Shown here: piece after piece, positions 1 through 64,000 of the stretch
Layout of the letters: every line of letters begins with the position of its first letter
Position numbering within the stretch: position 1 is the first letter of the stretch
Virus record (IMG/VR): IMGVR_UViG_3300020037_004820
Strand: one strand, 5' to 3'
From: a virus
Taxonomy: Duplodnaviria > Caudoviricetes
DNA length: 64,000 nt
The notes under the pieces: generated by a model
Databases searched by the model: none
Told to the model about the DNA's origin: nothing
The model's input: the letters and a program-made list of their open reading frames with translations, nothing else
Made by a program: the position numbers and the translations under genes

Positions 1-196
1 TTCCCTATATATTTGAATGCAGAATGTAAAAGATTATCCAATTCTATAGAAAAAACTAAAGAAAAAGTTAAAGAAGATAAAACTTTATATGAAAATATAA
101 AGTTAGCTTTATCTAATCTAAAATCTTCTTCTGTAAAATATAACGATGATTTATTCATATATTCTATACTGAAGCATCAACAGTTAGCAAGAGAAC

Positions 197-709
197 TTGA
201 AAATGGCGAATAAAGCAATAACTATAAAATTTAGACAGATATCTAAAACGTTAGATGGGAACTTGTTGATCGGAGATCATGAACAAGTTTATTTTGTTTT
301 ATCTCCTGAAAAAAGAAAAATTACTCTTATATCTAAACAAGATTTAAAAGATGATTTTTTCATGGTACAAAAACGCTTTTTAGAATTTGCTTTAAAATAT
401 GGAATGTTAGTAATGGGATCAGAATCCACAGGATATTTACCTGGGATGTTTGAATTTAGTTATCCAGAAAGTGACAAGCATGATTCAGTTAAAGTTATGT
501 TACGTTTAATATCGATGTTTATTACTGGTGAAAAAGCTATCTATGACAGAATAAATGCACATGAAGAAGAGATGGAAAAACGTTTATTAGATCCTGATGA
601 AGAAAATTCTACAGAATTAGGAGAAGTTCCTCATGAAGATAAAAAAGGTGTAAAAATAAACAATCCTTATCTTAGTTATATGACCTCATGGTTCGGGTGG
701 TACGTCTAA
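197..709 (+). CDS. hypothetical phage protein (head module)
   Basis: 170-aa ORF tightly packed with neighbours in the head gene cluster. Confidence 0.6.
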   Translation: MKMANKAITIKFRQISKTLDGNLLIGDHEQVYFVLSPEKRKITLISKQDLKDDFFMVQKRFLEFALKYGMLVMGSESTGYLPGMFEFSYPESDKHDSVKVMLRLISMFITGEKAIYDRINAHEEEMEKRLLDPDEENSTELGEVPHEDKKGVKINNPYLSYMTSWFGWYV

Positions 710-1326
710 TGAATGAAATAACTCTAAATAAAAATGATTTACTTGATATAATCAAAGAAGAAATAGTACGTTTTTCTGAAAAGAAAGAACACAACGAAAT
801 TGTCAATAACTTTGCAAATAAATTTTCAACTGTATTTGTAGAAGCTTTAGAACTAAAAGACACAGATTCTAAGGACAAAATTTTTACAGAAGCTGTAAAT
901 TTTGTCAAAAAATACAAAAAAGAAATAATCGCCTCTACAGTTGACCCTACCTTTTTAAAGTTACGTGAACAATATCAAATTGTCACTAAAAATAAAAACA
1001 GAAATATTCTAGGATTAGTTGAAACTAAATTGTCTTCATTAAATGAATCAAAATCTCCTTCTAAAAATATTATATTAGAAGGAGATTTATTTTTCGGATT
1101 AGAAGATAATGTTTTAAGATTAGGGGAGTATAAAGGCAAAGAAGTTGTTATAAATGTTCCATTTTTAGGAAACGAGAAAAAGTACAAGATATATATTGAA
1201 AATAAAGGTAAAATAGAGAAAGTAGAATTTGGGGAATCTAATATGTCTATAAAAAAATCTAACCCAAATTTGAATGAACAATCTGTATGGATTTGTAAAA
1301 ATTGGACAGAAGGTACTGATAAATGA
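709..1326 (+). CDS. hypothetical virion-associated protein
   Basis: ATG at 709 overlaps the upstream TAA; C-terminal YKGKEV..NVP..KKYKIY..KVEFG..W.CK.W resembles a common large-phage family. Confidence 0.55.
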   Translation: MNEITLNKNDLLDIIKEEIVRFSEKKEHNEIVNNFANKFSTVFVEALELKDTDSKDKIFTEAVNFVKKYKKEIIASTVDPTFLKLREQYQIVTKNKNRNILGLVETKLSSLNESKSPSKNIILEGDLFFGLEDNVLRLGEYKGKEVVINVPFLGNEKKYKIYIENKGKIEKVEFGESNMSIKKSNPNLNEQSVWICKNWTEGTDK

Positions 1327-1955
1327 GTTTAAAATCAGAACGTCTATTATTAAAAGAATTTTATGATTTAGATGACAAATGGCTTAAAGAAAATAAGTCA
1401 AGTTCTGGTACTATTTTTTTAACAGGTATAATTCAAAGAGCTGATAAGAAAAATCAAAATGGAAGAATTTATCCAAGAAAAGTTTTAGAAGCTGCCTTTG
1501 AGGCATACAAAAAAAAGATAAAGGATAATAGATCTGCTGGAGAAGCAAATCATCCATCTAATAGCGTAGATATAGATCTATTGAAAATTTCCCATATCAT
1601 AAAAGATATATGGTGGGAAGGAGACGATCTTTACGGACGTTTACAAATAACTTCTAATACTGTAGGTAAAGATATACAAGCATTAATCAATGACGGTTTA
1701 ATGTTAGGCATATCTTCTAGAGGATATGGCTCTGTTTCTAAAAAAGATGGAGATATTATAGTAAATGAAGATTTCGAATTAGTTTGCTTTGACTTAGTAC
1801 ATGATCCTTCGACAACAGGAGCATTTGTTCTAAAAGAAGGTGTATATGTCAAGGTACAAGAAACTGATTTGTTCACAGAGAAAAAACTTATTATACCCGA
1901 ACAAAAAAAATTACATACACTTGTTGAACAAATTCTACAAATAAAGAAGGTGTAA
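1323..1955 (+). CDS. prohead core protease (T4 gp21-like)
   Basis: GIIQRADKKNQNGRIYP, GEANHP (His), GISSRGYGS (Ser), FDLVHDPST motifs. Confidence 0.93.
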   Translation: MSLKSERLLLKEFYDLDDKWLKENKSSSGTIFLTGIIQRADKKNQNGRIYPRKVLEAAFEAYKKKIKDNRSAGEANHPSNSVDIDLLKISHIIKDIWWEGDDLYGRLQITSNTVGKDIQALINDGLMLGISSRGYGSVSKKDGDIIVNEDFELVCFDLVHDPSTTGAFVLKEGVYVKVQETDLFTEKKLIIPEQKKLHTLVEQILQIKKV

Positions 1956-1956
1956 A

Positions 1957-2397
1957 ATGGCTGGATTAACTAGAAAAGATATTAAAGATATAATGAAAGA
2001 AGCTGTAAAAGAAGCATTAACAGACAACACACTTCTTAAAGAGATGATTGCTGAATGTATAAAAACTTCGGTAGTTACAATACTTAAAGAAATAAATATA
2101 CAAGATACTCAAATAACAGAGAGTAGAGATGTTAGACCTTCACAATCTTTGTTTCAAGAAAAACCGTTGATTACTTCTGCGTCTAAAACAAATGTAGGTA
2201 AAAAACCTGTACAACAAAGACCTCCAAGTGAGCCAGCTTTTTCACCAGAAGCAATGAGAGCTATGTTTGAAAATGAATTTGGAGTGGGAACACCTTCGGC
2301 AGCACCACACAGTAATCCAGCTAAAATAAACATTCAGGATATGAATGATACAGAAGAAGATGATCCTCGTGTCTTAAGGGCATTAGGAATAAGATAA
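1957..2397 (+). CDS. hypothetical head-associated protein
   Basis: ORF in the head operon with good RBS spacing. Confidence 0.6.
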   Translation: MAGLTRKDIKDIMKEAVKEALTDNTLLKEMIAECIKTSVVTILKEINIQDTQITESRDVRPSQSLFQEKPLITSASKTNVGKKPVQQRPPSEPAFSPEAMRAMFENEFGVGTPSAAPHSNPAKINIQDMNDTEEDDPRVLRALGIR

Positions 2398-2406
2398 GGA
2401 GTTAAA

Positions 2407-2634
2407 ATGAAACCGTTAAATTTTGAAGTAGTAGAAAAGCCAGGAGAATCAACTGATAAGTTGATCAAGAAATTTTTGAAGAAAACATCTAGAAATAAGA
2501 TTGTACAAACCTGTTTAGATAAGATGTATTTTCAAAGTGATTCAAGTAAAGGACGTAATAAACGCTCTAGAAAGAAGTATATAAAGCAAAAAATCCAAGA
2601 GAATCATGAAAAAGCTATAAACTCTGAAAAATGA
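2407..2634 (+). CDS. rpsU: ribosomal protein bS21 homologue
   Basis: 75 aa, very basic, V..KPGES.DKLIKKFLKK pattern and YF..S.K...K tail; RBS AAGGAG; sits among head genes. Confidence 0.72.
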   Translation: MKPLNFEVVEKPGESTDKLIKKFLKKTSRNKIVQTCLDKMYFQSDSSKGRNKRSRKKYIKQKIQENHEKAINSEK

Positions 2635-2646
2635 GAAAAATACTAA

Positions 2647-2653
2647 CTATTTA
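2647..2653 (+). promoter_or_regulatory. putative late promoter motif CTATTTA (scaffold gene)
   Basis: CTAWTTA recurs in intergenic DNA before late genes at 2647, 3863, 5701, 6247, 9137 and 48899. Confidence 0.65.
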
Positions 2654-2681
2654 CGTGTGACTATACAGGAAGATATAAAAT

Positions 2682-3851
2682 ATGCCACAATCAGATGATA
2701 TATTACAACAAGCTATTTTAGATGTAAACAAGATTAAAAATGTTAGTCTTAAAGTGGCTAAAGAAAAATTACAGCAACAATACTCCAATGATTTACGTAA
2801 AAAATATATCAAAGAGATGACTGATAATTTTGGTGATAATGATGATATAACATTATTCGAGGATATCAATGATATCTTGGGGGAAGACGATCCAAACGCT
2901 TCACCCGAGGGTGATACTCCCGGCGCAATTCCTGGTCAACCTAAACCTGGGGAACCTACACCCGGAGTAGGTGCTCCTGAAACTGGATTAACTCCATCAC
3001 CAGAAGGTGAAAATGGATTACCTCCACAAGCAGGTGCAGTTGATTCTCCCGTTTTACAATCAGATATTCCAGTTGCTGGAGTAGATGATACGTCTAATGG
3101 ATCTGTAATAGTTCTTAATTTAGGGGATGGAGAATCTCCATTCGATCTAGATGCGAACGAAGCTGATCTTAAAGCACAGACTTCTGAATTATTGGCGGGA
3201 CAACAAGGTGTTCCTCCTCAAGATCCAACCGCAGCACTTCCGGGTTCTAATCCTGTTGATGCTACGGGCGGAATGTTGCCTCCAGAAGAACAAGGAAGAC
3301 GTTCTGGAGAAGATCCTATTTTTGCAGGAATCTTTGATGAAGAAGATCCATATTTGCAAGAACCAGGACTTAGAGCTGAAGGCTCTTTAAAAATTTCTGA
3401 TGAAATTTTACTAGAATATATACAAAAATCATTGAATAATGAAGATAATTTCAAAACTCTATATTCGACTATAGAGAAATTACAAACAGATGTCGATAAT
3501 TTGTCTAAACAACTGAATAAATCTAATTCGGATTTGACAAATCTAAAAGAACAAAACATTCGCTTAATGTATAAAAATCAAGCACTTAATGATGACTCTC
3601 TGAGTGAGCCACAAAAACAAAGTATTGTCAAGGCACTAGATAAAGCTAAGACTCTAAGTGAAGCTAAAGCTGTTTATGAAACAGTTGCAACTTCGACCTC
3701 AAAACCAAACAAAAAAGCTACAGACGTTAATACTCTTTTAGCAGATAATGCAACTCGTAAATTTCTGAATGAAGATAAACAATCTCCAACAGAAGAAAAA
3801 CCAGAATTAACATCTATAACTAAAAAATTGTTTGAGAAATGGGGAATTTGA
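2682..3851 (+). CDS. prohead scaffolding protein (gp22-like)
   Basis: acidic/Pro-rich middle, C-terminal coiled coil, directly upstream of the major capsid gene. Confidence 0.7.
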   Translation: MPQSDDILQQAILDVNKIKNVSLKVAKEKLQQQYSNDLRKKYIKEMTDNFGDNDDITLFEDINDILGEDDPNASPEGDTPGAIPGQPKPGEPTPGVGAPETGLTPSPEGENGLPPQAGAVDSPVLQSDIPVAGVDDTSNGSVIVLNLGDGESPFDLDANEADLKAQTSELLAGQQGVPPQDPTAALPGSNPVDATGGMLPPEEQGRRSGEDPIFAGIFDEEDPYLQEPGLRAEGSLKISDEILLEYIQKSLNNEDNFKTLYSTIEKLQTDVDNLSKQLNKSNSDLTNLKEQNIRLMYKNQALNDDSLSEPQKQSIVKALDKAKTLSEAKAVYETVATSTSKPNKKATDVNTLLADNATRKFLNEDKQSPTEEKPELTSITKKLFEKWGI

Positions 3852-3862
3852 GCAAATAAAGA

Positions 3863-3869
3863 CTATTTA
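3863..3869 (+). promoter_or_regulatory. putative late promoter motif CTATTTA (major capsid gene)
   Basis: 29 nt upstream of the capsid ATG. Confidence 0.65.
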
Positions 3870-3898
3870 GTGGTATAACTCACTAGGAGAAAAATAAA

Positions 3899-5614
3899 AT
3901 GGATGATTTTCTAAAAGTAATAATGGATAGCGATGTTATCGAATCCAGATTAGATAAAGACAATAAGCTTGTTGAAAAATGGGGCAAGTATGGTTTCCTT
4001 AAGGGGATCACTGACGACAACAAGAAAAGAACTATAGCTCGTTTGTTTGAGAACCAAAAGAATCAAATGAAGAGACAAATTGTGCTAGAGCAAACCTCTA
4101 TGGCAGGAGGTGATGTTCAAGGGTTTGCAGCGGTTTCTATGCCGATTATTCGAAGAGTCTTCGGTAACTTAATCGGAGCTTCTGAAGTTGTATCTGTACA
4201 ATCTCTTGATCAGCCTGTTGGTCTTATATTCGTATTAGACTTCACTGCTGGAACAAATAAAGGTGGAATGGGTCTTGCTCAAAACGCTTCTATTTATGGT
4301 CAAGGTAGAGTTGGTGCACAGATTCTGAGCGGAGCTGATTTATCAGGTATCAACGCAGAAACTGGTTTCACTGCTCTTAACCAAGGTTATACACAACCTT
4401 CTGGATCTGTTACCATGGTTGCTGCAACTACTTTCGGGTCGTTCTTAGCATCTGGTACAGTTGGTGGAATTGATAATACTTTAGATAGATGGGTAAGATT
4501 TGATCAAGATTTATCTGGATCTTTCGTTGCCGTGTTGACTGCTTCTAAAGGATTGTTCCCACAATTGTTAGAAAAATCTTATATGGCGATTGCTGACTCT
4601 TCTACAACTTCTGGAACTTTGGTTAAGAGATTAATCCAAGAATACGCTCCAGATCCTACAAAAGTTGTATTGATTTACTCTGGTGCATCTCTTGGTGCTC
4701 TGAATGAATTAACAAATACAGCTAACCTTCGTACATACAAATATCCTATCTATGACAACTTTGCATCTGTAAACGGTGTATATTCTGCCATACAAGGTAC
4801 AACTCCTTGGGGATTTGAATGGGACGGTTCTGCTGGACAAAACGGTGAAATTCCTGAAATCGACTTGAAAGTTGAAGCATTCAATATTCAAACTAACACT
4901 AGAATGTTGAGAGCAAAATGGACAGCGCAGGTTTCACAAGACTTAGCGGCATGGCAAAATATGGATGCAGAAGTGGAATTGACTTCTGTTCTTTCAGAAC
5001 AAGTTGCAATGGAAATTGACATGGAGGTTCTAAAGGACCTTGTTGAAGGTGGAAAAGCAACTGTTAGATACTGGTCACGTAGACCTGGACGTTTCGTTAC
5101 TCGTACAACGGGTGAAGTTATTCCTGCTGCGCAAACTGGTGACTTTACAGGTAACGTTGCAGAATGGTATCAGACCTTATTGGAAACAATAAACGATATC
5201 TCTGCACAGATTGCACGTAAGGTTCTAAGAGGTGGTGCAACTTTCCTTGTAACTTCTCCAGAAGTTCAATCGATTCTTGAATCTACAAATCAATGGTATG
5301 CTACAACTACGGTTGGAGAATCTGAGAAAGGTGGTCAAGCTGGATTGAAGAAAGAAGGTTCTGTTTCGAAGAAATGGGATGTTATGGTTAGCCCTTACTT
5401 CCTAAGAAACGTTATATTAGTTGGACGTAAAGGTTCTTCTAATCTAGAAACAGGATATGTATACGCTCCTTATGTTCCTCTTATCACTTCTCCTACAATT
5501 CCTAATCCAGATAACCTGTTTGTGTACAACAAGGGTGTTATGACAAGATATGGAAAGAAAATGATTAGACCAGATATGTACGCCTTGTGCATCATATTGA
5601 ATCTTGAAGGCTAA
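3899..5614 (+). CDS. major capsid protein (T4 gp23-like)
   Basis: LVEKW, PIIRRVF, VSVQS...PVGLIF, RMLRAKWT..QDL, EID.EVL, YAPYVPL, GVMTRYG motifs; likely maturation site near VLE64. Confidence 0.96.
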   Translation: MDDFLKVIMDSDVIESRLDKDNKLVEKWGKYGFLKGITDDNKKRTIARLFENQKNQMKRQIVLEQTSMAGGDVQGFAAVSMPIIRRVFGNLIGASEVVSVQSLDQPVGLIFVLDFTAGTNKGGMGLAQNASIYGQGRVGAQILSGADLSGINAETGFTALNQGYTQPSGSVTMVAATTFGSFLASGTVGGIDNTLDRWVRFDQDLSGSFVAVLTASKGLFPQLLEKSYMAIADSSTTSGTLVKRLIQEYAPDPTKVVLIYSGASLGALNELTNTANLRTYKYPIYDNFASVNGVYSAIQGTTPWGFEWDGSAGQNGEIPEIDLKVEAFNIQTNTRMLRAKWTAQVSQDLAAWQNMDAEVELTSVLSEQVAMEIDMEVLKDLVEGGKATVRYWSRRPGRFVTRTTGEVIPAAQTGDFTGNVAEWYQTLLETINDISAQIARKVLRGGATFLVTSPEVQSILESTNQWYATTTVGESEKGGQAGLKKEGSVSKKWDVMVSPYFLRNVILVGRKGSSNLETGYVYAPYVPLITSPTIPNPDNLFVYNKGVMTRYGKKMIRPDMYALCIILNLEG

Positions 5615-5642
5615 TTTTTTACCCTAGAAATAGGGGCAAAAT

Positions 5643-5669
5643 AAACCGACCGTAAATGGTCGGTTTTTT
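5643..5669 (+). terminator. rho-independent terminator after the capsid gene
   Basis: AAACCGACCG-taaa-TGGTCGGTTT stem followed by a T-run. Confidence 0.85.
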
Positions 5670-5733
5670 GTTTTAATCATATTTTTATCTTTTCCAAACA
5701 CTAATTACTGTGTATTTAGGGAGAACTATCACA

Positions 5734-6180
5734 ATGGGTATATCAAAGCGTGCATTTGCGGAGTTAACAGCTAAAGCTGTTTCCAATTCTTTTGTTTCAC
5801 AATCATTTTCTAGCTCGTTTCATCAAAACGTCAACTCTGTCAGATTGAACTTAACAGGTGTATATAATACATTTGTATTGACCCCATCTGGATCAGGTCG
5901 TGCGAAAGTTGTAGGTATCCAAGCACATCCCAATGATAGCGCAAACGCATACTCTATGAGTTATGGTGTGTTCTCAGTAGGTGTCCCTGGTGGTGCAATG
6001 TTACAAGGAAACGCAGGATATTTCACTGGTGTTATAACTGGTGGAACAACTCGTACAGCATCTCTAAATACAGATGCTTCTAAACTTGTAATTGCTCCGG
6101 GTAGCTTATGCTATCTATCTTCTACAAACCATACTGGCGCAATGGCAGTAGAAATTTTCTATAAGACAGAAGTTATATAA
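5734..6180 (+). CDS. putative head decoration/structural protein
   Basis: beta-rich G/S/T composition; own late motif (5701), RBS GGAGA and terminator; ATG 5734 preferred over GTG 5710. Confidence 0.55.
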   Translation: MGISKRAFAELTAKAVSNSFVSQSFSSSFHQNVNSVRLNLTGVYNTFVLTPSGSGRAKVVGIQAHPNDSANAYSMSYGVFSVGVPGGAMLQGNAGYFTGVITGGTTRTASLNTDASKLVIAPGSLCYLSSTNHTGAMAVEIFYKTEVI

Positions 6181-6201
6181 ATCTACAGTAAATGATTGAA
6201 T

Positions 6202-6232
6202 AAAAGGAACAGATGAGAATCTGTTCCTTTTT
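6202..6232 (+). terminator. rho-independent terminator
   Basis: AAAAGGAACAGAT-gaga-ATCTGTTCCTTTT. Confidence 0.85.
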
Positions 6233-6268
6233 ATTTTAAGTTTTAGCTATTTATGACGAGGAATTACC

Positions 6269-6565
6269 ATGGAAAATAAACAATTATTGGCCGAAAAGAA
6301 ATTTCTATTGAATTGTGGATATTCAATGGACGAAGTTGCATCATTAGTAGAAGGATTTGGAGTTACCGATGCTTTGCCAGAAGGACCAGAAGGTCACCCC
6401 TCTCAATTAAATCCAAATGAAGGTGCAACACAAGCTGCAAAAGATCGTGCTTCTGCACAATTTACTCAATTATTATCTATACTAAACAATCTATGGAGAG
6501 GGAAAATTCCTCCTCAAATTAGAGAAATAAGTACAGAAATTGCTAGATATTTTACAACTAATTGA
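6269..6565 (+). CDS. hypothetical late protein
   Basis: RBS GAGG, late motif at 6247. Confidence 0.6.
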   Translation: MENKQLLAEKKFLLNCGYSMDEVASLVEGFGVTDALPEGPEGHPSQLNPNEGATQAAKDRASAQFTQLLSILNNLWRGKIPPQIREISTEIARYFTTN

Positions 6566-6577
6566 GGATAAAATACA

Positions 6578-7819
6578 ATGTCTACAGTATATCTCGATCC
6601 AACAAGTCAATTGTCTAGTAAAAAGTTACCACCAACTGGAACTTATACCAATGTGTTAACCATGTTACCAGATTTGGTATATACATCTAGTGCATTCATA
6701 ACAGGTGCAGTAAATGCTGTTGCTTTAGCATATGATTTTTATGCAGGTAACATTTTAGATATAGAACTTGAGGAGAGAAACTGCTATAGATATTATCAAA
6801 TGGCTGTATTAAAATACTCATATTTACTTAATACCCATCATGCAAAAAATATATTGTATGAAATGTTAGGTTTTCAAACTGCAACTTTTAATGCAAATGG
6901 TACAATATCTGTTGGTCAAGATCTTTCTCTTAAAAATCCCAATTTTTCACTTGCTTATGCAAGAAATATGGGAGCAGCTTTTGGAGGAGAAATAGGCGTA
7001 GGAGGATATATACCAACCTATTCAGCTTCTTTTCAAGCTGTAAATGAACAACAAGATTATGATTTACAAGAGTTGATAGGAAATTCAGCAGAGTTTAGCG
7101 GAATTGTACAAGGAAAACGACTTATAGTTAAAGAAGTTTTCTTTAAAACTCCTTATACTGGTTGGACATTTTTTGGAGGCATGGGAAGTTATGGATCTGT
7201 TGCAGGATACAGTTCTTACAATGGATATGCAAATAGATCAACTTTTCAAGTTACCCCTGTTTGGGAAGATAAATTACGTTTAGCTAACTTTGAAGATGCT
7301 ATAACAACTAGAACATCTAACTTTTCTTACGAATTGATTAACAATAAATTGCGTTTATATCCAATACCTAGAGCCCATGCATACGGTGCGCCATCTAAAT
7401 ATTGGATTAGATTTTCAATTGATGATAGTCCTTTATCAGCTTCTAATGGTATAACAACTTCCTCTATAGAAGGTATAAATAACTTGAACACGCTACCGCT
7501 AGGTAATTTACCTGTAGAGAATATCAATGGTCCAGGTCATCAGTGGATCAAAGAATACTTCCTTGCATTATGTGCAAAAGCCCTTGCATTAGTTAGAGGA
7601 AAATTTGGGTCTATACCTTTACATGGTGGAAGAAATATAACCTTGAATAGTGCTGATTTATTATCTACTGGAAAAGAAGATCTTAAAGATTTGGAAGAAA
7701 AATTAATTAAATTATTAGATGATATGGTTCGTCCAGAATTGGCAAAGAAGAAACAAGAGCAAATAGAAGCAAATACTGCTATTTTAGCTAATGTTCCTTT
7801 GTTTATCCATGTGAGATAA
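6578..7819 (+). CDS. neck/head-tail adaptor protein (gp13-like)
   Basis: ILDIELEE, QQDYDL, LRLYPIP, WIKEYFLALC..L..VRGKFGSIP...TLN. Confidence 0.82.
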   Translation: MSTVYLDPTSQLSSKKLPPTGTYTNVLTMLPDLVYTSSAFITGAVNAVALAYDFYAGNILDIELEERNCYRYYQMAVLKYSYLLNTHHAKNILYEMLGFQTATFNANGTISVGQDLSLKNPNFSLAYARNMGAAFGGEIGVGGYIPTYSASFQAVNEQQDYDLQELIGNSAEFSGIVQGKRLIVKEVFFKTPYTGWTFFGGMGSYGSVAGYSSYNGYANRSTFQVTPVWEDKLRLANFEDAITTRTSNFSYELINNKLRLYPIPRAHAYGAPSKYWIRFSIDDSPLSASNGITTSSIEGINNLNTLPLGNLPVENINGPGHQWIKEYFLALCAKALALVRGKFGSIPLHGGRNITLNSADLLSTGKEDLKDLEEKLIKLLDDMVRPELAKKKQEQIEANTAILANVPLFIHVR

Positions 7820-7820
7820 T

Positions 7821-8366
7821 ATGAATGAAGAATATATATCTTTATCTAAATTGTTAGACGAGTTTTATAGAAGAAAAATAACTAAAGGAACATTATTAAG
7901 AAGTTTAGAGAATTATTATAGTTTAAACTCAAATTTAGTTATAACCTATGCAGATTCAAATTATTATGCATGTTATGATATAAATAAATTACCTTTGACG
8001 AAAAAAGATATTTATAAACCAGATAAAACAATAAAAAATAACACTCAAAAAATCTATTTAGTTAGAAAAAATATATACGGAAAGAAAAGAACTATAGAAT
8101 TTGTAATCTCATTATTTATAACAAAAGAAAATATTGCAAAAATAGATACTCAAATATTTGAATCTAAAAATGGTAAAATACTTTCATATTGGTTTTCACA
8201 AATAGAGGATTTTGAAGATACATTACAAGAATCTGAAGATTTAATCTTGCGCAAAATAGATGGAATGATTATAGATGTAAAAGAAGTAAGGAATGAGCAA
8301 CTTATATTAACCTCTAGTGAAAAACCAAAAATTCTAAAACGATTTAAAAATCTGGATATTGATTAA
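7821..8366 (+). CDS. hypothetical protein
   Basis: 181-aa ORF, very AT-rich, tight spacing. Confidence 0.55.
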   Translation: MNEEYISLSKLLDEFYRRKITKGTLLRSLENYYSLNSNLVITYADSNYYACYDINKLPLTKKDIYKPDKTIKNNTQKIYLVRKNIYGKKRTIEFVISLFITKENIAKIDTQIFESKNGKILSYWFSQIEDFEDTLQESEDLILRKIDGMIIDVKEVRNEQLILTSSEKPKILKRFKNLDID

Positions 8367-8631
8367 AATGAAAATAGATAACATAACATTTACTAACATT
8401 AAAGAAAACACTTCTGTATTTCAAATATTAAGCAAACAAATGTTTAGTATGCAACGTGAAATTGCAGCTACTTTAGGTGCAAATAAAAAATATGCAGAAG
8501 CTAAATTATTTCTTTCTAAAAGCAATTTTTTGATAGCTGCGCTTAGTAAGGCTAAAGATGAGGATACTTTAAGCAAAGTTAGAATAGCTTTTATTAATTT
8601 ATGTGATCAATATAAAGAGGATATTAAATAA
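8359..8631 (+). CDS. hypothetical protein
   Basis: short ORF with TAATG coupling to the next gene. Confidence 0.5.
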   Translation: MIKMKIDNITFTNIKENTSVFQILSKQMFSMQREIAATLGANKKYAEAKLFLSKSNFLIAALSKAKDEDTLSKVRIAFINLCDQYKEDIK

Positions 8632-9116
8632 TGCCAAAATGGGACAGACCAACTTCCGCACCCCCTCCATTATACGTAAACAAACCTGAAAGGGATTTTC
8701 AGAAACAAATTGCGGATGAGATACAGGATTACGTTCTTCCATATGAAGGATTGTATTTTGCAGTTGATGTTGAAAGAACTAAATGGCATCCAATCTATAA
8801 AGAAGCTATAGAAAAATTTTACTATGATCCAGTTTATATAAGATTTTTTGCTGATTATGATGATAAAAATACAACAACAACAAAATATGGAAAAGATAGA
8901 AAATCAGAAGTTGTATTTCATTTTCATAAACGACGTATAAATGAAGATTTAAATCTTGTTGTAACAGAAGGTGATTTAATCTATTATAATGAGGAATATC
9001 ATGAGATAAAAAAACTTGCAGAACCGGAAGGTTTATGGGATCAAGTTCAATTTAAAAATGGTGTTACAGCTTATTGTGAAAAGAGTAGAAATGTTCCCTT
9101 GTTTGAAACTAAATAA
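8631..9116 (+). CDS. head completion/neck protein (gp14-like)
   Basis: HPIYKEAIEK, VVFHFHKRR, EGDLIYY..YHEI; position before the sheath gene. Confidence 0.78.
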   Translation: MPKWDRPTSAPPPLYVNKPERDFQKQIADEIQDYVLPYEGLYFAVDVERTKWHPIYKEAIEKFYYDPVYIRFFADYDDKNTTTTKYGKDRKSEVVFHFHKRRINEDLNLVVTEGDLIYYNEEYHEIKKLAEPEGLWDQVQFKNGVTAYCEKSRNVPLFETK

Positions 9117-9136
9117 GAGCTTTGAGGAAAAAATTC

Positions 9137-9143
9137 CTAATTA
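9137..9143 (+). promoter_or_regulatory. putative late promoter motif CTAATTA (sheath gene)
   Basis: 27 nt upstream of the sheath ATG. Confidence 0.6.
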
Positions 9144-9170
9144 TAGATGTATAAATTGGAGATAACTTAG

Positions 9171-12116
9171 ATGTCAGAAAAACAATATAAAGCAGTTAGC
9201 CCGGGAGTAGAGATTAGAGAAATTGATCAGTCTCAACTTCCTGCCGTTTTTGATGAGCAAGGTCCAGTTGTAATTGGACGTGCGGAACGTGGACCGGCAA
9301 TGGTTCCCGTTAAAGTCAATTCTTATTCAGAATTTGTTGAATTTTTCGGCAATCCTAATGGAAATCTTGCTCTAACGGACGTATGGAGAGAGAAAGTAAC
9401 TATTGGTCCTTCTTATGGAGCTTTAGCTGCGCAAGCATCTTTAGCAAATAAAAGCGCTTTAACTTTCGTTCGTTTGTTAGGAACACAAAATGATGAAGCA
9501 ACTTCTGCGGGTAGAGCAGGATGGGGAGTTGGTGGAGATGGAGATGCAGAAAACCTTTCTTATAACGTAAGAGAAGGTGGAGCATATGGTCTATATCTGA
9601 TTCCTTCTGTTACATTGCCTGCAACAGTTGCAACAGGGACACTTGCAGCAGTATTTTACCTAAATACTGGTTCTATAATGCTTAAAGGACAATTATATGG
9701 AGCATCTGGCGCATATAGTTCAATTTCTGGGTCTGCTGTATTAATTGAATCCGATACCAATAAACAATTCAGAGCCTTGATAAAGAATGCTTCTGGTGTA
9801 ACCGTTGAAGACGTTACATTTGGTATGGATAAATCTGGCGATAAATTCATCCGTAAAGTATTCAATACGAATCCTACAAAAATTAACTCTGCTTTGTATA
9901 CTTCCCCTAAGACATACTTTTTAGGAGAAACCTTCGAAGACTTTATTTATAATGCTGATGAAATGTCAGGTATGCGTGATTCTACAAGATGGGTAGGTGT
10001 TATCTTAGGATTGAAGAACAATTCTACAGGAGATACTCTGTCTAGCAGAAGAATTCCTTCTCAACACGGTAGAACAGGATGGTTCTTCTCTCAACACTTA
10101 GGAAATAACGCAAACTTTGAAATCGATAACGTTCAAAAATTATTCAAAATACACTCTCGTGATTCTGGAGAATGGAATCAAGCTCATATCAAAATTTCTA
10201 TAAGAAATGTAGAAGCAAGTACAAATGTCTACAATCCTTACGGAACCTTTGACGTTGTTATAAGAAAAATTGACGACTCTGATCAAAACATTGTAATCAT
10301 TGAACAATTCAATGGATGCGATTTGAATCCTCAATCTGAAAATTATCTAGCAAAGAAAATTGGTGACAAATATATTGTATACAGCACTTCTGATCGTAGA
10401 AATATAGAATATGGAGATTATGATAATCAATCAAGATATATCAGAGTTGAAATAAATGAAGATGTAGCAGTTGGAGCAACTGTTCCTGAATTGCTTCCAT
10501 TCGGTGTATATGGACCTGTGAAATTTAGAGATTTCTCTTTCTCATCGGGATCTATTGGAAACGATTTGGGTATGTCTGGTTCTATGTTTGGAGAATATGA
10601 AAGAGCTGCAACTGGTGCAACTTATCCGAACTATGCTGCGGCATTCGTTATAGGTGGAACTTCTATTGCAGATTCTGCTGTAAATGCATTATCTGGAACT
10701 GGTCCTGTAGTATTCGGTGCTGGACCATCTGGTGCTGTTTCAACAACAATCAAGACTGCTGCTATTCTAATGCCTTTCCCAAGACTTAGAGTTTCAACAC
10801 TTACAGGTGCATTAGGTAATCCTAAGAATGCATACTTCGGAGTATTCACAGATAATACATCTGATACTTTCCAAAAATCTGTAAGAGATTTAACAAATGT
10901 TATGCCAAGAGGTGTAGATTCTTTTGCACCTGATTCTGCGGAAGGAACAGCTTATTCATGGAAGTTCACTTTAGATGATTTGAAGTATGTATCTGGTGGA
11001 GAAACTGATGTTCAATGGTCATCTGGTTCTAGATTAGCTGGAACATCAATAACATCTATCGGTTCAAATGGATGGAACTCTGTACTGACAGGTGGTTGGG
11101 ATTCTTTCACAACATTATTAGCAGGTGGATTTGACGGATGGGATATTACTGAAATCGAACCATTGAGAAATGATGCGATGGCAGGAGCAACCGAAAAGAC
11201 AAATTATGCATATAATACAATAAACAGAGCTATAGAGCTTCTACAATATCCTGAGTTAGTAGAATTCAACGTTGCTGCAATCCCTGGTGTAAATAAAGCA
11301 GGGTTGACAAGAAGACTGATTGAAGTCTGCTCACAAAGAGGAGACGCCTTAGCGGTTATAGATTTGGAAAATGATTATAAGCCACGTTCAGAAAATTCTC
11401 TTCCAGAATCGTCTAGAAGACCTATTGTGTCAACTGCAATTAGTGCATTGAAAGATAGAGCATTCAATACGAACTATGGTTGTGCATATTTCCCATGGGT
11501 ACAAGGTATTGATCCAAACTCTAACATTCTTACATATCTTCCTCCTTCGGTTATTGCATTAGGAGCATTTGCTTATACAGATAGAGTAGCTGGTTCACAC
11601 CATGCTCCTGCTGGATTTAGTAGAGGTTCGTTGTCCCAAGGACACGGTGGAATACCTGTAAAAGATGTAACATTGAAATTATTGCAAAAAGATCGTGATG
11701 ATCTATATAAAGCAAATATCAATCCCATCTCTTTCCTTGAAAGAGAAGTGGTTATCATGGGACAAAAAACTCTACAAGTTATTCCATCTGCATTGGATCG
11801 TATAAGTGTAAGAAGAGGTCTATTAGATCTTAGAAAGAAATTCTCTAAGATTGCGTCTAGACTTATCTTTGAACCTAACGTCCAAGATACTTGGAACAGA
11901 TTCAAAAATCAAGCAGAACCTGTATTGAGAGATATGGTTACTAAATTAGGATTAGATGACTGGAGACTTATATTGGATAGTAGAACAACTACTCCTGATT
12001 TGATAGATAGAAATATCATCTATGCAAAAGTTTACTTAAAACCAACTCGCGCAGCAGAATTCTTCTATCTTGACTTTAATATAAGTAATTCAGGTGCCGC
12101 TTTTGCGGAAGTGTAA
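9171..12116 (+). CDS. tail sheath protein (gp18-like)
   Basis: SPGVEIREID, GRAERGP, AYFPWV, APAG, RD.LY...INPI, GQKTLQ, RISVRR, FEPN. Confidence 0.96.
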   Translation: MSEKQYKAVSPGVEIREIDQSQLPAVFDEQGPVVIGRAERGPAMVPVKVNSYSEFVEFFGNPNGNLALTDVWREKVTIGPSYGALAAQASLANKSALTFVRLLGTQNDEATSAGRAGWGVGGDGDAENLSYNVREGGAYGLYLIPSVTLPATVATGTLAAVFYLNTGSIMLKGQLYGASGAYSSISGSAVLIESDTNKQFRALIKNASGVTVEDVTFGMDKSGDKFIRKVFNTNPTKINSALYTSPKTYFLGETFEDFIYNADEMSGMRDSTRWVGVILGLKNNSTGDTLSSRRIPSQHGRTGWFFSQHLGNNANFEIDNVQKLFKIHSRDSGEWNQAHIKISIRNVEASTNVYNPYGTFDVVIRKIDDSDQNIVIIEQFNGCDLNPQSENYLAKKIGDKYIVYSTSDRRNIEYGDYDNQSRYIRVEINEDVAVGATVPELLPFGVYGPVKFRDFSFSSGSIGNDLGMSGSMFGEYERAATGATYPNYAAAFVIGGTSIADSAVNALSGTGPVVFGAGPSGAVSTTIKTAAILMPFPRLRVSTLTGALGNPKNAYFGVFTDNTSDTFQKSVRDLTNVMPRGVDSFAPDSAEGTAYSWKFTLDDLKYVSGGETDVQWSSGSRLAGTSITSIGSNGWNSVLTGGWDSFTTLLAGGFDGWDITEIEPLRNDAMAGATEKTNYAYNTINRAIELLQYPELVEFNVAAIPGVNKAGLTRRLIEVCSQRGDALAVIDLENDYKPRSENSLPESSRRPIVSTAISALKDRAFNTNYGCAYFPWVQGIDPNSNILTYLPPSVIALGAFAYTDRVAGSHHAPAGFSRGSLSQGHGGIPVKDVTLKLLQKDRDDLYKANINPISFLEREVVIMGQKTLQVIPSALDRISVRRGLLDLRKKFSKIASRLIFEPNVQDTWNRFKNQAEPVLRDMVTKLGLDDWRLILDSRTTTPDLIDRNIIYAKVYLKPTRAAEFFYLDFNISNSGAAFAEV

Positions 12117-12142
12117 TAGTTATGACAGGAGAAATATAAAAC

Positions 12143-12730
12143 ATGGCAGCACCTAATGTATTCTGGGCAAGTCCAGTAAATGAACCAAAAAGATCGTACA
12201 AATATCTTGTACAATGGGGTAACGGAGATATTCCTTGGTATCTCGTATCGTCTATTGATCTTCCAAAATTAGAAGTTGGGGAAGCGCAAACTCATGCTCT
12301 TAATCATACCTTCAAATGGACCGGAAGACCTACTTGGCAAGATGTTACCATGGAAGTAACAGATTCTGAGTCTCTAAATGCTATGAAAGTTGTTATGAAT
12401 AAGTTCAAACAAGCTGGGTATGTTTATCCTGATAGACCTACTCAATATAGAACTATCTCTAAACAAGGATTTATAAATGCATTTGGACAATTGGTTATTC
12501 AAGAAATAAGTTGGGATGAAAAGATCATAGGAGAATGGAAATTTCTCAATGCTTGGATTAAGAGTATTGATCCAGGTAAGAAAGCTTATGAATCTGATGA
12601 TCCTCAAAAAATATCAATTGGTGTTACGTTCGATTGGGCGGAATACGATACAGAAAATGCAGGAACCTTTATAGGGGAAAATCCATTGCAAGGAGATGTT
12701 CCTGGTGGCGGAAATCCTAACGCAGCTTAA
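12143..12730 (+). CDS. tail tube protein (gp19-like)
   Basis: EPKR.Y, GRPTWQDVT, W.FLNAWIKSID, FDWA; directly after the sheath gene. Confidence 0.9.
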   Translation: MAAPNVFWASPVNEPKRSYKYLVQWGNGDIPWYLVSSIDLPKLEVGEAQTHALNHTFKWTGRPTWQDVTMEVTDSESLNAMKVVMNKFKQAGYVYPDRPTQYRTISKQGFINAFGQLVIQEISWDEKIIGEWKFLNAWIKSIDPGKKAYESDDPQKISIGVTFDWAEYDTENAGTFIGENPLQGDVPGGGNPNAA

Positions 12731-12744
12731 TAATTGAGGTATAA

Positions 12745-13569
12745 ATGAGTTCAAATAATAAATTTCCAGAATTGGTATTTCCATCATATACAGATATGGT
12801 GGATTTACCCTCTGGAGGAAAATTTTATCCTAAAGATCATCCTCTTTACGGTCAAACTTGTGTTGAAATAAAACAAATTAGAGGGCCAGAAGAAGATATT
12901 TTAACAAATAAGGATTATCTTAGACGAGATATAGCAGTTGATAAACTACTATTATCTCTTATTAAAAATGATAATCTTAAACAAGATTATGCATATAATA
13001 ATTTGCTTATTGCGGACCAACTAATGTTGGTCAATCAAGCAAGAATGACAGCATATACATATGATTATTCATGTTCTATTCGTTGTCCAGCATGCAAAGT
13101 GGTATCTAATTTCAAATTTGATCTTAGAAAGCATAAGATTATTTTACCAGATTTATCAAATGATAAAGATGTAAAGTATGACGAAGACACTAACCAATTT
13201 GTGGTTACTATTCCTGATACTAAAATTGTGTTACGATTATTGCCATATACTGTGGGTACACAACGAAAGATAAAGAATAAGCTCTTAGCGAAAAAAGATA
13301 AAAGTCTTTCCAAAAAAGAGCGCTATGAAGATGTCATATATTCTATAAACGATGAAACGGATAGAAAATACATTTCAGAATTTTTCAACGTGGTGCCTGC
13401 TTTCTATCTAAAGTGGTTAGAAGCTGTAATAGAGGATATCAATATTACTGTTTCTTTTGAACAACAATTCGTATGTAGTTCTTGTCAATATGATGAAGAT
13501 CTGGAGCCGCCGTTTACAGTTGATTTTTTATATACACCGAAGATCCAAAGGAAGAAGCTACAAGAGTAA
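12745..13569 (+). CDS. baseplate hub assembly/tail chaperone (gp26-like)
   Basis: VDLPSGGKFYP, EEDILT, CPAC and CSSC Zn motifs, PFTVDF near the C-terminus. Confidence 0.8.
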   Translation: MSSNNKFPELVFPSYTDMVDLPSGGKFYPKDHPLYGQTCVEIKQIRGPEEDILTNKDYLRRDIAVDKLLLSLIKNDNLKQDYAYNNLLIADQLMLVNQARMTAYTYDYSCSIRCPACKVVSNFKFDLRKHKIILPDLSNDKDVKYDEDTNQFVVTIPDTKIVLRLLPYTVGTQRKIKNKLLAKKDKSLSKKERYEDVIYSINDETDRKYISEFFNVVPAFYLKWLEAVIEDINITVSFEQQFVCSSCQYDEDLEPPFTVDFLYTPKIQRKKLQE

Positions 13570-13805
13570 ATAATAATGTCTATTTAGGTGTTAATAATTT
13601 ATTCTTTTCTTTACATGATGCTGATGAGAAAAAGTTGGCATTACATACAGAAATAGCAAATATGCAAGCGCATAATTGGGATATAATGTATGCGTATTCT
13701 CTCCCTGTTGGTCTTAGAATATTCTATATAAAACAAATAGTAGAGCGATTAAATGCGGAACATGAAGCAAGAAATCAATCTGCAAGAGAAAGTGCTAAAG
13801 TCTAA
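13524..13805 (+). CDS. unannotated -1 frame extension (gp51-like tail), probably reached by frameshift
   Basis: 93 open codons from just after TGA 13521-13523 to TAA 13803-13805: ...LHTEIANMQAHNWDIMYAYSLPVGLRIFYIKQIVERLNAEHEARNQSARESAKV; begins at the slippery heptamer T TTT TTA. Confidence 0.72.
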   Translation, partial: FFIYTEDPKEEATRVNNNVYLGVNNLFFSLHDADEKKLALHTEIANMQAHNWDIMYAYSLPVGLRIFYIKQIVERLNAEHEARNQSARESAKV

Positions 13806-13833
13806 ACTGTGATATAAACTATCACAGTTTTTT
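13804..13833 (+). terminator. rho-independent terminator
   Basis: AAACTGTGATA-taaac-TATCACAGTTT plus T-run, immediately after the -1 frame stop. Confidence 0.8.
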
Positions 13834-13868
13834 CATTTAAGCATAATTAAAGCCAGGAATACTAATAA

Positions 13869-16457
13869 ATGGCAGATAATATATCAGTAGATATTGATCG
13901 TTTAGTTGATGAGCTTACTAAAAGAAGTTCTCTATCGCGTGTGCTTAATGAAGAACAAGCAGACGTCAGCAAGTATTTAACTGAATTTATTGAGGCTATA
14001 AAAGCTGCGAGCAAAGAACTAAAGACAGCTTCTGATAAATTTGATTCTGCGGGTAAAGCAGTTTCTGATCGTCAAAAAGAAGACGAAAAGATTTATGCTG
14101 AATTCAAAGAGAAATTTGAAGAGGCAATGAAGCTTGATAAAGTAGAAGAAGTTCAATCTGCTTTTGATAAATTAGTTGAATCTATTGAAGAAGCTGTTAA
14201 AGCAAAACGTTTAGAAGCAGATAATGGTGAGCTATTAAAAAATGCATTAAATGCAAAAAAAGAATTTATAGAAGCTGCGTCTAATCTACAAAAAGCTAAA
14301 ATAGAAGAAGAAAAGCATAAAAATATGCTTGAACGTATAAAATCTTCTAGTCAATCAAATGTGAGTTCTTTATTCGGAGCATTAGGCTTATCTTATGAGG
14401 GTGATCCTAAAAATGCTAACGCTTTGTTTATGGGTCTATCTCTTATAAGAGATGGTAAAACTCAACAAGGTATGTCATTATTAGCTGCATACGCAGATAT
14501 GGCACAAAAAGCATATTCTAATATGATCGATCCGTTAAACGTATTTGTCAATATTCTTGGTCTGTTGAAATCTAAAACTATAGAAGTCTTCACCATGGCG
14601 GATCAAGTAACAGCTAATTTTCTACGAGCAACAGGTGCTACAACTGCGTATAGAGATGTTGTAATGGAAGCATGGGATGGAACTAGAGGAGTAGGTGTTT
14701 CTTTAGAAGAAATGTCTGATATAGTTCAAGGGTTGATTAATGATTTTAGAGGTTTCTCTAGAGAAACCGAAGATTCTAAAATTCAAACTGCTGAATATGT
14801 TTCACTTGTATCTAGATTAGGAGTTGGATCGTCTAGCGCAATCAAATTACTCACTTATTTTACAGATTCTTTAAAACAAAGTGTTACACAAGCAAAAGGG
14901 AATTATTCCCAATTATTAGGATTAGTGAAAACAACTGGTGAAACTCTTAAGAAAGTAACAGATGATTTTATTCAATCTATTCCAGTTGTATCTAGATATG
15001 GTTCACAAGCATCGTCTGTGTTTAGACAGATGTTTGCAACAGCAAAAGCATTGCGCATTGAAACTTCTCAGCTATTAGAAGTTTCAAGTCATTTTGATAC
15101 TTTTGAAGATGCTGCAACTTCTGTTGGTAAATTAAATGCAATTATGGGAGGACCTTATCTAAATGCCATTCAGCTAATGAATCAAAACGAAGCAGAACGT
15201 ATTACAACTCTTAACAGAGCATTTAAAGCAACTGGAAAAACATGGGAATCTCTAAGCAAATATAGCAGACTTGCTTTCGCCGCTGCTGCGAATATTACAG
15301 ATATGGATGTGGCTCAAAAAGTATTTAATGGATCTACACAAGATGCTGCGCGTTATATGCGTCAAGCATCTTTGGAACAAGAAGAATTAGCGGAAAAGAA
15401 TCAACGTGCAACTAGTATTGCAGATAAATGGAAAAATGTTCTTATGCAAATTGGAGCTGTTTTAACTCCTATTATTGATCTTGTACATGGTGTTGTTGAT
15501 GTATTTTTAGATTTCTCAGATACATTAGGTAAAATTTGGGGACCATTGCGTGTATTGGCTGTTCCTTTATTGTTCATGATGATATCTGGTTTTAAAGGTC
15601 TATTTTCTATGATGTTAAGTTTTGGACCAAAAGCCATAACAAAGATAAGTTCTCTATTATCTAAATTTAGTGGAATAGCTTCTACTGTAGCGCCTGCTAC
15701 AGAAGCTGCTGCTGCTGGAATAGGTGCAGCGGGAAGTGCATCGGCTGCTGCTGCTCCTTCTGTTGGAGGATTAGGAAAAGTATTGTCAGGAATTGCACAA
15801 GAAGCGCCTGCTATAGCAAAAGCTATATTATATATAGGTGGAGCAATTGCAATTGTTGTTGCGTCATTCATGGCTTTAAAACAAATAGCTTCTGGTATTG
15901 GTTCTTTGTTTGAAGGAGTTGGTAAAGGAGTTGGAAAATTTGTTGAAGGAATAGGTCAAGGATTTTACGATTGGGTAACAGAATCTCCTCTTGAAGAGTT
16001 AGAGGATTTGATCGATACATTAGCAGATGCTGGTCCAGATATTGGAACTAAAATGATGGGAATTGGTAATGGATTGAAACAAATGGTCGAAAGTTTTAAT
16101 TCAAGTATATCACAATCTACGCTAGAAAGTTTTACAGATTTAATAGAAATTTTAGCAGATAACTCAAGTAAATTCTCTAATACAGTTGGTTTAGGAATTT
16201 TAGATTCCTATGCTAGATTAATGGAAGCATCTAGTGATTTAGCAATTACTCCTACAAAAATACAAGATATGAAACAGTTTACAGAAAACCTAGTTACCAT
16301 AAGTAAAACTAATGGAGATGGTGGATTGTCTAAAATTGCATCTTCTAATCAAAATGTGGAAGTTAAAGTATATATTGACGGAACAGAGCTAACCTCCAAA
16401 ATTGTAAAAGTTGTAAAAAGTGATTTAAATAATTCATTACAACCAAGAACAGGATAA
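13869..16457 (+). CDS. tape measure protein
   Basis: 862 aa, helical and Ala/Gly-rich with hydrophobic segments; FDTFEDAA..VGKLNAIMGG; follows the chaperone. Confidence 0.85.
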   Translation: MADNISVDIDRLVDELTKRSSLSRVLNEEQADVSKYLTEFIEAIKAASKELKTASDKFDSAGKAVSDRQKEDEKIYAEFKEKFEEAMKLDKVEEVQSAFDKLVESIEEAVKAKRLEADNGELLKNALNAKKEFIEAASNLQKAKIEEEKHKNMLERIKSSSQSNVSSLFGALGLSYEGDPKNANALFMGLSLIRDGKTQQGMSLLAAYADMAQKAYSNMIDPLNVFVNILGLLKSKTIEVFTMADQVTANFLRATGATTAYRDVVMEAWDGTRGVGVSLEEMSDIVQGLINDFRGFSRETEDSKIQTAEYVSLVSRLGVGSSSAIKLLTYFTDSLKQSVTQAKGNYSQLLGLVKTTGETLKKVTDDFIQSIPVVSRYGSQASSVFRQMFATAKALRIETSQLLEVSSHFDTFEDAATSVGKLNAIMGGPYLNAIQLMNQNEAERITTLNRAFKATGKTWESLSKYSRLAFAAAANITDMDVAQKVFNGSTQDAARYMRQASLEQEELAEKNQRATSIADKWKNVLMQIGAVLTPIIDLVHGVVDVFLDFSDTLGKIWGPLRVLAVPLLFMMISGFKGLFSMMLSFGPKAITKISSLLSKFSGIASTVAPATEAAAAGIGAAGSASAAAAPSVGGLGKVLSGIAQEAPAIAKAILYIGGAIAIVVASFMALKQIASGIGSLFEGVGKGVGKFVEGIGQGFYDWVTESPLEELEDLIDTLADAGPDIGTKMMGIGNGLKQMVESFNSSISQSTLESFTDLIEILADNSSKFSNTVGLGILDSYARLMEASSDLAITPTKIQDMKQFTENLVTISKTNGDGGLSKIASSNQNVEVKVYIDGTELTSKIVKVVKSDLNNSLQPRTG

Positions 16458-16463
16458 TATAAT

Positions 16464-17444
16464 ATGCCATTAATGAATTATGAAAAACAAATGAAAAATG
16501 CGGGACATATGTTTCGCATTGAAGCTATGCATATCAAAGATATAAATGGTAAACCTGATTATGTTGAATTTTTTCCTTATATTGAAGGATATACTGAGAA
16601 TTATGATTCTTCATGGAATGAAGAAGATGTATTTGCTAGAATGGATGGAATAGCGAATTTTGTTTCTGTTAAAAGAAGTTTTACTCTTTCTCTAAGAGTT
16701 GCGGCAGGATCAGAAGAACAAGCTCGTGAAAATCAATTTAGAATTTCAAAAATGATTAGATTTCTTTATCCAGCTATTACTCCGGGTCCAGGCGATGGTT
16801 CTTTTTATTTCAGAGGCGCACCTATTTTACGTCTAAAATTAGGAAACGTTATATCAGACACTGCAACAAATGGAGGACTTTTTGGATACGTTCAAGGAGG
16901 ATTTAGTATAACTCCTTCTCATAAAGATGGTTGGTTTGCTCCTCAAAAAGAAATAATTATACGAAATAATTCTAACATTTTTGCATCCCCTTTAAATGAA
17001 CAACGACAAGATTCTCCAGATAAAGGACAATCTGAAAAAGCTGTTACATTATTTTTTAAATATTTCGATATAAATTTTACCTTCAAAGTTTTACATAATC
17101 ATCCATTAGGTACTAATGCTGAATCGAATAATCAGGGATCATTTACATATTTTCCTTATGGTGTAAACAATCAAGATTTTTCAAATGGATCAGAATTAAA
17201 TCCGGCAGATTTAACAACAAGACATGAATGGGATGATTCAAGTATGTCAGCCGATGATAGACATCAAAGATTTTTGGATAATGATTCTAGAACACCAATT
17301 GAAGATGAAATTGGAGATGATGGTTATACAGAATATGGCAGACAAATAAAGGCTCAAAATGAAAGATATATACAGCAATATGAAGAGAATCAACGTATAA
17401 TAAATCAAAAGAAATTAGACCAACTCTTTGGAAGAAGTAAATAA
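16464..17444 (+). CDS. baseplate/tail tube initiator protein (gp48/54-like)
   Basis: YTENYDSSWN...ARMD, R.FTLS, APILRLKLGN; synteny. Confidence 0.65.
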   Translation: MPLMNYEKQMKNAGHMFRIEAMHIKDINGKPDYVEFFPYIEGYTENYDSSWNEEDVFARMDGIANFVSVKRSFTLSLRVAAGSEEQARENQFRISKMIRFLYPAITPGPGDGSFYFRGAPILRLKLGNVISDTATNGGLFGYVQGGFSITPSHKDGWFAPQKEIIIRNNSNIFASPLNEQRQDSPDKGQSEKAVTLFFKYFDINFTFKVLHNHPLGTNAESNNQGSFTYFPYGVNNQDFSNGSELNPADLTTRHEWDDSSMSADDRHQRFLDNDSRTPIEDEIGDDGYTEYGRQIKAQNERYIQQYEENQRIINQKKLDQLFGRSK

Positions 17445-17782
17445 TGACTATAAGATACTCTAAAAATAAAATATTCACTAATGATTATATAGAATACAAA
17501 CCTTTGTTTGAAGCTAGAGGGCTAAAGTATATAAGACAATATGCTACAAATACACTGTTGACTCCTACGGCCGAAGATATAAGTGAGATGAGAATAGATA
17601 AGTTCTCATGGAAGCTTGGGGATGCAATGTGGAGATATGCTGCGCAACATTACGGCAGAGCTAATTTATGGTGGGTTATCGCGCATTTTAATCAAAAACC
17701 GACTGACCACCATTTTCAATACGGCGATATAGTATATATACCCTCTCCTTTAGATAGAGTGTTCAGGAGTTATGGCTTATGA
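17444..17782 (+). CDS. LysM-like baseplate wedge protein (gp53-like)
   Basis: WKLGD...YAAQHYG...LWWVIAHFN.KP....GDIVYIP. Confidence 0.8.
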   Translation: MTIRYSKNKIFTNDYIEYKPLFEARGLKYIRQYATNTLLTPTAEDISEMRIDKFSWKLGDAMWRYAAQHYGRANLWWVIAHFNQKPTDHHFQYGDIVYIPSPLDRVFRSYGL

Positions 17783-20115
17783 TGGAGTTTGGGGAATTAG
17801 ATCAATTTCTTTTGATAAGATATCTAGAAAAAATTGTTTCTTGGCATAAAAATTTCGAAGGGACTAACAATCCGTATAACAATCTAATAATGGTTCAAGG
17901 CAACAGACCAGATGTTACTTTTAACAGAATACTAAATTGTGATAAAGATGTTTATACATTTTTCAATAATTTAAATTCTATACAAAAAGCTACAATGATG
18001 CCTAAGTTAGAATTGTATTATATGACAAAGGAAGGATATAAACTGATAAATTTTAGAAATTTTCCTGATTTTGATGAATTTAGAAATTTTGCAACTAATA
18101 CTAAAAAAGAATTTTCTTTTAAAGAAGGACAAGAGAAAGAAGATGGTGTAGGATTAAAAAAGATTACAATATCTGATAAAAATCAAAATCCCGGATCTGT
18201 TAATTTGGAATGTACTGTAGAATTATTTTTCGACAATATTTTAGCATTAACTAATAGTTCTATATTACAATTGATTCGTGTACCTGAAACACGCTCTAGT
18301 AAATCGGAGAGAGATTTTAGACTTAAGTTAGTAGCTGGTTGGCATACTCCGGTAGATGTTAGTAATGAAATATTCTCAACTAAACAACTTGAGTATATAG
18401 AAAGATCAAATGTTGTGTATCTATTGTCTCTTGTTAAACATGATTTATCTTTTAATCAGAATGGATCAATAACTTTAACAATTCATTATCAAGGAGCTTT
18501 AGAAAAATATTTAGCTTCATCATCAGAGATGGATATATTCAGTGTATCATCTGAAGCACAAATGTATAAATTTTTATTAGATATTTCAAAAGCAGATACA
18601 GCAAACATAAAATATCTGCAAGATTATATAACTCAAACTCATAATAAAATCTTGTATGAAGCACAGTTGGAAACAATTTCTAAACAAAGATTAACAGCAA
18701 CTGAAAAGGCTAGAATAGATTTAGGAGAAAATTTATCTGGAGATAGAAATCAAACATCAGAAGCATTTAAATTAAACGCAGAAGCCGAAAAAGAAATTGA
18801 AGCTAAATTATCAGAAACTCTAAAAAGAATTTCGGAATATGAATTGTATATTATAAAAACAAAATATTCTAGATTTTTAACTGCTTTAGAAAATTCTCAA
18901 AGATTATTCTTTTTGCCAATATTATCGGATACATACTCTGGTTTACATAAAGATTTATTAACAAATAATGCAAAGTTTTGGGAACCTGTTTTGGATATAA
19001 CTCCTATTAATCCTGAAAATTTTGCAAAAACAGAAAATAGAGATGCTTTGTATACATTGCAAAGAAAGAAAAATATAGCATATCAAACAATTATAGAACA
19101 GATCTATGCGGCAAATGGAGATGAATCAAAATTATCAGAAATAACTGCCAATGCTTTTACATTTGGTTTAGATCAACTTGCTCCTAGTTTTAGACAAACT
19201 CCTGGGCCTTCTAATAAATATATCGTATATACAACTTTAGGAGATATTGTCAATATTGCTAGAGGATTTGTTGAGATTCCAGAAGCTGATCATACTGAGA
19301 TACTTTTGGGGCCGTGTTTGGTAGGAAAAATATCTATTAATATTGCAAGCTTTCCTATCGCTCTTTCTACTTTTATGACTTGGTTTGTTAATTCTGTAAT
19401 ACGAAAAGCTGTTAGAAAGTATCAATTTTGGGATTTCATTTACGATATCATAGGCGCGCTAATTGCTCCTGTTTTATTGACAACAGGATTAATTCCTAAT
19501 CAAGCTGTTAACTTAAATCTATCAACAGCTATCGTCATATCTGATCAACAATTAGAAAAAGGTAAATCTTATTTAGATGAAAATATGTTTCATTTTCTTT
19601 CTAAAAATATTTTCAATACTCAACAAATTTATTCATATATGGTCTTATATATGAAAGATTATGAAATAGATAAAAGAGATGGAATACTAGAAGAAGATAT
19701 GCAAAATGGTATATATCATTTCGGCATATTTAAAGATAGAGGAATTGTTAAAAGCATAGATTTCACTAAATTAGATTTTCCTAGATTAAGAGATATGCGT
19801 TTAGTAACAGAAGGATTTAACAATGCAGGAGATTTATTGAGAGAACATTACCAAATGACTTTGAAAACTATAGGTTCTCCTTTATTTATTGTTGGTTCTC
19901 AGGTTTATTTTGATGGATCGTATTTAGGAGAGACTGGTAGAAATATAACAGAATTAATAGGTTTAGGTGGATATTATATAATCACAAATATAGAGACGAC
20001 AATTTCTAAGGAATTATATGAAACAGAAGTAAAATGTTTGTGGACAAGTATGCGTAAAACTAGTGCAGAAGGTTATAGAATTGTGGATGTTGGAAAATTA
20101 GAGGCAGAAAAATGA
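17779..20115 (+). CDS. baseplate hub/tail protein (gp27-like)
   Basis: C-terminal GIVKSIDF..TLKTIGSPLF.VG..GGYYIIT.IE..YET; synteny. Confidence 0.6.
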   Translation: MMEFGELDQFLLIRYLEKIVSWHKNFEGTNNPYNNLIMVQGNRPDVTFNRILNCDKDVYTFFNNLNSIQKATMMPKLELYYMTKEGYKLINFRNFPDFDEFRNFATNTKKEFSFKEGQEKEDGVGLKKITISDKNQNPGSVNLECTVELFFDNILALTNSSILQLIRVPETRSSKSERDFRLKLVAGWHTPVDVSNEIFSTKQLEYIERSNVVYLLSLVKHDLSFNQNGSITLTIHYQGALEKYLASSSEMDIFSVSSEAQMYKFLLDISKADTANIKYLQDYITQTHNKILYEAQLETISKQRLTATEKARIDLGENLSGDRNQTSEAFKLNAEAEKEIEAKLSETLKRISEYELYIIKTKYSRFLTALENSQRLFFLPILSDTYSGLHKDLLTNNAKFWEPVLDITPINPENFAKTENRDALYTLQRKKNIAYQTIIEQIYAANGDESKLSEITANAFTFGLDQLAPSFRQTPGPSNKYIVYTTLGDIVNIARGFVEIPEADHTEILLGPCLVGKISINIASFPIALSTFMTWFVNSVIRKAVRKYQFWDFIYDIIGALIAPVLLTTGLIPNQAVNLNLSTAIVISDQQLEKGKSYLDENMFHFLSKNIFNTQQIYSYMVLYMKDYEIDKRDGILEEDMQNGIYHFGIFKDRGIVKSIDFTKLDFPRLRDMRLVTEGFNNAGDLLREHYQMTLKTIGSPLFIVGSQVYFDGSYLGETGRNITELIGLGGYYIITNIETTISKELYETEVKCLWTSMRKTSAEGYRIVDVGKLEAEK

Positions 20116-21128
20116 TAAGAGAATTATTTGAAAATAATGATACATATGAATCTGCGGTAGTGAATGCTAATTTATTAGATTTTTCGCAAGTCAGAGAATA
20201 TGGATTTATTTGTAAAGACAGATTGTATATTCCAAATAATTTATTCATTAAGCCAAGTATAAAACAGCCTGTGATCAATTTTGTAGATTCAAATGAGGCA
20301 TTAGACAAGTTGTTGAGTCACATCCGTAACCACTGCACATTTGGTAGAATACCTACAACTTCTAAATTTCACATAAACAATATTAAATTGACCAAATCGT
20401 ACATAAATTCCGAAGATTTATACAAATCGTATATGTTTATATTATTATCCAATTTTTTGGATAAAATGCCGCAAACAGACTTCACAACCTTTTCAGAATT
20501 TTTTAATAAATTTGTGTATGAAATGTACACAGATATAAAATTTATGAGTGATTTTATGAAGTCAGAAATAGTATCTATATTTTCAACAGGATTAGCTTAT
20601 CAAATATTTGATGAAAAAAAACCTGATATGGAAATTGCAAAATCTTATATACAAGATGATTTCTTCTATATATTCAAAAACATATGTTTACAATATAATT
20701 TCATAATTGACAAACATATGCCCTGGATTATAGTCTACCGTGTGTCGGAAGAATATTTGACCGACAATATCAATAGATATAAGAGCGTATATGCATCAGA
20801 TATGAGCATATTTTTCTCGGTAATGAAGATATTATATACGTATTATGTGCGTAATATTTTGAATCAAGATTTATATAATAACGTAGATATAGACAACTTT
20901 TCATTGTCTAAAGATGCGATATTGAACTTATACATCGAAAAAAAATTAGAAATCCAGTATATTAAATATACAAAAGATGATTTCCTTTCATTAAAGAATT
21001 TCTTTAAAACGAATACTCTGTATAACGGACTTGAAAGCAGTGCTCATAAACTCAACAATATTAAACAAGTCAGTGATGCCGTTTATGATGATTGGCAACA
21101 AATATATCTCGGATTGGGGAATAACTGA
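20112..21128 (+). CDS. hypothetical protein
   Basis: 338-aa ORF with ATGA overlap. Confidence 0.6.
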   Translation: MIRELFENNDTYESAVVNANLLDFSQVREYGFICKDRLYIPNNLFIKPSIKQPVINFVDSNEALDKLLSHIRNHCTFGRIPTTSKFHINNIKLTKSYINSEDLYKSYMFILLSNFLDKMPQTDFTTFSEFFNKFVYEMYTDIKFMSDFMKSEIVSIFSTGLAYQIFDEKKPDMEIAKSYIQDDFFYIFKNICLQYNFIIDKHMPWIIVYRVSEEYLTDNINRYKSVYASDMSIFFSVMKILYTYYVRNILNQDLYNNVDIDNFSLSKDAILNLYIEKKLEIQYIKYTKDDFLSLKNFFKTNTLYNGLESSAHKLNNIKQVSDAVYDDWQQIYLGLGNN

Positions 21129-22215
21129 TACACTACCTGTAATAGATAATAATATTTACATTTCTGTTTATTTCGAAAAATCATTTTTATTTAGAGAAGA
21201 TATTTTATATCTTCCGTGTTTGATTAATTCTTACAATTATCACATCTATTTAACCGGCTATTATAACTTTAACTCATTCAAATCCTGTTATGAGAAGTTC
21301 AAAGCTGAACTTCGTTCACTATACGTTTGTCGTTTTAATATTTCTGACTTTACTAATTTTTTGAATGAGAAAGTTATTCTATCCTTTTACAAAGAGTATA
21401 AAGAGGCAATTCTATTCTTATACGAAAAATTCAACTTTGTAGAAGATTATGAGCATAAAGCAAAAGCATTTATAATTTCTGAGTATATCAGTTTTGGTAA
21501 ACTATTATATGATGACAAATATGTGAAAATATCTTTCAATCCTTTTACAGATTATGGAAGATTTGGTTTAAATGCGAACTCTTTTAATATATTATCTTTA
21601 GCCAAAGATAAACGTTATAAATTGGATGCGGATAAAGACTTCGAATTTTTCGAATATGATTACAATGCATTTGAGATAAGAGTATTGTTAGCTTTACTGA
21701 AAATCAATCAACCTAAAGGAGATTTATACGAAGTATTGCATAATATGTCAAACGATTATAGACAACGTTCTCAGTTTAAACAATTTCTAATATCTTCAAT
21801 ATATTCGAAAAACGAAGATAAAACAGTTCTCTATAATTTTATGAAAAATAGAGAGTTTTATAAACAATATCAAATTGTAGAAGGGCATGTAACAAATATC
21901 TTTGGAAAGAAGATGGAGTCTGATGAGTATCATATTTTGTCTAGAGTGCTGCAATCTTCGGCAGCGTATATATTATACCAACAAATGTACGAACTAGCTT
22001 TCTTTATAGAAACGAATAAATTGAAAACAAGGATAGCATTTTGTATACATGATTCAGTATGTTTGATGATTCATAAAGATGAACATCAATATATTGATCA
22101 ATTTAAACAGATATTAGCCACAGTTAATATAAAAAAGTTAAATTATGAATCATTTTTTGAATTGAAAATAAAACGTGGAAAAAATTACGGAGAAATGAAA
22201 GCATATGAAACTTAA
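21031..22215 (+). CDS. minimal family A DNA polymerase-like protein
   Basis: TDYGRF, motif A EYDYNAFEIRVL, motif B-like RSQFKQ...YS, LQSSAA, motif C CIHDSV; true start probably an ATG near 21076-21088. Confidence 0.7.
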   Translation: MKAVLINSTILNKSVMPFMMIGNKYISDWGITDTLPVIDNNIYISVYFEKSFLFREDILYLPCLINSYNYHIYLTGYYNFNSFKSCYEKFKAELRSLYVCRFNISDFTNFLNEKVILSFYKEYKEAILFLYEKFNFVEDYEHKAKAFIISEYISFGKLLYDDKYVKISFNPFTDYGRFGLNANSFNILSLAKDKRYKLDADKDFEFFEYDYNAFEIRVLLALLKINQPKGDLYEVLHNMSNDYRQRSQFKQFLISSIYSKNEDKTVLYNFMKNREFYKQYQIVEGHVTNIFGKKMESDEYHILSRVLQSSAAYILYQQMYELAFFIETNKLKTRIAFCIHDSVCLMIHKDEHQYIDQFKQILATVNIKKLNYESFFELKIKRGKNYGEMKAYET

Positions 22216-23002
22216 TTTAGTAGGAATAGGTTCTTTTTCCTCACAAATAGTTGATCGATTACATGATGAAGATTGCCAAAGTATTATATATCGAGAAAAC
22301 CTTGCGGATCTTGATTTAGAATCAAATGAGATGAGCTTTCAAGCATCTGACAGCCTGATCACGTACAATATGTCTAATATACAAGAAACGTTTTGTTTCG
22401 TTGATTGTAAAGAAGGAATAGCGGGCATCACGCTTTCTCTATTGAAGAAATTTTCTGAAAAGGATATAACGGTATTTATGCTGGTATATAATTGCCAGTC
22501 AATAACTGAGAAAATGAATCAGAAAATAACCTATAACGTATTACAGGAATATGCGCGCAGTGGAGTGTTTAAGGGTGTATTCATATTGAATTATGATAAC
22601 CTATTTGATCAGATTGTTAATGGTATGCCAGAAAATGAGGCTATATCTATAAATGATGTCAATATTAAAGTAATTGACAAGTTAATATTTGGTGTGCATG
22701 TATACTGGAGATTGAATAACGAAACATATATGGAAGGCGAGCAGATTCGCTTCCAAGATACTATTTATAGAATCAAAACGTTCTTTGACCAAGTTGGAGA
22801 AACTGACTATACATATGGAGACATATTATATATAGGTAATCGAATTTTAGTCAAAGGACTTAAAGAGAAGATGCAAAAACAAGATCTTTTAGATTTGCAA
22901 AAATTTAAAAAAAGAATCAAAGAACGAGGAGATAGATATATTCTACTCAAATCAGAATTTGATTTCGTTCTTGGGATTGCAGAATCAAAAATAGTACAAT
23001 AA
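22205..23002 (+). CDS. degenerate tubulin/FtsZ(PhuZ)-like protein
   Basis: N-terminal LVGIGSFSSQI loop and VLQEYARSG..F..N segment; GGGTGSG signature degenerate (KEGIAG). Confidence 0.5.
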   Translation: MKLNLVGIGSFSSQIVDRLHDEDCQSIIYRENLADLDLESNEMSFQASDSLITYNMSNIQETFCFVDCKEGIAGITLSLLKKFSEKDITVFMLVYNCQSITEKMNQKITYNVLQEYARSGVFKGVFILNYDNLFDQIVNGMPENEAISINDVNIKVIDKLIFGVHVYWRLNNETYMEGEQIRFQDTIYRIKTFFDQVGETDYTYGDILYIGNRILVKGLKEKMQKQDLLDLQKFKKRIKERGDRYILLKSEFDFVLGIAESKIVQ

Positions 23003-23030
23003 ATAACAAACTAGAACAGAGGTAACATCA

Positions 23031-23894
23031 ATGACTGAACAATTAAACAAATTTCAAGAGCTATTAAACAAGAACAAATTTAATCCTGAAAGTGTGCTTC
23101 CCAAGCAGGATTTAAAAGAAGAAGATTTACGAAGATCATATAAACTGAAAAACGGTGCAAATGATTGGAGAATCATAGCTTGGGACGATGGATCTATCAT
23201 CCAAAAAAACTGGATTCATATGAATCTTGGTATTCCTTTCTTTTGCCCAAATAAGTTGGATAAAACTGAAAAATGCCCAGATTGTGATTTTGGTTGGAAA
23301 TTGTATAACGATAATGGTAAGCAACATACCGAAGAATCTAGAAACTTTTTGGCACAAGAAAAGTGGACAATTCGAGGAATTGCAAGAGCAGAAGAAAAAG
23401 AAGATATCGAAAAATTCGGTTATCCAAGAATTCGTTTCTTAGATTTATCACCTACTAATGGTGCAACAGTAGAATCTTACTTTACTCCTCCACAGATTAA
23501 AAAGTGGGGAAATCTTTCTGATTATTTTACAGGTAGAGATATAGAATTAAATAAGGATGAGGCAAAAGCGAAAGCAAGACAGGCATCTACAGTAATAGAA
23601 AGAAGTGCTGTACAAACTCCTGTATTTGCAGAACTGGACCCTAAAGATCAAAAATTCGAAGATATGTTTGTTAAGATGTTTGAAAATGCAACTCCTAACG
23701 AAGATAGATTTGAAAAGAAAACATATAAAGAAATTCTAGAATTAATGGAAAACTTTAGACGCAAGAATTCTTCTAAAGAAGAAAAAACTGAAACTGAAGA
23801 TTTCTCTGTTACATCTTCTGGATTTTCGGCTGCATCTTCCTCATTAGCTGAACAATCTAATGAAGATATGGATGCGGTTGCAAAAAGATTCTAA
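23031..23894 (+). CDS. single-stranded DNA-binding protein (gp32-like)
   Basis: H...CP.....CPDC Zn site, D..TGRDI, acidic C-terminal tail. Confidence 0.85.
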   Translation: MTEQLNKFQELLNKNKFNPESVLPKQDLKEEDLRRSYKLKNGANDWRIIAWDDGSIIQKNWIHMNLGIPFFCPNKLDKTEKCPDCDFGWKLYNDNGKQHTEESRNFLAQEKWTIRGIARAEEKEDIEKFGYPRIRFLDLSPTNGATVESYFTPPQIKKWGNLSDYFTGRDIELNKDEAKAKARQASTVIERSAVQTPVFAELDPKDQKFEDMFVKMFENATPNEDRFEKKTYKEILELMENFRRKNSSKEEKTETEDFSVTSSGFSAASSSLAEQSNEDMDAVAKRF

Positions 23895-23907
23895 ATAACG
23901 TAGACTT

Positions 23908-23959
23908 AGAAATCCCTATATGGATTAGTGCATGCATTAATTTGTATAGGGATTTCTTT
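23908..23959 (+). terminator. long stem-loop after the SSB gene
   Basis: AGAAATCCCTATA ... TATAGGGATTTCT 13-bp arms with further pairing inside. Confidence 0.7.
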
Positions 23960-23976
23960 GTCTGGAGCATAATAAA

Positions 23977-25128
23977 ATGTCTGATAAAGAAGAAAAACCA
24001 GAGAAAGTAAAGAAAGAAAATAAGTTTCTTAATGCAACCGACATTAAAGAAATGATTAATAAGTCTACAGGCAATAAAAATGCTTACAACCTATTAATGG
24101 ATGATCCAACTGCCGTAACTGGTTGGATTAGATCTGGAAATAGGTTACTAGATTCCAACATCTGTGAAGGTAAAGTGGCAGGTCTTCCAGAAGGAAGAAT
24201 AACAATGTATGCTGCCGAATCAGGTATTGGTAAATCTTTCATAGCAATTGAGCATTGTAAACATGCTATAGATGAAGGAATACATCCAGTCTATTTCTGT
24301 TCTGAGCCAGGTGGTATCGAATCTGATTTCTTGTTAAAAGTTCTTGGTGAAGAAAGAATGCAAAATTTCACATATGTTGAAATTACATTTATGGAAGAAA
24401 TGTTTGAAACTATTGAAGCATTGATGGCAAATACAAAGAACAAATACTTATTTGTTTGGGATAGTCTTGCAGCAACTCCTTCCAGAATGGAAACAGAAGG
24501 TGGATTTGATGCTTCCTCGTACTTTGCGGTTGCTGCAAAAGCGGCTGCATTGGGCTTGAAGAAAATATTAGTTCCATTGTCTAGACGAAATTGTACATTA
24601 TTGATTCTAAATCAAGTTAGAGAAAATATTGGCGCAACCAAATACGACTTAATGACACCAAGTAAACGATTCAAAATTCCTGGTGGAAAAATGGTTGTAT
24701 TCTGTTGCTCACTTGTTCTTTTGTTATTCGCAAAAGCAACTAAAGCCGCAGCATTGATAGATGAGAATGAGCAAAGAATCGGGAAAACAGGAGAAGCTTA
24801 TTTCCTAAAATCTAGATTCAGAACAGAAGGACGTTCTATACCAATTGCTTTCACATGGGCGGGAGATAATCCACATTTCCATGATGAAGAATTATGGGCC
24901 GAAGCTCTTAAGGAAAGAGGTATAATAAAAACATCTGGACCATCGACAAAGATTACTTTTAAAGATGGTACAGAACATAGAATAAAAATGGATAATTGGA
25001 TGGAACATCTAAAAGATCCAATCTTTAAAAAGAAAGTAGAAGAAATCCTTGATGATGCCTTTATATATAACTATAAAGGTCCTACTCAAGAAAATGTTAT
25101 AAATATATCAGAAATGATCGAGGAATAA
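23977..25128 (+). CDS. uvsX: RecA/UvsX recombinase
   Basis: GLPEGRIT, Walker A AESGIGKS, WDSLAA, LNQVR, PGGK. Confidence 0.92.
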   Translation: MSDKEEKPEKVKKENKFLNATDIKEMINKSTGNKNAYNLLMDDPTAVTGWIRSGNRLLDSNICEGKVAGLPEGRITMYAAESGIGKSFIAIEHCKHAIDEGIHPVYFCSEPGGIESDFLLKVLGEERMQNFTYVEITFMEEMFETIEALMANTKNKYLFVWDSLAATPSRMETEGGFDASSYFAVAAKAAALGLKKILVPLSRRNCTLLILNQVRENIGATKYDLMTPSKRFKIPGGKMVVFCCSLVLLLFAKATKAAALIDENEQRIGKTGEAYFLKSRFRTEGRSIPIAFTWAGDNPHFHDEELWAEALKERGIIKTSGPSTKITFKDGTEHRIKMDNWMEHLKDPIFKKKVEEILDDAFIYNYKGPTQENVINISEMIEE

Positions 25129-25129
25129 T

Positions 25130-25330
25130 ATGATATGTAACTGTACTGGAAATTGTATGAGAGTTTGCTCAGTTTGTTATAGACGATTGGGATGCTCTGG
25201 AGCATGCGATTGCATGTCTAGAATATTTAATTTGCGGATAATACAACCTATGCCGACTGTCATACAGTTTCCAGACACAGTTATATATGACGATGATATT
25301 AGATGGTATTATGCTCAAGAAGAAGATTAA
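25130..25330 (+). CDS. small Cys-rich protein
   Basis: 8 Cys in the first 28 aa; RBS GAGG. Confidence 0.55.
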   Translation: MICNCTGNCMRVCSVCYRRLGCSGACDCMSRIFNLRIIQPMPTVIQFPDTVIYDDDIRWYYAQEED

Positions 25331-26355
25331 ACTATTTGGAGAATATGCAGGACAAAAATCAAATGCATGATAAAAAGAAAGTATTGATCATAGATGCGAA
25401 TAATATGCTCTTTAGATCATATTGCGCCAATCCTGCGTTAAGCGTAAAAGGACATCATGTTGGAGGAATTTTAGGATTTTTCTATTCTTTGCAAAAAGCA
25501 ATTAAAGATGTCAATCCTCATCGAATTTTTATAGTGTGGGATGGACGTGGTGGGTCTAAAAAGCGTAGAGAAATTGTACCAGAATATAAAGAAGGTAGAA
25601 AAGCGCCCAAACCAATGACGCTAAATAGAACACATGATATTCAATTAAGTCCAGATGAAGAAAAAATCTCTTTATATTATCAGCAAGGGAAAGTAATAGA
25701 ATTGCTCAACAATTTTCCATTTGTTCAATTATGTGAAAATGGGGTAGAGGCTGACGATTTCATATCGTACTTATGCAACAAATACTCAATAGCTGACAAC
25801 TATATGAAGGTGATTATATCTAATGACAAGGATTTCATTCAATTAACTAATGAATCTACGATACTGTATAGACCTGCTACAGAAGAATATCTTACCTATA
25901 AAAGCTTTTTAAAATCGGAAGGAATACATCCTAACAACATGGCTTTAGCAAGAGCTGTTGAAGGGGATAAAGGAGATAATCTCGAAGGTGTAAAAGGGGT
26001 AGGAAGAAAAACTTTAGTTAAAATATTTCCTGAATTATCTTTGCCTAAATTTGTAACAACTGATGAATTTTTTGAAATGTGTGAACAACGAGATTGTAGA
26101 CCTTCTAAATTGATTTTAGAATTCAAAGATAAAGTTAAAAGAAATTATGACGTTATGCAGTTATATATGCCAATGGTGCCTGCTATAACTGCGGTAAAGA
26201 TAGATAATCAAATTGATAGTTATGTGCCAGATGTATCTGTTCCTACTTTTTATGAAACTATTTCACAAGAAGGAATAGAAAAAGCATCTTTCGCAGCTAT
26301 GACTAATCATGCATATAAAATGCTAAAGGATTACAACAATGAACGAAGCAACTGA
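25303..26355 (+). CDS. 5'-3' exonuclease / RNase H (FEN family)
   Basis: IIDANN, VWDG, YKEGR, EADD, SNDKDF.QL, GDKGDN..GVKGVG; true start probably 25344 or later. Confidence 0.92.
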   Translation: MVLCSRRRLNYLENMQDKNQMHDKKKVLIIDANNMLFRSYCANPALSVKGHHVGGILGFFYSLQKAIKDVNPHRIFIVWDGRGGSKKRREIVPEYKEGRKAPKPMTLNRTHDIQLSPDEEKISLYYQQGKVIELLNNFPFVQLCENGVEADDFISYLCNKYSIADNYMKVIISNDKDFIQLTNESTILYRPATEEYLTYKSFLKSEGIHPNNMALARAVEGDKGDNLEGVKGVGRKTLVKIFPELSLPKFVTTDEFFEMCEQRDCRPSKLILEFKDKVKRNYDVMQLYMPMVPAITAVKIDNQIDSYVPDVSVPTFYETISQEGIEKASFAAMTNHAYKMLKDYNNERSN

Positions 26356-27733
26356 TACCGCCGAAGAACTTAGCTTAAAATCTACAACTAAAGCATCTTT
26401 TTCTAAATATCCCGAACATTTTCAAGTTAATCTAGTTAAACTAATACTTGAAGACAGAGCATTTGCTGCACAAATGCAAGAAGTTTTAGATATATCATAT
26501 TTTGATACAGATTATCTTAAAATAATAGTTGAAAATGTCTTCAATTATAAAGACAAATATGGAACACATCCTGCTACTGAAACGATCGATATGATTTTTG
26601 CTACACAGTTGCGTTCTGTTGATCCGATTAAAAAAGATCAAGTTACGAAATTTTGGGATCATTTTAAGAAAAATAGAACCATAGAAGATCCAGAATATTA
26701 CATGAAAATAGCGTTGGATTTTTGTCGTTCGGAAAAGGTTTTACAAGCGTTACAGAAATCTATTCCATATCTAAAATCCAATGAAATTGATGTTTTCATG
26801 GATAACATGACTAAAGCGGCTGCGCTTGGTTCATCGCAAAACTTCGGACACGACTATTTCGAAGATTTCGAGAAACGATATGAAAAGGATCATCGTGAGC
26901 CAGTTACAACAGGCTGGCCGGAATTAGATGAGGTTACAAAAGGCGGAATTGGTAAAGGCGAAATTTTCGTCTATGTTGCTCCTCAATCAATGGGTAAAAG
27001 TTCTAGAATGGTTTACACAGCTTGTAAAAATTTGCAAGCTGGACATAACGTTGTTTATTTTACATTAGAAATGCCGGAAGTAGAAATTGGACAGAAATTC
27101 GATTCTTGTTTGACAGAAATTCATTTAGAAAAATTAGTTGACAATAAAGAAGAAATTAGAAAATGTCTAGAAGAATTACCTGGTAAACTAAAGATTATAG
27201 AAGAAGAATACTGTGCAACAACTCCTAGACGTATTTTCAATAAAGTCAAAAAATTGGAAGATACTGGATTCGCAGTTGATCTAGTTGTTATAGATTATGC
27301 AGACGTTTGCGCACCAACTAAATCTATAAAAGATGATGATGGTATCATCGGCGGCATACATGTGTATTCAGAAATGAAAACTCTTACTCAAAGACATCAA
27401 AAACGTACTTTGACTGCTGCTCAAACAAACAGAGAAGGTGCAGAAGCTGACGTTATTACACCTAAGCACTTTGAAGGAAGATTCCAAAGATTTAATCCTT
27501 GTCACTTCGTTGTTGGTTTTTCTAGATCAGGAAGAGTTAAAGATCTCAAAACTCGTTTAGGACCTGCATTCTTATTCTCAGAAGAAAGAGATTTCGGAAG
27601 AGTATGGACAAAACTGCACAAAGATAGTACAGATGATATGGACCATATGGCAAATAATGTTTCCAAAGCAAAAAGCTCAAAATCTATTCAGGAAGCATTA
27701 AGTCAATTCTTACATGCAAGAGGTGAAAAATGA
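26339..27733 (+). CDS. replicative DnaB-type helicase (gp41-like)
   Basis: TTGWPELD, Walker A APQSMGKS, TLEM, IDYAD, AAQTNR. Confidence 0.92.
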   Translation: MNEATDTAEELSLKSTTKASFSKYPEHFQVNLVKLILEDRAFAAQMQEVLDISYFDTDYLKIIVENVFNYKDKYGTHPATETIDMIFATQLRSVDPIKKDQVTKFWDHFKKNRTIEDPEYYMKIALDFCRSEKVLQALQKSIPYLKSNEIDVFMDNMTKAAALGSSQNFGHDYFEDFEKRYEKDHREPVTTGWPELDEVTKGGIGKGEIFVYVAPQSMGKSSRMVYTACKNLQAGHNVVYFTLEMPEVEIGQKFDSCLTEIHLEKLVDNKEEIRKCLEELPGKLKIIEEEYCATTPRRIFNKVKKLEDTGFAVDLVVIDYADVCAPTKSIKDDDGIIGGIHVYSEMKTLTQRHQKRTLTAAQTNREGAEADVITPKHFEGRFQRFNPCHFVVGFSRSGRVKDLKTRLGPAFLFSEERDFGRVWTKLHKDSTDDMDHMANNVSKAKSSKSIQEALSQFLHARGEK

Positions 27734-27999
27734 TAAGTGCGTTAGAAGCTAGAGACTATGTGGAAAAAAAAGCTAAACGTGATAAAGAATTATATGATTT
27801 AAATTTTCCTGCGGTATATGCTGCTGCCCAAACCAAATTAGAGCTTTCTATACAAACTGCTACAGAATATGGACATACCCAAACACATATAATGATTCAT
27901 GATATCAACTTAGCAGAGCAGTTAGAAAGAGAATGTATCCAATTAGGATATAAAGTAAAATACAATCCTAAAGAAAAAACATTCAAAGTGGAGTGGTGA
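27730..27999 (+). CDS. hypothetical protein
   Basis: ATGA overlap with the helicase. Confidence 0.55.
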   Translation: MISALEARDYVEKKAKRDKELYDLNFPAVYAAAQTKLELSIQTATEYGHTQTHIMIHDINLAEQLERECIQLGYKVKYNPKEKTFKVEW

Positions 28000-28002
28000 T
28001 AT

Positions 28003-28689
28003 ATGGAATTAACAACTGCTATAGATGATAATTGGGGAACTCCTTATGATTTATTTCATTTTGCAGAATTCATGTTTGGGGAATTCAATTTAGATGCGGC
28101 TGCTGAACCAGATTGGAAAATGTGTGAAAATTATATTGGTGAGGAGCAAAATGCTTTAGATCCCAATGTAGAATGGAAAGGAGATAATATATGGATTAAT
28201 CCTCCATATGATATCAAGAACATAACCGCTTTCATAAAGCGTTCCTTTGCAGAATCTGCAAATCATAAAAGTATAACTTTGTTACTTCCAGTTAAATCTG
28301 ACCAACAATGGTTTCATGATCTTGTTGAACAAGGTGCTATTTTCATTTTTATTAGAAAGCGCGTAAAGTTTAGAAGACGTAATGGATTGCCTGCAATTGG
28401 TGCATCTTTTCCAGTTATGTTAGTAAGAATAAATTCGACTATATGTGAACCTAAGATTTTTTCATATGATGAACATATTAAATTGTTTGAACAAGCTAAA
28501 GAATTAAAGATGAGACGTTTACAAGAAACAATTAGTGAAGAAATTGACAGAGAAATTTTAAAGGAACTTATAGATAATCTTCCTAAAGATTTTAAAGAAG
28601 GTATTTTTAATACTTATCCTGATAGAAGTGAGCTAATTTTACTATTATTTGCTAATCAACAAAGGATATTAAATGAACTATCTACTTGA
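28003..28689 (+). CDS. phage N6-adenine DNA methyltransferase
   Basis: WGTP, FNLDAAA, WINPPY, LLLP...D..WF, R.KF. Confidence 0.88.
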   Translation: MELTTAIDDNWGTPYDLFHFAEFMFGEFNLDAAAEPDWKMCENYIGEEQNALDPNVEWKGDNIWINPPYDIKNITAFIKRSFAESANHKSITLLLPVKSDQQWFHDLVEQGAIFIFIRKRVKFRRRNGLPAIGASFPVMLVRINSTICEPKIFSYDEHIKLFEQAKELKMRRLQETISEEIDREILKELIDNLPKDFKEGIFNTYPDRSELILLLFANQQRILNELST

Positions 28690-28879
28690 AGATAATATAA
28701 TAGAAGTTGATTATTGTGTTCCAGTTCAAGGCGGATTGAGAATTTTTATGATGGGACAAACTTTTAAAGGTGAACCATTTGGATTATGGAAAAAAATAGA
28801 TTCAAATGGAAACATTATTAAAGAATTTTCGGAGAATCATAGAGAGCATATTTATGGAATCACAGAAAAGGAGACTTAG
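28673..28879 (+). CDS. hypothetical protein
   Basis: short ORF with RBS AAGGA. Confidence 0.45.
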   Translation: MNYLLEDNIIEVDYCVPVQGGLRIFMMGQTFKGEPFGLWKKIDSNGNIIKEFSENHREHIYGITEKET

Positions 28880-28882
28880 ACT

Positions 28883-31009
28883 TTGAATACATATACACAA
28901 GAACTTTCGGATTTTATATTTACAAGTAAATATGCCAGATATGACGATTCCAAAAAACGTAGAGAGACATGGGAAGAATCTGTTGATAGACTCTTAAACA
29001 TGCATTTAGATAGATTTACATGGTTAGATCCTGTAGATACAAATGAAATTATAGAAGCATTTGACGCTGTTAAGCGCAAAGAAAATGTTCCATCTATGCG
29101 CAGTTTACAATTTGGAGGAAAAGCCGTTGAAGCTCATAACTCTAGATTGTTCAATTGCGCCGTCAGACACGTTGATTCAATTCGATCATTTTCAGAAATA
29201 TTTTATTTATTGCTTTGTGGGTGTGGAGTGGGAATTGGCTTACAGAAGAAGTTTTTAAAGAGATTGCCCAATTTAGTTACAGCAGAAGATAAGACAGGTA
29301 CTGTTTTAACATATGTTGTAGAAGATACAATAGAAGGATGGTCAGATTCCATCGAAGCTCTATTATCCTGTTATTTCAAAAATACTGCATGGACTGGACG
29401 AAAGATTGTCTTCGATTATTCTAGAATTAGAAAAAAAGGCGCTATATTGAAAACAGGTGGGGGCAAAGCTCCTGGGTATAGAGGATTAAAAAAAGCTCAT
29501 ATAAAAATCAAGAATATTCTTGATTTCATTATTGAAGAAATGGGACAGTTATCATTAGGATCTATAAATGCATATGATATACTAATGCATTTAGCAGATG
29601 CTGTATTGTCTGGCGGAATTAGAAGATCAGCTTGCTCTATTGTCTTCTTAGAAGATGATATAGATTTGTTAAATTCTAAAATTTACTTTAATGTCTTAAA
29701 GAAAGGTAAATTTGAATTTAATGAAAAAACTTCTAAATATGAAGGATATGTTATTATTGATGATCCTTGTTATAAAAATTTGAAGATTGATGTAGAAATT
29801 TCTAATCAATATGGAGCTTATGATACCTTACTAAAAGATAATATCATAAGTTGGTTTGAAGTTTATCCACAAAGAGCAAGAAGTAACAACAGTGTTCTTC
29901 TTTTAAGAAATAAAATAGATTTTGAATCATTTACTAGAATATTTGATAGAACCAGACAATTCGGTGAACCAGGATTTGTGTTTGCTGATCATGAAGATAC
30001 TTTATTCAATCCATGTTTTGAAATATCCTTTATACCTGTATATGAAGGAGTATGTGGTGTACAGTTTTGTAACCTTAGTAGTATAAATGGGGCTAAAATT
30101 AAAACAAGAGAAGATTTGTTAAAAGCTGCAAAGTATGCTTCTATAATAGGAACATTGCAAGCATCTTATACTGATTTTCCATATTTAAGCAAAGCAGCTA
30201 AATGGTTAACAGAAGAAGAAGCGTTATTAGGGGTATCTATTACAGGTATGATGGATAATCCTGAAATAAATCTGAATCCTTCTATTCAAGAAGAAGCAGC
30301 TACTGTTGTAAAAGATACAAATGAAATTTGGGCTAAAAAGCTTTATATAAATCCTGCGGCAAGAACAACCTGTATAAAACCAGAAGGAACCTCTTCTCTT
30401 GTTTTGCAAAGTGCATCTGGTATACATCCTCATCATGGGCGAAGATATTTCCGAAGAGTGCAATGTAACAAAATTGATCCAGTTTATATGCATTTCAAAA
30501 AATCCAATCCACATATGTGTGAAGAAGGTGTTTGGAGTGCAAATAAAACAGATGATGTTATTACATTTCCTGTTGAAGTATCAGATACAGCTTTAATCAA
30601 AGAAGATTTATCTGCTCTATCCCATTTGGATATCATAAAGAATACCCAACAATATTGGGTACAAACTGGTAAATCTAAATACAATAAGAAAAGTATAGAC
30701 AATAATGTCTCTTGCACCGTAATTGTTGGACAAGAGGAATGGGATCAAGTTATTCAGTATCTATATGATAACAAAAATTATTTTGCAGCAGTTTCTTTCA
30801 TAGGAAAATCTGGTGATAAAGATTATGTGCAGGCTCCGTTAGAAAATATTACAACCAAAGAAGATGAAGAAAAATGGAACAATATTGTATCTAATTTTAC
30901 CAAGGTAGATTATACTTTATTGAAAGAAGCAACGGATCAAACAGCTTTGCAAGCCGAATTGGTTTGCGCCGGAGCAAATGGGTGCGAATTGCCTATATTG
31001 ACAAATTGA
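28883..31009 (+). CDS. nrdJ: class II (adenosylcobalamin-dependent) ribonucleotide reductase
   Basis: KYAR, RETWEE, PSMRSLQFGG, FNC, GGIRRSA, SNNS, NPCFEI, CNL, TTCIKPEGT, C-terminal CAGANGC; TTG start with AAGGAG. Confidence 0.93.
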   Translation: MNTYTQELSDFIFTSKYARYDDSKKRRETWEESVDRLLNMHLDRFTWLDPVDTNEIIEAFDAVKRKENVPSMRSLQFGGKAVEAHNSRLFNCAVRHVDSIRSFSEIFYLLLCGCGVGIGLQKKFLKRLPNLVTAEDKTGTVLTYVVEDTIEGWSDSIEALLSCYFKNTAWTGRKIVFDYSRIRKKGAILKTGGGKAPGYRGLKKAHIKIKNILDFIIEEMGQLSLGSINAYDILMHLADAVLSGGIRRSACSIVFLEDDIDLLNSKIYFNVLKKGKFEFNEKTSKYEGYVIIDDPCYKNLKIDVEISNQYGAYDTLLKDNIISWFEVYPQRARSNNSVLLLRNKIDFESFTRIFDRTRQFGEPGFVFADHEDTLFNPCFEISFIPVYEGVCGVQFCNLSSINGAKIKTREDLLKAAKYASIIGTLQASYTDFPYLSKAAKWLTEEEALLGVSITGMMDNPEINLNPSIQEEAATVVKDTNEIWAKKLYINPAARTTCIKPEGTSSLVLQSASGIHPHHGRRYFRRVQCNKIDPVYMHFKKSNPHMCEEGVWSANKTDDVITFPVEVSDTALIKEDLSALSHLDIIKNTQQYWVQTGKSKYNKKSIDNNVSCTVIVGQEEWDQVIQYLYDNKNYFAAVSFIGKSGDKDYVQAPLENITTKEDEEKWNNIVSNFTKVDYTLLKEATDQTALQAELVCAGANGCELPILTN

Positions 31010-31032
31010 CAGGGATATAGCCGTGCATATAT
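31006..31032 (+). promoter_or_regulatory. sigma70-like promoter, TGACA-N11-GTGCATATAT
   Basis: TTGACA gggatatagcc GTGCATATAT; same layout recurs at 45772-45798. Confidence 0.6.
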
Positions 31033-31064
31033 AAGGGTATATCCCTTATTAACTTTAAGGGAGA

Positions 31065-31853
31065 ATGTGTATGAACACGATTACAGAGTTTGGAGCATGG
31101 GCAGGATACGCAGCTTTACAGAATCCAGATAAATATATAAAATTGATCAAACAGGTTGGCCTTGATCGTATTGATATAATGATCAATGATGGAACGAAAC
31201 CAGGAGGTTTTAGTTTATATTTTCCTGAGCAAAAACTTATAGATATATTGAAGAAATTTAGACAATCAGGTGTTAAAGTATCCATTTCAACTTGGGCAAA
31301 ACCAGAAACAAGCTGGACAGTTGGAATGGCTCAAGTAGGAAAAATAGCTACTGAGGCAGGAGTTGATCAAGTAACATTAGATTTAGAAGAACCTTGGATC
31401 ACTCCATTAAAAAATAAATCTCCTGCTGAGATATTTACATGGAATACATCTTTAGTTGGAACATTACGTGTTCATTTTCAAGGTGTTATAAATTTGGCAC
31501 CTATTGTATATGCTAACCGAAAAGTATTGGATGGTGCTTTGCAAATGGTGGACCAAATAATTCCACAATGTTATTCAACTGTAAAAAATGTTCCAGGCTC
31601 TGGACACGATGGAAGTTTAGAAAGAGCTACTGTGAATTTATATAAGGGATATGGAGCACCTATCGTGATGGGTGCTGCTGCATGGAATTTGGAGGGAGCT
31701 TATGGAAAAAATACATATGAAGCTGTTAGAACATCATTACAAGCTACACTCCAATTAGGAATAACAGAAGTTCGGTATTGGAGATTTGAATTTCTCAACG
31801 GGGATGTTCTTAGAGCTATAAAAGAATTTCTGCCTTCAAATAATGTAGGCTAA
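31065..31853 (+). CDS. putative glycoside hydrolase-like TIM-barrel protein
   Basis: alternating beta/alpha pattern, TLDLEE, IPQCY, YW at the C-terminus. Confidence 0.45.
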   Translation: MCMNTITEFGAWAGYAALQNPDKYIKLIKQVGLDRIDIMINDGTKPGGFSLYFPEQKLIDILKKFRQSGVKVSISTWAKPETSWTVGMAQVGKIATEAGVDQVTLDLEEPWITPLKNKSPAEIFTWNTSLVGTLRVHFQGVINLAPIVYANRKVLDGALQMVDQIIPQCYSTVKNVPGSGHDGSLERATVNLYKGYGAPIVMGAAAWNLEGAYGKNTYEAVRTSLQATLQLGITEVRYWRFEFLNGDVLRAIKEFLPSNNVG

Positions 31854-31883
31854 CATTTCAAATAAACAAATACGGAGTAAAAG

Positions 31884-31958
31884 ATGATTAAGTTTATCGA
31901 CATAATTCAAGATTTATCCTATGGAGATTGTGGTTTTGATAGACTATTTATTGCATGA
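31884..31958 (+). pseudogene. duplicated 5' end of purA (24-aa mini-ORF)
   Basis: MIKFIDIIQDLSYGDCG|FDRLFIA* versus intact MIKFVDIIQDLAYGDAGKG at 32705; own RBS GGAG. Confidence 0.88.
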
Positions 31959-32704
31959 AATGTTTAATTTGTCCAAATGAAACTAAAACTAAGAAAGCAA
32001 TAACTTGTTCTAAAAAATGTGCCTATCAATATAGAAAACTTCTTTTACAAGAAAAACATGGAGTTGAAAATCCTTTTCAACTCCAGTCAGTGAAAGATAA
32101 ATCCACAAACACTATCCTTAAAAAATATGGTGTCAGTAACGTATCTAAAAGTGATGAAATTAAGAAAAAGAAGATCAACACTTGTCATAAAAATTTCGGT
32201 GTAGATCATCCAGGTCAAAGTTTAAAAGTTAAAGAAAAAATTAAAGAAATATGTTTATCTAAATATGGTGTTGAGAATCCCATGTTTGATGAAACTATAA
32301 AAAATAGGTCCGTAACTAATGGTGGAGGTCGAGCTGTTCCTAAAAGATATATAACTAAATATGGTAATGAGATAATTGTTCAAGGATCTTATGAATTAGA
32401 TTTTGTAAAAGAATGTGAACAATTAAATATACCCATTAAAAACGGACCATGTATAAATTATGTATTCAAAGGTAACAATAGAAAATATTTTATAGATTTC
32501 ACGATAGAACATACTGGTACAACAAAAATAGTTGAAATAAAAAGCACCTATTATTTCGAAAAATATAAAGAGGAGATATTGTGTAAAAAATTATTTGCAG
32601 AAAAATATGCGTTAGAAAACAATATGCTTTATGAACTGATAGTTTTAGATAAAACTCGAAAAGAACGAAAATATTTACTAGACGAATTAAATAAGGAGAA
32701 ATAA
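31955..32704 (+). mobile_element. free-standing homing endonuclease (YGV.NP repeats + PD-(D/E)XK/TnsA-like domain)
   Basis: N-terminal CxxC..CSxxC, repeated K(H/Y/F)GV.(N/H)P units, QGSYE, YFIDF, IVEIKS. Confidence 0.8.
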
Positions 32705-33820
32705 ATGATAAAATTTGTGGACATTATACAGGATCTCGCATATGGCGACGCGGGAAAAGGTGCTGTGGCATATTCTCTTTCTAAAAAACCTGAGTATGAT
32801 ATCTGTATGAGAGTAAATGGCGGGTCTAATGCGGGACATACAATTTACCATGAAGGTAAAAAATTCGTTACTCATCAAGTTCCAACTGGTATTTTTCACG
32901 GTAAAACATGTATAATTGGTAATGGATGTGTTGTTAACGTCTCAAAACTTTTAGATGAGATCAAAGAATTAGAAGAAGCAGGCATTTCTTGCAAAGGAAG
33001 GATTTTCATAGCGCATAATGCTCATATTGTCATGGCTGATCATGTAAAAGAAGAAGAGAACGAATCTGCAATTGGAACAACCAAACAAGGGATTGGACCT
33101 TGTTATAGAGATAAATACGCTCGCAAAGGATGCAGAGCGATTGATCTTCTGTTTGAGCATATTTTTGAAGGCAAAGAAGAAGAAGGATATTCATTGATCT
33201 ATTCAGAAAAATATGGTCCGTTGAGGGATCATGTTATAGATATGATCATTGAAGTGCACCCTGTCTTGTTTGTTTCAAATAAAAACTACGGTATTCTTGT
33301 AGAAGGTGCGCAAGGCTATTATCTAGATATCGATCATGGTGATTATCCATATGTTTCTTCTTCACATGCTTCTGTTGCAGGAGCATTGCTGAATGGGCTT
33401 CCGTTTAATAAAATCAGAAAGGTATATGGAGTTATTAAGGGCTACGAAACTTATGTTGGTGCAATGAAATTCCAACCATTAGATCCTATATTTGATAAAT
33501 TAGGAGACTTGGGACAAGAATTCGGGGCAACAACTGGAAGACGTAGACAGTGCAATTGGTTAAATTTGGATAGACTTGTAAAAGCTATGCAAGTCAATTG
33601 TGTGACTCATTTGATTGTATCTAAAATGGATATTCTTAGAGAATTGAATTTTCAAGAAAATAATCAATATTGGAAAGTGATCATAGGTTCTATAGAGTTG
33701 CCTCTTGTAAATGAAGAGGATTTTTATATGGTTCTTGAAAATACCATCACAACTTATCATTCTTTTGACTTGAAGAATCTTCAATACAAGTACGGTCCCG
33801 ATCAAGAGATAACTGTATGA
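32705..33820 (+). CDS. purA: adenylosuccinate synthetase
   Basis: GDAGKG, GGSNAGHT, IGTTKQGIGP.Y.DK, EGAQG, D.DHG.YPYV, GATTGRRR, KMD. Confidence 0.93.
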   Translation: MIKFVDIIQDLAYGDAGKGAVAYSLSKKPEYDICMRVNGGSNAGHTIYHEGKKFVTHQVPTGIFHGKTCIIGNGCVVNVSKLLDEIKELEEAGISCKGRIFIAHNAHIVMADHVKEEENESAIGTTKQGIGPCYRDKYARKGCRAIDLLFEHIFEGKEEEGYSLIYSEKYGPLRDHVIDMIIEVHPVLFVSNKNYGILVEGAQGYYLDIDHGDYPYVSSSHASVAGALLNGLPFNKIRKVYGVIKGYETYVGAMKFQPLDPIFDKLGDLGQEFGATTGRRRQCNWLNLDRLVKAMQVNCVTHLIVSKMDILRELNFQENNQYWKVIIGSIELPLVNEEDFYMVLENTITTYHSFDLKNLQYKYGPDQEITV

Positions 33821-34041
33821 GTGATTGGATAAGTGTACATGTACACGAAGATGATCCTATTTATATTTTTTGCATAAATAATGAAAAGCTAGCTATTGTA
33901 TATTTCATTGGTGGACATGTAGAAAGACCTGATGAATGGGTTATTAAATTCAAAGAAGATATGCATTGTCAAGGAAATCGCACAACATTCTCTTTAGAAA
34001 GAGCCAAACAAATTGTTGAAGAACACTTCGGAGTAATATGA
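33817..34041 (+). CDS. hypothetical protein
   Basis: ATGA-coupled ORF. Confidence 0.5.
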   Translation: MSDWISVHVHEDDPIYIFCINNEKLAIVYFIGGHVERPDEWVIKFKEDMHCQGNRTTFSLERAKQIVEEHFGVI

Positions 34042-34280
34042 GTGACTTACGTAAAGTTGAAAAATTAGACCCAGAAGATCTTACATGGGCTACATTAAGA
34101 ATGGCAGATTTACAAATTGGAGATATTTTTAGATTAAGTGAATCCGATACGAAATGTTTCGGAGAATTTAGAGCAGATGGTGAACCTTATAAAAATGAAG
34201 AAGGTGTTTATACTATTGTAGCCATGCCATTTGATATAGAAACTTGGACAGAAATTCCAATGAAGAAAATAAATGAATAA
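34038..34280 (+). CDS. hypothetical protein
   Basis: ATGA-coupled ORF with RBS GGAG. Confidence 0.5.
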   Translation: MSDLRKVEKLDPEDLTWATLRMADLQIGDIFRLSESDTKCFGEFRADGEPYKNEEGVYTIVAMPFDIETWTEIPMKKINE

Positions 34281-34584
34281 AATATATCCATACGAAATAA
34301 TAGCCATATCAAAAGCTTATGATAAGAAAACTTCTATACAAAAAGTTTTAAAACTAGTAGAAGAAGTCGGTGAACTAGCTCAAGCAATTCTTATAAATGA
34401 AGAAGCTCATGGCACTCAGTATAGAGATAAATCACAATTTTCAATCGTAGAAGAACTTGCTGATGTTTATCTTTGTTTGTTCGCTATTTTTCCAGGATAT
34501 GATATATCCGAAGAAGCTTTTAATGAAGAAGTTGGTAAAAAATTAAATAAATGGACAAACAAAATAGGATTAACAAATGAGTAG
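34273..34584 (+). CDS. MazG-like nucleotide pyrophosphohydrolase
   Basis: KLVEEVGELAQA and EELADV motifs. Confidence 0.85.
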   Translation: MNKIYPYEIIAISKAYDKKTSIQKVLKLVEEVGELAQAILINEEAHGTQYRDKSQFSIVEELADVYLCLFAIFPGYDISEEAFNEEVGKKLNKWTNKIGLTNE

Positions 34585-35428
34585 AATAATAATTGGTTAT
34601 CACAATAATTGCAACGATGGATTTGGTGCAGCGTATGTTGCATATTTGCATTACAAAAAATTAGGATTGTTAGATCAAGTTGAATTTGTTCCTATTAATC
34701 CTAGAGCAACTCCTGATATAGATGTTACTGGTTGTAATGTTGTAATTTTCGATGTCTGCTTAGATAAAGAAGCATTACATAAATGGAAAGAAGTAGCAGT
34801 CTCGTTCAAGGTAATCGATCATCACGTATCAAATCAACGGGAATTTGGATATCTTGATTACTGCCATTTCGATATGACTCACTCAGGAGTTGGACTTGCT
34901 TGGCGCCACTATAATCCTGATATAGCTCCTCCGTGGTGGGTTGATTATATAGAAGATAGAGATTTATGGACAAAGAAACTTCCTATGCATGAAGATGTTT
35001 GTGCATTATTGTTATCAACTGAACCTACTTTTGAAGCTTATGATGAGATTGCTTCTATGACAGTTGAAAAAGCTGCCGAGGCAGGCAAATATATTGCTAA
35101 AGCTGATATTGCAAAAATCAATAGAGCAGTTCATAGTTCATCGGCTATTATGCGTGTATCTTTTTGCGGATTTGATAATATTCCGTGTGTTAACAATGCA
35201 AATTTCCAATCAGATATAGGCAATCTTCTTGCTAAAGATGCAGAATTTGGAATCGTCTGGTATGCAGGAGATTCAGAAAAAGATGGAAAATATGCTCAGC
35301 TTTCATTGAGAAGTATAGGGGACTTTGATGTTTCAAAACTTGCTCAACGTTTTGGAGGCGGTGGACATGCAAATGCTTCTGGTTGTAGAATTCCTCTTAA
35401 AGATTGGATGAAAATTCTATGTATATAG
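34577..35428 (+). CDS. DHH/DHHA1 phosphoesterase (NrnB-like)
   Basis: YH..C.DGFGAA, IDHH, SG..LAW, DRDLW, SLRS, GGGGH..ASG. Confidence 0.9.
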   Translation: MSRIIIGYHNNCNDGFGAAYVAYLHYKKLGLLDQVEFVPINPRATPDIDVTGCNVVIFDVCLDKEALHKWKEVAVSFKVIDHHVSNQREFGYLDYCHFDMTHSGVGLAWRHYNPDIAPPWWVDYIEDRDLWTKKLPMHEDVCALLLSTEPTFEAYDEIASMTVEKAAEAGKYIAKADIAKINRAVHSSSAIMRVSFCGFDNIPCVNNANFQSDIGNLLAKDAEFGIVWYAGDSEKDGKYAQLSLRSIGDFDVSKLAQRFGGGGHANASGCRIPLKDWMKILCI

Positions 35429-35673
35429 AATATATGATAATAGATAGAGATTTTTTGGAAAGTGAAGAATTATCAAGAGAACCTATTTGGTGTGCTTATG
35501 AATTGGAAAATTGTGGCAATAAAATTGCTATAGGTATATGTGGATCTGTTCCTATTAAATATCGTAATCAAGCTTTCTCTTTTGGAGAAGTAGATGAATT
35601 ATTACATCATCCATATATTGAAGTTTCTCTAGTTAGAAAACGAGAATTATCTAAGCAAAGAAGAGAAATATAA
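35404..35673 (+). CDS. hypothetical protein
   Basis: coupled ORF. Confidence 0.45.
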   Translation: MDENSMYIEYMIIDRDFLESEELSREPIWCAYELENCGNKIAIGICGSVPIKYRNQAFSFGEVDELLHHPYIEVSLVRKRELSKQRREI

Positions 35674-36227
35674 TGAGTAAACCAGGTTATCATCTTCAAA
35701 AAATAGATAAAGGTGTATTTGGAGAATTTTCCAAAATTCAAGAAGAGCTTGATGAAGCGCAAGATGCCATATATCAAAAATGTAAAATTATGGAATTAGT
35801 TGAGCTATCTGATGTGTATGGAGCTTTAAAAGAAAAGAAGAATATGAAACAAAAACTATTCACAGTCACAGCTAATGATTGTACATGGAATTATTACAGA
35901 GGTTCGGGTCCAGGCGGACAAAAAAAGAACAAAACAAGCAATTGTGCTAGAGTTGTACATGAACCATCTGGAGCAGTTGGAAAAGGCGAACAAGGTCGCT
36001 CTCAAATAGAGAATAGACAGATTGCGTGGAAACAAATGGCGAATAGTCCAGAATTTCAAAATTGGTGTCGCAATAAATCATATGAGATTTCAGGTGATGC
36101 AGAAATTATTAAAAAGAATGTAGAATTTGAACTTGTTTCAAATACATTAGTTGAAATAGAATCCGAAGATGGATGGATTCCTGGGCAACAAATAACAGAA
36201 CAAGATGTAAAAAATTCGAGGGAATAA
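35673..36227 (+). CDS. fusion of a MazG-like N-terminus with a GGQ peptidyl-tRNA hydrolase (RF-1) domain
   Basis: KI.EE..E...ELSD in the N-part; RGSGPGGQKKNKT..C.R..H.PSG and RSQ.ENR from ATG 35844. Confidence 0.82.
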   Translation: MSKPGYHLQKIDKGVFGEFSKIQEELDEAQDAIYQKCKIMELVELSDVYGALKEKKNMKQKLFTVTANDCTWNYYRGSGPGGQKKNKTSNCARVVHEPSGAVGKGEQGRSQIENRQIAWKQMANSPEFQNWCRNKSYEISGDAEIIKKNVEFELVSNTLVEIESEDGWIPGQQITEQDVKNSRE

Positions 36228-36598
36228 TGAGCACAAGTAAAAACGAAGAAATAGCAAAATTATTCAATAAATTAGAAAATATAGACAAAGCCGATCTTGA
36301 CAGTTATTATCAAGGATGTAAAGATAGTTTTGATGAAGAAGATAGAGAAGAATTTAAAATTACAAAAGAGATAATGCATGATTTATTGGATGATTATGGA
36401 TGGAAACGTATTTCCCATCTAAGAACTCCATATAAACATGATATAACAGAACATGAATGTGTCTCTAAAAGAGAAAGTGATGGAAAATATTTTGGCTACG
36501 GATATACATCCACTTATAATAATGGTATAGATTGGGAATATCTGGGAGAAGCTGTAGAATTATTTCCTATGTCTAAACTTACAACGGTGTACGAATGA
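36227..36598 (+). CDS. hypothetical protein
   Basis: TAATG coupling at 36227, RBS GAGG. Confidence 0.55.
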   Translation: MSTSKNEEIAKLFNKLENIDKADLDSYYQGCKDSFDEEDREEFKITKEIMHDLLDDYGWKRISHLRTPYKHDITEHECVSKRESDGKYFGYGYTSTYNNGIDWEYLGEAVELFPMSKLTTVYE

Positions 36599-36945
36599 TT
36601 GAACAACGACCTTGGGGAACATACTCTATTTTATTCGAAAATGATAGCTGTAAAGTTAAAGAAATAACTGTAAATCCAGGACATTCTATATCTTTACAGT
36701 CTCATAAATTAAGAGAAGAATTATGGAAAATTATTAAAGGAGAAGGAGAAGTCTTAATAGATGGGCAAACTCTTATAGCAAGACCTTGGCCGATTCAAGA
36801 ATCCTATTTTATTATAAGAAAAGAGGTTCAGCATCGTATAACAAATACAGAATCTGAACCTTTAGTATTTATTGAGATACAGACTGGCGACTCATTTGAC
36901 GAAAATGATATAATTCGATATGCAGATGATTATGGGCGTGTATAA
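36595..36945 (+). CDS. cupin, mannose-6-phosphate isomerase type II C-terminal-like
   Basis: RPWG.Y, VKEITVNPG..ISLQ.H..R.E.W, HRI, IEIQTG..F.E.DI.R..DDYGR. Confidence 0.88.
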   Translation: MIEQRPWGTYSILFENDSCKVKEITVNPGHSISLQSHKLREELWKIIKGEGEVLIDGQTLIARPWPIQESYFIIRKEVQHRITNTESEPLVFIEIQTGDSFDENDIIRYADDYGRV

Positions 36946-36956
36946 GGAGGTATACT

Positions 36957-37208
36957 ATGACGATAAATTTGAACATTACTATTCACGAAAATAATATATA
37001 TGAATACAGTGGTGAATACACAACTACTATTCCTGTTTGGATAGAATGGCAACTTGACGATTCTGGAAAAAGATTTTTATGTATATATGAAGATGGAAAC
37101 CTTCTAGACGGATTTGACTCAGAAGAGTTTGAAAATCGTCTCAATAACGGTGAAGATTTCGAAGAAATCGCAAAAGAAATTATTGCGGAGTTGAAATTTA
37201 CAAGATGA
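36957..37208 (+). CDS. acidic hypothetical protein
   Basis: strong RBS AAGGAGG. Confidence 0.55.
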   Translation: MTINLNITIHENNIYEYSGEYTTTIPVWIEWQLDDSGKRFLCIYEDGNLLDGFDSEEFENRLNNGEDFEEIAKEIIAELKFTR

Positions 37209-37771
37209 ACATTTACAAAATGACATATTGGTTGGCCATGCAATCTCGCTGGTATCAAGGATGGTCCAGACTTTATAGATTTTTTAAACAGAGAAAGTAT
37301 AAAACCTATTTTCCAGTTATAGAAACTACTACTGATGTAAATGAATTACAAAGAGAATTAGATAAAATAGAATATCATAAAGATGATTGGAAAGTATTGT
37401 GGGATGTTTGTCATAGTCCTTATTACTCCAGATACGTTCTAGCAAGTGCTAGAGAAAATGAACAATCAGACGATTCTTTTGATTGTGATGATTACGCATG
37501 TTTAGCGGCTAATATGTTGGATTGGCATTTTAATGCTCATTTACTAAGTGTTCGTTTTAAGAAAAAAAATAAAAAATTCAAATTTGAAGGTCATATGGTT
37601 TGTTATTTTGAAACGCCTTATGGATTTAGACATATGGGAAATTGGGGATTGTCTCCCAATTATAGATCGCTTGAAGCAATGGCTAAAGATATTGCGTATT
37701 TATCAGAAGGTACTTTAATAGGATATACAACAATGGACAAAAACTTAAAAATCATAAAGGTGTATGTATGA
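37205..37771 (+). CDS. transglutaminase/papain-like cysteine protease fold
   Basis: FDCDDYA and GHMV motifs. Confidence 0.6.
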   Translation: MNIYKMTYWLAMQSRWYQGWSRLYRFFKQRKYKTYFPVIETTTDVNELQRELDKIEYHKDDWKVLWDVCHSPYYSRYVLASARENEQSDDSFDCDDYACLAANMLDWHFNAHLLSVRFKKKNKKFKFEGHMVCYFETPYGFRHMGNWGLSPNYRSLEAMAKDIAYLSEGTLIGYTTMDKNLKIIKVYV

Positions 37772-38145
37772 GTATTAAAACTTCTGCTGATCTTCAAAAA
37801 GAAATGATGGAGCGTCTAAAAAGAATGAGTATAAATACAATGTTTGAATGCGATGGATTAGAACAAGAAGAGACTTTTGAAAATAAGTTAATTCATTTAT
37901 TAAATTCATATTCTATGGAAAATGGTTCGAATACTCCTGATTTTATTCTTGCAAAATATTTAATAAATTGTTTAGATAATCTTAATAAAACTGTGAAGTC
38001 TAGAGAAAAATGGTATGGTAGAACTGGTTCTTCATTAGAACAATTTACTGTGCAGCATGATCATCATTTTGATGAAGCAGATGGACGTTGTGATTGTGGA
38101 ATTCATTGGGATGAATGGAACCGAGGGGTTAATAATCATGACTAA
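37768..38145 (+). CDS. hypothetical phage protein
   Basis: LN.YS.EN.SNTPDFILA.YL motif seen in phage proteins. Confidence 0.55.
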   Translation: MSIKTSADLQKEMMERLKRMSINTMFECDGLEQEETFENKLIHLLNSYSMENGSNTPDFILAKYLINCLDNLNKTVKSREKWYGRTGSSLEQFTVQHDHHFDEADGRCDCGIHWDEWNRGVNNHD

Positions 38146-38199
38146 AGAATATACAGGTATTTTAGAGCCATATGAAAATACAGGAAGAATTACACTGTT

Positions 38200-38457
38200 A
38201 TGAAAACAAAAGATATTAATGAACTTAAACAAGAATTATCTAATAGATTAGGAATACTCATAAATTCCCCAGTTGTTCCAGAAACTCAAGAAACCATTAA
38301 ATATATGGTAGAAGATATTATTTTTGCAAGAGGTTTTAAACCTTATCCCGATGATATAAGAGTAGAACGGCAAGGGGACTGTTTTAACATAACAACTACA
38401 TGGTGGAATATAGATGTAACAGGCTATTACATAGAATTCAAAATTGGGAGAAGTTAA
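38200..38457 (+). CDS. hypothetical protein
   Basis: TAATG-coupled to thyX. Confidence 0.5.
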   Translation: MKTKDINELKQELSNRLGILINSPVVPETQETIKYMVEDIIFARGFKPYPDDIRVERQGDCFNITTTWWNIDVTGYYIEFKIGRS

Positions 38458-39098
38458 TGAAAGTTGAATTGAAATGGATCACTCCAAATGCTGAACAGGA
38501 AATTGTTGAAATTGCGCGTGTTTCATCTGCCAGAGAAGACAAAACATTAGAGGCATATAAGTTGATTAGATTTCTAATCAAGAATAAACATTGGTCACCC
38601 TTTGAGATGTCTAATCTTTGTTTAGATGTTGAAACGAGTATTTCTATATCAATGCAGTTATTGAGACATAGAAGTGCGAATTTTCAGCAATTATCTCAAC
38701 GTTATCAAGATGTAACTAATATGTTCGATCATATATTTGAACCAATTGAATTGAGATTACAAGGAAAAACCAATAGACAAGTTTCAGAAGATTTATTATT
38801 AGAAGAAAAAGCTGCTAAGTATCAAGCACGTATTCAAGAGCATCTCCAAAATTCTCTAAATTTATATACAGAAATGATGGATGATGGAGTTGCCCGAGAG
38901 TGCGCAAGATTCGTGTTGCCGTTATGTACTAAAACCAATATCTATATTAATGGAACACTTAGAACATGGATTCATTTGATTGAATCAAGAGATGACCCTC
39001 ATGCACAAAAAGAAGTGCAATTATTAGCTCGGGAAGCAAAACGTATATTCATAGAAAATATGCCTCAAGTAGCTAAAGCATTGGAGTGGATTGAATAA
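38457..39098 (+). CDS. thyX: flavin-dependent thymidylate synthase
   Basis: ARVS, HWSPFEM, QLLRHRS..FQQLSQRY, ARE.ARFVLP, R.W.H....R, AQKE. Confidence 0.95.
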   Translation: MKVELKWITPNAEQEIVEIARVSSAREDKTLEAYKLIRFLIKNKHWSPFEMSNLCLDVETSISISMQLLRHRSANFQQLSQRYQDVTNMFDHIFEPIELRLQGKTNRQVSEDLLLEEKAAKYQARIQEHLQNSLNLYTEMMDDGVARECARFVLPLCTKTNIYINGTLRTWIHLIESRDDPHAQKEVQLLAREAKRIFIENMPQVAKALEWIE

Positions 39099-39101
39099 AT
39101 T

Positions 39102-39593
39102 GTGAAAGCTAAAGATTTAACAAACCAAAAATTTGGTAGACTAACAGCATTAACAGTCTTTTATAAAGATGGAATACGTTGGTGGCATTGTAAATGTGAT
39201 TGTGGAAATATTCATGATGTAAGTATTTTAAATTTAGGTCGTGGAACTAAAAGTTGTGGATGTTATAATTTAGAACGTTCTAAAAAAAGAAAACAATCAG
39301 ATTCTCAAATAAAACGAAATGCAACTATTAGATATTACAAAAGAAATGCAAAAGTAAGAAATTTAGATTGGCTGCTATCTAATGTAGAATTTGATTTACT
39401 ACAATCGCAAATTTGTTATTTTTGTGGGAAAGAACCTATTAATGGAATTGATAGACTAGACAATACAAAAGGTTATTTATTTGATAACTGTGTTTCATGT
39501 TGTACCACTTGTAACAGAGCAAAATTAGAAATGACAGAATCAGATTTTTTAAATTGGATAATAAAAGTAACTAAATACAGGAGATTAATATAA
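39102..39593 (+). mobile_element. free-standing HNH homing endonuclease
   Basis: DLT.QKFGRLT, W.CKCDCG, KSCGC, C.FCG, GIDR.DN.KGY..DNCV.CC..CN.AK. Confidence 0.88.
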
Positions 39594-40147
39594 TGGGAAT
39601 TTACTTGACATCAGATACTCATTTTGGACATAATAATATAATTGAATACTCCAAACGTCCGTTCAAAGACGTAACCGAAATGGACGAAGCTCTCGTAGAA
39701 AATTGGAACAAAGTCGTAACAAATAAAGATACAATATATCATCTAGGAGACGTGATCTTTTCAAGAGATCATTCAATTCTAAAAAGACTTAATGGGCATA
39801 TCAATTTTCTATACGGAAATCATGATAAAAATGCATCATGGAAAGCAATTGATTATGAAGAGATAAAATATAGCGGTAGATTATTTGTTCTTTGTCATTA
39901 CCCATTATTGACATGGAATAAAGCAAGACATGGTTCTATACATCTTCATGGTCACATACATTCCGAAGTCCCCATTTATTCAAATGTAGCGAGATATGAT
40001 GTTGGTGTAGATGCAAACAACTACACTCCAGTATCCATTGAACAGATCATTGAGGCTTTTCGTAACTTACGTGATAGTCCTATGAACCCTGACGAGCTTC
40101 CTCCCTTAGATAAATCAAGGGGAGCCAGAGGGAAAGTAGAGCCGTAG
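39593..40147 (+). CDS. calcineurin-like metallophosphoesterase
   Basis: SDTHFGH, LGD, GNHD, HYP, HGHIH, DVGVD. Confidence 0.9.
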   Translation: MGIYLTSDTHFGHNNIIEYSKRPFKDVTEMDEALVENWNKVVTNKDTIYHLGDVIFSRDHSILKRLNGHINFLYGNHDKNASWKAIDYEEIKYSGRLFVLCHYPLLTWNKARHGSIHLHGHIHSEVPIYSNVARYDVGVDANNYTPVSIEQIIEAFRNLRDSPMNPDELPPLDKSRGARGKVEP

Positions 40148-40686
40148 ATATAGTGACAAAAAATATTTATATCTTTCCTATTAGTTATTCGAATTATAGA
40201 AGATTTAGATTTTTTATGGAGTCTTCTACATATGGTATATTTTATACCTAATTCTTTGAACAACTTTTCCATATAAGTCCAATCTTGGTCATAGGTAGAA
40301 CCAATAGAGAATTGATAAAGATACTGTTCTTTATGACTATAAAAACATCCATCCCCATCTACTATGCCTCTAAAAAAATAGGGCTTCAAATTAGTAGGAA
40401 TAATAGTTAGAAGTTGACAAGGACTTAGTTTTGATTTTTGATTATATCCGTAATTTGCTAATGTACTACAAAATTTGGTGTCGTTTAGTTCTAAACGCAT
40501 TTGAGTTTTTCTATTAGGTCTATTCCTTATATATTTTTTGAAGTTTCCGCACATCATGAAAATATTTTCAATTTCTACCAAATCTTCTTCAATACATTCT
40601 ATTCTAAGAGATTTACTTTTATTAAGAAAACCATCTGCCCAAGAAAAGCCTAACATGTACGAAAATTCTTTAGTTGATACATCCAT
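40021..40686 (-). mobile_element. free-standing double-motif LAGLIDADG homing endonuclease
   Basis: YMLGFSWADG and FFRGIVDGDG motifs; antisense to its neighbours. Confidence 0.88.
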
Positions 40687-40706
40687 GTACTAATTAGTAC
40701 ATGGAT
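40681..40706. repeat. perfect 26-bp palindrome with the late motif on both strands
   Basis: ATCCATGTACTAATTAGTACATGGAT equals its own reverse complement. Confidence 0.95.
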
Positions 40707-40725
40707 AATGCCATGACGGAGAAAA

Positions 40726-41004
40726 ATGACTATAATACCATATAATAATCGATTAATGATAAAAGAGATTAAAGAGAATGAAAAAAAAGCTGGAGATATA
40801 ATTGTCCCAAATTTTACTAAAGATAGAAAAGATATTCCAAAATTTATGAAAGTTCATATTTTAGAGATATCCGCAGGTTTATCGCCAAATTTGGTGGGAA
40901 AAACAGCGGTTATAGAAACAGGTTTTCTTGAAGAAGTAACAATTGATGGAGACTTATATCATTTTTGCCCAATAAATTATGTAGTTTGCATAACCTCAGA
41001 ATAA
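40726..41004 (+). CDS. groES: GroES-like co-chaperonin
   Basis: IPYNNRLMIK..E.EKKAGDIIVP, VG, EVTIDG; 92 aa. Confidence 0.65.
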   Translation: MTIIPYNNRLMIKEIKENEKKAGDIIVPNFTKDRKDIPKFMKVHILEISAGLSPNLVGKTAVIETGFLEEVTIDGDLYHFCPINYVVCITSE

Positions 41005-41015
41005 AAGGAAAATAA

Positions 41016-41570
41016 ATGCCTCTAAGATACGGAGTAAGTTTCCCAGCGTGGTTTCATCCAATTCATCCACCAACTCCGCCAATTCCACCACGCGTTCCAA
41101 AACAACAATTCTTTGAAACTAAAGAAGTATTAGTTCAGAGATTGTTTGTTGGTGGATTATCTATTCCAAAAGTTTTGGAAATGTTATCACATTATAATTC
41201 AGAAGAATATTTCATAAACAGCGTCGATACATATGATGCAAACTTTATGGAATTAATGAAAGAAGAAAAATATGAAGTTATAATAGATGAAAAAGAATTT
41301 CTAAAATTGCAAAAAGAATATGCAAGATCTATTAAAGACTATGAACGTTTTGAATCTGAGTATCAGGTTAGGGTAAAAAAATACCCTGGAATGGTTCTTA
41401 TGCATGAAGATGCAAAGTTAAGAGAAATATTAACCAAAGCAGAAGATGAATTGGAAGATGCTCAAATAAAAGAATCACAATCTCAGCAAATTTTGTGGGA
41501 ACTTAATAAGACTATAAAAGAAACAAAAGAAAAACTAACAGAGTTGCATAAACAAATTAAAGATGAATGA
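41016..41570 (+). CDS. hypothetical coiled-coil protein
   Basis: Pro-rich N-terminus, heptad-like C-terminus. Confidence 0.55.
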   Translation: MPLRYGVSFPAWFHPIHPPTPPIPPRVPKQQFFETKEVLVQRLFVGGLSIPKVLEMLSHYNSEEYFINSVDTYDANFMELMKEEKYEVIIDEKEFLKLQKEYARSIKDYERFESEYQVRVKKYPGMVLMHEDAKLREILTKAEDELEDAQIKESQSQQILWELNKTIKETKEKLTELHKQIKDE

Positions 41571-42553
41571 AAATAAAGATTCCTAAAATAGTCATAGGTA
41601 ATAATTTAACTGGAATGCAAGTTGCTATTCAACAAGATGCAACTTTCATTCCAGTTTCTTATTTAAACGCTTTTGGATGGGAACATACTACGTATGATCA
41701 TCATATTACTCAATTTATTCGATCTAAAAGAGTTGAAAAAGATTCCACAATAAATCATAAATATAAAATAAGCTCAAAACATGGAACAGAATTTATCCCA
41801 TGTTTCTATTGGGAGCTAGAGGCATTATACAAATATATTCTGCTAATGTCTAATAGACTATACGACTCCCACAGGGTCACTAATGTCAAGCATTATTCTG
41901 ATAATGTTCTGACATTAGTCTCGGCATTTGGCAATAGCTTCGAGATTGAGTTCGATACTTGCCATGTAATAAACCCTGATTATAACTGGTACGACTCTAT
42001 ATCAGAGCCTTTTGAATCACATGAGAGCGATTCATGTCATTTAATTTATTATTTGATTTTATCGAAAGATACAGAAGATATGAAGGGTATTCAATATCAA
42101 TATGATATTGAAGAATTAGAGGAAGAATATTTTACCAAAATATGGTATTCTTCTCTTTTTGGTTCAAAAAAATTTTTGGTTGGAAATGATCCTAGAAGAA
42201 AAAAACAAACAACAACAACGCGCAATATTTGTCTTTTTATAGAAAATGTTGATTTATCAGAGATTAATGATGAGAAATATTCTGTTGCTGAAATTAGAAA
42301 AGAAATTTACAAATTATTGGGATCTAGACATAAAAGAATTGCGGATAGAATATTAAGTTTCGATAAATCTATTCAAAAGATTGAATTATCATCTAGAGTA
42401 AATGTATATGAAGATACAGATAATGTGAAATACCTGTATTATACGGATAAAGAGGAAATCTTATGCCCAAAAAATTTAGACTCATCGGAATGGCCGCAAT
42501 CATACCCACGTATACTAATATCTCAATTCAAGGAGACTATGATTTTGCCATAA
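41567..42553 (+). CDS. hypothetical protein (possible degenerate Rossmann fold)
   Basis: KIVIGNNLTG N-terminal loop only. Confidence 0.5.
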   Translation: MKIKIPKIVIGNNLTGMQVAIQQDATFIPVSYLNAFGWEHTTYDHHITQFIRSKRVEKDSTINHKYKISSKHGTEFIPCFYWELEALYKYILLMSNRLYDSHRVTNVKHYSDNVLTLVSAFGNSFEIEFDTCHVINPDYNWYDSISEPFESHESDSCHLIYYLILSKDTEDMKGIQYQYDIEELEEEYFTKIWYSSLFGSKKFLVGNDPRRKKQTTTTRNICLFIENVDLSEINDEKYSVAEIRKEIYKLLGSRHKRIADRILSFDKSIQKIELSSRVNVYEDTDNVKYLYYTDKEEILCPKNLDSSEWPQSYPRILISQFKETMILP

Positions 42554-43404
42554 CTTCTCCAATATATAAAAATGCTACATTGCTTGATTTATTAATTCTA
42601 CATTGTAAGCAGTTAAATGCAAATTCTATTGTTTTAGTATGTAGACCAGAACAGATAGTTTATCTAAAATCAAGATATGGCGATGTTCTTTATTGGAACA
42701 GAAATGCAGAGATATATAAAACAATAACAATGTTTTATATATCTGTATCAACAAGATATTTCGGCAAATATGATTCTATTACGTTTAATCAGATCTATGG
42801 AGCACATATATTCAATAATGCAACCTTAGATTCTTTTGGAAGAGATTACGCTAATTCTTTTATACTAATTGATCCAAGATTGTTATTTGATCCTTTAACA
42901 AAAATGCAAATTTTTGAACATATTAGATCGTATTTTTATGGTTCAAAAGGAGACATGTTATTTTCAAAACAAGAAGAACGTGTTCCACATTATGCGTATT
43001 CCATATTAACAGTTGAAACGATAAAACAATTGTGGAACATATTGTCGACAACTGTGAAAAATAAACCATCTATTATAGAATTTGCCAAATTAGATTTAAA
43101 ACATTTTTATGATCAAATAAAACAACCAGAAAGAATATTTGAATTATTATTTCCAATCCATCATTTAGGACAGTGGCAAGAATACGTGGAACTTCTAAGT
43201 TCCATTCAGAATGCTTCTGAAGATGAAAGGGAACTTTTATACATGAGATGTATGTTTAATAAAACTGTTTTATCCTTTAGAAGATTTTCTTTAAACAATA
43301 TAGTAGATACTCCTTTTTCTCAAAAAATTGTGGAATTTAATAATTCCACAAAAGCATGGTCTAAAAGACGTTTAGAAATTAGGAAAAACAATGACAGAAA
43401 ATAA
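42463..43404 (+). CDS. hypothetical protein (possible degenerate nucleotidyltransferase-like fold)
   Basis: AAIIP..., SPI, IVLVC pattern; weak. Confidence 0.45.
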   Translation: MPKKFRLIGMAAIIPTYTNISIQGDYDFAITSPIYKNATLLDLLILHCKQLNANSIVLVCRPEQIVYLKSRYGDVLYWNRNAEIYKTITMFYISVSTRYFGKYDSITFNQIYGAHIFNNATLDSFGRDYANSFILIDPRLLFDPLTKMQIFEHIRSYFYGSKGDMLFSKQEERVPHYAYSILTVETIKQLWNILSTTVKNKPSIIEFAKLDLKHFYDQIKQPERIFELLFPIHHLGQWQEYVELLSSIQNASEDERELLYMRCMFNKTVLSFRRFSLNNIVDTPFSQKIVEFNNSTKAWSKRRLEIRKNNDRK

Positions 43405-45775
43405 AATAAAACATAATTCTATTTTTCCATGGATTGATCCTAAGAAATACAGAATTGTAGGATTCGATACTGAAACACATCTTATAACAGAGGCTGAACC
43501 TATTCCGCCTTTAGTCTGTATAACGTTTAGCGAACCTCCATATATATACGGCGGCACACACGAATCAAAATTAGAGGGTGCACGTAAACTAATAGATTAT
43601 CTAGTTGATGACAATACTATTATAGTTGGACATAATGTATTTTATGATATTTCGGTTATTATTCGTTTTTTCTCTGAGTATGAACCTAAATATGAATTAG
43701 ATATTCATAAGTTTTTTTGGGCAAAAATCAGAGCTGGTAAAATACGTGATACAGGTGTTACATCTAAATTAGTAGCTATTCAAAAAGATTGGTTACGCTT
43801 CGATCCTAAAATGGGTGGACCTTCTGAGTTTTCTTTGGCTGCTTTAGTTCAAAGACATTTAGATAAGCATATGGAAGGTAAAGAAGGTGAGGATGTTTGG
43901 CGTAAGCGCTATTCAGAATTAGATGGCATACCTATTGATAAATGGGAAAAAGCTGCAATTGATTATCCTATTGATGACGCTAAATTGACGAGAGATTTGT
44001 ATGTTTATTTGATTCATAAGTATGACACGTCCACTGATGAAGTGTTCCAAGTCGAATCCTCTTGGGTTTTACATAAAATGGGAGTTTGGGGAATTGCTAC
44101 AGATGCAGAGCGTGCTAAAATATTAGATGAAAAAGTTACGCCTATTATTAAAGAATGTCAAAAAGAATTGATAAAAGAAGGCTTTTTACGTCCACCAGAG
44201 TATTCTGTTAGACGAGATTTGTTAAAAGCTGCAATATTAGAAGAATTCGGAGATCGAACACCTAAAACAGCAGGTGGCGATGTATCATTAAGTGCAAAAA
44301 TTTTCGCACAATGCAAAAACAATACGATACTAGAATATCTAAAAGCTAAGCCTTTCTTAGACGAAATTCGTGCTATAGGAAATACTTTAGGAGAATTACC
44401 TGTATCATTTCCTTTGGAACAAAAGAAAAAATTAATAAATGATTATATAGAGAAGCAGAAAAATCTCGAATATATTTGCAGCATAGGATTGGTAGATTTA
44501 GAAGAGCCTACTCAAAATAAAGAAGCAATTCGCGAAGTTATTATAGAACATTTTAGAATAGATAAAGGTAATGGAGAATATGATTATAAGGAAGTTCCTT
44601 TAACAGATGCTGCTGATAAACTAAAGTTAGAAGAATTAGTAGAAGTTCTACAAGATGTAGATAAATTGCGCAAGATGGTATCTACGGATAGAGAGACTAT
44701 TCTGCAAGTGCCTAGACTAGAAAAGCTTGCAGAAATGGGAGAATTCTACAAAATCAAAACAACTTATATCCCTGTGTTTAAACAGGGTAACGTTTTGCAT
44801 CCTCATTGGAATCCTCTCGTCGCATCTGGGCGTGTTTCTGTAGCCAATCCTAATTTGAACAATTTACCTAGAGAGCATGGGGTTAGAGAATGCTTTAAAG
44901 CTAGACCTGGATATGTGTATGTAACAGCCGATTATTCACAGGCTGAGTTATGTTCATTGTCACAGATTTGTACAGATCTATTCGGTTATTCTAGAATGGG
45001 AGAAGCTATTAAGGGTGGACAAGATTTGCACTTGTTATTAGCTTCACAAATTCTGAACATAACTTATAAAGAAGCAGAAGAGAGACATGTTGCGGCAAAA
45101 TCTAGAGATAAGAGAAATGCAACAAAAGAAGAACTTGCTCTTGATAAAGAGATCTTAGATGCAAGACAAATGGCGAAGGCCGCGAATTTTGGTTACCCTG
45201 GAGGATTGGGCCCGGATAAATTCGTTGCGTATGCATGGACCTCTTATAAAGTAAAACTAACTAGACAAGTTGCTATTGATCTTAAAGCTTTGTGGTTAGA
45301 AACGTATCCAGAAATCTCTGAGTTCTTCTCATATGTATCTGGAAAATTGGGTAGAAAAAACAGACAAGGTTGGGCAGATAAAGAATCCTCAAAATTCGAT
45401 GTTACTCAACACAGATCTGGACGAATTAGAGGAAAAGTAGGTTTTTGCGACGGATTGAATACCTTCTTTCAGGGATTGACTGCTGACGGAGCTAAATACG
45501 CAAAGAATCTAATTTCATATGAAATGCATTGTAATCCTAATTCTCCTTTATACGGTTCAAGAATAGTTGCATTCATATATGATGAAATTTTGATGGAATG
45601 CCCAGAAGACAAAGCACATGATGCTGCAATGGAACTGGTTAGATTAATGCTTGAAGGAATGAAAGTGTTTCTTCCAGATATTCCATCTAAAGTAGAGGTA
45701 GAAATGATGAGACGTTGGATAAAAGCCGCAAAAGCATTATATGTAAATGGCAAATTGGTTCCAGTTGACGCGTGA
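43391..45775 (+). CDS. polA: family A DNA polymerase with 3'-5' exonuclease
   Basis: FDTET, GHNVFYD, Y..DD exonuclease motifs; SGR.S..NPNL.NLPR, ADYSQAEL, RQMAKAANFGYPGG, FQG..AD, IYDE. Confidence 0.93.
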   Translation: MTENKIKHNSIFPWIDPKKYRIVGFDTETHLITEAEPIPPLVCITFSEPPYIYGGTHESKLEGARKLIDYLVDDNTIIVGHNVFYDISVIIRFFSEYEPKYELDIHKFFWAKIRAGKIRDTGVTSKLVAIQKDWLRFDPKMGGPSEFSLAALVQRHLDKHMEGKEGEDVWRKRYSELDGIPIDKWEKAAIDYPIDDAKLTRDLYVYLIHKYDTSTDEVFQVESSWVLHKMGVWGIATDAERAKILDEKVTPIIKECQKELIKEGFLRPPEYSVRRDLLKAAILEEFGDRTPKTAGGDVSLSAKIFAQCKNNTILEYLKAKPFLDEIRAIGNTLGELPVSFPLEQKKKLINDYIEKQKNLEYICSIGLVDLEEPTQNKEAIREVIIEHFRIDKGNGEYDYKEVPLTDAADKLKLEELVEVLQDVDKLRKMVSTDRETILQVPRLEKLAEMGEFYKIKTTYIPVFKQGNVLHPHWNPLVASGRVSVANPNLNNLPREHGVRECFKARPGYVYVTADYSQAELCSLSQICTDLFGYSRMGEAIKGGQDLHLLLASQILNITYKEAEERHVAAKSRDKRNATKEELALDKEILDARQMAKAANFGYPGGLGPDKFVAYAWTSYKVKLTRQVAIDLKALWLETYPEISEFFSYVSGKLGRKNRQGWADKESSKFDVTQHRSGRIRGKVGFCDGLNTFFQGLTADGAKYAKNLISYEMHCNPNSPLYGSRIVAFIYDEILMECPEDKAHDAAMELVRLMLEGMKVFLPDIPSKVEVEMMRRWIKAAKALYVNGKLVPVDA

Positions 45776-45798
45776 CAAGTCATAAAAGGTGCATATAT
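45772..45798 (+). promoter_or_regulatory. sigma70-like promoter, TGACA-N11-GTGCATATAT
   Basis: GTGACA agtcataaaag GTGCATATAT, same spacing as 31006-31032. Confidence 0.55.
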
Positions 45799-45843
45799 GC
45801 TATATATAAAGGCCAATCCTACTGATATCTATGTTCTCTATAA

Positions 45844-45885
45844 AAACAAGAGCGAGCTGCTTATAAACAAGAGCAAGCTGCTTAT
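45844..45885 (+). repeat. 21-bp tandem duplication
   Basis: AAACAAGAGC(G/A)AGCTGCTTAT x2. Confidence 0.9.
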
Positions 45886-45935
45886 AAAGCATGGAAAAAA
45901 TCCATTAAATACGAAAAAACATGTGAGTGTAAATA

Positions 45936-46193
45936 ATGAAGAGATATTTAAGCCATTTAAGTCCTGGCGATTTTTTTCTACATAGTGGGAAAGTCTGGAT
46001 AAAATCCGAACTTATTACAAATGAAAGTTATCAAACACAGGAATATTATATATTAGGACAGTTTTCTCCTCATGTGGAATTCATATATGAAGCGCATTTT
46101 GCGTGCTTAGATTTATTAAGTGGAAATGTTAGATCTTTTTCACAAACCATGCTTGTTGAAACAGTAGCCGTAGATTTGACCATTCACCAATAA
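45936..46193 (+). CDS. hypothetical protein
   Basis: LSPGDFF..G.VWIK SH3-like pattern. Confidence 0.5.
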   Translation: MKRYLSHLSPGDFFLHSGKVWIKSELITNESYQTQEYYILGQFSPHVEFIYEAHFACLDLLSGNVRSFSQTMLVETVAVDLTIHQ

Positions 46194-46202
46194 GGATTAC
46201 GA

Positions 46203-46700
46203 ATGAAAGTAACTATAACAAGACTTAGAGAACTTGCTAAAATTCCGTTTAAGAAGCATGTAAATGATGCAGGATATGATTTATATTGGGCACCAAGTAA
46301 TACACATGAAACATCCCCATTAATTCAATGGGAGGGAAAATCCTATTTTCATGCAATTATGATACCTGCGCATTCTTCTAGAAGGTTTGAAACTGGATTA
46401 AAAGTTAATTTTCCACATGGACATTGCTTAGAGATTAAAAATAGATCGGGCATAGCATCCAAAAAAGATTTAATAGTTGGAGCATGTATAGTAGATTCCA
46501 CTTATACGGGCGAAATATTCATAGATTTACATAATGTTTCAGCTCAACCTCAGATTGTTGAAATAGGAGAACGAATTGCTCAATTCGTTATTTATGAGGT
46601 ACAAAATTGTATATTTGAGGAAGTTACATCTGACCAATATACTGAATTGTTCCCATCAGATCGTGGCGAAAACGGTTTTGGTTCAACAGGAGTAAAATAA
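46203..46700 (+). CDS. dut: dUTPase
   Basis: AGYDL, TGL, RSG, VDSTYTGEI, ERIAQ, RGENGFGSTG. Confidence 0.95.
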   Translation: MKVTITRLRELAKIPFKKHVNDAGYDLYWAPSNTHETSPLIQWEGKSYFHAIMIPAHSSRRFETGLKVNFPHGHCLEIKNRSGIASKKDLIVGACIVDSTYTGEIFIDLHNVSAQPQIVEIGERIAQFVIYEVQNCIFEEVTSDQYTELFPSDRGENGFGSTGVK

Positions 46701-46963
46701 TGAGTGAAAAAAAATTGTTTGTTGTTTCTAGAAAGGTTAGATCTATTGTTTTAGCAGAAAATATACAAGATGCGTGTCATGTTGCTAGTCAGAATGCTGC
46801 GGATATAATGGAAGAAGCGGATAGAGATCCACTATATTCATGGCATGCATTTCCATGTAAAAAATTACTCGATAATTGGTGTGAAAGATCTTTACCTTGG
46901 GCATCTCTAGATGAAGAATCAGAAGAACTGCCCTGTAGTCATTACTTGAATAAGGAAGCATAA
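46700..46963 (+). CDS. hypothetical protein
   Basis: TAATG coupling. Confidence 0.5.
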   Translation: MSEKKLFVVSRKVRSIVLAENIQDACHVASQNAADIMEEADRDPLYSWHAFPCKKLLDNWCERSLPWASLDEESEELPCSHYLNKEA

Positions 46964-47169
46964 TGAGTTACGAATTGAACGCATTGCATAATATTTCGAA
47001 TGAAATAGAGAAGCAAACCAAAAATCAAGAAAAGATAATTGATCTTCTTCAACAGCTTATTACAATGGTTGCAGCTTCTGCAATTTCAAGTCCTCTTGAT
47101 TCTGTTGGAAACTACGAAAGAATGAATGCTGCAAACTACGCAGAACGTCATTTTACTAAGAACAAATAA
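46963..47169 (+). CDS. hypothetical protein
   Basis: TAATG coupling. Confidence 0.5.
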   Translation: MSYELNALHNISNEIEKQTKNQEKIIDLLQQLITMVAASAISSPLDSVGNYERMNAANYAERHFTKNK

Positions 47170-47177
47170 GGAATACT

Positions 47178-48233
47178 ATGAGAATAATAGAAAAAGAAGC
47201 ATTAGCATTTAATGACATCATTATTCCCCCAAGCTACTCTCCTTTAATATCTAGATCAGAAATAAGTTTAAATTCTAAACTTTATACACGTTCTGACGTG
47301 TGTTATGAATTTAAACTTCCACTTATTTCTGCTCCAATGGATTCTGTTACTGGAGCAGAAATGTGTTATTGGATGTGGAAAAACGGAGGATTAGGCATAT
47401 TGCACCGTTTTTGCTCAATTGACGAGCAAGTAGAAATGGTCAAGGCCATCAAAGCGCTCGATCAAAACGCTATAATAGGCGCAGCTATTGGTGCAAATGG
47501 AGATTATCTAGAACGTGCCAAGGCACTAGAAGAGGCAGGTATTCACATCATTTGCGTAGATATAGCACATGGGCACAGTATAACGATGAAAAAAGCATTA
47601 AAAGCGCTTTTGCCCATCTTATCTAAAGATATACATATAATGGCGGGAAATATTGCAACGAGAGAAGCAATGACTGATTCTATGGAATGGGGAGCAAATT
47701 CTGTCCGTGTAGGTATAGGTTCAGGTGCAGCTTGTTCTACATCTATTCAAACTGGACATGGTTTACCTTTATTACAGTGTCTGCTAGATGTTTGCGAAGG
47801 AGGAGTTCCTCATAATTTTACAGTTATAGCAGATGGTGGAATAAAGAAAGGAGCAGATGCTGTTAAATCATTTGCGGCTGGCGCAGATTTCTGTATGATG
47901 GGGTCTTTGCTTGCAGGAACAAAAGCATCTCCTGGTGAAATTGTAGAATTAGAAGATGGTAGAATGATGAAATCTTATAGAGGATCAGCTTCCATGGCGG
48001 TACAAAAGGCAACAGGGAAAAAGAAGATATATGAAGAAGGTGTTTCTGCCCTAGTTAGGTATACTGGAAAGATAGAAAACATTCTAGAAAAACTTGAAAA
48101 TGGGATACGCTCAGGATTGTCTTATTCTGGAGCAAAAGATCTTAAAACTTTTAGAGAAAAAGTAGTTGCGCGTAGAATCACAAACGAAGCATATACACAA
48201 GCAACTCCTCATGTATTAGGAAAATCTGTATGA
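47178..48233 (+). CDS. IMP dehydrogenase/GMP reductase family (no CBS domain)
   Basis: SAPMDSVT, DIAHGHS, AGNI, VGIGSGAAC.T, IADGGI, MMGSLLAG, YRGSAS, EEG, RSGLSY.G. Confidence 0.92.
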   Translation: MRIIEKEALAFNDIIIPPSYSPLISRSEISLNSKLYTRSDVCYEFKLPLISAPMDSVTGAEMCYWMWKNGGLGILHRFCSIDEQVEMVKAIKALDQNAIIGAAIGANGDYLERAKALEEAGIHIICVDIAHGHSITMKKALKALLPILSKDIHIMAGNIATREAMTDSMEWGANSVRVGIGSGAACSTSIQTGHGLPLLQCLLDVCEGGVPHNFTVIADGGIKKGADAVKSFAAGADFCMMGSLLAGTKASPGEIVELEDGRMMKSYRGSASMAVQKATGKKKIYEEGVSALVRYTGKIENILEKLENGIRSGLSYSGAKDLKTFREKVVARRITNEAYTQATPHVLGKSV

Positions 48234-48439
48234 ACATAGAGCAATTACAAGAAATAATAGATGGTTTGTATATCATCTGTGAGGACTGCGAAGGCTCAGG
48301 GAAAGATTCTTATTACAAAAGTGATAAATATCCACCGCCTTGTTATAGATGCTCAGGTGAAGGTAAAACAGTCTCTGAGTTTGGACAACAATTAATGAAA
48401 TTTATTCAGGATAATATAAAGATACGTATATCTACATAA
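48230..48439 (+). CDS. anti-TRAP (RtpA)-like zinc-ribbon protein
   Basis: L...CxxCxGxG...PCxxCSGxG....GQ.L..FIQ. Confidence 0.6.
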   Translation: MNIEQLQEIIDGLYIICEDCEGSGKDSYYKSDKYPPPCYRCSGEGKTVSEFGQQLMKFIQDNIKIRIST

Positions 48440-48440
48440 T

Positions 48441-48887
48441 ATGAAAAAGAAAACTTATTTAGACAGACATTATGAAAACTCTAAAAAAATTCTTCAAGAA
48501 AATGGAGAAAATTTAGATAAATTACTTGCATCCTATAAGAGACGATTAGAATACAGAAGACTTGTTAAAGAAAGAAAACAGAACTTAACTTTTAAAGTTA
48601 AAGTTAATTTAGAGACATATTTTAGATATAAAATGGTTGCAATTTCGGAAGATATGGCTTCTAAAGCTCTTTTAGAAGCTTTTATGAATTATTTTGTAGA
48701 GGGTGATGAGGAATTAGAAAGTTTGATAGATAAATTGTCTAATTACCATACAAAGTCTATATATATATCTACTCTTCAGAAAAAGAAAAAATTAGCTTTG
48801 ATAAATAACCTAAATAAAATACACAAAATATCTACAGATTGGTGGAGAAAATATACGGATCTTAATAATGAAGAATTCGACTTTTAA
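48441..48887 (+). CDS. hypothetical basic protein
   Basis: 148-aa ORF. Confidence 0.55.
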   Translation: MKKKTYLDRHYENSKKILQENGENLDKLLASYKRRLEYRRLVKERKQNLTFKVKVNLETYFRYKMVAISEDMASKALLEAFMNYFVEGDEELESLIDKLSNYHTKSIYISTLQKKKKLALINNLNKIHKISTDWWRKYTDLNNEEFDF

Positions 48888-48929
48888 AAGAAGACTCACT
48901 ATTTATTTGTATGTTATGGAGAAATAAAA

Positions 48930-49613
48930 ATGTCTAAACAACCCTTACTAACCGAAGCTACACAAAAGAGATTACTTTTGTTAGCCGGTATGTCTCATTA
49001 TTCCGATGAAGTTCTAACAGAAAGCAAAAACGGTATACCTGCTGAACCCGATTATACTGGTGGTGAAAAGGCATTAAAGCCGGCCCCAGGTGCTAAGAAA
49101 ACAGAAGGCGCAAAAGAACCAAAAGACGACAAGAAAAAGCTTAACGAGGAAATTCCTCAAGATGATTCTATGGCGCCTGCTCCAGTTTCTCCATCACCAG
49201 AAGTTCCACCGCCAGCACCATCCCCATTAGAAGGAGCACCCGCAGCTCCAGGTAATTCTGCAAATGTTGATTTAAAGAAATTTGCTCAAGAATTTGCAAG
49301 TTTTCTAAAATCTCAAGGTCATGAAATTACATTCACCGTAGATGGCGAAGATGTTTCACAAGATATCGGAGCAACCGAAGATGAATTTGGTGAAGTTGAA
49401 CCAGAGCCAGGATTTGGTGAAGAACCTTCTCCAGAAGCTGCACCAGAACCTTCTCCAGAAGCTGCACCAGAACCTCCCGAGGCAGAACCTAAATTAGAAT
49501 CAAAAGAAAGAAAAGTTGCAAGACTTGTATACGAAGAAGTTCTACGCTCACTTACCTCAAATGTTGGAAAAAAGGCAAGTAAAGTGCAAGTAAAAATCGC
49601 TCCAAAGAAATAA
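48930..49613 (+). CDS. acidic Pro/Glu-rich late protein (possible internal head protein)
   Basis: late motif at 48899, RBS GGAG, LLTE..R..LAG N-terminus, own terminator. Confidence 0.6.
   Translation: MSKQPLLTEATQKRLLLLAGMSHYSDEVLTESKNGIPAEPDYTGGEKALKPAPGAKKTEGAKEPKDDKKKLNEEIPQDDSMAPAPVSPSPEVPPPAPSPLEGAPAAPGNSANVDLKKFAQEFASFLKSQGHEITFTVDGEDVSQDIGATEDEFGEVEPEPGFGEEPSPEAAPEPSPEAAPEPPEAEPKLESKERKVARLVYEEVLRSLTSNVGKKASKVQVKIAPKK
49421..49475 (+). repeat. 24-bp in-frame tandem repeat (EPSPEAAP)
   Basis: AGAACCTTCTCCAGAAGCTGCACC x2 plus a partial copy. Confidence 0.9.
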
Positions 49614-49641
49614 GCTGTAATGACAAAACTCTAAGAGAATG

Positions 49642-49676
49642 AAAAAAATCCCCTGTGTTTAAGGGGATTTTTTTTT
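49642..49676 (+). terminator. rho-independent terminator
   Basis: AAAAAAATCCCCT...AGGGGATTTTTTTTT. Confidence 0.85.
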
Positions 49677-49688
49677 GAGGGCAGAACT

Positions 49689-50294
49689 ATGAAAAAACCC
49701 GAAGTTACTAAAGAAGCTGAGCATCTTGAAAAAGAGCTATTAGATCGCCTTACAAAAGGAAAATCAATTGATACAAACTTATACTTATTTGGAGAGGTTA
49801 ATGGAAAATCTTCCCTCGATTTAATTGCAACCATTTTTGATGTTGCAAACGAACTTGTAGAAAATGCTGTACCTCATCCGTGTATTACAATATATGTAAA
49901 TACAGAAGGCGGTGAGATTTACGAAATGTATGCAATTCAAGATGTTATAGAATTTGTTCAAAAACAAGGAATTGTGGTACAAACTGTAGGAATGGGGCAA
50001 GTAATGTCTGCTGGACTAATCTTGTTAGCTTGTGGAACTAAAGGTCAAAGATTCTTAGGTAAAAGAACCAGATTAATGTTCCATGAAGTCTCAAACGGAG
50101 TTTCAGGAACATTTGATCATATAAAAACAGAGTTTTCAGAAACTCAATATCTTCAAGATCAATACATTGATACAATTGTTAAATTAAGTAAAAAAAGTAA
50201 AACTTTCTATAAAAAACTTTTGGATAAAAAAAATAACCAATATTTTACAGCAGAGGAAGCTATATCCTGGGGATTAGCAGATAAATTACTCTAA
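49689..50294 (+). CDS. clpP: ClpP-family protease
   Basis: YVNTEGG, G.VMSAG (Ser), R.MFHE (His), YFTAEEA..WGL.D. Confidence 0.9.
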   Translation: MKKPEVTKEAEHLEKELLDRLTKGKSIDTNLYLFGEVNGKSSLDLIATIFDVANELVENAVPHPCITIYVNTEGGEIYEMYAIQDVIEFVQKQGIVVQTVGMGQVMSAGLILLACGTKGQRFLGKRTRLMFHEVSNGVSGTFDHIKTEFSETQYLQDQYIDTIVKLSKKSKTFYKKLLDKKNNQYFTAEEAISWGLADKLL

Positions 50295-50398
50295 TAAGTA
50301 TTTAAATGACAGATAGTATTTAGGGTCTATTACATATGATAGAGACGTATAGCTTTAGAGCTAAATGATATTTTCGAATATCATAGGGAATTAAAATA

Positions 50399-51763
50399 AT
50401 GACTAAAAACAAATCAAGCGAAAAAAGACATAATGAAATATGGTCAAAGCAACGAATAGCTAAAGCCGTACAGATTTTATCTCAAGTTTCCTCTGTAGAA
50501 GAAGCTGCGACAATCTTAGGAATCACGTCCAGATCATTACGTCGCGGATTTTCAAATGCAGGTATGTTACAACCGGCATCTTATCTGCCCTATAATGCAG
50601 AGTTGTCTAAAGCAAAAAAAGAAAAAATTGTCGAACATTACTCAGATGTTGGCGGTGGATTAACCGCACCAGAAATTGCGATTAAAGAAAAGATACCGCT
50701 GGACGATGTTCAGAAATTTATAAAAGAAAAGAAGTTGACACATAAATCGTTACCTACAATAGATTCTTCACTATTAGATTCTGAAAAAATGAAGAAATCT
50801 ATAGAAATAAGAGAATATAAGCTTAAAGATAAGCTTACAGTTATGGAAGAAGAACGTATTCGATCAGATGCTGCTAAATGGCAAAATTGGAAGCAAAATA
50901 TTGGAAATGCTTTATTTAAATTATTGGAAAAAAGTATTCCAAAATATTCTGTTGAAAAAATAGAAGTTGAACCTTCTAAACCCTTTATAGCAGTTTTATC
51001 TATTCAAGATTTCCACTTAGGAAGATTTGCTTCTAAATTAGAAGTTGGAAAAGATACTAATATTGAAACTCAAAAGAGACACATTATTGAATGTGTAAAA
51101 GATCTTATAAATCAATTAGCTAAATTCGGTAGACCAGAAAAAATCCTCCTAAGTATCGGAGGAGACTTTGCCAACTCTGATAATGCTAAATTGACTACAA
51201 CAAATGGAACTGCACAAGATTCTATACCTTCTCATACATTGATTCAAGTTGAATCTTCAATGCTTTCTGTTCAATTAGTTGATTTATTGAGACAAGCTGC
51301 CGATGTAGTAGAATTGGTCCCAACAGGTGGAAATCATGATAAAGATACATCAGTATCTCAATTTCTATTTACATCAGCATGGTTCAAAGATTGTCCAGAC
51401 GTGATCACCTTCTTCGACACCGAAGGTCAAACATTAGCAGGGCGCCAATACCGTCAATATGGGGCTAATCTCATAGCCTTTGCCCATGGTGACGGCGCTA
51501 AGATCAAGAATATGCCTACAATCATCGCAAATGAGGCTAGAGAGCTTTGGGGCGTGACCAAGCATACAACTGTATTAACTGGGCATCATCATTATAGAAT
51601 TTCACAAGATTTATTCGGAATGCAACATGTGCAAGTTCCTTCTCTAGCTTTGGATGACAGATGGAGCTATAGTAAAGGTTTCCAAAATGAAAAAGGTCTA
51701 ACCATAGTGCTTCTTGATAAAGAAAAAGGATATATGGCTGAGATTATGGCGCACTCTGTATAA
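50399..51763 (+). CDS. metallophosphoesterase with HTH-like N-terminus
   Basis: QDFHLG, GGDF, GNHD, AHGD, TGHHH; AA..LGIT.RSL.R HTH-like segment. Confidence 0.8.
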   Translation: MTKNKSSEKRHNEIWSKQRIAKAVQILSQVSSVEEAATILGITSRSLRRGFSNAGMLQPASYLPYNAELSKAKKEKIVEHYSDVGGGLTAPEIAIKEKIPLDDVQKFIKEKKLTHKSLPTIDSSLLDSEKMKKSIEIREYKLKDKLTVMEEERIRSDAAKWQNWKQNIGNALFKLLEKSIPKYSVEKIEVEPSKPFIAVLSIQDFHLGRFASKLEVGKDTNIETQKRHIIECVKDLINQLAKFGRPEKILLSIGGDFANSDNAKLTTTNGTAQDSIPSHTLIQVESSMLSVQLVDLLRQAADVVELVPTGGNHDKDTSVSQFLFTSAWFKDCPDVITFFDTEGQTLAGRQYRQYGANLIAFAHGDGAKIKNMPTIIANEARELWGVTKHTTVLTGHHHYRISQDLFGMQHVQVPSLALDDRWSYSKGFQNEKGLTIVLLDKEKGYMAEIMAHSV

Positions 51764-51786
51764 TTACTACAGTTGGAGATTCACCT

Positions 51787-52149
51787 ATGGCCGATAATAT
51801 ACAAGCTATTTTTAGTAACGAAGTTAATCCTTCTTCCAAACAAGATTATCTTAATACATTATTTTCTAAATATTTAATACCTAAATTGGGAATGTTTAGA
51901 GAAGTAAAAGAAGATATTTATGATAGATTTAGAAAAACAGGGACAACAACTAAAGCTAGATGGCATGATAGACATAATAATGCATTTTCATTAAAATGTT
52001 TTAATCATGGTCCATGGTTTTTAGTTGTTTATCGACCAAACTCTGTAGAATACGGAAAAGAAGATGATACAATAAAATATTATGAAATTCCTCAGTTCGA
52101 ACAAATGGTTGATCAAATGGTCTTAACAGAAAGAGAATTATTTGGATGA
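51787..52149 (+). CDS. hypothetical protein
   Basis: RBS GGAG, ATAATTA motif upstream. Confidence 0.55.
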   Translation: MADNIQAIFSNEVNPSSKQDYLNTLFSKYLIPKLGMFREVKEDIYDRFRKTGTTTKARWHDRHNNAFSLKCFNHGPWFLVVYRPNSVEYGKEDDTIKYYEIPQFEQMVDQMVLTERELFG

Positions 52150-52889
52150 TAACAAAAGAAATAAAAGAGAAATATTTAAAAGAATTACTTGCTGGTACAA
52201 TAAAACATCTTCTTGAAAAAGAAGAGTTATCAGAAGCAGAAGAATTGTTTCTAAATGAATTAGATGCTCGTGGTATTGATCGTCAGATCTCTACTCAACG
52301 AGCATCTAACTTTAAAAATTACAACAAACACGTAACTGATTTGGTCACAAAAGGCATATCTCCTGAATTTGTTGATTTTAATAACGGTATAGCTACATTT
52401 ACTATACCGTCTTCTAAAGAGTTCAGTTCTGATCCTGATGCTCCAAAAGAATATGAATTGGCTATTCGTTTTTACGAATGGAACAAATTCTTTGATGATC
52501 CAATGCTTCCTATGTTTAGAAGAGTTGATCGTTTGTTAAAAGGTAACTTAGGTATTGCTTGCGGTTGTCCATCTTTTAGATACCATTTTGGTTATCAAAC
52601 TTATCTAAAAGGATCGGATGTTTATGATTCTGAAAATTCTCATCTATCAATTAAAGATCCTGCGCTCTTGACAAATCCTAAAAACGTGGGTATAGGATGT
52701 AAACATCTCATCAGATTGATGAATCCTTATAACTACAGACTATATATTGGACCAATGGTTATGAAAGCTATAGCAGAAAAGTTACCAAATAATGGTAAAT
52801 CTAAACAAGAAACTTTGCCATCTGCTCCAGCTTCTAAACAGAACGTATATCCTAGTTATAAATTGCCTAGAGAATTGAAACCACAATAA
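52146..52889 (+). CDS. SWIM-like zinc-finger protein
   Basis: CGCPSF.Y ... NP...GCKHL. Confidence 0.65.
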   Translation: MITKEIKEKYLKELLAGTIKHLLEKEELSEAEELFLNELDARGIDRQISTQRASNFKNYNKHVTDLVTKGISPEFVDFNNGIATFTIPSSKEFSSDPDAPKEYELAIRFYEWNKFFDDPMLPMFRRVDRLLKGNLGIACGCPSFRYHFGYQTYLKGSDVYDSENSHLSIKDPALLTNPKNVGIGCKHLIRLMNPYNYRLYIGPMVMKAIAEKLPNNGKSKQETLPSAPASKQNVYPSYKLPRELKPQ

Positions 52890-52897
52890 GGAGAAAT

Positions 52898-54442
52898 ATG
52901 AAAGTTTACAGTGCTGATTCCGATTTTGACGTTAAAGTAGCAAAATCGTTGAATTTATTAACTTCATATGTTTTAGCAACATATGGACCTTTTGGAAAGA
53001 ATATATTATTGACAAAAGATGGAACAACTTTACTAACAAAAGACGGAGTAACTGTTGCAAAATCTATAACATCTAAAGATAAAACAGAAAATGCTATATT
53101 AGATATAATGAAGCAAGTTGCGGATAAAACTGTTAAAGATGCAGGAGATGGAACAACTACATCAATCTTATTTTTAAAACATTTTGTTGAGAAAATAAAA
53201 GCAACAATAACTGCTTTTCCTTTTATTCCATCTACTAAAATTAGAGAAGTTTTTGAAGAAGAATTAAAAATCTTCTTAAGAGAATTAGAGAACTTTTCAA
53301 CAGATGTGAATTCTAAGGAATTGCTAACTCATGTGGCTTTCATGGCTTCTAACGGTGACAAACTTATTGCAGATTTAGTCGCAACGTTGATTGACCAAGT
53401 TGGCGCAACCGGCTCGGTATCTATAAAAAATTCTAAAACAGGAAAGACCTATATAGATATTGTAGAAGGTTTGAAATTTAAATCCGCAGTAGCTTCTGCA
53501 TCATTTTTAGACGATTTACAAGAGAAAAAAATTCTAACAGATTGTGTTATAGTTGTATCTAATACAACTATTAACCTATCAGATGATCTAATAAATCTTC
53601 TAAGAGATTGTGTTGAAAATAAAAAATCATTACTGTTCGTATGCCCCAATATGGACGAAAAAGCATTATTGACAATTATCACGAATGTCCAGATGAAAAG
53701 AGGACTACAATGTTGTGTAGTCTCTCCCTCTTATTTAGGAATAGAGAAATTAGAGGTTTTTGAGGATGTTGCTTTAATAGCAAATACCTCTGTCAACACT
53801 GTTCAAACATTGACTAGAACGAAAGTGAGTGAATGGGGTTACGCAAAGACCGTCGAGGTGACACGCGGCTCGACCATCCTAATCGACGCAGCCGCTAAGC
53901 CTGAGATTCTGGACAAAGCAATCGAGGGCCTACGTGGTAGGCTACAGGCCGAAGAGGACGACGCTACCAGCAAGCGTCTCGCGTCACGCATTGACCGCTT
54001 GACCTCTACACTCGGCATATTGAATATAGGTGGAGCAACCGATGCAGAAATTATAGAAAAGCACCATCGTGTTGAGGACGCAATAGAATCGTGCCATTCG
54101 GCCATGCGCAAAGGAGTTGTGCCGGGGGGCGGAAGTTCACTCTCTCATTTGGCTGTTATATTCTCATCCAATACCGGGGACGCATTAGTTGATTATGTAC
54201 GTAATGTAATACGCTTCGTTTGTAAACAACCTGCGGCACTGCTCTACAATGGAAACAATGAATTTGTTCAAACAGAAAATCTAAAGATAAAAAAAGTCTT
54301 AGATTTAAGATCAAATTCTTTTGTTGATCCCATTGAAAATGGTTTAGTGGAAGCAGTTTGGACGATTCAATCAGCTATGTATAATGCATTCAGTAGTGCT
54401 TGGTTACTATGTCAATCATATGGTTCTGTAATAGAAGAATAA
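52898..54442 (+). CDS. groEL: GroEL-like chaperonin
   Basis: T.GP.G.N, TKDGVTVAKSI, AGDGTTT, GGAT..E..E...R.EDA, GVVPGGG. Confidence 0.92.
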   Translation: MKVYSADSDFDVKVAKSLNLLTSYVLATYGPFGKNILLTKDGTTLLTKDGVTVAKSITSKDKTENAILDIMKQVADKTVKDAGDGTTTSILFLKHFVEKIKATITAFPFIPSTKIREVFEEELKIFLRELENFSTDVNSKELLTHVAFMASNGDKLIADLVATLIDQVGATGSVSIKNSKTGKTYIDIVEGLKFKSAVASASFLDDLQEKKILTDCVIVVSNTTINLSDDLINLLRDCVENKKSLLFVCPNMDEKALLTIITNVQMKRGLQCCVVSPSYLGIEKLEVFEDVALIANTSVNTVQTLTRTKVSEWGYAKTVEVTRGSTILIDAAAKPEILDKAIEGLRGRLQAEEDDATSKRLASRIDRLTSTLGILNIGGATDAEIIEKHHRVEDAIESCHSAMRKGVVPGGGSSLSHLAVIFSSNTGDALVDYVRNVIRFVCKQPAALLYNGNNEFVQTENLKIKKVLDLRSNSFVDPIENGLVEAVWTIQSAMYNAFSSAWLLCQSYGSVIEE

Positions 54443-54452
54443 GGAGTTTAGT

Positions 54453-54713
54453 ATGAGTGAAGAAAAGAAAGAAGTTGAAGTTAAAGTTTATTTATCTAGT
54501 TTAGATAATGTTTTGAAATTTATAGAATGTTTTAATCTAAGTGATTTGTTTTTCAAATTACAAGATTGTAAAGATGTTTTATTAGCCAGACCTTCAAAGG
54601 AAGCATTAGATGACTATATAAAAGCATCAAGTGTATTTTTTGAAGTAAATTCCAACCTAATCACATTAGCAGATGCGTACCTTGAAGCTAGATTAGAAGA
54701 AATTGTCTCTTAA
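54453..54713 (+). CDS. hypothetical protein
   Basis: RBS AAGGAG; last + strand gene of the block. Confidence 0.55.
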   Translation: MSEEKKEVEVKVYLSSLDNVLKFIECFNLSDLFFKLQDCKDVLLARPSKEALDDYIKASSVFFEVNSNLITLADAYLEARLEEIVS

Positions 54714-54737
54714 TATAATATAGAAAATCTTAAAAGG

Positions 54738-54763
54738 AAAGGCCAGCAATTGCTGGCCTTTTT
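54738..54763. terminator. bidirectional terminator at the strand switch
   Basis: AAAGGCCAGCAATTGCTGGCCTTT palindrome between convergent gene blocks. Confidence 0.88.
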
Positions 54764-54787
54764 ATTATCTTTTTTAGAGGAGAAAAA

Positions 54788-55201
54788 TTAGTCCCTTAAC
54801 AAACCTTTCTTTCTTGCATAAAAATAGTTCATGTCTTTGCGTGCTTTCAAACGTAACTCTAACTCTTCATGTTCATCGGTTGATTTATTTGGACAAATAT
54901 AAGACTCGCCATCCCATGCAAGCTCGGATCTATGATATACATTTCTCATACCCCCATTTACTAAAACTCTGGTTCCTACTCCTCTAACTGTGGAGTATTT
55001 CCTTTCATCTCTTCCTCGTTTTTGATAAGGAGTAGGGGAATGCGTAATTGCTGTTGGATTGTGAGGATCTTTCCAATTATACAGTTTATAATTTATTGTA
55101 ATTCTTCGAGCATTTTTTATCTTTATTTTGCCTCGACCTTTTTTCGGTGGAAGCTCTTTATACTCTGGAACAAGTTCCGCTTTACAGATGTCACACTTCA
55201 T
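54788..55201 (-). CDS. basic hypothetical protein
   Basis: 137 aa, CxxC at the N-terminus. Confidence 0.55.
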   Translation of the reverse strand: MKCDICKAELVPEYKELPPKKGRGKIKIKNARRITINYKLYNWKDPHNPTAITHSPTPYQKRGRDERKYSTVRGVGTRVLVNGGMRNVYHRSELAWDGESYICPNKSTDEHEELELRLKARKDMNYFYARKKGLLRD

Positions 55202-55209
55202 TTTACACC

Positions 55210-55548
55210 TTATATGCTATCGAGATCTGCCTCTTCATAGCCTCTAGTTAGATCTTCTGTGTCATATAAATCTTCGCTATTAGCTGCTTTATCTGTAAAT
55301 TCCACAAGATCAACAGAGACTTCATCCTCAAACGCTTCGCCTTTCATATCGAAAGTAGCTAGTGATTCGGCATGTCCTGATGACATTGATATAAAATATT
55401 CATTAGATCGTTCATCGTATACGAAATAATCTAATTCATATAATTTAGTGGTTTTTCCTGCATTCTTAAATGCGTCTTTCAATTCTTTATAAATAAAAGG
55501 AAAATCCTTTTTTAGTTTAGATAATGATGTTACTTTCTTAGTTGTCAT
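55210..55548 (-). CDS. hypothetical protein with acidic tail
   Basis: RBS GAGGG, CTATTTA motif upstream (55565-55571, - strand). Confidence 0.6.
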   Translation of the reverse strand: MTTKKVTSLSKLKKDFPFIYKELKDAFKNAGKTTKLYELDYFVYDERSNEYFISMSSGHAESLATFDMKGEAFEDEVSVDLVEFTDKAANSEDLYDTEDLTRGYEEADLDSI

Positions 55549-55583
55549 AATGAGCCCTCAGAGTTAAATAGGGCAACTTATTT

Positions 55584-55967
55584 TCAAGTACCCTTAGACT
55601 CATTAATCACTGTTTTAATTTTGTCAACAACATCTGGTCTATCTGCCCGAATTAAAATAACAGTATATTCTCCATTAGAAGGAGCCATTTGCTGAATGGT
55701 CATCCCTGTCTCTATAACTTTAACTATATCTATATCTGATAGTTTCAGATTGACAAGAAGATTTATTTCTTCTTTAGAAAGAATTATTTTTGTAACTTTT
55801 TCTTCCGACTTATTTGAGGTATAAAGTAAATGCAAACTAACAACTATTTCAAATAAGAAAAAAGCTAAAATTATCCAAGCTAGTACATAGCTGGTCAAAG
55901 GTATTGCAATGAATAATGCGAGATAAAAACCCGATGCAGCTAAAGTAATATGGGCTATTGTTTTCAT
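55584..55967 (-). CDS. membrane protein (2 N-terminal TM helices)
   Basis: hydrophobic first 48 aa. Confidence 0.55.
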   Translation of the reverse strand: MKTIAHITLAASGFYLALFIAIPLTSYVLAWIILAFFLFEIVVSLHLLYTSNKSEEKVTKIILSKEEINLLVNLKLSDIDIVKVIETGMTIQQMAPSNGEYTVILIRADRPDVVDKIKTVINESKGT

Positions 55968-56194
55968 TCATTACCTACACATATATTAACAGTGGGAGTA
56001 GGGCATTCGCAAACAGGGTCTTCACAAACTATATCCGTTGCATGACCTTTCTCATCTTCTTGAAAAAAATAACAGCAATAGCCATGAACCTTTTTGCAGT
56101 GTTCTCCTTCATCCAATTCAGGATTTGGAATGACACAATCTATCTGTTGCAAACAACCTGTAAAGAGTAGAGCAGCTAATGTAAATATTTTCAT
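55964..56194 (-). CDS. Cys-rich putative lipoprotein
   Basis: MKIFTLAALLFTGC lipobox-like signal, 9 Cys. Confidence 0.55.
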   Translation of the reverse strand: MKIFTLAALLFTGCLQQIDCVIPNPELDEGEHCKKVHGYCCYFFQEDEKGHATDIVCEDPVCECPTPTVNICVGNE

Positions 56195-56613
56195 TGTACG
56201 TCTTTATCCCAAGTTAAGTCAATGCTTGTAGAACAATATATTGCATATGTTTTACCACCATCGGAGGAATATCTTCCATTAGTATCGTTAATGGTGCAAG
56301 TTATTCCAAGATCGTTAAAAGCAAATATAATAAAGATTCGAGGAATCTCGCGCAAAGCTAATGAAACTTCAGCATAATCGCTATAAAGCGTCTCATGCCA
56401 ACGTCCCTCTTTTGCTATAGCTCGTAATCTTGGTAAATATCTTGTGGCAAAACATTTAGCTAATTCTTGAAGATAAGTTAAAGACGGACCATTTTTCCAA
56501 GCATAAAATTTTTTATATTCTTCTGCTTCTCTTAGTCTTCGACTTTCCTGAGCTTTAGCCTTTCTGGCTTCATTTGTAAGAAGCCTAAGCTGCTCACCAA
56601 TGTTTTCAATCAT
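56191..56613 (-). CDS. hypothetical protein
   Basis: coupled ORF, RBS AGGAG. Confidence 0.5.
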   Translation of the reverse strand: MIENIGEQLRLLTNEARKAKAQESRRLREAEEYKKFYAWKNGPSLTYLQELAKCFATRYLPRLRAIAKEGRWHETLYSDYAEVSLALREIPRIFIIFAFNDLGITCTINDTNGRYSSDGGKTYAIYCSTSIDLTWDKDVQ

Positions 56614-56950
56614 TGATAACTCCTTTTATCAGTCGTTTAGAGCCATCATCTTTATTCCTCATGTTTTTCCCTATATGAAATCCATCACAGTACATACATT
56701 TATATATCGAAAACCATACTTCATATTTCTTCATCATAGATTGAGAGGCTTTAATAGCTTTCTCTTTTGTAGGATAACTTATTTTTTCTTTACCATCACT
56801 TCTAAAGTGACTTCGTTTACTAAAAACTCCAAAAATATTTCTATTTAGAACATTCTTTATAAATCTTTTTAGAGGCATCTGGTCTTTCATACAAAGACAA
56901 AAATTTCTAATATATTTATATATCTGATCTTTCTTTCCCATGCAGACCAC
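56606..56950 (-). CDS. hypothetical protein with YKCxYCxGFHIG zinc motif
   Basis: K..Y.T...A...A...YKC.YC.GFHIG. Confidence 0.55.
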   Translation of the reverse strand: MVCMGKKDQIYKYIRNFCLCMKDQMPLKRFIKNVLNRNIFGVFSKRSHFRSDGKEKISYPTKEKAIKASQSMMKKYEVWFSIYKCMYCDGFHIGKNMRNKDDGSKRLIKGVIND

Positions 56951-57110
56951 ATTCCCAACTTGCTTTTATTTCTTTTTGAAGAGACTCAGATTGTAGCTCG
57001 TTTACTTTTAACAAAAATTCTTTATCTGCAAGAAGTCTACGAATAGTTTTACCCATCATTAAAACTAATACAGACATTAGAATTAACATTAAGGATAATG
57101 CTGTAATCAT
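56916..57110 (-). CDS. small membrane protein
   Basis: N-terminal TM helix. Confidence 0.45.
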   Translation of the reverse strand: MITALSLMLILMSVLVLMMGKTIRRLLADKEFLLKVNELQSESLQKEIKASWECGLHGKERSDI

Positions 57111-57451
57111 GCCATGGCCTTTTTATTAGTCATAAAGGAATCCTTGAAAATATTTTCAAGAGATTCTCCTGCACTTGGCAACGGCATACCCGTTGCTTTA
57201 GCCATTTGCAAATTGTAGGAAACGACCCCTGTCAGCCAATTTGTTACATTTGAACAGACCTTTTGCACTTCTGCTTGAGGCGCTGCACAGATTAGAACCC
57301 CTAATATTTCTGTAAATGACCTGCATATATACTCAATTTTAGTAGCTTGGGAGTCGGATGGCCCGCAAACTTCTTCGGTCAATTCGAGTGATTTATATGC
57401 AAGTTTTTCAATAAGCGCATCGAGTTTATCATTATCTAGTTTTGCAGACAT
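57107..57451 (-). CDS. hypothetical protein
   Basis: RBS AAGGAG. Confidence 0.55.
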   Translation of the reverse strand: MSAKLDNDKLDALIEKLAYKSLELTEEVCGPSDSQATKIEYICRSFTEILGVLICAAPQAEVQKVCSNVTNWLTGVVSYNLQMAKATGMPLPSAGESLENIFKDSFMTNKKAMA

Positions 57452-57460
57452 TGTATCTCC

Positions 57461-57691
57461 TTATTTCGGGTCAACCCATATCGTAACATTATCAGGAGTT
57501 TCAACATACGGTTTAGTCATATCGACTGCCATCATATCTACTCCAATCAATCCACGAGCACGAGCTTCTTCAAACCAAATAGAAGCGTCCTGCTCACCTT
57601 GACCTTCATACCACTTTATAAATTCCATAACCTGGGATTTTGAGCGAAAACCTTTAATGATAAGGTCAAAGTTTTTTGTTTGTGCAGCCAT
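57461..57691 (-). CDS. hypothetical phage protein
   Basis: F..WYEGQGEQD motif. Confidence 0.55.
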   Translation of the reverse strand: MAAQTKNFDLIIKGFRSKSQVMEFIKWYEGQGEQDASIWFEEARARGLIGVDMMAVDMTKPYVETPDNVTIWVDPK

Positions 57692-57694
57692 ATT

Positions 57695-57838
57695 TTATCC
57701 TTGGAACATCCACCATCGGTCAAGTTGTTCATTAGTGTCAAAAATAGCACTTTCATATTTAATCTCTAAAATAGAGACATATTCTGGCAAGTTAGCTACC
57801 AAATCATCTACAATCTCATCCAATTTTGCTTTTTTCAT
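57695..57838 (-). CDS. small ORF missed by the track (47 aa)
   Basis: MKKAKLDEIVDDLVANLPEY...WWMFQG*, fills the gap between neighbours. Confidence 0.5.
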   Translation of the reverse strand: MKKAKLDEIVDDLVANLPEYVSILEIKYESAIFDTNEQLDRWWMFQG

Positions 57839-57848
57839 GAGTTATCCG

Positions 57849-58394
57849 TTACACAGCATCAAATGAGATGTCATCAATAGGATATAGAACTAGTGTAGAG
57901 TTCTTTTTGGAATTATATGTACCTTCGCTAGAGGGGTCCAAAAAGACCTCCTCGATAAGTTCAGCATTTTCATATATGAGCAGATGTCTTTCGGTTGCCC
58001 ATTCTAAACGTTTACAAAATGCATTAGCAACTGAAATGCCTACTCCAAAGCTCTGATAAGCATGGAACAATTTGGATTCACATTGACATGCGTGCAATTC
58101 TTCTAAAAGAAGACGTATTACTCGTTTACCTGCATCGGGATGCATCATACTATAATCAGGAATGTCATAAAAATTCATATAAATTGACCGATGTTCTTTA
58201 TCTATATGAATATCTGTATTAAAATGTCCGCGATTAATTGATAAGAAATTATCAATTGAAATCATTATCATTTGACGAACGCCATCACGTTTATAATTTG
58301 GGAGATACATTTCTGGACGCATTTTAACAGCGTCTAGCCCTTTAAGGACTTTAATCTCATGTTGAGGATATTGTTCGTAATCCATATCAGGCAT
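57849..58394 (-). CDS. stand-alone degenerate GyrB/ParE N-terminal GHKL domain
   Basis: Y....IKVLKGLDAV..RP.MY, IDN, MHP..G, LHA, GVGISVANA; ATG 58394 with RBS AAGGA. Confidence 0.8.
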   Translation of the reverse strand: MPDMDYEQYPQHEIKVLKGLDAVKMRPEMYLPNYKRDGVRQMIMISIDNFLSINRGHFNTDIHIDKEHRSIYMNFYDIPDYSMMHPDAGKRVIRLLLEELHACQCESKLFHAYQSFGVGISVANAFCKRLEWATERHLLIYENAELIEEVFLDPSSEGTYNSKKNSTLVLYPIDDISFDAV

Positions 58395-58427
58395 TTTATT
58401 TTTTCCTTTAGCAGATTGAATCTTAAA

Positions 58428-58453
58428 CGAAAAGGCGGCCAATTGGCCGCCTT
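58428..58453 (-). terminator. rho-independent terminator
   Basis: AAGGCGGCCAATTGGCCGCCTT palindrome with a T-rich tail on the - strand. Confidence 0.8.
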
Positions 58454-58469
58454 ATGTCATTCAATTATA

Positions 58470-58991
58470 TTACAGATCAATCGTGCCTTCCCACGGCGTC
58501 TGCAATTCGATTCCTTCTTTGGTAAGAACCAGCTTAACTCCATCACGGGCAAGCTCGTGATTTCCGTTTCGCAGATGACGATAAGTTGCCTTATCTCGCC
58601 AAGAAGGTGCAGCGTCGTAACAGAAATTCTCGATTTCTTCCAGAATGGCAAGAACTGCATTCTGATTTTCTTGAACAAAGACTGCAAGCTCACAGGGAGC
58701 ATTGGTCAACATATCGATGGCGCGCGAACGTCCACCCTTTTGCTCGGTATACGAGACAATGCGCTTCACGCTCTTATTGTACTTCGGCTCGAAAACCTGT
58801 CCATAAACAGGAACCTTATAATCTCCCTTGGAGAAGAAGTCCTTCGGACTGCAAAAAGCATATCCAAAGCGGACACTTCGGGTAGGGGAATTGCGATCAT
58901 TGTCCATTTGATACGCAACAGTAACTCGGCCAGAGCCCATACCAAAATAATGGAACTTGACACGATCCTCGAAAGTAACTTGATCACTCAT
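58470..58991 (-). CDS. hypothetical phage protein (GYAFCSPKD.F family)
   Basis: motif G.A.CS..D.F.K; higher GC; ATG 58991 with RBS AAGGA. Confidence 0.6.
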   Translation of the reverse strand: MSDQVTFEDRVKFHYFGMGSGRVTVAYQMDNDRNSPTRSVRFGYAFCSPKDFFSKGDYKVPVYGQVFEPKYNKSVKRIVSYTEQKGGRSRAIDMLTNAPCELAVFVQENQNAVLAILEEIENFCYDAAPSWRDKATYRHLRNGNHELARDGVKLVLTKEGIELQTPWEGTIDL

Positions 58992-59026
58992 GATTATTTC
59001 CTTTCCGGTGAAAAACCGGCTCACTC

Positions 59027-59227
59027 TCACTTACGTAATAGGTCCGGCCGAGCCTCTGTCAAGGGCTTTGTTGCCGATTTGCGTGTAGCCTTCAAAACTT
59101 CTCTAAGCTCTTTAATCTCTGTTTCACTTAATTCATGTTTAGTATGATTGCGTTTATGGAAAAATAAGTGAATAAATACACAAAGCGCAGAACATAAAAG
59201 AACATGAAAAACTATTTCAATTAGCAT
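59027..59227 (-). CDS. small membrane protein
   Basis: N-terminal TM helix, RBS AAGGA. Confidence 0.5.
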   Translation of the reverse strand: MLIEIVFHVLLCSALCVFIHLFFHKRNHTKHELSETEIKELREVLKATRKSATKPLTEARPDLLRK

Positions 59228-59241
59228 TGTTATTCCTTGTA

Positions 59242-59430
59242 TTAATCTAGCAGCAAACCGTATTGAGTAACTACTTCATCTGTAGCAGATTCTTTAATAA
59301 TAAAGGTCTGTCTTACACCTTTCTTTTCAGAAAGCTTTGATGCTATCGTTTGCAACTCTGTAAGAGAGTTCGATGTTCTCAAAATTTCTTCAGTCAGTTC
59401 GTTTATTAAAATATATTTAGCCTTGTCCAT
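59242..59430 (-). CDS. hypothetical protein
   Basis: RBS AGGAG. Confidence 0.5.
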   Translation of the reverse strand: MDKAKYILINELTEEILRTSNSLTELQTIASKLSEKKGVRQTFIIKESATDEVVTQYGLLLD

Positions 59431-59449
59431 ATATTGTCTCCTGTTATAA

Positions 59450-59965
59450 TTAGATAATTCCTTTTTGTTTCAAGATATTAAACGTAGACTCCAGTAGCTT
59501 CTGATCATTTTTGCAAAAATATGCAGTTTTTGTAGAAATAGCTGGAGCAATACCTGGACTCCATGTAATAGTAGGAGTGGTATCTATAACTGGTAAATTC
59601 GCAGGAATTGGCGGATTTGCGGGAGCTGGATTGATAGACGATATTATTTGTCCCCAAGTTTGAGCAGCAGGAACAATAATTGGATCTATAGGAGTATACG
59701 AAATATACTTTCCATTATCAGTTTTAGATATACGAGTAGGATCGTAATTCTTCATATATAAATGAACAAGAGATTTAATTCTAGAATGTTCAACTTGAAC
59801 AAATTCCTCTCCATATTTATTGACATAAACATCCGAATCATTAACATCTTCTGGTCGAAGATTTAGTTCACGGACTGCAACCGTAACATCCCATGCACTA
59901 AACGTAACTTTCTGTTCTATAAAAGTGTCGATTAGACCAATAACAGCTTCGTGTAAGTAATTCAT
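59450..59965 (-). CDS. hypothetical protein downstream of PARP
   Basis: FSAWDVT..VR winged-helix-like N-domain plus Pro-rich linker. Confidence 0.55.
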   Translation of the reverse strand: MNYLHEAVIGLIDTFIEQKVTFSAWDVTVAVRELNLRPEDVNDSDVYVNKYGEEFVQVEHSRIKSLVHLYMKNYDPTRISKTDNGKYISYTPIDPIIVPAAQTWGQIISSINPAPANPPIPANLPVIDTTPTITWSPGIAPAISTKTAYFCKNDQKLLESTFNILKQKGII

Positions 59966-59975
59966 TTATTTCCCT

Positions 59976-61226
59976 TTATTTGCACTCTAACAGGTGCGTT
60001 ATGTGTATTTGCTCATTTTTATAGACAATAAGCTCATCATGGTATAATCCACAATCACCAGCTCTTGCCCAAGTTGAATCATATCCAGAAGGTGGGGAAC
60101 CTGTTCTAGAAGGATTATACATTTTACCCATTGCAAAATTGCATATAAATAACCATCCACTTGGAGCAGTTGCTCCACCCCATCTACCAAATGTATATCC
60201 TAATGCTTTAGTTGATTGTACAGCGCCATAGACACCGTTACCAAACATTTTACCCGCAATATATGCGGTTGAAGGAGGAGAAACCTTCATACCTGATTTA
60301 AGAATACTTAGCAAGTTTGCTTCCGATGTACCATGGAATACTCTAGTCAAATTACCCAGAGTTTTACCTGATTTATCAAATGCGTCACTGTTATCTTTTA
60401 TATCAACGATATAAGCGTTCTTAATGCGAACATTATCATAACCATGAGATTTTCTCTTAGAATTTTCAAACCATTTATCAATTTCTTTGAAATCTGGATG
60501 AGAATTTTCTAGAGTGTCCAGCTTTACGTTGAATATTTGTTCTTCTACAGAAGAATCTACTTTACTTTCTTTAACAGAAGAAGTAAAAGATGTGTAGGAT
60601 GCTTCAAGCGAATCGAGCGTGTTAAGCTCTTGCATAAAATCCATAGAATCTACAAAGTGCTGAACTTTGGTCATACCAAAATCATGTGGTATAAGCATAA
60701 GATATCGATTTATCGCTGGTCCAAAATGCTCATCTTTTCCATTTTCTTTTTGAGCTTTTATAAGTGCCAAGAGATTTCTTGCTTCATCAATAGACGCTGG
60801 CGTAACAATGCCCAAAGGTGTACTGAATAGACCTGTATTTACGTCATACGTAATTTTCGTAGAAGACGTAATGTTATGAATATTAGACATTGCAAGTCGT
60901 TCAATTAGTTTTTCCAACTGAGGAGAACTAAATTGAATTTGCTTTTTAGCAACTTCTTTTACATCTGATACGACAGATACAGTTGTCTTATTTGATTCGA
61001 CAGCTATACCGTCAAATTCAATATAACCTTTCTTTTTCTTTTCTTTGATTTTTTTATCTAGAAAAGATTGACCGCCAGGAAAAGGACCTTCTGCTTGTCC
61101 AGCGTATCCAACTCGTCCATATAGAACAAAAACATTCCCATCATCGTGAAGGTCGGCATTCCAGAATTTATTATTGTTCCCATCTATATTGGAACAAATC
61201 ATTCTAACTGTTTTTGTTACTGCCAT
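59976..61226 (-). CDS. WGR-domain poly(ADP-ribose) polymerase (PARP-like ADP-ribosyltransferase)
   Basis: NNNKFW, YGRVG (WGR); TPLG, Y..LIPHDFG (regulatory domain); FHGT, GKMFGNGVY, STKALGY, GYDS, DELIVY (H-Y-E triad). Confidence 0.93.
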   Translation of the reverse strand: MAVTKTVRMICSNIDGNNNKFWNADLHDDGNVFVLYGRVGYAGQAEGPFPGGQSFLDKKIKEKKKKGYIEFDGIAVESNKTTVSVVSDVKEVAKKQIQFSSPQLEKLIERLAMSNIHNITSSTKITYDVNTGLFSTPLGIVTPASIDEARNLLALIKAQKENGKDEHFGPAINRYLMLIPHDFGMTKVQHFVDSMDFMQELNTLDSLEASYTSFTSSVKESKVDSSVEEQIFNVKLDTLENSHPDFKEIDKWFENSKRKSHGYDNVRIKNAYIVDIKDNSDAFDKSGKTLGNLTRVFHGTSEANLLSILKSGMKVSPPSTAYIAGKMFGNGVYGAVQSTKALGYTFGRWGGATAPSGWLFICNFAMGKMYNPSRTGSPPSGYDSTWARAGDCGLYHDELIVYKNEQIHITHLLECK

Positions 61227-61227
61227 A

Positions 61228-61698
61228 TTAAGGACGCACACCTTTTATAGAAAGGACCATATATTCAGAAGGATTATGTTGATCAACCATATGAATCCAA
61301 TTCAATTCTCTAGGATCAACTAAGCGAATCTGCTCTTCGTCGGAAGATATTTCTATAAAGTAATATCTTCCAAAGGAATCTTTGTCACCATTTGTATAAC
61401 CTGTTAGGACCCTTTCAGACCCATCTTTTTTATTAAAAGAAACAGTTATAATTTCGTTTACATTTTCTTCTAATACATTAGCAAGAGTAGTTTTGCTAAC
61501 ATTTTCCATAAGAGCATATCTAGGAAGAGACGTTCTATTTAGATCGACATATCCATAATCTTGATTAGCTTTTAAAGCTTCAATAAGAGATTTAGCTACA
61601 ATGTCTTTTGCAAGACCCATAGGATCTAACGCGACTTCGCATTTAGAAATAATTTCAATTTTATTGTCTTTATTCTTTTTCCAAATTTTTATCGTCAT
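61228..61698 (-). CDS. WYL_2/Sm-SH3-like protein
   Basis: TVSFNKKDGSERVL.G and R.VD.R...W motifs. Confidence 0.5.
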   Translation of the reverse strand: MTIKIWKKNKDNKIEIISKCEVALDPMGLAKDIVAKSLIEALKANQDYGYVDLNRTSLPRYALMENVSKTTLANVLEENVNEIITVSFNKKDGSERVLTGYTNGDKDSFGRYYFIEISSDEEQIRLVDPRELNWIHMVDQHNPSEYMVLSIKGVRP

Positions 61699-61765
61699 TG
61701 TCTTTTCCTTTTCTTGTTCGTGACGAAACAATGATTTTTCATTGTTTCCCAAGAAGAACTCATGA

Positions 61766-62185
61766 TTATTTCTCCGCAGGACCTTTAACTAAAGCCAATG
61801 TTCCAACAATTAGATCTCTAGTTCTTTTAATAGGAAAACCAAAAGTCAAAACTCCTACTAAAGATTCTAGTATTGTTCCAGAATATTCTTCTAAACGAGA
61901 ACCGGATTTCATGTTATTATAAACTTTACGTAATTGATCTTTTTCAAATTTAGAAAGTTCGATCACTCCTCTAGAATTTGAATTCAATATATAATCATTG
62001 ATATACCATAATGCTTTTTCAAGATCAACGTAAGTTGATCCTTTATAGGGAGCTCTACAAATATATTTTATAGCGTTACCTAAATCGAACGCAGCACGAT
62101 CTGTCAACAAATCGATAAGTTCTATTGTCTCTATTTTAATAGATTCTTGATTATAGTGAGATGGATGATTTACTTGTTCTGTCAT
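61766..62185 (-). CDS. DUF3310 / T7 gp1.7 nucleotide-kinase-like protein
   Basis: VNHPSHY, IE.I, F.LGNAIKYI.RA..KG...DL.KA.WYI. Confidence 0.85.
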   Translation of the reverse strand: MTEQVNHPSHYNQESIKIETIELIDLLTDRAAFDLGNAIKYICRAPYKGSTYVDLEKALWYINDYILNSNSRGVIELSKFEKDQLRKVYNNMKSGSRLEEYSGTILESLVGVLTFGFPIKRTRDLIVGTLALVKGPAEK

Positions 62186-62192
62186 TTTTACC

Positions 62193-62654
62193 TCAAGGCC
62201 AATCACAAACTGTCCAACTTATATCAGGATAATTTTGAGAAATTTCTAGCAAAACTTCTTCTGTCTTGTACCAAGGTACACCAAAAAGACCTGAGTTGAA
62301 TTTGTTCGAATATACATCCGACACCCCTAGCATACGCGCCATTTCGAATATGTCAAGCACGGCTGTTTTTGTAGAGGATATAATCTCATTTACAGAGTCA
62401 ACGTCTGATCCAAACGCATAGGACGTAAATAAACATCCAATGCGTCTATCAGAATCGTGTACCACAAGTCCTGTACCTAGTAAGGTTTTACCATCTCGTT
62501 CACAAATTGCTCTATATTGGGAGGCAGCTTCTGGGTATCTATCCCTGAACACTCTAGCTATTCCTGATCCCCAAACTCCTAAACAATTACAAGCATGTAC
62601 AAGCATTGCTTCTTTTGGAGCATCAAAGAGATCCATTTTCTTTATTTCAATCAC
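62193..62654 (-). CDS. macrodomain protein (Poa1p-like ADP-ribose hydrolase)
   Basis: DLF, LVHACNC.G.WG.GIA..F...YP, CLFTS..FG, KFNSGLFGVPW. Confidence 0.9.
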   Translation of the reverse strand: MIEIKKMDLFDAPKEAMLVHACNCLGVWGSGIARVFRDRYPEAASQYRAICERDGKTLLGTGLVVHDSDRRIGCLFTSYAFGSDVDSVNEIISSTKTAVLDIFEMARMLGVSDVYSNKFNSGLFGVPWYKTEEVLLEISQNYPDISWTVCDWP

Positions 62655-62986
62655 CAGTTTGTCCTTTTTATAGCTTCTAACAGTCTAGTGTGCACATCTT
62701 CTGTTCTATGTTCATCCCATTCTGGTCCACCTTCTTTTATAATTTTTTGAAATAAAGGTAGATATTTTTGTTCTACATGAAAACTTATTTGACCAGTATC
62801 TAAAACTAGACCAAGTATAGGCCATCCTGGTAAATGATGTCTCCAATACGCTCGATCTTTATAAGTTAAACATAATAATATAAATAACAGAGTTCTACTC
62901 TCGTAGAGTTCTCCAAATGTATGAAAACCATCACTTATAAGTGATGTATCAGTCTCTTCATTGATTAGATCATCTATTGTTATCAT
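62651..62986 (-). CDS. conserved phage protein (SDG.HTF.ELY...WD.H family)
   Basis: ISDGFHTFGELYESR, GQISFH, PEWDEH. Confidence 0.65.
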   Translation of the reverse strand: MITIDDLINEETDTSLISDGFHTFGELYESRTLLFILLCLTYKDRAYWRHHLPGWPILGLVLDTGQISFHVEQKYLPLFQKIIKEGGPEWDEHRTEDVHTRLLEAIKRTNW

Positions 62987-63264
62987 GGATAAATTACCAG
63001 TCCATCATATTGATTAAATGCTTTTAAAGCGAGAACTGCTTTGTTTTTGGCAACTTCAAAGGCAGCTTCTTCATATTGATTATACCCATCTGAATCAACA
63101 TAAAAATATTGGATAGATTTCCATTCTTGAGAGGTTTTCGTTTTTCTTAAAAACTTCTTTTTAGAAGTTACGGTCGTTAATTTTTGAAGAGAGAACATTG
63201 GATGAGGTCTATATTCTGATATTTCAAATACGACGCGATATACTGGTGATTTTTCTGTACTCAT
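62983..63264 (-). CDS. hypothetical protein
   Basis: ATGA-coupled ORF. Confidence 0.5.
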   Translation of the reverse strand: MSTEKSPVYRVVFEISEYRPHPMFSLQKLTTVTSKKKFLRKTKTSQEWKSIQYFYVDSDGYNQYEEAAFEVAKNKAVLALKAFNQYDGLVIYP

Positions 63265-63503
63265 AGTTTCACTATTGTTCCTTTTGTATTTATTGCTTGT
63301 TCAGTATCGGTTTCTTCATTGAAAGAAATTATAATAACTGGTATATTTAATTCTTTTGCTTTTTGAATAGAATCCCGTGTTCCATTTGATACGCCATTCC
63401 TTAACGAAGATGTACGCCCTGTTTGATGTTTGTATATACATTTTCTATCCATTCTATGAACTCCTTGTAGGACATATCTACTGCCTATCACACCAACTTT
63501 CAT
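63261..63503 (-). pseudogene. internally deleted SLOG (YspA/DUF2493-like) gene containing an HNH remnant
   Basis: MKVGVIGSR start and NG.S.GT..SI..AK...IPVIII end retained, core missing; the alternative frame 63478-63401 reads DMSYKEFIEWIENVY...*. Confidence 0.7.
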
Positions 63504-63925
63504 TAGTCTTTCTCAACAATCCACATATTAGGATCATTTCGTAAAAGAGCTATTACACTCTTCCATTTGTCATCAGGATTCATATCATTAGTTTCAGCTA
63601 ATGTATCAAATTGATGACGATTACAACCTGCCCAAATTCTAACATTTTCTGGAGGAAGTTCAGATTCTTTATCATAAGAAAATTCCTCAATTTCCGCAGA
63701 GTCGGGTTCGTAATACTCTGTCACTTCATTATAAATCGTCTGTCCAGTAATAGTTAATTGTTTTTTCTTACTTTGTTTTTGAACACGATTATATTCTTCA
63801 CAAAGAACTCCTAAACAACAGAACTTATATTCTCCATTTGCAATATACGCAAGTCTGCTGGTGCCTTTTGTCATAACACCTGATTCTAAAATATCTGCTA
63901 ATCTAAATGCTATTTCTTTTTTCAT
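63503..63925 (-). CDS. hypothetical phage protein (CCLGVLC family)
   Basis: FCCLGVLCE and LAE.ND motifs. Confidence 0.6.
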   Translation of the reverse strand: MKKEIAFRLADILESGVMTKGTSRLAYIANGEYKFCCLGVLCEEYNRVQKQSKKKQLTITGQTIYNEVTEYYEPDSAEIEEFSYDKESELPPENVRIWAGCNRHQFDTLAETNDMNPDDKWKSVIALLRNDPNMWIVEKD

Positions 63926-64000
63926 TAGGTTGCCTTTGTTATTATGTTGTTAACAATTTCAAGATGAACTGTTTTATTTTTATTAGTCTTTGAGGGATCA

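Follow-up and report, generated by a model that had tools for sequence, protein, structure and literature searches.

The gene placed between the tail tube gene and the putative tape measure gene of an uncultured marine T4-related phage is predicted to give rise to two products, of 274 and 353 residues, the longer being an extended form reached by a -1 slip on a conserved UUUUUUA heptamer. We estimate the probability of this reading, which is based on comparative sequence analysis, at about 0.8. The locus and its relatives suggest a two-product logic in the T4-type chaperone family, in which the long form would be reached by -1 or +1 slips at one conserved junction. The DNA analysed here (the window) is a stretch of 64,000 nucleotides with a G+C content of 33%, and its source record is a 75.5-kb IMG/VR fragment, ~40% complete.

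A preliminary description of this DNA had placed a hidden -1 frameshift between a gp26-like and a gp51-like frame, and the coordinates that it gave for the heptamer, the TGA, the -1 frame and the stop were all found to be exact when we rechecked the sequence and the list of open reading frames (Table 1). Within the 12745-13569 ORF, GAT TTT TTA occupies positions 13522-13530, which sets an X XXY YYZ heptamer in register, and the recomputed -1 frame again stays open for 93 codons (13524-13802), up to the TAA at 13803-13805. Since the TGA shuts the -1 frame directly before the heptamer, a slip further upstream is impossible. The fusion had been predicted at ~354 residues and comes, with 262 residues before and 91 after the site, to 353. 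The first ATG of the -1 frame (13662) indeed has no clear ribosome-binding site, but an earlier in-frame TTG at 13635, the first canonical start of this frame, had been overlooked; no GGAG-type Shine-Dalgarno sequence was observed in the window sequence upstream of either codon. The terminator noted right after the -1 frame fits the pattern of a hairpin and T-run (11-pair stem with 3 G-C pairs, then TTTCATTT), which may lower transcription of the tape measure gene relative to the sheath, tube and chaperone genes.

The position of the site between tail tube and tape measure genes also holds, the latter gene being recognised by its position and size. Its product gave no match in Pfam or PHROG; the records of Flavobacterium phage immuto and Bacillus phage HSE3 name the gene found at this place a tape measure gene. 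The gene order sheath, tube, chaperone gene and tape-measure-like gene is common to the window and to Flavobacterium, Microcystis and Bacillus phages.

Table 1. Features of the chaperone locus in the window; L013, L020 and L021 are the close relatives for which DNA is available.
Feature	Position	Strand	Basis or remark
Tail sheath gene, 981 aa	9171..12116	+	phrog_23 tail sheath, E 2e-54; PF17482
Tail tube gene, 195 aa	12143..12730	+	phrog_4542 tail tube, E 1e-18
PF12322 (gp26/gp51-family) chaperone gene, zero-frame product of 274 aa (short form)	12745..13569	+	PF12322, E 9.4e-5
TGA closing the -1 frame directly before the heptamer	13521..13523	+	Likewise arranged in L013 and L021
Slippery heptamer T TTT TTA in zero-frame register, codons F261 and L262	13524..13530	+	Identical in L013, L020 and L021
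Predicted -1 frame extension, 91 codons and TAA; putative helical domain with Y-x-L-P-x-x-L-R	13530..13805	+	Predicted long form of 353 aa
Terminator-like hairpin with T-run, separating the chaperone and tape-measure-like genes	13804..13830	+	Pattern match only
Putative tape measure gene, 862 aa	13869..16457	+	Position and size

Profile comparisons place the product of 12745-13569 in the T4 gp26/gp51 family PF12322 (T4_baseplate). The window protein itself scores 22.6 bits against this model, just under the curated cut-off of 24.5, and also matches phrog_150, whereas its relatives match both PF12322 and phrog_150 more strongly (in the case of PF12322, 30.8 bits for P0004, which is 79% identical, and 65 bits for P0012). 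A precomputed PF12322 match is present in seven of nine close-clade clusters, and the proposal that the first frame is gp26-like is thus borne out. The hhalign comparison of the family alignment with that of gp51 gave a probability of 90-91%, and the fold matches in BFVD were baseplate hub subunit and hub assembly proteins. Four cysteine residues (C114, C117, C244 and C247, arranged as CxxC ... CxxC) are invariant in the close clade, with cysteine pairs at the equivalent positions of T4 gp26 and gp51. The 75.5-kb record contains one PF12322 copy, and a second paralogue elsewhere in the genome is possible; phrog_634 and phrog_150 gave no match in the record, and a control shows this search to be uninformative. 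Tail-assembly-chaperone families (Pfam Phage_TAC and PHROG) were matched by neither frame at E <= 0.01, the extension peptides retrieved no informative family from PHROG or Pfam, and a profile search of PDB sequences returned only a chance zinc-finger match.

A slippery heptamer is not significant on its own in this DNA, since the long ORFs of the AT-rich window hold 110 of them in register (in 18,564 codons), and about one in 12 overlaps of such length is expected to hold one by chance. Two further heptamers of the window, at 42466 and 36209, are followed by a -1 frame that stays open beyond the stop; we discarded the look-alike at 42466, where the adjoining gene has its own AAGAGG Shine-Dalgarno sequence and ATG. 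It is the conservation in relatives that raises the present finding above chance. A protein search retrieved ten close-clade clusters, at 51-100% identity and 267-275 residues, in which the zero-frame stop is kept, and all ten have phenylalanine followed by leucine at the site, with C-termini of the form …(D/S)FL(Y/F/L)…. Close relatives with DNA were obtained from JGI and IMG/VR scans (L013, L020 and L021, with 74, 71 and 52% protein identity to the window, respectively); T TTT TTA is present at the same codon in all three, hence down to 52% identity, and is followed by an open -1 frame of at least 78 codons in L013, 85 in L020 and 90 in L021. From the slip site on, the alignment of the window with L013 is gap-free, and around this site the two sequences share 38 of 40 nucleotides, compared with 73% identity in the gene body. 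A clade-specific linker of ~20 residues comes after the slip site. A scan of genome contigs retrieved no relative, and megablast of 9000-20000 against phage records gave no match.

As homopolymer runs are error-prone, the true gene might be a single ORF of ~353 residues, with T7, that was broken by a sequencing or assembly error, and one database fragment (P0128) does read through the equivalent site of a +1 relative. We find this barely credible, given that T6 followed by A is present in four independent assemblies, that the zero-frame C-terminus and stop recur in ten protein clusters of differing origin, that an identical copy of the window protein is found on 5 contigs, and that the zero-frame tail past the site is itself conserved.

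No recoding would be needed if TTG 13635 or ATG 13662 were the start of a separate small gene and the frame before it were open by accident. The TTG at 13635 is codon 35 of the -1 frame, an ATG stands at the same codon in L013, and some internal initiation may occur there in both phages. Moreover, the extension domain is mostly called as a free-standing ORF (47-130 aa) among the best 150 of the 896 protein clusters retrieved with the extension profile (E <= 0.001, 1.8 billion representatives), with inconsistent starts, and in many +1 relatives domain position 7 is an ATG with GAGGAG in front of it. Nevertheless, L020 has ATA and L021 CTT at codon 35, and the -1 frame of L021 runs for 50 codons without ATG, GTG or TTG; the window has no start before codon 35, neither of its two candidate starts follows a Shine-Dalgarno sequence, and no start is conserved in the -1 frame of the homologues. 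From the zero-frame stop to codon 35, the 22 intervening codons contain no indels other than multiples of three and have pN values of 0.17-0.40 and pS values of 0.56-0.91 in all six pairs, a low-pN pattern that continues in the domain downstream of codon 35. Where both frames are coding, the closer pairs show a reduced pS. Judged by these rates, the stretch of -1 frame that precedes the first possible start in the window is under purifying selection, and a pN far below pS in a stretch with no canonical start upstream argues that this stretch is translated in the -1 frame. The heptamer is, throughout the sequences compared, the only conserved route into the -1 frame extension. Natural in-frame fusions that join the domain to the chaperone body, and the fact that the domain begins exactly at the shift site in 90 loci, also speak against a separate small gene, which we hold to be quite improbable. 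The pair formed by a 274-residue product and a frameshift fusion, as first described, is the reading that the sequence analysis supports.

The chaperone gene has relatives at about 600 or more IMG/VR loci. Distant ones, at 24-39% identity, were identified in IMG/VR contigs, Flavobacterium phage immuto, Microcystis phage Mel-JY01 and two huge-phage assemblies, in the order tube, chaperone gene, small ORF and tape measure, and their extension contains the motif Y-x-(L/M)-P-x-x-L-R-x-(F/Y)-(Y/F)-x-K. We scanned 98 loci with an HMM of the extension and detected the domain in 94, the remaining four being three Firmicute phages with no HMM match and one locus whose gene runs off the contig end. The extension was found in the +1 frame at 90 loci, in the -1 frame at four (the window, L013, L020 and L021) and in frame at none, which means that it is out of frame at the conserved junction in 94 of 94 loci with a detected domain. 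At the +1 loci, the point marked by a slash in GAC TTT TTT T/GG CCN is precisely where the domain begins; the site is mostly TTT TTT TGG, and the variants TTT CTT TGG and TTC TTT TGG retain YUU_UGG, a sequence that allows the P-site tRNA to move forward by one base and pair again with UUU. A +1 extension was also recognised by eye in Bacillus phages HSE3 and SP-15 and in a Streptococcus phage, with TTC TTT CGT or TTT TTT CAC at the site. The direction of the shift in the preliminary description is thus upheld for the window clade, which this survey shows to be unusual, a -1 minority within a mostly +1 family. In two natural in-frame fusions, P0203 (308 aa) and P0212 (313 aa), PF12322 is followed by the extension domain, which indicates that the domain works attached to the chaperone body.

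Over its whole length, the PF12322 model is matched by each of the T4 proteins gp26 (208 aa) and gp51 (249 aa), the second of which continues for ~48 further residues at its C-terminus. On phrog_150, gp26 ends at position 235, gp51 at 280 and the zero-frame proteins of the window family at ~233; the gp51 tail therefore starts where the zero-frame proteins end, and gp26 and gp51 are the positional counterparts of the short and the long form, respectively. In this positional sense the second frame is gp51-like, as had been claimed, but its likeness in sequence is marginal (hhalign P 0.04, tail against tail). The extension aligned with the gp51 tail in the same register each time (gp51 206-245), at P 0.04-0.4 for the tail alone, and its addition raised the score of the hhalign comparison with gp51 only from 51.1 to 52.9. 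The alignment of the fused family is colinear to gp51 residue 245 with 91% probability, mostly contributed by the body. PF28602, the listing of the gp51 C-terminal tail in gp51 homologues, is not among the precomputed matches of P0021.

The AlphaFold2 model of the 274-residue window protein (pLDDT 90.3, pTM 0.85) was compared with 48,161 PDB chains, and three of these reached Z >= 5, all on window residues 1-113: 3fgx (Z 6.4, rmsd 3.7, 86 aligned residues), YqbN 3klu (Z 5.8, rmsd 6.0, 96 aligned) and the HK97 tail assembly chaperone 2ob9 (Z 5.5, rmsd 4.4, 89 aligned). YqbN and 3fgx are presumably XkdN-like tail assembly chaperones of contractile-tail prophages, a point on which their entry titles are silent. 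The fourth match was 5ir0 (Z 4.5), and the next unrelated structures were zinc ribbons (Z <= 3.9), which align to residues 105-262 of the model. All these values lie below Z 8, the range in which, as the tool warns, common structural arrangements can give matches, and a tail-assembly-chaperone-like fold of the N-terminal domain (~105 aa) is thus suggestive only. The four invariant cysteines are predicted to form a zinc ribbon. Foldseek retrieved no match from the PDB at E <= 0.001. In fold and profile work, the natural fusions were taken as a stand-in for the 353-residue form; the model of P0212 (pLDDT 82.9) gave the same three fold matches, two of them on its second half, and its region equivalent to the extension was modelled as three helices.

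We propose that most ribosomes would read from 12745 to the TAA at 13569, producing the 274-residue protein, and that a minority would slip back one base on U UUU UUA (13524-13530) and continue in the -1 frame to the TAA at 13805. The 353-residue product would then consist of the 262 first residues, shared with the short form, and of a 91-residue, mostly helical tail. Both forms would have the chaperone body, composed of the N-terminal domain and the four-cysteine zinc ribbon, and the tail would be present in the long form only. By analogy with lambda gpG/gpGT, the body may hold the tape measure and the tail may recruit a second partner (tube or hub), the slip frequency setting a fixed ratio of short to long forms; the ribosomal nature of the slip, its frequency and the binding partners are inferred. 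Tandem -1 ribosomal slippage is considered the most likely mechanism and would produce the junction peptide …TVDFLIYTEDPK, the peptide predicted for a P-site slip or for transcript slippage being …TVDFFIYTEDPK.

The frame could also be changed by RNA polymerase, if it added one U in the T6 run and a fraction of the mRNA came to encode the 353-residue fusion. The site is a homopolymer (T6 in the window, T7 in most +1 relatives), and the products of transcriptional and ribosomal slips are near-identical, so that comparative data cannot separate the two mechanisms. Transcriptional slippage in bacteria usually needs runs of ~7-9 or more. What is conserved, however, is the register of the heptamer and the A that follows, not the length of the run, and the interrupted runs of several +1 relatives (TTT CTT TGG, TTC TTT TGG, TTT CGT and TTT CTA) fit tRNA re-pairing and not polymerase slippage, which we therefore regard as improbable.

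With regard to ribosomal slippage, UUUUUUA had rightly been called a known shift site, but its efficiency needs qualification: U_UUU_UUA is less shift-prone than A_AAA_AAG in E. coli (PMC5009743). No stimulatory RNA structure was detected downstream of the site (z-score 0.10), nor any pairing conserved in the four sequences. In both the window and L013, a GGAG sequence precedes the site by 17 nt, and GGAGG lies at a similar distance in most +1 relatives; we drew nothing from it as an internal Shine-Dalgarno-like element, since GGAG also codes for a conserved E-(V/P)-P.

The U UUU UUA site, the clade linker of ~20 residues and the membership of a -1 minority in a mostly +1 set are specific to the window. 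We found no report of frameshifting in the PF12322 family in the full text of openly accessible journals. No frameshift is marked at this gene in any of the annotated phage records examined, where the second frame appears as small hypothetical proteins; if our reading is true, the annotation of these small ORFs, which currently have arbitrary starts, would be corrected. We lean, if only a little, towards a broader hypothesis, in which PF12322 would be the T4-lineage counterpart of G/GT, derived from a single frameshifted gene that adjoined the tape measure gene and gave a short and a long form. Its slip direction would have switched at the same junction codon, to +1 on YUU_UGG in most lineages and to -1 on U_UUU_UUA in the window clade, with some members becoming fused and that of T4 being split into 26 and 51. 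T4 would then no longer be the stated exception among long-tailed phages, and gp26 and gp51 would act on the tape measure gp29 as G/GT do on gpH. This would give a concrete, testable role to the two T4 proteins, whose part in building the hub has for decades been poorly understood. The homologous -1, +1 and fused sites would also constitute a natural series in which the evolution of shift direction and efficiency can be followed.

The frameshift of lambda gpG/gpGT was reportedly described by Levin in 1993 and by Xu, Hendrix and Duda in 2004. The -1 frameshift of tail assembly chaperone genes is conserved (reviewed in PMC5009743), and the window gene resembles lambda G/GT in its location between the tube (major tail) and tape measure genes and in that no downstream stimulator was detected at the site. 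The structures nearest to its modelled N-terminal domain, at modest Z scores, are those of tail assembly chaperones (HK97 2ob9, YqbN 3klu and 3fgx). However, the lambda heptamer is G GGA AAG and that of the window U UUU UUA, the window protein is about twice as large, has four cysteines in a putative zinc ribbon and gives no sequence match to TAC families, and most relatives of the window gene shift to +1 and not to -1.

The sites of these relatives have their own parallels. Known +1 sites include UUU_Ynn (E. coli argI and Yersinia YopN-TyeA), CUU_UGA (prfB) and UCC_UUU_CGU (influenza PA-X) (PMC5009743), and both the YUU_UGG of the distant relatives and the TTC TTT CGT or TTT TTT CAC of the Firmicute phages allow, in the same way, forward re-pairing. 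The window differs from all of them, its extension being in the -1 frame, with no +1 site used. An identical U UUU UUA heptamer, with the same slip direction, is that of HIV-1 gag-pol (PMC5009743); in HIV-1, however, the slip takes place on a eukaryotic ribosome and with a downstream stem-loop stimulator, whereas no conserved structure was detected in the window.

G-T frameshifting has been described as conserved in long-tailed phages "except T4" (PMC5009743). Leiman et al. (2010, PMC3004832) count the T4 proteins gp26 and gp51 among the hub assembly chaperones. The hub that contains the tape measure gp29 needs both of them for assembly. They constitute a short and a long form of the same PF12322/phrog_150 family as the window gene, and the ~48-residue tail of gp51 begins where the zero-frame protein of the window ends (phrog_150 ~233-235). 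The two systems differ in their genetic arrangement, since T4 has two separate, divergently transcribed genes and no frameshift, whereas in the window one gene, adjoining the tape measure gene, is predicted to make both forms.

Upstream of the shift site, GGAG is present in the window and in L013, a relative with 74% protein identity, and most +1 relatives, the more distant loci in which the extension lies in the +1 frame, carry GGAGG, within ATG GAG GTG CC. The spacing between GGAG/GGAGG and the shift site is near-constant whether the clade is of the -1 or the +1 type (about 17-21 nt in L033-L112), and this sequence motif could constitute an internal Shine-Dalgarno-like element. Since the same bases also encode the conserved E-(V/P)-P residues, a Shine-Dalgarno-like role and a coding role are inseparable here.

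In the window clade, ~20 additional residues (IYTEDPKEEATRVNNNVY…, window 13530-13600) separate the shift site from the conserved domain; an N-L-F-F motif comes next, similar to the D-F-F junction seen in the +1 relatives. The additional residues and N-L-F-F may be a relic of a change from +1 to -1, their placement having differed between two MAFFT alignments. Among protein-database sequences, P0203 (308 aa) and P0212 (313 aa) are natural proteins in which the PF12322 body is fused in frame to the extension domain. A 118-aa fragment, P0128, reads uninterrupted across the T-run found in a +1-type relative; it may represent a genuine variant or an error in the homopolymer.

Immediately 3' of the extension stop, and 39 nt upstream of the ATG of the tape-measure-like gene, there is a terminator-like hairpin that might reduce tape measure mRNA relative to that of sheath, tube and chaperone. 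In Bacillus phage SP-15, an annotated terminator sits after the tube gene, one gene earlier.

Features flanking the shift site and the extension in the window
Feature	Window position	Description
GGAG	13503-13506	upstream of shift site
Terminator-like hairpin + T-run	13804-13830	11-pair stem

Elsewhere in the window, ORF 42463-43404 carries a slippery-looking CCCAAAAAATTTA at its start and, in the -1 frame, shares 91 nt (42463-42553) with the 3' end of ORF 41567-42553. Frameshifting there was rejected, because an AAGAGG Shine-Dalgarno sequence and an ATG belong to the ORF itself, constituting an ordinary long overlap, useful as a negative control in searches for slippery heptamers. An in-register AAAAAAT was also observed at 36209 (ORF 35673-36227), four codons ahead of the stop; the -1 frame continues 127 codons further and probably represents the following gene, initiated from a start codon of its own.

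In two relatives from Firmicute phages, Bacillus phage HSE3 (L029 3600-3660) and Streptococcus phage GXN1 (L031 3670-3729), whose extensions are in the +1 frame, homology of the tails was judged by eye only, and these tails gave no match to the extension HMM, the profile of the conserved extension domain. The junction in both phages, TTC TTT CGT, is nearly identical to the influenza PA-X +1 cassette, UCC_UUU_CGU (PMC5009743).

Follow-up and report, generated by a model that had tools for sequence, protein, structure and literature searches.

A probable gene-end-replacing homing endonuclease element at the P-loop codons of a phage purA gene

The phage DNA analyzed here contains a 249-aa gene that is likely to be a homing endonuclease in a mobile unit that replaces the 5' end of purA at its P-loop. 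The proposed unit consists of a short AT-rich leader, the nuclease gene, an RBS, and replacement purA codons 1-17, and its insertion point would be exactly the boundary where the Gly codon meets the Lys codon in the purA P-loop (GDxG/KG). The gene order in the window, which is the full 64,000-nt stretch analyzed, is 5' to 3' a 262-aa gene, an orphan purA head, the nuclease gene, and an intact purA. All coordinates are window-based and on the + strand, and L-numbers and P-numbers denote loci and proteins, respectively, of relatives that were compared with the window. The analysis shows this anatomy and also empty alleles, a constant linkage to purA, a common junction, and the nuclease motif and modeled fold. 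The features are as follows:

31065..31853, +, conserved 262-aa gene without a Pfam match; together with the orphan head it makes up the left flank common to nuclease-free relatives
31854..31883, +, leader of the original purA; GGAG (31874-31877) is six nt 5' of the orphan ATG
31884..31934, +, orphan purA 5' end, codons 1-17, ending in GDCG at the P-loop; self-match E 4e-7
31884..31958, +, mini-ORF of 24 codons, made up of the orphan head and 7 junction codons; ATGA overlap between its TGA and the nuclease ATG
31935..31954, +, putative element left end and leader, starting with TTT, with ACTATTTAT at 31943-31951 and no Shine-Dalgarno sequence
31955..32704, +, predicted homing endonuclease gene, 249 aa, with a Cys-rich N-terminus, KYGVxN helical repeats (DUF7487), and a C-terminal PD-(D/E)XK-type domain
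32690..32704, +, resident purA RBS, with GGAG at 32695-32698 inside the last nuclease codons; the nuclease TAA is at 32702-32704
32705..32755, +, replacement (putatively element-borne) purA 5' end, codons 1-17, P-loop GDAG; closest match L077
32705..33820, +, intact short adenylosuccinate synthetase gene, PurA-like, 371 aa; PF00709 E 5e-83

The two purA starts and the unoccupied alleles

Searched with the purA N-terminus, the window yields the orphan, and the sequence confirms the first-pass annotation of a purA head repeated as a mini-ORF with its own RBS, broken at GDxG, with a TGA (31956-31958) that overlaps the nuclease ATG at 31955. Over codons 1-17 the orphan and resident purA are identical at 14 of 17 residues and 34 of 51 bases, and different codons are used for 9 of the 14 shared residues (counted by hand). 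The "many synonymous differences" described earlier are thus borne out, although the residue itself differs at three positions (I5V, S12A, and C16A). The likeness stops after codon 17, exactly where intact purA goes on with KG, and the 7 codons that follow are unrelated to purA. A reading of these codons as a piece of the nuclease YYDxY region, which would place the left join inside the nuclease gene, was dropped because the leader proved homologous across lineages. The stretch 5' of the orphan ATG resembles that 5' of the resident purA ATG, and no promoter- or terminator-like site was found between the 262-aa gene and the orphan. The same N-terminus search found a comparable duplicate in only 1 of 73 other purA loci (L077); weak "duplicates" in L011 and L013 were rejected as C-termini of an unrelated small protein.

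Resident purA is full length, with its own RBS and start, and its ATG directly abuts the nuclease TAA. The P-loop and GTP-binding motifs are present, with GDAGKG, GGSNAGHT, TTGRRR, and SKMD all readable, and relatives of the gene share 64-85% identity with it. Although the gene falls under PHROG 1211, labeled PurZ-like, a PurZ or diaminopurine identity was rejected, since comparison with PDB sequences places it far closer to bacterial PurA (E 1e-56) than to PurZ (6fm1 and 7odx, E 1e-15 to 1e-17); its identity is predicted from sequence. The first-pass annotation spoke of an essential gene being occupied, but purA is an auxiliary phage gene and not demonstrably essential.

Nuclease-free relatives with the orphan head joined directly to KG had been predicted, and L079 and L080 carry the exact 17-residue peptide followed by KG, with the upstream gene ending 8 nt before the purA ATG. 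The orphan peptide is also identical to the N-termini of P0004 and P0006. At the nucleotide level the orphan matches the empty alleles L079 and L080 at 43 of 51 bases, versus 34 of 51 for the resident start, which is closest to L077 (42 of 51); empty alleles match one another at 42-47 of 51 over the same codons. Identity between resident purA and the empty alleles is 67% in codons 1-17 versus 80-84% in codons 18-40, and when purA is divided into 22-codon bins, GC3 peaks in the first (0.41 vs. 0.26 for the whole gene). In L088, the orphan matches L001 at 38 of 45 bases versus 32 of 45 for its own resident start. In two lineages, then (the window and L088), the orphan end is closer to an unoccupied allele than the resident end is, which is the relationship known from mORF and WHO elements. 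By these comparisons the orphan looks native, that is, like a recipient-type purA start.

Occupancy is patchy within the clade of the window. The element is present in the window and L088-90, is represented by remnants in L001 and L077/78, and is absent from L079-L083, and such patchy presence at one site among otherwise syntenic relatives is what is expected of a homing endonuclease gene. Homologs of the 262-aa gene lie directly 5' of purA in L080 and L079 and 5' of variable cargo in L077, L081, L082, and L001, and unrelated small ORFs occupy the gap between this gene and purA in L081, L082/83, L077, and L001. L001 keeps just the last 24 nuclease codons. L077 and L078 contain an orphan remnant without a nuclease, broken at the same codon and joined to an unrelated 68-aa gene, with the orphan decaying progressively from L077 to L078. 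Relatives with the duplication and no nuclease had been named in the first-pass annotation as a finding that would speak against its reading. They do exist, but because their orphan is a decaying remnant and their resident start is of the element-borne type, L077/L078 are better taken as cases in which the nuclease was later lost or replaced than as a refutation.

The nuclease and its association with purA

On profile matches and a structural model, the 249-aa gene is a predicted homing endonuclease composed of DUF7487 DNA-binding repeats and a PD-(D/E)XK nuclease domain. The protein matches Pfam DUF7487 (PF24308) with E 2e-24 (87.2 bits vs. a cut-off of 27, profile positions 29-212 of 220) and is assigned to PHROG 3339, "homing endonuclease." Its score against the TnsA-like endonuclease N domain (PF08722), 21 bits, is under the 26.5 cut-off; this domain is listed for the relatives P0124, P0125, P0127, P0129, and P0132. 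Residues E147, D181, and E194-x-K196 are invariant among 10 relatives. In the AF2 model (pLDDT 84) the C-terminal domain is of the PD-(D/E)XK type, and the best Foldseek matches are Bax1, TnsA (prob 1.00), and R2 RLE, with weak E-values of ~1e-2. The window nuclease is without ~44 residues present in its relatives and could be impaired for this reason. Comparison of the L088 and window starts suggests that an internal deletion between two CxxC-coding repeats accounts better for this gap. Literature searches found nothing on DUF7487, blastn of the region against a phage collection gave no matches, and a scan of viral contigs with the nuclease protein alone returned one distant locus.

All nuclease relatives with at least 43% identity lie no more than 10 nt upstream of a purA gene, and among those fetched with 35% identity or less, none has purA nearby. 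Across the related loci, the nuclease gene and purA abut, overlap, or are no more than 8 nt apart. The purA-linked nuclease loci are the window, L015, L084-86/L092, L087, L088, the P0125 locus, L093/L107, L094/95/L110, L096/97/L111/112, L104, L105, L106, L108, L109, L113, and L116, and their upstream genes vary. This supports the earlier claim that the nuclease invaded a conserved site in the purA P-loop, with the family tied to that site in many lineages. A nuclease ORF lies between a complete purA and an orphan duplicate in the window, L088, L094, and L113, and six further loci show this layout with the orphan as a short remnant. L094/95/L110, L088, and L113 likewise have complete orphans with an RBS of their own, while in most lineages the orphan is reduced to 4-6 codons; in several, it ends at the same P-loop codon. 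By sequence comparison, about ten distantly related phage lineages have this layout. Serial invasions are indicated by L113, with its two orphan heads, and by L087, where a 3' remnant of an older nuclease lies upstream. Traces of this kind, typical of mORF and WHO elements, are thus found in the relatives L113, L087, and L001 and not in the window itself.

The left junction is also held in common. The motif GGNGAYNNNG, an optional G or C, and TTTT, with an AT-rich leader, occurs 32-50 nt 5' of the nuclease ATG in 10 of 14 related nuclease loci, against a background rate of 0.0018 per 110 nt. The purA proteins of these loci share just ~40-65% identity. The P-loop codons beside the junction are kept in L104, L105, L106, and L116, where the rest of the head has decayed; the P-loop remnant is absent in L111 and L015 and doubtful in L092. 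A 9-mer in the window leader is common to L088 and L087 (shuffle p ~0.02). CTATTTA was rejected as a promoter word since it is not enriched in the window (16 observed vs. 23 expected), yet the leader is conserved in a position-specific manner among nuclease relatives.

Two further points concern the P-loop codons themselves. An attempt to read resistance from them gave no consistent rule, since the nuclease-bearing L096 resembles the nuclease-free L082 there. Four sister loci (L105, L107, L109, and L116) have a 1-nt insertion, an extra A, in these codons and would need a +1 frameshift.

A proposed homing cycle and its alternatives

From these observations we infer a position of cleavage, resistance of the resident allele, a route of repair, and coupled translation of the nuclease. 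During mixed infection, the enzyme would cut an unoccupied purA in or beside its P-loop codons. The right end, consisting of KG and the purA body, would then invade an occupied allele and copy it leftwards, from the replacement start past the RBS and nuclease gene to the leader, after which the copy would rejoin the left end via the P-loop remnant of the element and any further 5' homology. There is precedent in T4 for repair with limited homology (PMC2988022). The recipient's own start would be stranded as an orphan that keeps its old RBS, and purA would keep working from the imported start, so that neither RNA nor protein splicing would be needed.

Lacking a Shine-Dalgarno sequence of its own, the window nuclease gene probably depends for its translation on termination-reinitiation at the ATGA overlap with the orphan mini-ORF. 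The mini-ORF stop is 0 nt from the nuclease ATG in the window, 12 in L094, and 15 in L088, with no Shine-Dalgarno sequence between them in all three, and translational coupling is plausible on this arrangement. The missing Shine-Dalgarno sequence is weak evidence for coupling, because the nuclease genes of L096 and L015 have neither this sequence nor an orphan ORF.

The P-loop remnant may be more than a passive scar, serving as microhomology for rejoining or as an operator. The four sister loci with the 1-nt insertion may have escaped cleavage by this change to the target, in which case a prfB-like programmed +1 ribosomal frameshift would rescue the gene. We offer only tentatively the combined reading that the remnant is the conserved left arm of the element and that these sister alleles escaped through a frameshift-rescued insertion.

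Alternatively, the orphan could be a one-off scar left when an ordinary free-standing intergenic homing endonuclease arrived by one-sided homology and an illegitimate join, contributing neither to mobility nor to expression. T4 offers documented cases of one-sided, illegitimate repair in the course of homing (PMC2988022), the upstream genes vary between lineages, L111 and L015 have no remnant, and in L077 the same breakpoint is joined to other DNA. We nevertheless regard this as unlikely: independent scars would not have a leader in common, whereas the junction and leader recur in 10 of 14 loci across divergent purA genes, and the P-loop codons persist where the head has decayed. The small ORFs found in the same space in L081, L082/83, L077, and L001, and the non-nuclease gene adjoining the L077 remnant, could also mark the interval separating the 262-aa gene from purA as a general hot spot of cassette shuffling, with the duplication unrelated to the nuclease, itself one of several passengers. 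This is quite improbable given that the duplication always ends at the same P-loop codon, that the nuclease clade adjoins purA in every lineage whatever gene lies upstream, and that purA-head duplicates occur only with the nuclease or its remnants among the 73 purA loci.

Insertion into a conserved motif, an encoded endonuclease, and an orphan whose last base is T could point to a group I or group II intron or an intein joining the first head to the purA body. Stops and a frame change between the head and the nuclease gene rule out an intein, an Rfam search of 31000-34000 gave no family at E up to 1, and neither a ribozyme core nor in-frame splicing blocks were found at the locus. Splicing is unneeded because resident purA is a whole gene that has an RBS and start of its own, no Rfam intron matches, and the orphan decays in relatives (L077/L078, with 4-6 codons left in most lineages). 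We consider a splicing element very improbable, and the intron-less, intein-less occupancy put forward in the first-pass annotation is supported. The record is an uncultured viral contig, for which a metagenome assembly chimera of two co-occurring purA alleles has to be considered; its probability is close to negligible, as identical purA and nuclease proteins occur on 5 contigs and equivalent layouts come from unrelated samples and assemblers (L088, L094/95/L110, and L113).

Relation to known homing systems and significance

A gene-end-replacing lifestyle is already known from mORFs in fungal mitochondria and WHO elements in yeasts, and by analogy the purA element is a probable homing element of this type, mirrored to the 5' end and carrying an RBS. 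The mORFs form "gene hybrids" in atp6 of Allomyces macrogynus and in atp6, atp9, cox2, and nad3 of Glomus (PMC3630166). As here, a free-standing endonuclease ORF lies in a gene end and brings a diverged substitute end without splicing, and the stranded native end is closer to the allele of ORF-less relatives (PMC3630166). The mORFs replace the 3' end, encode LAGLIDADG or GIY-YIG enzymes, and reside in organelles (PMC3630166), whereas the purA element replaces the 5' end, encodes a DUF7487/PD-(D/E)XK enzyme, and has a phage host. Because it is the 5' end that is exchanged, an RBS and a start codon have to come with the element as well; its orphan, unlike those of mORFs, retains the former RBS and could promote translation of the nuclease.

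WHO elements home into FBA1 of Torulaspora and Lachancea yeasts as a unit of nuclease gene and gene end (PMC7282813). That end confers resistance in WHO, as we infer it does here. At each round of WHO homing the previous end is left stranded as a fragment, clusters of decaying fragments build up when invasion is repeated (compare L113 and L087), and the fragment has been proposed as a recombination arm (PMC7282813). WHO proteins differ in being intein-like LAGLIDADG-zinc-finger proteins, and the elements are meiotic and replace the 3' end; allele-specific cleavage has been demonstrated for them (PMC7282813), while for the purA element it is predicted.

Among phages, the free-standing T4-type endonucleases SegF, SegG, and MobE carry out "intronless homing," and split genes are known in Aeh1 nrdA/mobE and T4 gene 60/mobA (PMC2988022). 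Like the purA nuclease, the Seg and Mob genes lie outside introns and may sit within conserved functional regions, and their spread, like that proposed here, relies on double-strand-break repair that co-converts flanking markers. They differ in being intergenic or in splitting a gene into two reassembling polypeptides, and in encoding GIY-YIG or HNH enzymes (PMC2988022). That review of T4-type systems describes no spare gene end or orphan duplicate, and no phage precedent for homing with a spare gene start was found in the literature searched. Intron and intein homing endonucleases also occupy conserved active-site motifs, with both motif halves flanking and the host gene functional, but function there is preserved by splicing, whereas the purA element uses a duplicate gene end, without a ribozyme or intein blocks.

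The element would represent a third way to occupy a phage gene at an active-site sequence, by a spare start and RBS rather than an intron or intein. If the left-arm reading is true, it would be a distinct "spliceless" class of homing element in which both halves of a universally conserved motif flank the insertion, and which could therefore spread among purA genes that are only very distantly related. Provided that the frameshifted sister alleles are genuine, they would tie pressure from a selfish element to the origin of programmed frameshifting. The empty, occupied, decaying, and doubly invaded sites in about ten lineages predict the cut position within a few bases, and DUF7487 with PD-(D/E)XK constitutes an uncharacterized nuclease family and a candidate site-specific enzyme. 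For annotation, short orphan ORFs with a good RBS beside nuclease genes would be stranded gene ends, and auxiliary metabolic genes of phages can have 5' ends that are foreign mosaics.

A duplicated purA start beside a predicted homing endonuclease

Features of the purA region (first five on the + strand)
End at 31853, +: conserved 262-aa gene, from ORF reading
31874-31877, +: GGAG in the leader that follows the 262-aa gene
31884-31958, +: 24-codon mini-ORF; its TGA overlaps the ATG of the 249-aa ORF
31955-32704, +: 249-aa nuclease ORF; its TAA abuts the purA ATG
32705-33820, +: 371-aa purA-like gene, with its own GGAG inside the 3' end of the 249-aa ORF
34273-34584: MazG-like gene downstream of purA, called by eye from sequence only
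34577-35428: DHH/DHHA1-type phosphoesterase downstream of purA, from Pfam matches of relatives' homologues
35673-36227: RF-1/peptidyl-tRNA hydrolase domain-type protein downstream of purA, from Pfam matches of relatives' homologues

The first-pass annotation held that the mini-ORF repeats the 5' end of purA, is broken at the P-loop, and overlaps the nuclease gene by TGA/ATG. ORF reading bears this out: over their first 17 codons the mini-ORF and purA share 14/17 residues and 34/51 bases, with the similarity ending after ..GDCG, where purA continues with KG. A search with the purA N-terminus across the entire window recovered this orphan head at E 4e-7, and among 73 other purA loci a comparable duplicate of the purA start was found only in L077, the closest relative.

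The purA-like protein matches PF00709 (E 5e-83). Its PHROGs family is labeled as PurZ activity, and this label together with the downstream genes raised a PurZ or base-modification reading, but against PDB sequences the protein is far nearer to PurA, matching solved bacterial PurA at E 1e-56 versus 1e-15 to 1e-17 for PurZ.

The 249-aa protein matches Pfam DUF7487 (87 bits versus a cut-off of 27) and PHROG 3339, "homing endonuclease", and scores slightly under threshold against a TnsA-like nuclease domain. Its AlphaFold model (pLDDT 84) combines helical repeats with an alpha/beta domain at the C-terminus; for the latter, the top Foldseek matches are all PD-(D/E)XK nucleases (Bax1, TnsA, R2 RLE), with weak E-values of ~1e-2. 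Residues E147, D181, and E194-x-K196 are invariant in the ten relatives compared; no characterised family member was found in the literature searched. Near its start (within 31955-32030), the window nuclease lacks ~44 residues, a Cys/His finger-like segment present in 8 of its 9 nearest relatives. Two CxxC-coding repeats probably bounded an in-frame internal deletion here, and given these absent residues the enzyme could be impaired.

Nuclease-free alleles and the origin of the two starts

The window belongs to the record of an uncultured virus, and a nucleotide search of the region against the phage collection gave no close relative. A protein search gave purA relatives at 64-85% identity, whose contigs we compared at this site.

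State of the site in related contigs
L079, L080: nuclease absent; purA begins with exactly the orphan peptide, then KG; 8 nt between upstream gene end and purA in L080
L081, L082/83: nuclease absent; gap holds unrelated small ORFs
L001: nuclease gene reduced to its last 24 codons, before purA
L077: same resident-type start as the window (GDAG); 27-nt orphan piece kept, 92.6% identical to 31907-31933 and broken at the same codon, then a 68-aa gene homologous to a small L081 gene
L078: L077-type orphan piece, more decayed

L079 and L080 carry the endonuclease-free allele that had been predicted from the window, the orphan head joined to KG. In L001 the space of the nuclease gene is occupied by a 288-aa ORF (5023-5889), without relatives among the loci compared, followed by the last 24 nuclease codons. 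In L077 and L078, where an orphan remnant stands without a nuclease, the nuclease may have been lost or replaced later, or the same break may have been repaired from a resistant template that lacked the nuclease.

Against the empty alleles, the window orphan agrees at 43/51 bases and the resident purA start (32705-32755) at 34/51; the empty alleles match one another at 42-47/51. The resident gene is 67% identical to the empty alleles over codons 1-17 and 80-84% identical over codons 18-40, and third-position GC peaks in the first 22 codons of purA, above every other bin of the gene, in the window and L077 alike. Because of these patterns, the orphan looks native and the resident start imported or recoded. 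Resistance was not readable from the P-loop codons when nuclease-bearing and nuclease-free alleles were compared.

In L080 (106-3162) and L082 (1-2886) the class II ribonucleotide reductase has 1017-1018 aa, against 708 aa in the window (28883-31009); the ~310-aa extra segment could be an intein. LAGLIDADG endonuclease ORFs at L077:5648-6010 and L080:5658-6116 adjoin the DHH/DHHA1 phosphoesterase gene, whereas the corresponding position of the window (34577-35428) has none, so these phages have a further site where a homing endonuclease is patchily present.

A nuclease clade linked to purA

All relatives of the nuclease at ≥43% identity lie ≤10 nt upstream of a purA gene, while the genes farther upstream vary. 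These loci are L015 (degenerate), L084-86/L092, L087, L088, the locus of protein P0125, L093/L107, L094/95/L110, L096/97/L111/112, L104, L105, L106, L108, L109, L113, and L116, and their purA proteins are only ~40-65% identical to that of the window. Nuclease relatives at ≤35% identity (L075, L098-L103, L114) had no purA nearby in the loci examined.

At 14 loci we scanned the 110 nt that precede the nuclease start. A junction motif, GGNGAYNNNG plus an optional G or C plus TTTT, occurs at 10 of them, 32-50 nt before the nuclease ATG, and is followed by a related AT-rich leader. The pattern was drawn up from the first four cases and then picked out the remaining six; its background rate is 0.0018 per 110 nt. 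In most lineages only 4-6 P-loop codons survive beside the junction, the piece common to every purA, and L111 and L015 have no remnant upstream of the nuclease. Full orphan heads with their own RBS persist in L094/95/L110, ending in ..GDCG with the GGT|TTT junction of the window, and in L088, where the orphan's closest match is the L001 start (38/45, versus 32/45 to its own resident start). Two orphan heads (63-110 and 715-756) precede one nuclease gene in L113, the distal with a good RBS and start and the proximal with the GGT|TTT junction, which suggests serial invasions like those of yeast WHO clusters. In L087 (230-312, 1197-1343) an older nuclease 3'-end remnant (..YDKNKRE..) and then a decayed head lie upstream of the nuclease gene. 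Since junction and leader recur across loci and the P-loop codons persist, the layout is a property of the whole nuclease clade and not an accident of the window genome.

The resident purA of L087 has a degenerate P-loop, GDACKK, and the purA proteins P0012 and P0014 likewise read GDxGKRE; some copies of this type may be inactive or functionally changed. In four nuclease-bearing relatives, one extra A within the P-loop codons (..GAT GAA A GGC AAA..) breaks the purA frame, leaving the head ORF and a 312-329-codon body ORF both intact.

Extra-A alleles
L105: 2290-2330
L107: 2290-2335 (= L093, L115)
L109: 2215-2260
L116: 4509-4532, - strand

A 26-nt patch around the extra A is 96-100% identical among these four, with flanks at 32-58%, and its unshifted form was not found in the viral collection. 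With a +1 shift at GAA-A-GGC, the ribosome would again read GDEGKGKV. At this site a G-run lies 2-3 nt ahead of the shift codon, which is followed by an AGG codon and then, three codons on, a stop, a layout that resembles the prfB frameshift site (PMC12421855). These alleles may be programmed +1 frameshifts that double as target-site immunity, or pseudogenes.

Proposed replacement of a gene end by homing

We infer a homing mechanism in which the enzyme would cut unoccupied purA at or near GDxG|KG. The right end would then invade an occupied allele within the purA body, and copying would proceed leftwards through the substitute start, RBS, nuclease gene, and leader. The new strand would rejoin the left end via the P-loop remnant and whatever other homology lies 5' of it, leaving the recipient's own purA start stranded. 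Repair with very limited one-sided homology is documented for T4 intron homing (PMC2988022).

A passive, one-off scar would hardly account for a junction and leader common to distant lineages, and general cassette shuffling leaves both the fixed breakpoint and the constant pairing of nuclease and purA unexplained. An assembly artefact is unlikely, as the same layout occurs in independent samples and identical proteins are recorded on five contigs. At the sequence level a splicing element is excluded: an Rfam search of 31000-34000 gave no match at E up to 1, frame and stops oppose it, and the orphans decay.

Reinitiation from the orphan's RBS is a plausible route for translation of the nuclease, since the window gene lacks an SD, the mini-ORF stop overlaps its ATG, and no site resembling a promoter or terminator was found between it and the upstream operon. 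In L094 and L088 the mini-ORF stops lie 12 and 15 nt before the nuclease ATG, and an SD is absent there too. The support is weak, as an SD is also missing from some relatives that have no orphan ORF.

The models for yeast WHO elements (PMC7282813) and fungal mitochondrial mORFs (PMC3630166) match this layout, with the purA element mirrored to the 5' end. No description of gene-end-replacing homing in phages was found in the literature searched. The gene-end-replacing lifestyle is already known from mitochondria and yeast, and what is new here is an RBS-bearing variant at the 5' end, its enzyme family, its target in the purA P-loop, and the clade-wide junction.

What the first reader, a model, noticed from the sequence alone, without database searches (positions are those of the whole stretch)
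59450..63503. Candidate phage ADP-ribosylation module: PARP1-like WGR-PARP writer clustered with a macrodomain eraser and a SLOG remnant
Seen: one co-directional, tightly coupled - strand run encodes a SLOG remnant, a hypothetical, a WD.H-motif protein, a Poa1p-type macrodomain, DUF3310, a WYL/SH3-like protein, a PARP and a winged-helix-like hypothetical. The ART has the eukaryote-type WGR (YGRVG) + helical regulatory (LIPHDFG) + catalytic layout, with an intact H-Y-E triad (FHGT, GKMFGNGVY, DELIVY). Established: this layout defines the DNA-break-activated PARP1/2/3 enzymes, unlike the T4 Alt/Mod mono-ARTs; macrodomains remove or hydrolyse ADP-ribose; SLOG domains are linked to NAD+/nucleotide handling. 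Inference: a nucleic-acid-activated, reversible (poly)ADP-ribosylation switch used early for host takeover, DNA-end protection or counter-defence, with the neighbouring small proteins as targets or regulators.
Basis: partly seen in the sequence, partly recalled or inferred. Interest (0 to 1): 0.85.

Follow-up and report, generated by a model that had tools for sequence, protein, structure and literature searches.

The report
Phage PARP with winged-helix partner
A large uncultured phage encodes an intact PARP enzyme of the kind animal cells use to flag broken DNA; such phage genes are catalogued but untested, and its constant companion is a small two-winged-helix protein just downstream, not the nearby macrodomain.

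Summary
A tightly coupled minus-strand run (63925-58470, ending at a terminator) encodes a 421-aa (or 416-aa) WGR + helical regulatory + catalytic PARP with an invariant H-Y-E triad. It also encodes a Poa1p-type macrodomain, DUF3310, a WDGH protein and an internally deleted YAcAr-type SLOG remnant. Only the "WYL" call is below threshold.

Across 34 non-redundant phage PARP loci, the macrodomain lies within 10 kb in 8, spread over at least 5 lineages. In 5 complete genomes it lies 43 kb or more away, and 2 complete genomes lack it. This makes it a facultative neighbour, not an obligate eraser.

It belongs to an unannotated family that lies downstream on the same strand in 23-25 of 34 loci. In the reverse test, 19 of 19 informative partner loci have a PARP upstream. 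The family folds as two winged-helix domains joined by a proline-rich linker; the window's copy lacks the end of the second domain.

PARP loci also sit repeatedly beside ligases, Pnkp and RlaP. Phage PARPs of this layout are already annotated (PHROG 23333, XacN1, Klebsiella phages) but untested. This scan has reported the PARP-partner pair before on other DNA.

The parts
59976..61241 (-). PARP: WGR (res 16-75), helical regulatory domain (108-214), ART catalytic domain (250-421). H303/Y338/E403 triad. Alternative ATG start at 61226 gives 416 aa.
   Evidence: Pfam, all three domains over cut-off. PHROG 23333 end to end, E 6e-47. PARP1 catalytic domain E 1e-20 and PARP2 WGR-to-ART E 2e-17. PARP3 WGR E 3e-4. 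Triad invariant in 30 homologs.
59450..59965 (-). Conserved PARP partner (171 aa): N-terminal winged helix, Pro-rich disordered linker, then a C-terminal winged helix truncated after its first two helices.
   Evidence: BLAST cluster with downstream genes of 20 other PARP loci. Leave-one-out HMM E 4e-12. hhalign E 4e-5. Model pLDDT mostly 84-97 for residues 1-100. Winged-helix structural matches. Covers profile positions 1-168 of 201, with no frameshift remnant.
62193..62654 (-). Poa1p-type macrodomain (153 aa).
   Evidence: Pfam Macro 32.5 bits. Yeast Poa1p 6LFT E 3e-21, then chains 5M3I (E 1e-10) and 5M31. PADLOC DarG model E 2e-12. PHROG 335.
63261..63503 (-). Internally deleted YAcAr-type SLOG remnant (80 aa). 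It keeps the first strand (MKVGVIGSR) and the last ~28 residues and lacks the GGAxGAD core.
   Evidence: Two collinear BLASTP segments to a genuine YAcAr protein, L051:1501-1848 (E 0.009 and 2e-6). No Pfam hit. No longer relatives found.
62651..62986 (-). WDGH-domain protein (111 aa), function unknown. Not a recurrent PARP neighbour.
   Evidence: Pfam PF25311 71 bits. Absent near the PARP in other loci.
61766..62206 (-). DUF3310 protein (146 aa; 139 aa in public gene calls). Matches PHROGs labelled 'nucleotide kinase'. Not a recurrent PARP neighbour.
   Evidence: Pfam 56 bits. PHROG 11324/236..
61228..61752 (-). 174-aa hypothetical. The WYL_2 similarity is below threshold. Not a recurrent PARP neighbour.
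   Evidence: WYL_2 E 0.058, 14 bits against cut-off 26.7..
62983..63264 (-). 93-aa hypothetical in the same coupled run.
   Evidence: ORF. No family.
63503..63925 (-). 140-aa hypothetical, the first gene of the run inside the window. Public precomputed hit to DUF8296.
   Evidence: PHROG 18067 E 1.5e-6. PF26948 in the gene table.
58470..59430 (-). Three further small ORFs (62, 66 and 186 aa) between the partner gene and the terminator. No known family.
58432..58453 (-). Intrinsic-terminator-like hairpin (9 bp stem, 7 G-C pairs, T-rich tail), the likely end of the transcription unit.

Best explanation
The core of this locus is a two-gene unit. One gene is a PARP1/2/3-like ADP-ribosyltransferase (WGR sensor, autoinhibitory helical domain, H-Y-E catalytic domain). 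The other, directly downstream, is a small protein built from winged-helix domains joined by a flexible Pro-rich linker. Shown: the domain architecture, the conserved triad, and the reciprocal gene linkage across many large phages. Inferred: as in PARP1/2/3 and in the two bacterial PARPs assayed in vitro (Herpetosiphon, which required DNA, and C. difficile CD160), the WGR domain binds a nucleic-acid end or nick. That binding would release the helical domain so that NAD+ can enter and ADP-ribose, possibly in chains, is transferred. The winged-helix partner would supply nucleic-acid targeting, or would be the main acceptor or regulator. The Poa1p-type macrodomain 1 kb upstream is a facultative accessory. 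It may trim ADP-ribose products, or it may serve the adjacent ligase/RlaP end-repair genes. It is not an obligate eraser. The SLOG remnant is a decayed gene. DUF3310, WDGH and the other small ORFs are unrelated passengers of the same transcript.
For: Architecture and triad. Partner linkage: it lies downstream on the same strand, 0-2.3 kb away, in 21 of 34 non-redundant loci by BLAST. tblastn adds L030 and L031, making 23 solid. Two weak HMM hits, L047 and L048, would make 25. The partner is spread over the whole main clade of the PARP tree, in 21 of 26 rows. In the reverse test, 19 of 19 informative loci found with the partner profile have a PARP upstream. At least 18 contig lengths are shared between the independent PARP and partner hit lists. 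The window's copy is a member: leave-one-out E 4e-12. Fold: two winged helices with pLDDT 95-98, and the best matches are tandem-WH proteins at probability 0.97-0.99. Macro is facultative. Canonical erasers are sporadic: PARG in 1 of 25 records and ARH in 7 of 25. Published in vitro activity of bacterial WGR-HD-ART PARPs: PMC8120803, PMC5966428.
Against: There is no biochemical evidence for any phage PARP. The WGR arginine is not invariant: one clade reads FGVVG, so canonical DNA-break sensing may not be universal. The stretch before the catalytic Glu is about 30 residues shorter than in PARP1, so chain elongation is uncertain. The window's partner lacks the last third of its second winged helix. 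The partner is missing beside the PARPs of the Klebsiella and Xanthomonas phages and about six other loci. The Foldseek E-values for the partner are weak (2e-3 at best). DNA binding by the partner is inferred from fold alone.
Confidence: 0.6

Rival explanations
1. PARP and macrodomain form a dedicated, reversible writer-eraser switch, and the macrodomain removes what the PARP writes.
For: The macrodomain is 952 bp upstream in the same coupled run. A macrodomain of this family lies within 10 kb of the PARP in 8 of 34 loci, scattered over at least 5 lineages of the PARP tree. A random-placement null of 4-10% gives P from 5e-5 to 0.02. Two of these loci also have an ARH hydrolase within 3.5 kb. 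The macrodomain is related to the TARG1/DarG clade of ADP-ribose hydrolases.
Against: In 5 of 7 complete PARP genomes the macrodomain is 43 kb or more from the PARP, and in 2 it is absent. Most phage Poa1p-like macrodomains occur without a PARP. Its closest characterised relative is a small-molecule phosphatase (Poa1p), not a PAR glycohydrolase. The null model ignores the clustering of accessory genes and shared ancestry.
Confidence: 0.25
2. The macrodomain belongs to a nucleic-acid end-repair set or to counter-defence, independently of the PARP. It would clear ADP-ribose-1''-phosphate or related NAD-derived products of RNA repair, or strip ADP-ribose placed on phage DNA by host DarT-like toxins.
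For: The best hit is Poa1p, an Appr-1''-p phosphatase, and the DarG model also matches. An RlaP nucleotidyltransferase and an ATP-dependent ligase lie 3-7 kb upstream in the same run. Iyer et al. 2021 (PMC7824862) propose exactly these roles for jumbo-phage macrodomains.
Against: No Tpt1/KptA, the enzyme that would generate the Appr>p precursor, is found in the 40% of the genome available. The enrichment of macrodomains near PARP genes would be left unexplained.
Confidence: 0.4
3. The PARP acts on nucleic-acid ends rather than on proteins. It would ADP-ribosylate terminal phosphates of broken DNA or RNA, as PARP2/3 and some other PARPs do in vitro. This would work together with the neighbouring end-healing and sealing enzymes.
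For: An end-processing enzyme lies within 8 kb of the PARP in 19 of 34 loci: Rnl1 in 8 (one clade), ATP-dependent ligase in 5 (3 lineages, including this window), Pnkp in 5, and RlaP in this window and in FBKp34. The WGR domain is closest to that of PARP3. Reversible ADP-ribosylation of DNA and RNA ends is documented (PMC8385414, PMC6582358; titles and abstracts only).
Against: The Rnl1 association is a single clade, so it may be synteny by descent. Large phages cluster such genes anyway. There is no direct evidence for the substrate.
Confidence: 0.2
4. The PARP is a host-takeover or anti-defence effector that modifies host proteins or drains NAD+, as T4 Alt/ModA/ModB modify host proteins. Nucleic-acid sensing would play no part.
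For: Iyer et al. 2021 suggest that phage PARPs act like the T4 ARTs but add chains. The gene sits among small ORFs of accessory type, on the strand opposite the structural and replication genes.
Against: WGR and the autoinhibitory helical domain are retained, and both Pfam models are found in many relatives. This argues for ligand-gated rather than constitutive activity. A dedicated winged-helix partner is not expected for a simple toxin-like effector.
Confidence: 0.15

Closest known systems
Bacterial PARPs: Herpetosiphon aurantiacus HaPARP and Clostridioides difficile CD160 CdPARP (PMC5966428, PMC8120803)
   Same: The same minimal WGR + PARP_reg + PARP_cat architecture in about 420 aa, the H-Y-E triad, and a Y-G-R variant of the WGR motif, which is reported as common in bacterial PARPs. 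Both enzymes make PAR in vitro, and HaPARP needs DNA.
   Different: For those bacteria, reversal by a cognate PARG is reported. Here no PARG is found in the available contig, and it is present in only 1 of 25 PARP-phage records. This enzyme is phage-borne and linked to a tandem winged-helix partner, which those papers do not describe.
Annotated phage PARPs: PHROG 23333; Xanthomonas phage XacN1 ORF414 (BBA65562.1, cited by Iyer et al. 2021, PMC7824862); Klebsiella phages 05F01, FBKp34 and KP13-16; Cellulophaga phi4:1 and Aeromonas Aeh1 (Perina et al. 2014, PMC4245714)
   Same: Homologous over the full length at 28-35% identity, with the same three Pfam domains. All are untested experimentally.
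   Different: Those GenBank phages lack the partner gene beside the PARP. The window belongs to the larger environmental clade that has it.
Human PARP1/2/3 C-terminal module (WGR-HD-ART)
   Same: Domain order and catalytic residues. PARP1 catalytic domain E 1e-20, PARP2 aligned from WGR to ART E 2e-17, PARP3 WGR E 3e-4.
   Different: No zinc fingers, BRCT or N-terminal tail. The stretch before the catalytic Glu is about 30 residues shorter. Identity is low.
Yeast Poa1p (PDB 6LFQ-6LFU) and the TARG1/DarG macrodomain clade
   Same: The macrodomain shares the HxCNC...WGxGIA, CLFTS and NSG[IL]FGVPW motifs with Poa1p.
   Different: It is 27 residues shorter than Poa1p. The Ser that the depositors mutated in 6LFT (NGSWGGG) is Val here. 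Its activity is unknown.
YAcAr (DUF2493) SLOG proteins of jumbo phages (Iyer et al. 2021)
   Same: The N-terminal MK[IV]xV[IV]GSR strand and the C-terminal VSxGTxxSIxxAxxxNxPVII segment.
   Different: About 75 central residues, including GGAxGAD, are deleted, and the Pfam model no longer matches.

Membership tests
Clade-1 (PARP1/2/3-like) PARPs | ART catalytic domain with the H-Y-E triad | tested here: met
   PF00644 84.6 bits. H303/Y338/E403 align to the PARP1 triad motifs and are invariant in 30 homologs.
Clade-1 (PARP1/2/3-like) PARPs | Helical regulatory (HD / PARP_reg) domain before the ART domain | tested here: met
   PF02877 30.4 bits against cut-off 26.8, profile positions 2-111 of 135. 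LIPHDFGM aligns with PARP1 LIPHDFGM.
Clade-1 (PARP1/2/3-like) PARPs | WGR domain | tested here: met
   PF05406 31.4 bits against cut-off 22. PARP3 WGR 2EOC E 3e-4, with NNNKF[WY], [WY]GRVG and KKGY conserved.
Clade-1 (PARP1/2/3-like) PARPs | Activation by DNA breaks; synthesis of poly(ADP-ribose) | not testable with these tools
   Needs an enzyme assay. Cautions: the stretch before the catalytic Glu is about 30 residues shorter than in PARP1, and the WGR Arg is replaced in one related clade.
Bacterial PAR system (PARP plus PARG) | A cognate PARG encoded with the PARP | tested here: not met
   No PF10021 match in the own contig (the contig is only about 40% of the genome). 1 of 25 PARP-phage records has one.
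PARP-associated tandem winged-helix partner (unnamed family) | Sequence membership, and position downstream of a PARP on the same strand | tested here: met
   Leave-one-out HMM E 4e-12. 11 nt downstream of the PARP. N-terminal winged-helix fold with pLDDT mostly 84-97.
PARP-associated tandem winged-helix partner (unnamed family) | A complete second (C-terminal) winged helix | tested here: not met
   The window's copy ends at profile position 168 of 201, with no remnant in other frames. The full-length relative has both domains.
Poa1p-like macrodomains | Macro fold with closest similarity to Poa1p | tested here: met
   PF01661 32.5 bits. 6LFT E 3e-21.
Poa1p-like macrodomains | ADP-ribose-1''-phosphate phosphatase or ADP-ribosylhydrolase activity | not testable with these tools
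   Needs an assay. From memory only: the TARG1/DarG catalytic Lys position appears to be Ser here (LFTS), as in Poa1p.
YAcAr / DUF2493 SLOG | Match to the family model and presence of the GGAxGAD motif | tested here: not met
   No PF10686 hit. The motif region is deleted. Only the termini match a genuine member, so this is a remnant, not a member.
WYL / WYL_2 domain proteins | Match to the family model | tested here: not met
   E 0.058, 14.1 bits against cut-off 26.7, 24 residues.

The most novel reading that the evidence does not exclude
The PARP and its tandem winged-helix partner form a nucleic-acid-end ADP-ribosylation ('capping') system that works with the phage's ligase, Pnkp and RlaP end-repair genes. 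The partner would hold the broken DNA or RNA, the WGR-gated PARP would ADP-ribosylate the terminal phosphate or the partner, and the Poa1p/TARG1-clade macrodomain would uncap it. This would give non-eukaryotic PARPs their first physiological role.
Probability: 0.15. Interest if true: 0.85.

Novelty: new variant of a known kind. Interest (0 to 1): 0.55.

Why it matters
PARP1-like enzymes outside eukaryotes have no known physiological role or substrate, and the papers found here list the target of the bacterial enzymes as unknown. This family is abundant in large environmental phages: at least 1,509 metagenomic proteins and 38 IMG/VR loci. A partner gene with strict reciprocal linkage gives a concrete two-protein system to reconstitute. 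The recurrent ligase, Pnkp, RlaP and macrodomain neighbours suggest where to look for substrates. The analysis also corrects an appealing but weakly supported writer-eraser reading.

Tried and rejected
1. Complex prediction of the PARP (A4) with the partner (A3) returned no verdict (score 0.00, below the mark). This is not evidence either way.
2. megablast of the region against GenBank phages found no match.
3. tblastn of all 15 window proteins of the run against the first 11 PARP loci found only the PARP, plus a weak Macro hit in 05F01.
4. I tested whether the 62-aa ORF downstream of the partner encodes the partner's missing C-terminus. It does not (hhalign E 0.5; six-frame HMM search).
5. 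A search for longer relatives of the SLOG remnant found none. Pfam at E 10 and YAcAr on the own contig also found nothing. The remnant was recognised only by comparison with a genuine YAcAr protein from a related phage.
6. No Tpt1/KptA and no bacterial-type PARG in the own contig.
7. The promoter scan was no better than chance: 39 sites found against 38.7 expected.
8. PADLOC gave no defence-system hit for the PARP or the partner.
9. Literature searches for experimental work on a phage PARP, and for WDGH, found nothing relevant.
10. Rnl1 next to the PARP is not an independent association: all 8 loci form one clade.

Full report
**Source and layout.** The window is part of a 75.5-kb IMG/VR viral contig estimated to be about 40% complete. 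An identical PARP protein is on record with a longest contig of 221 kb. The plus strand of the window carries major head, tail sheath, RNR, DnaB, DNA polymerase, an exonuclease and a GroEL-like chaperonin. This is therefore a large myovirus-type phage. From about 55 kb onward the coding switches to the minus strand.

**Observation.** The run continues upstream beyond the window's end. Downstream it ends at a strong terminator-like hairpin at 58453-58432.

Pfam places the 59976-61241 ORF over the curated cut-offs of WGR, PARP_reg and PARP, and PHROG 23333 covers it end to end. phmmer against the PDB aligns it with the PARP1 catalytic domain (E 1e-20) and with PARP2 from WGR through ART (E 2e-17). 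FHGT, GKMFGNGVY and DELIVY lie on the WHGS, GYMFGKGIY and NEYIVY motifs of PARP1. H303, Y338 and E403 are invariant in 30 phage homologs. The WGR domain is closest to that of human PARP3 (E 3e-4) and keeps NNNKF[WY], [WY]GRVG and KKGY. The stretch between residue 377 and the catalytic Glu is about 30 residues shorter than in PARP1.

The macrodomain's best solved relative is yeast Poa1p (E 3e-21). Next come 5M3I (deposited as 'RNase III inhibitor', E 1e-10) and 5M31 ('Appr-1-p processing domain protein'), which I recall, from memory only, as the DarG macrodomains. It also matches the PADLOC DarG model. DUF3310 and WDGH are clear hits, and WYL_2 is below threshold.

**The SLOG remnant.** No profile detects it, and no longer relatives were found. 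I then fetched a genuine YAcAr protein from a related PARP-bearing phage (66.5 bits). The 80-aa ORF matches it collinearly at residues 1-9, and at residues 33-60 against 85-112 of the YAcAr protein (E 2e-6). The central ~75 residues, which carry GGAxGAD, are gone.

**What travels with the PARP.** I collected 38 distinct IMG/VR loci plus three GenBank phages and reduced them to 34 non-redundant PARP loci. I called genes and clustered all neighbours within 8 kb (6 kb for the three GenBank loci).

- None of DUF3310, WDGH, the WYL-like protein, the 93-aa ORF, the 140-aa ORF or the SLOG remnant recurs beside the PARP in another locus.
- One family does recur. It is a protein of 166-271 aa, mostly 170-210, that lies downstream on the same strand. 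It is often adjacent and at most 2.3 kb away, and it is present in 21 of 34 loci by BLAST. tblastn adds L030 and L031, and two weak HMM hits (L047, L048) are possible further members.
hhalign gives E 4e-5, and a profile built without it gives E 4e-12.
- On a maximum-likelihood PARP tree the partner is spread through the whole main clade, in 21 of 26 rows.
- In the reverse test, 19 of 20 IMG/VR loci found with the partner profile over its full length have a PARP upstream on the same strand. The one exception has only 596 bp of contig upstream. Three further loci match only the C-terminal domain and have no PARP within the locus.
- The wider protein database holds at least 198 partner homologs, all 'hypothetical' and without Pfam domains, and at least 1,509 PARP homologs. 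At least 18 contig lengths are common to both lists.

**What the partner is.** The model of the window's copy has a confident N-terminal α1-β-α2-(hairpin)-α3-wing domain, then a low-confidence Pro-rich linker and two terminal helices. Its best structural matches are winged-helix DNA binders such as PadR, BlaI/MecI and ArsR, but the E-values are weak.

A full-length relative, folded with 62 sequences (mean pLDDT 87.8), has two winged-helix domains joined by the disordered linker. Its best matches are tandem-WH proteins: YceH/ECL_02571, ESCRT-II, Stn1/p45C, Nse and Rpc5 tWHD, at probability 0.97-0.99 and E from 2e-3. The window's copy stops at profile position 168 of 201. It therefore lacks the third helix and the final strands of the second domain, and no remnant exists in another frame.

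**The macrodomain question.**

- A macrodomain of this family lies within 10 kb of the PARP in 8 of 34 loci, needing at least 5 changes on the tree. This exceeds a naive random-placement expectation, so some linkage is plausible.
- Among the seven complete PARP genomes, five have a macrodomain 43 kb or more away and two have none.
- Bacterial-type PARG occurs in 1 of 25 records and ARH in 7 of 25, near the PARP in two loci.
- Poa1p-like macrodomains occur in 40 GenBank phage records, and only the Xoo-sp13 record also appears among the PARP hits.
- The macrodomain is therefore a facultative accessory. Its closest characterised relative is a small-molecule phosphatase, which leaves open roles in RNA-repair by-product clearance or in counter-defence, as proposed for jumbo phages (PMC7824862).

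**Context.** Upstream in the same run, beyond the window's end, lie an RlaP nucleotidyltransferase and an ATP-dependent ligase. Klebsiella phage FBKp34 shows the same RlaP-macro-PARP order. In other loci the PARP lies near Rnl1 (8 loci, one clade), ATP-dependent ligase (5 loci, 3 lineages), Pnkp (5 loci), YqeY and a histidine phosphatase. In all, 19 of 34 loci have an end-healing or sealing enzyme within 8 kb. This may reflect function, or it may only reflect the clustering of accessory genes. No Tpt1 was found in the available contig.

**Known or new.** Phage PARPs were listed by Perina et al. 2014 (PMC4245714) and by Iyer et al. 2021, who cite the XacN1 protein found here. GenBank annotations of FBKp34 already name all three domains. 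Two bacterial PARPs of this layout are active in vitro, and the Herpetosiphon enzyme required DNA (PMC8120803, PMC5966428). I found no experimental study of a phage PARP and no description of the partner.

Earlier follow-ups of this scan reported a winged-helix partner of PARPs on other genomes. I reached the same conclusion independently before reading them, and I tested it here.

**Verdict.** This is a genuine member of a catalogued but untested enzyme family. Its real fixed companion is a tandem winged-helix protein. The writer-eraser reading is only weakly supported.

Noticed in passing
L019:1889-3025 and L019:4382-5515 (contig beyond the window's end, same strand as the run): An RlaP 'RNA repair pathway' nucleotidyltransferase (89 bits) and an ATP-dependent ligase (DNA_ligase_A_M + OB_2) lie 3-7 kb upstream of the PARP in the same transcriptional direction.
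   Followed up: partly
L011:3165-3872 and L011:5141-5788; also L008, L009, L010, L027, L035: GIY-YIG/NUMOD3 homing-endonuclease genes flank the PARP in relatives. In L011 one sits between the PARP and its partner, which may explain why the partner is displaced by 0.5-1 kb in several loci.
   Followed up: partly
A2 alignment, L009/L010/L011 PARPs: In one PARP clade, the one next to Rnl1, the WGR motif reads FGVVG. The arginine that gives the domain its name is replaced by valine.
   Followed up: no
window 52898-54442 (+), and the ClpP-like gene next to it in public gene calls (L053:15956-16274): The phage encodes a GroEL-type chaperonin (PHROG 5725, E 6e-90) and, according to precomputed Pfam hits, a ClpP protease.
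   Followed up: no
window 57849-58442 (-): A 197-aa ORF directly after the terminator. Another first-stage note reads it as a stand-alone GyrB N-terminal fragment. It has no Pfam hit at E 10 in my scan.
   Followed up: no
L028 and L031 (G012, G015): These two PARP loci carry macrodomain, DNA ligase, PARP, partner and an ARH-type hydrolase within about 7 kb. This is the fullest ADP-ribose gene set seen among the relatives.
   Followed up: partly
L053, L054 (JGI samples 3300005664 and 3300020049): The same phage, with an identical PARP and the same gene order, was assembled from at least two other metagenomes.
   Followed up: no
L075-L077: Three viral contigs encode proteins that match only the partner's C-terminal winged-helix domain (residues 141-195) and have no PARP nearby. 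The second domain therefore also exists in other contexts.
   Followed up: no
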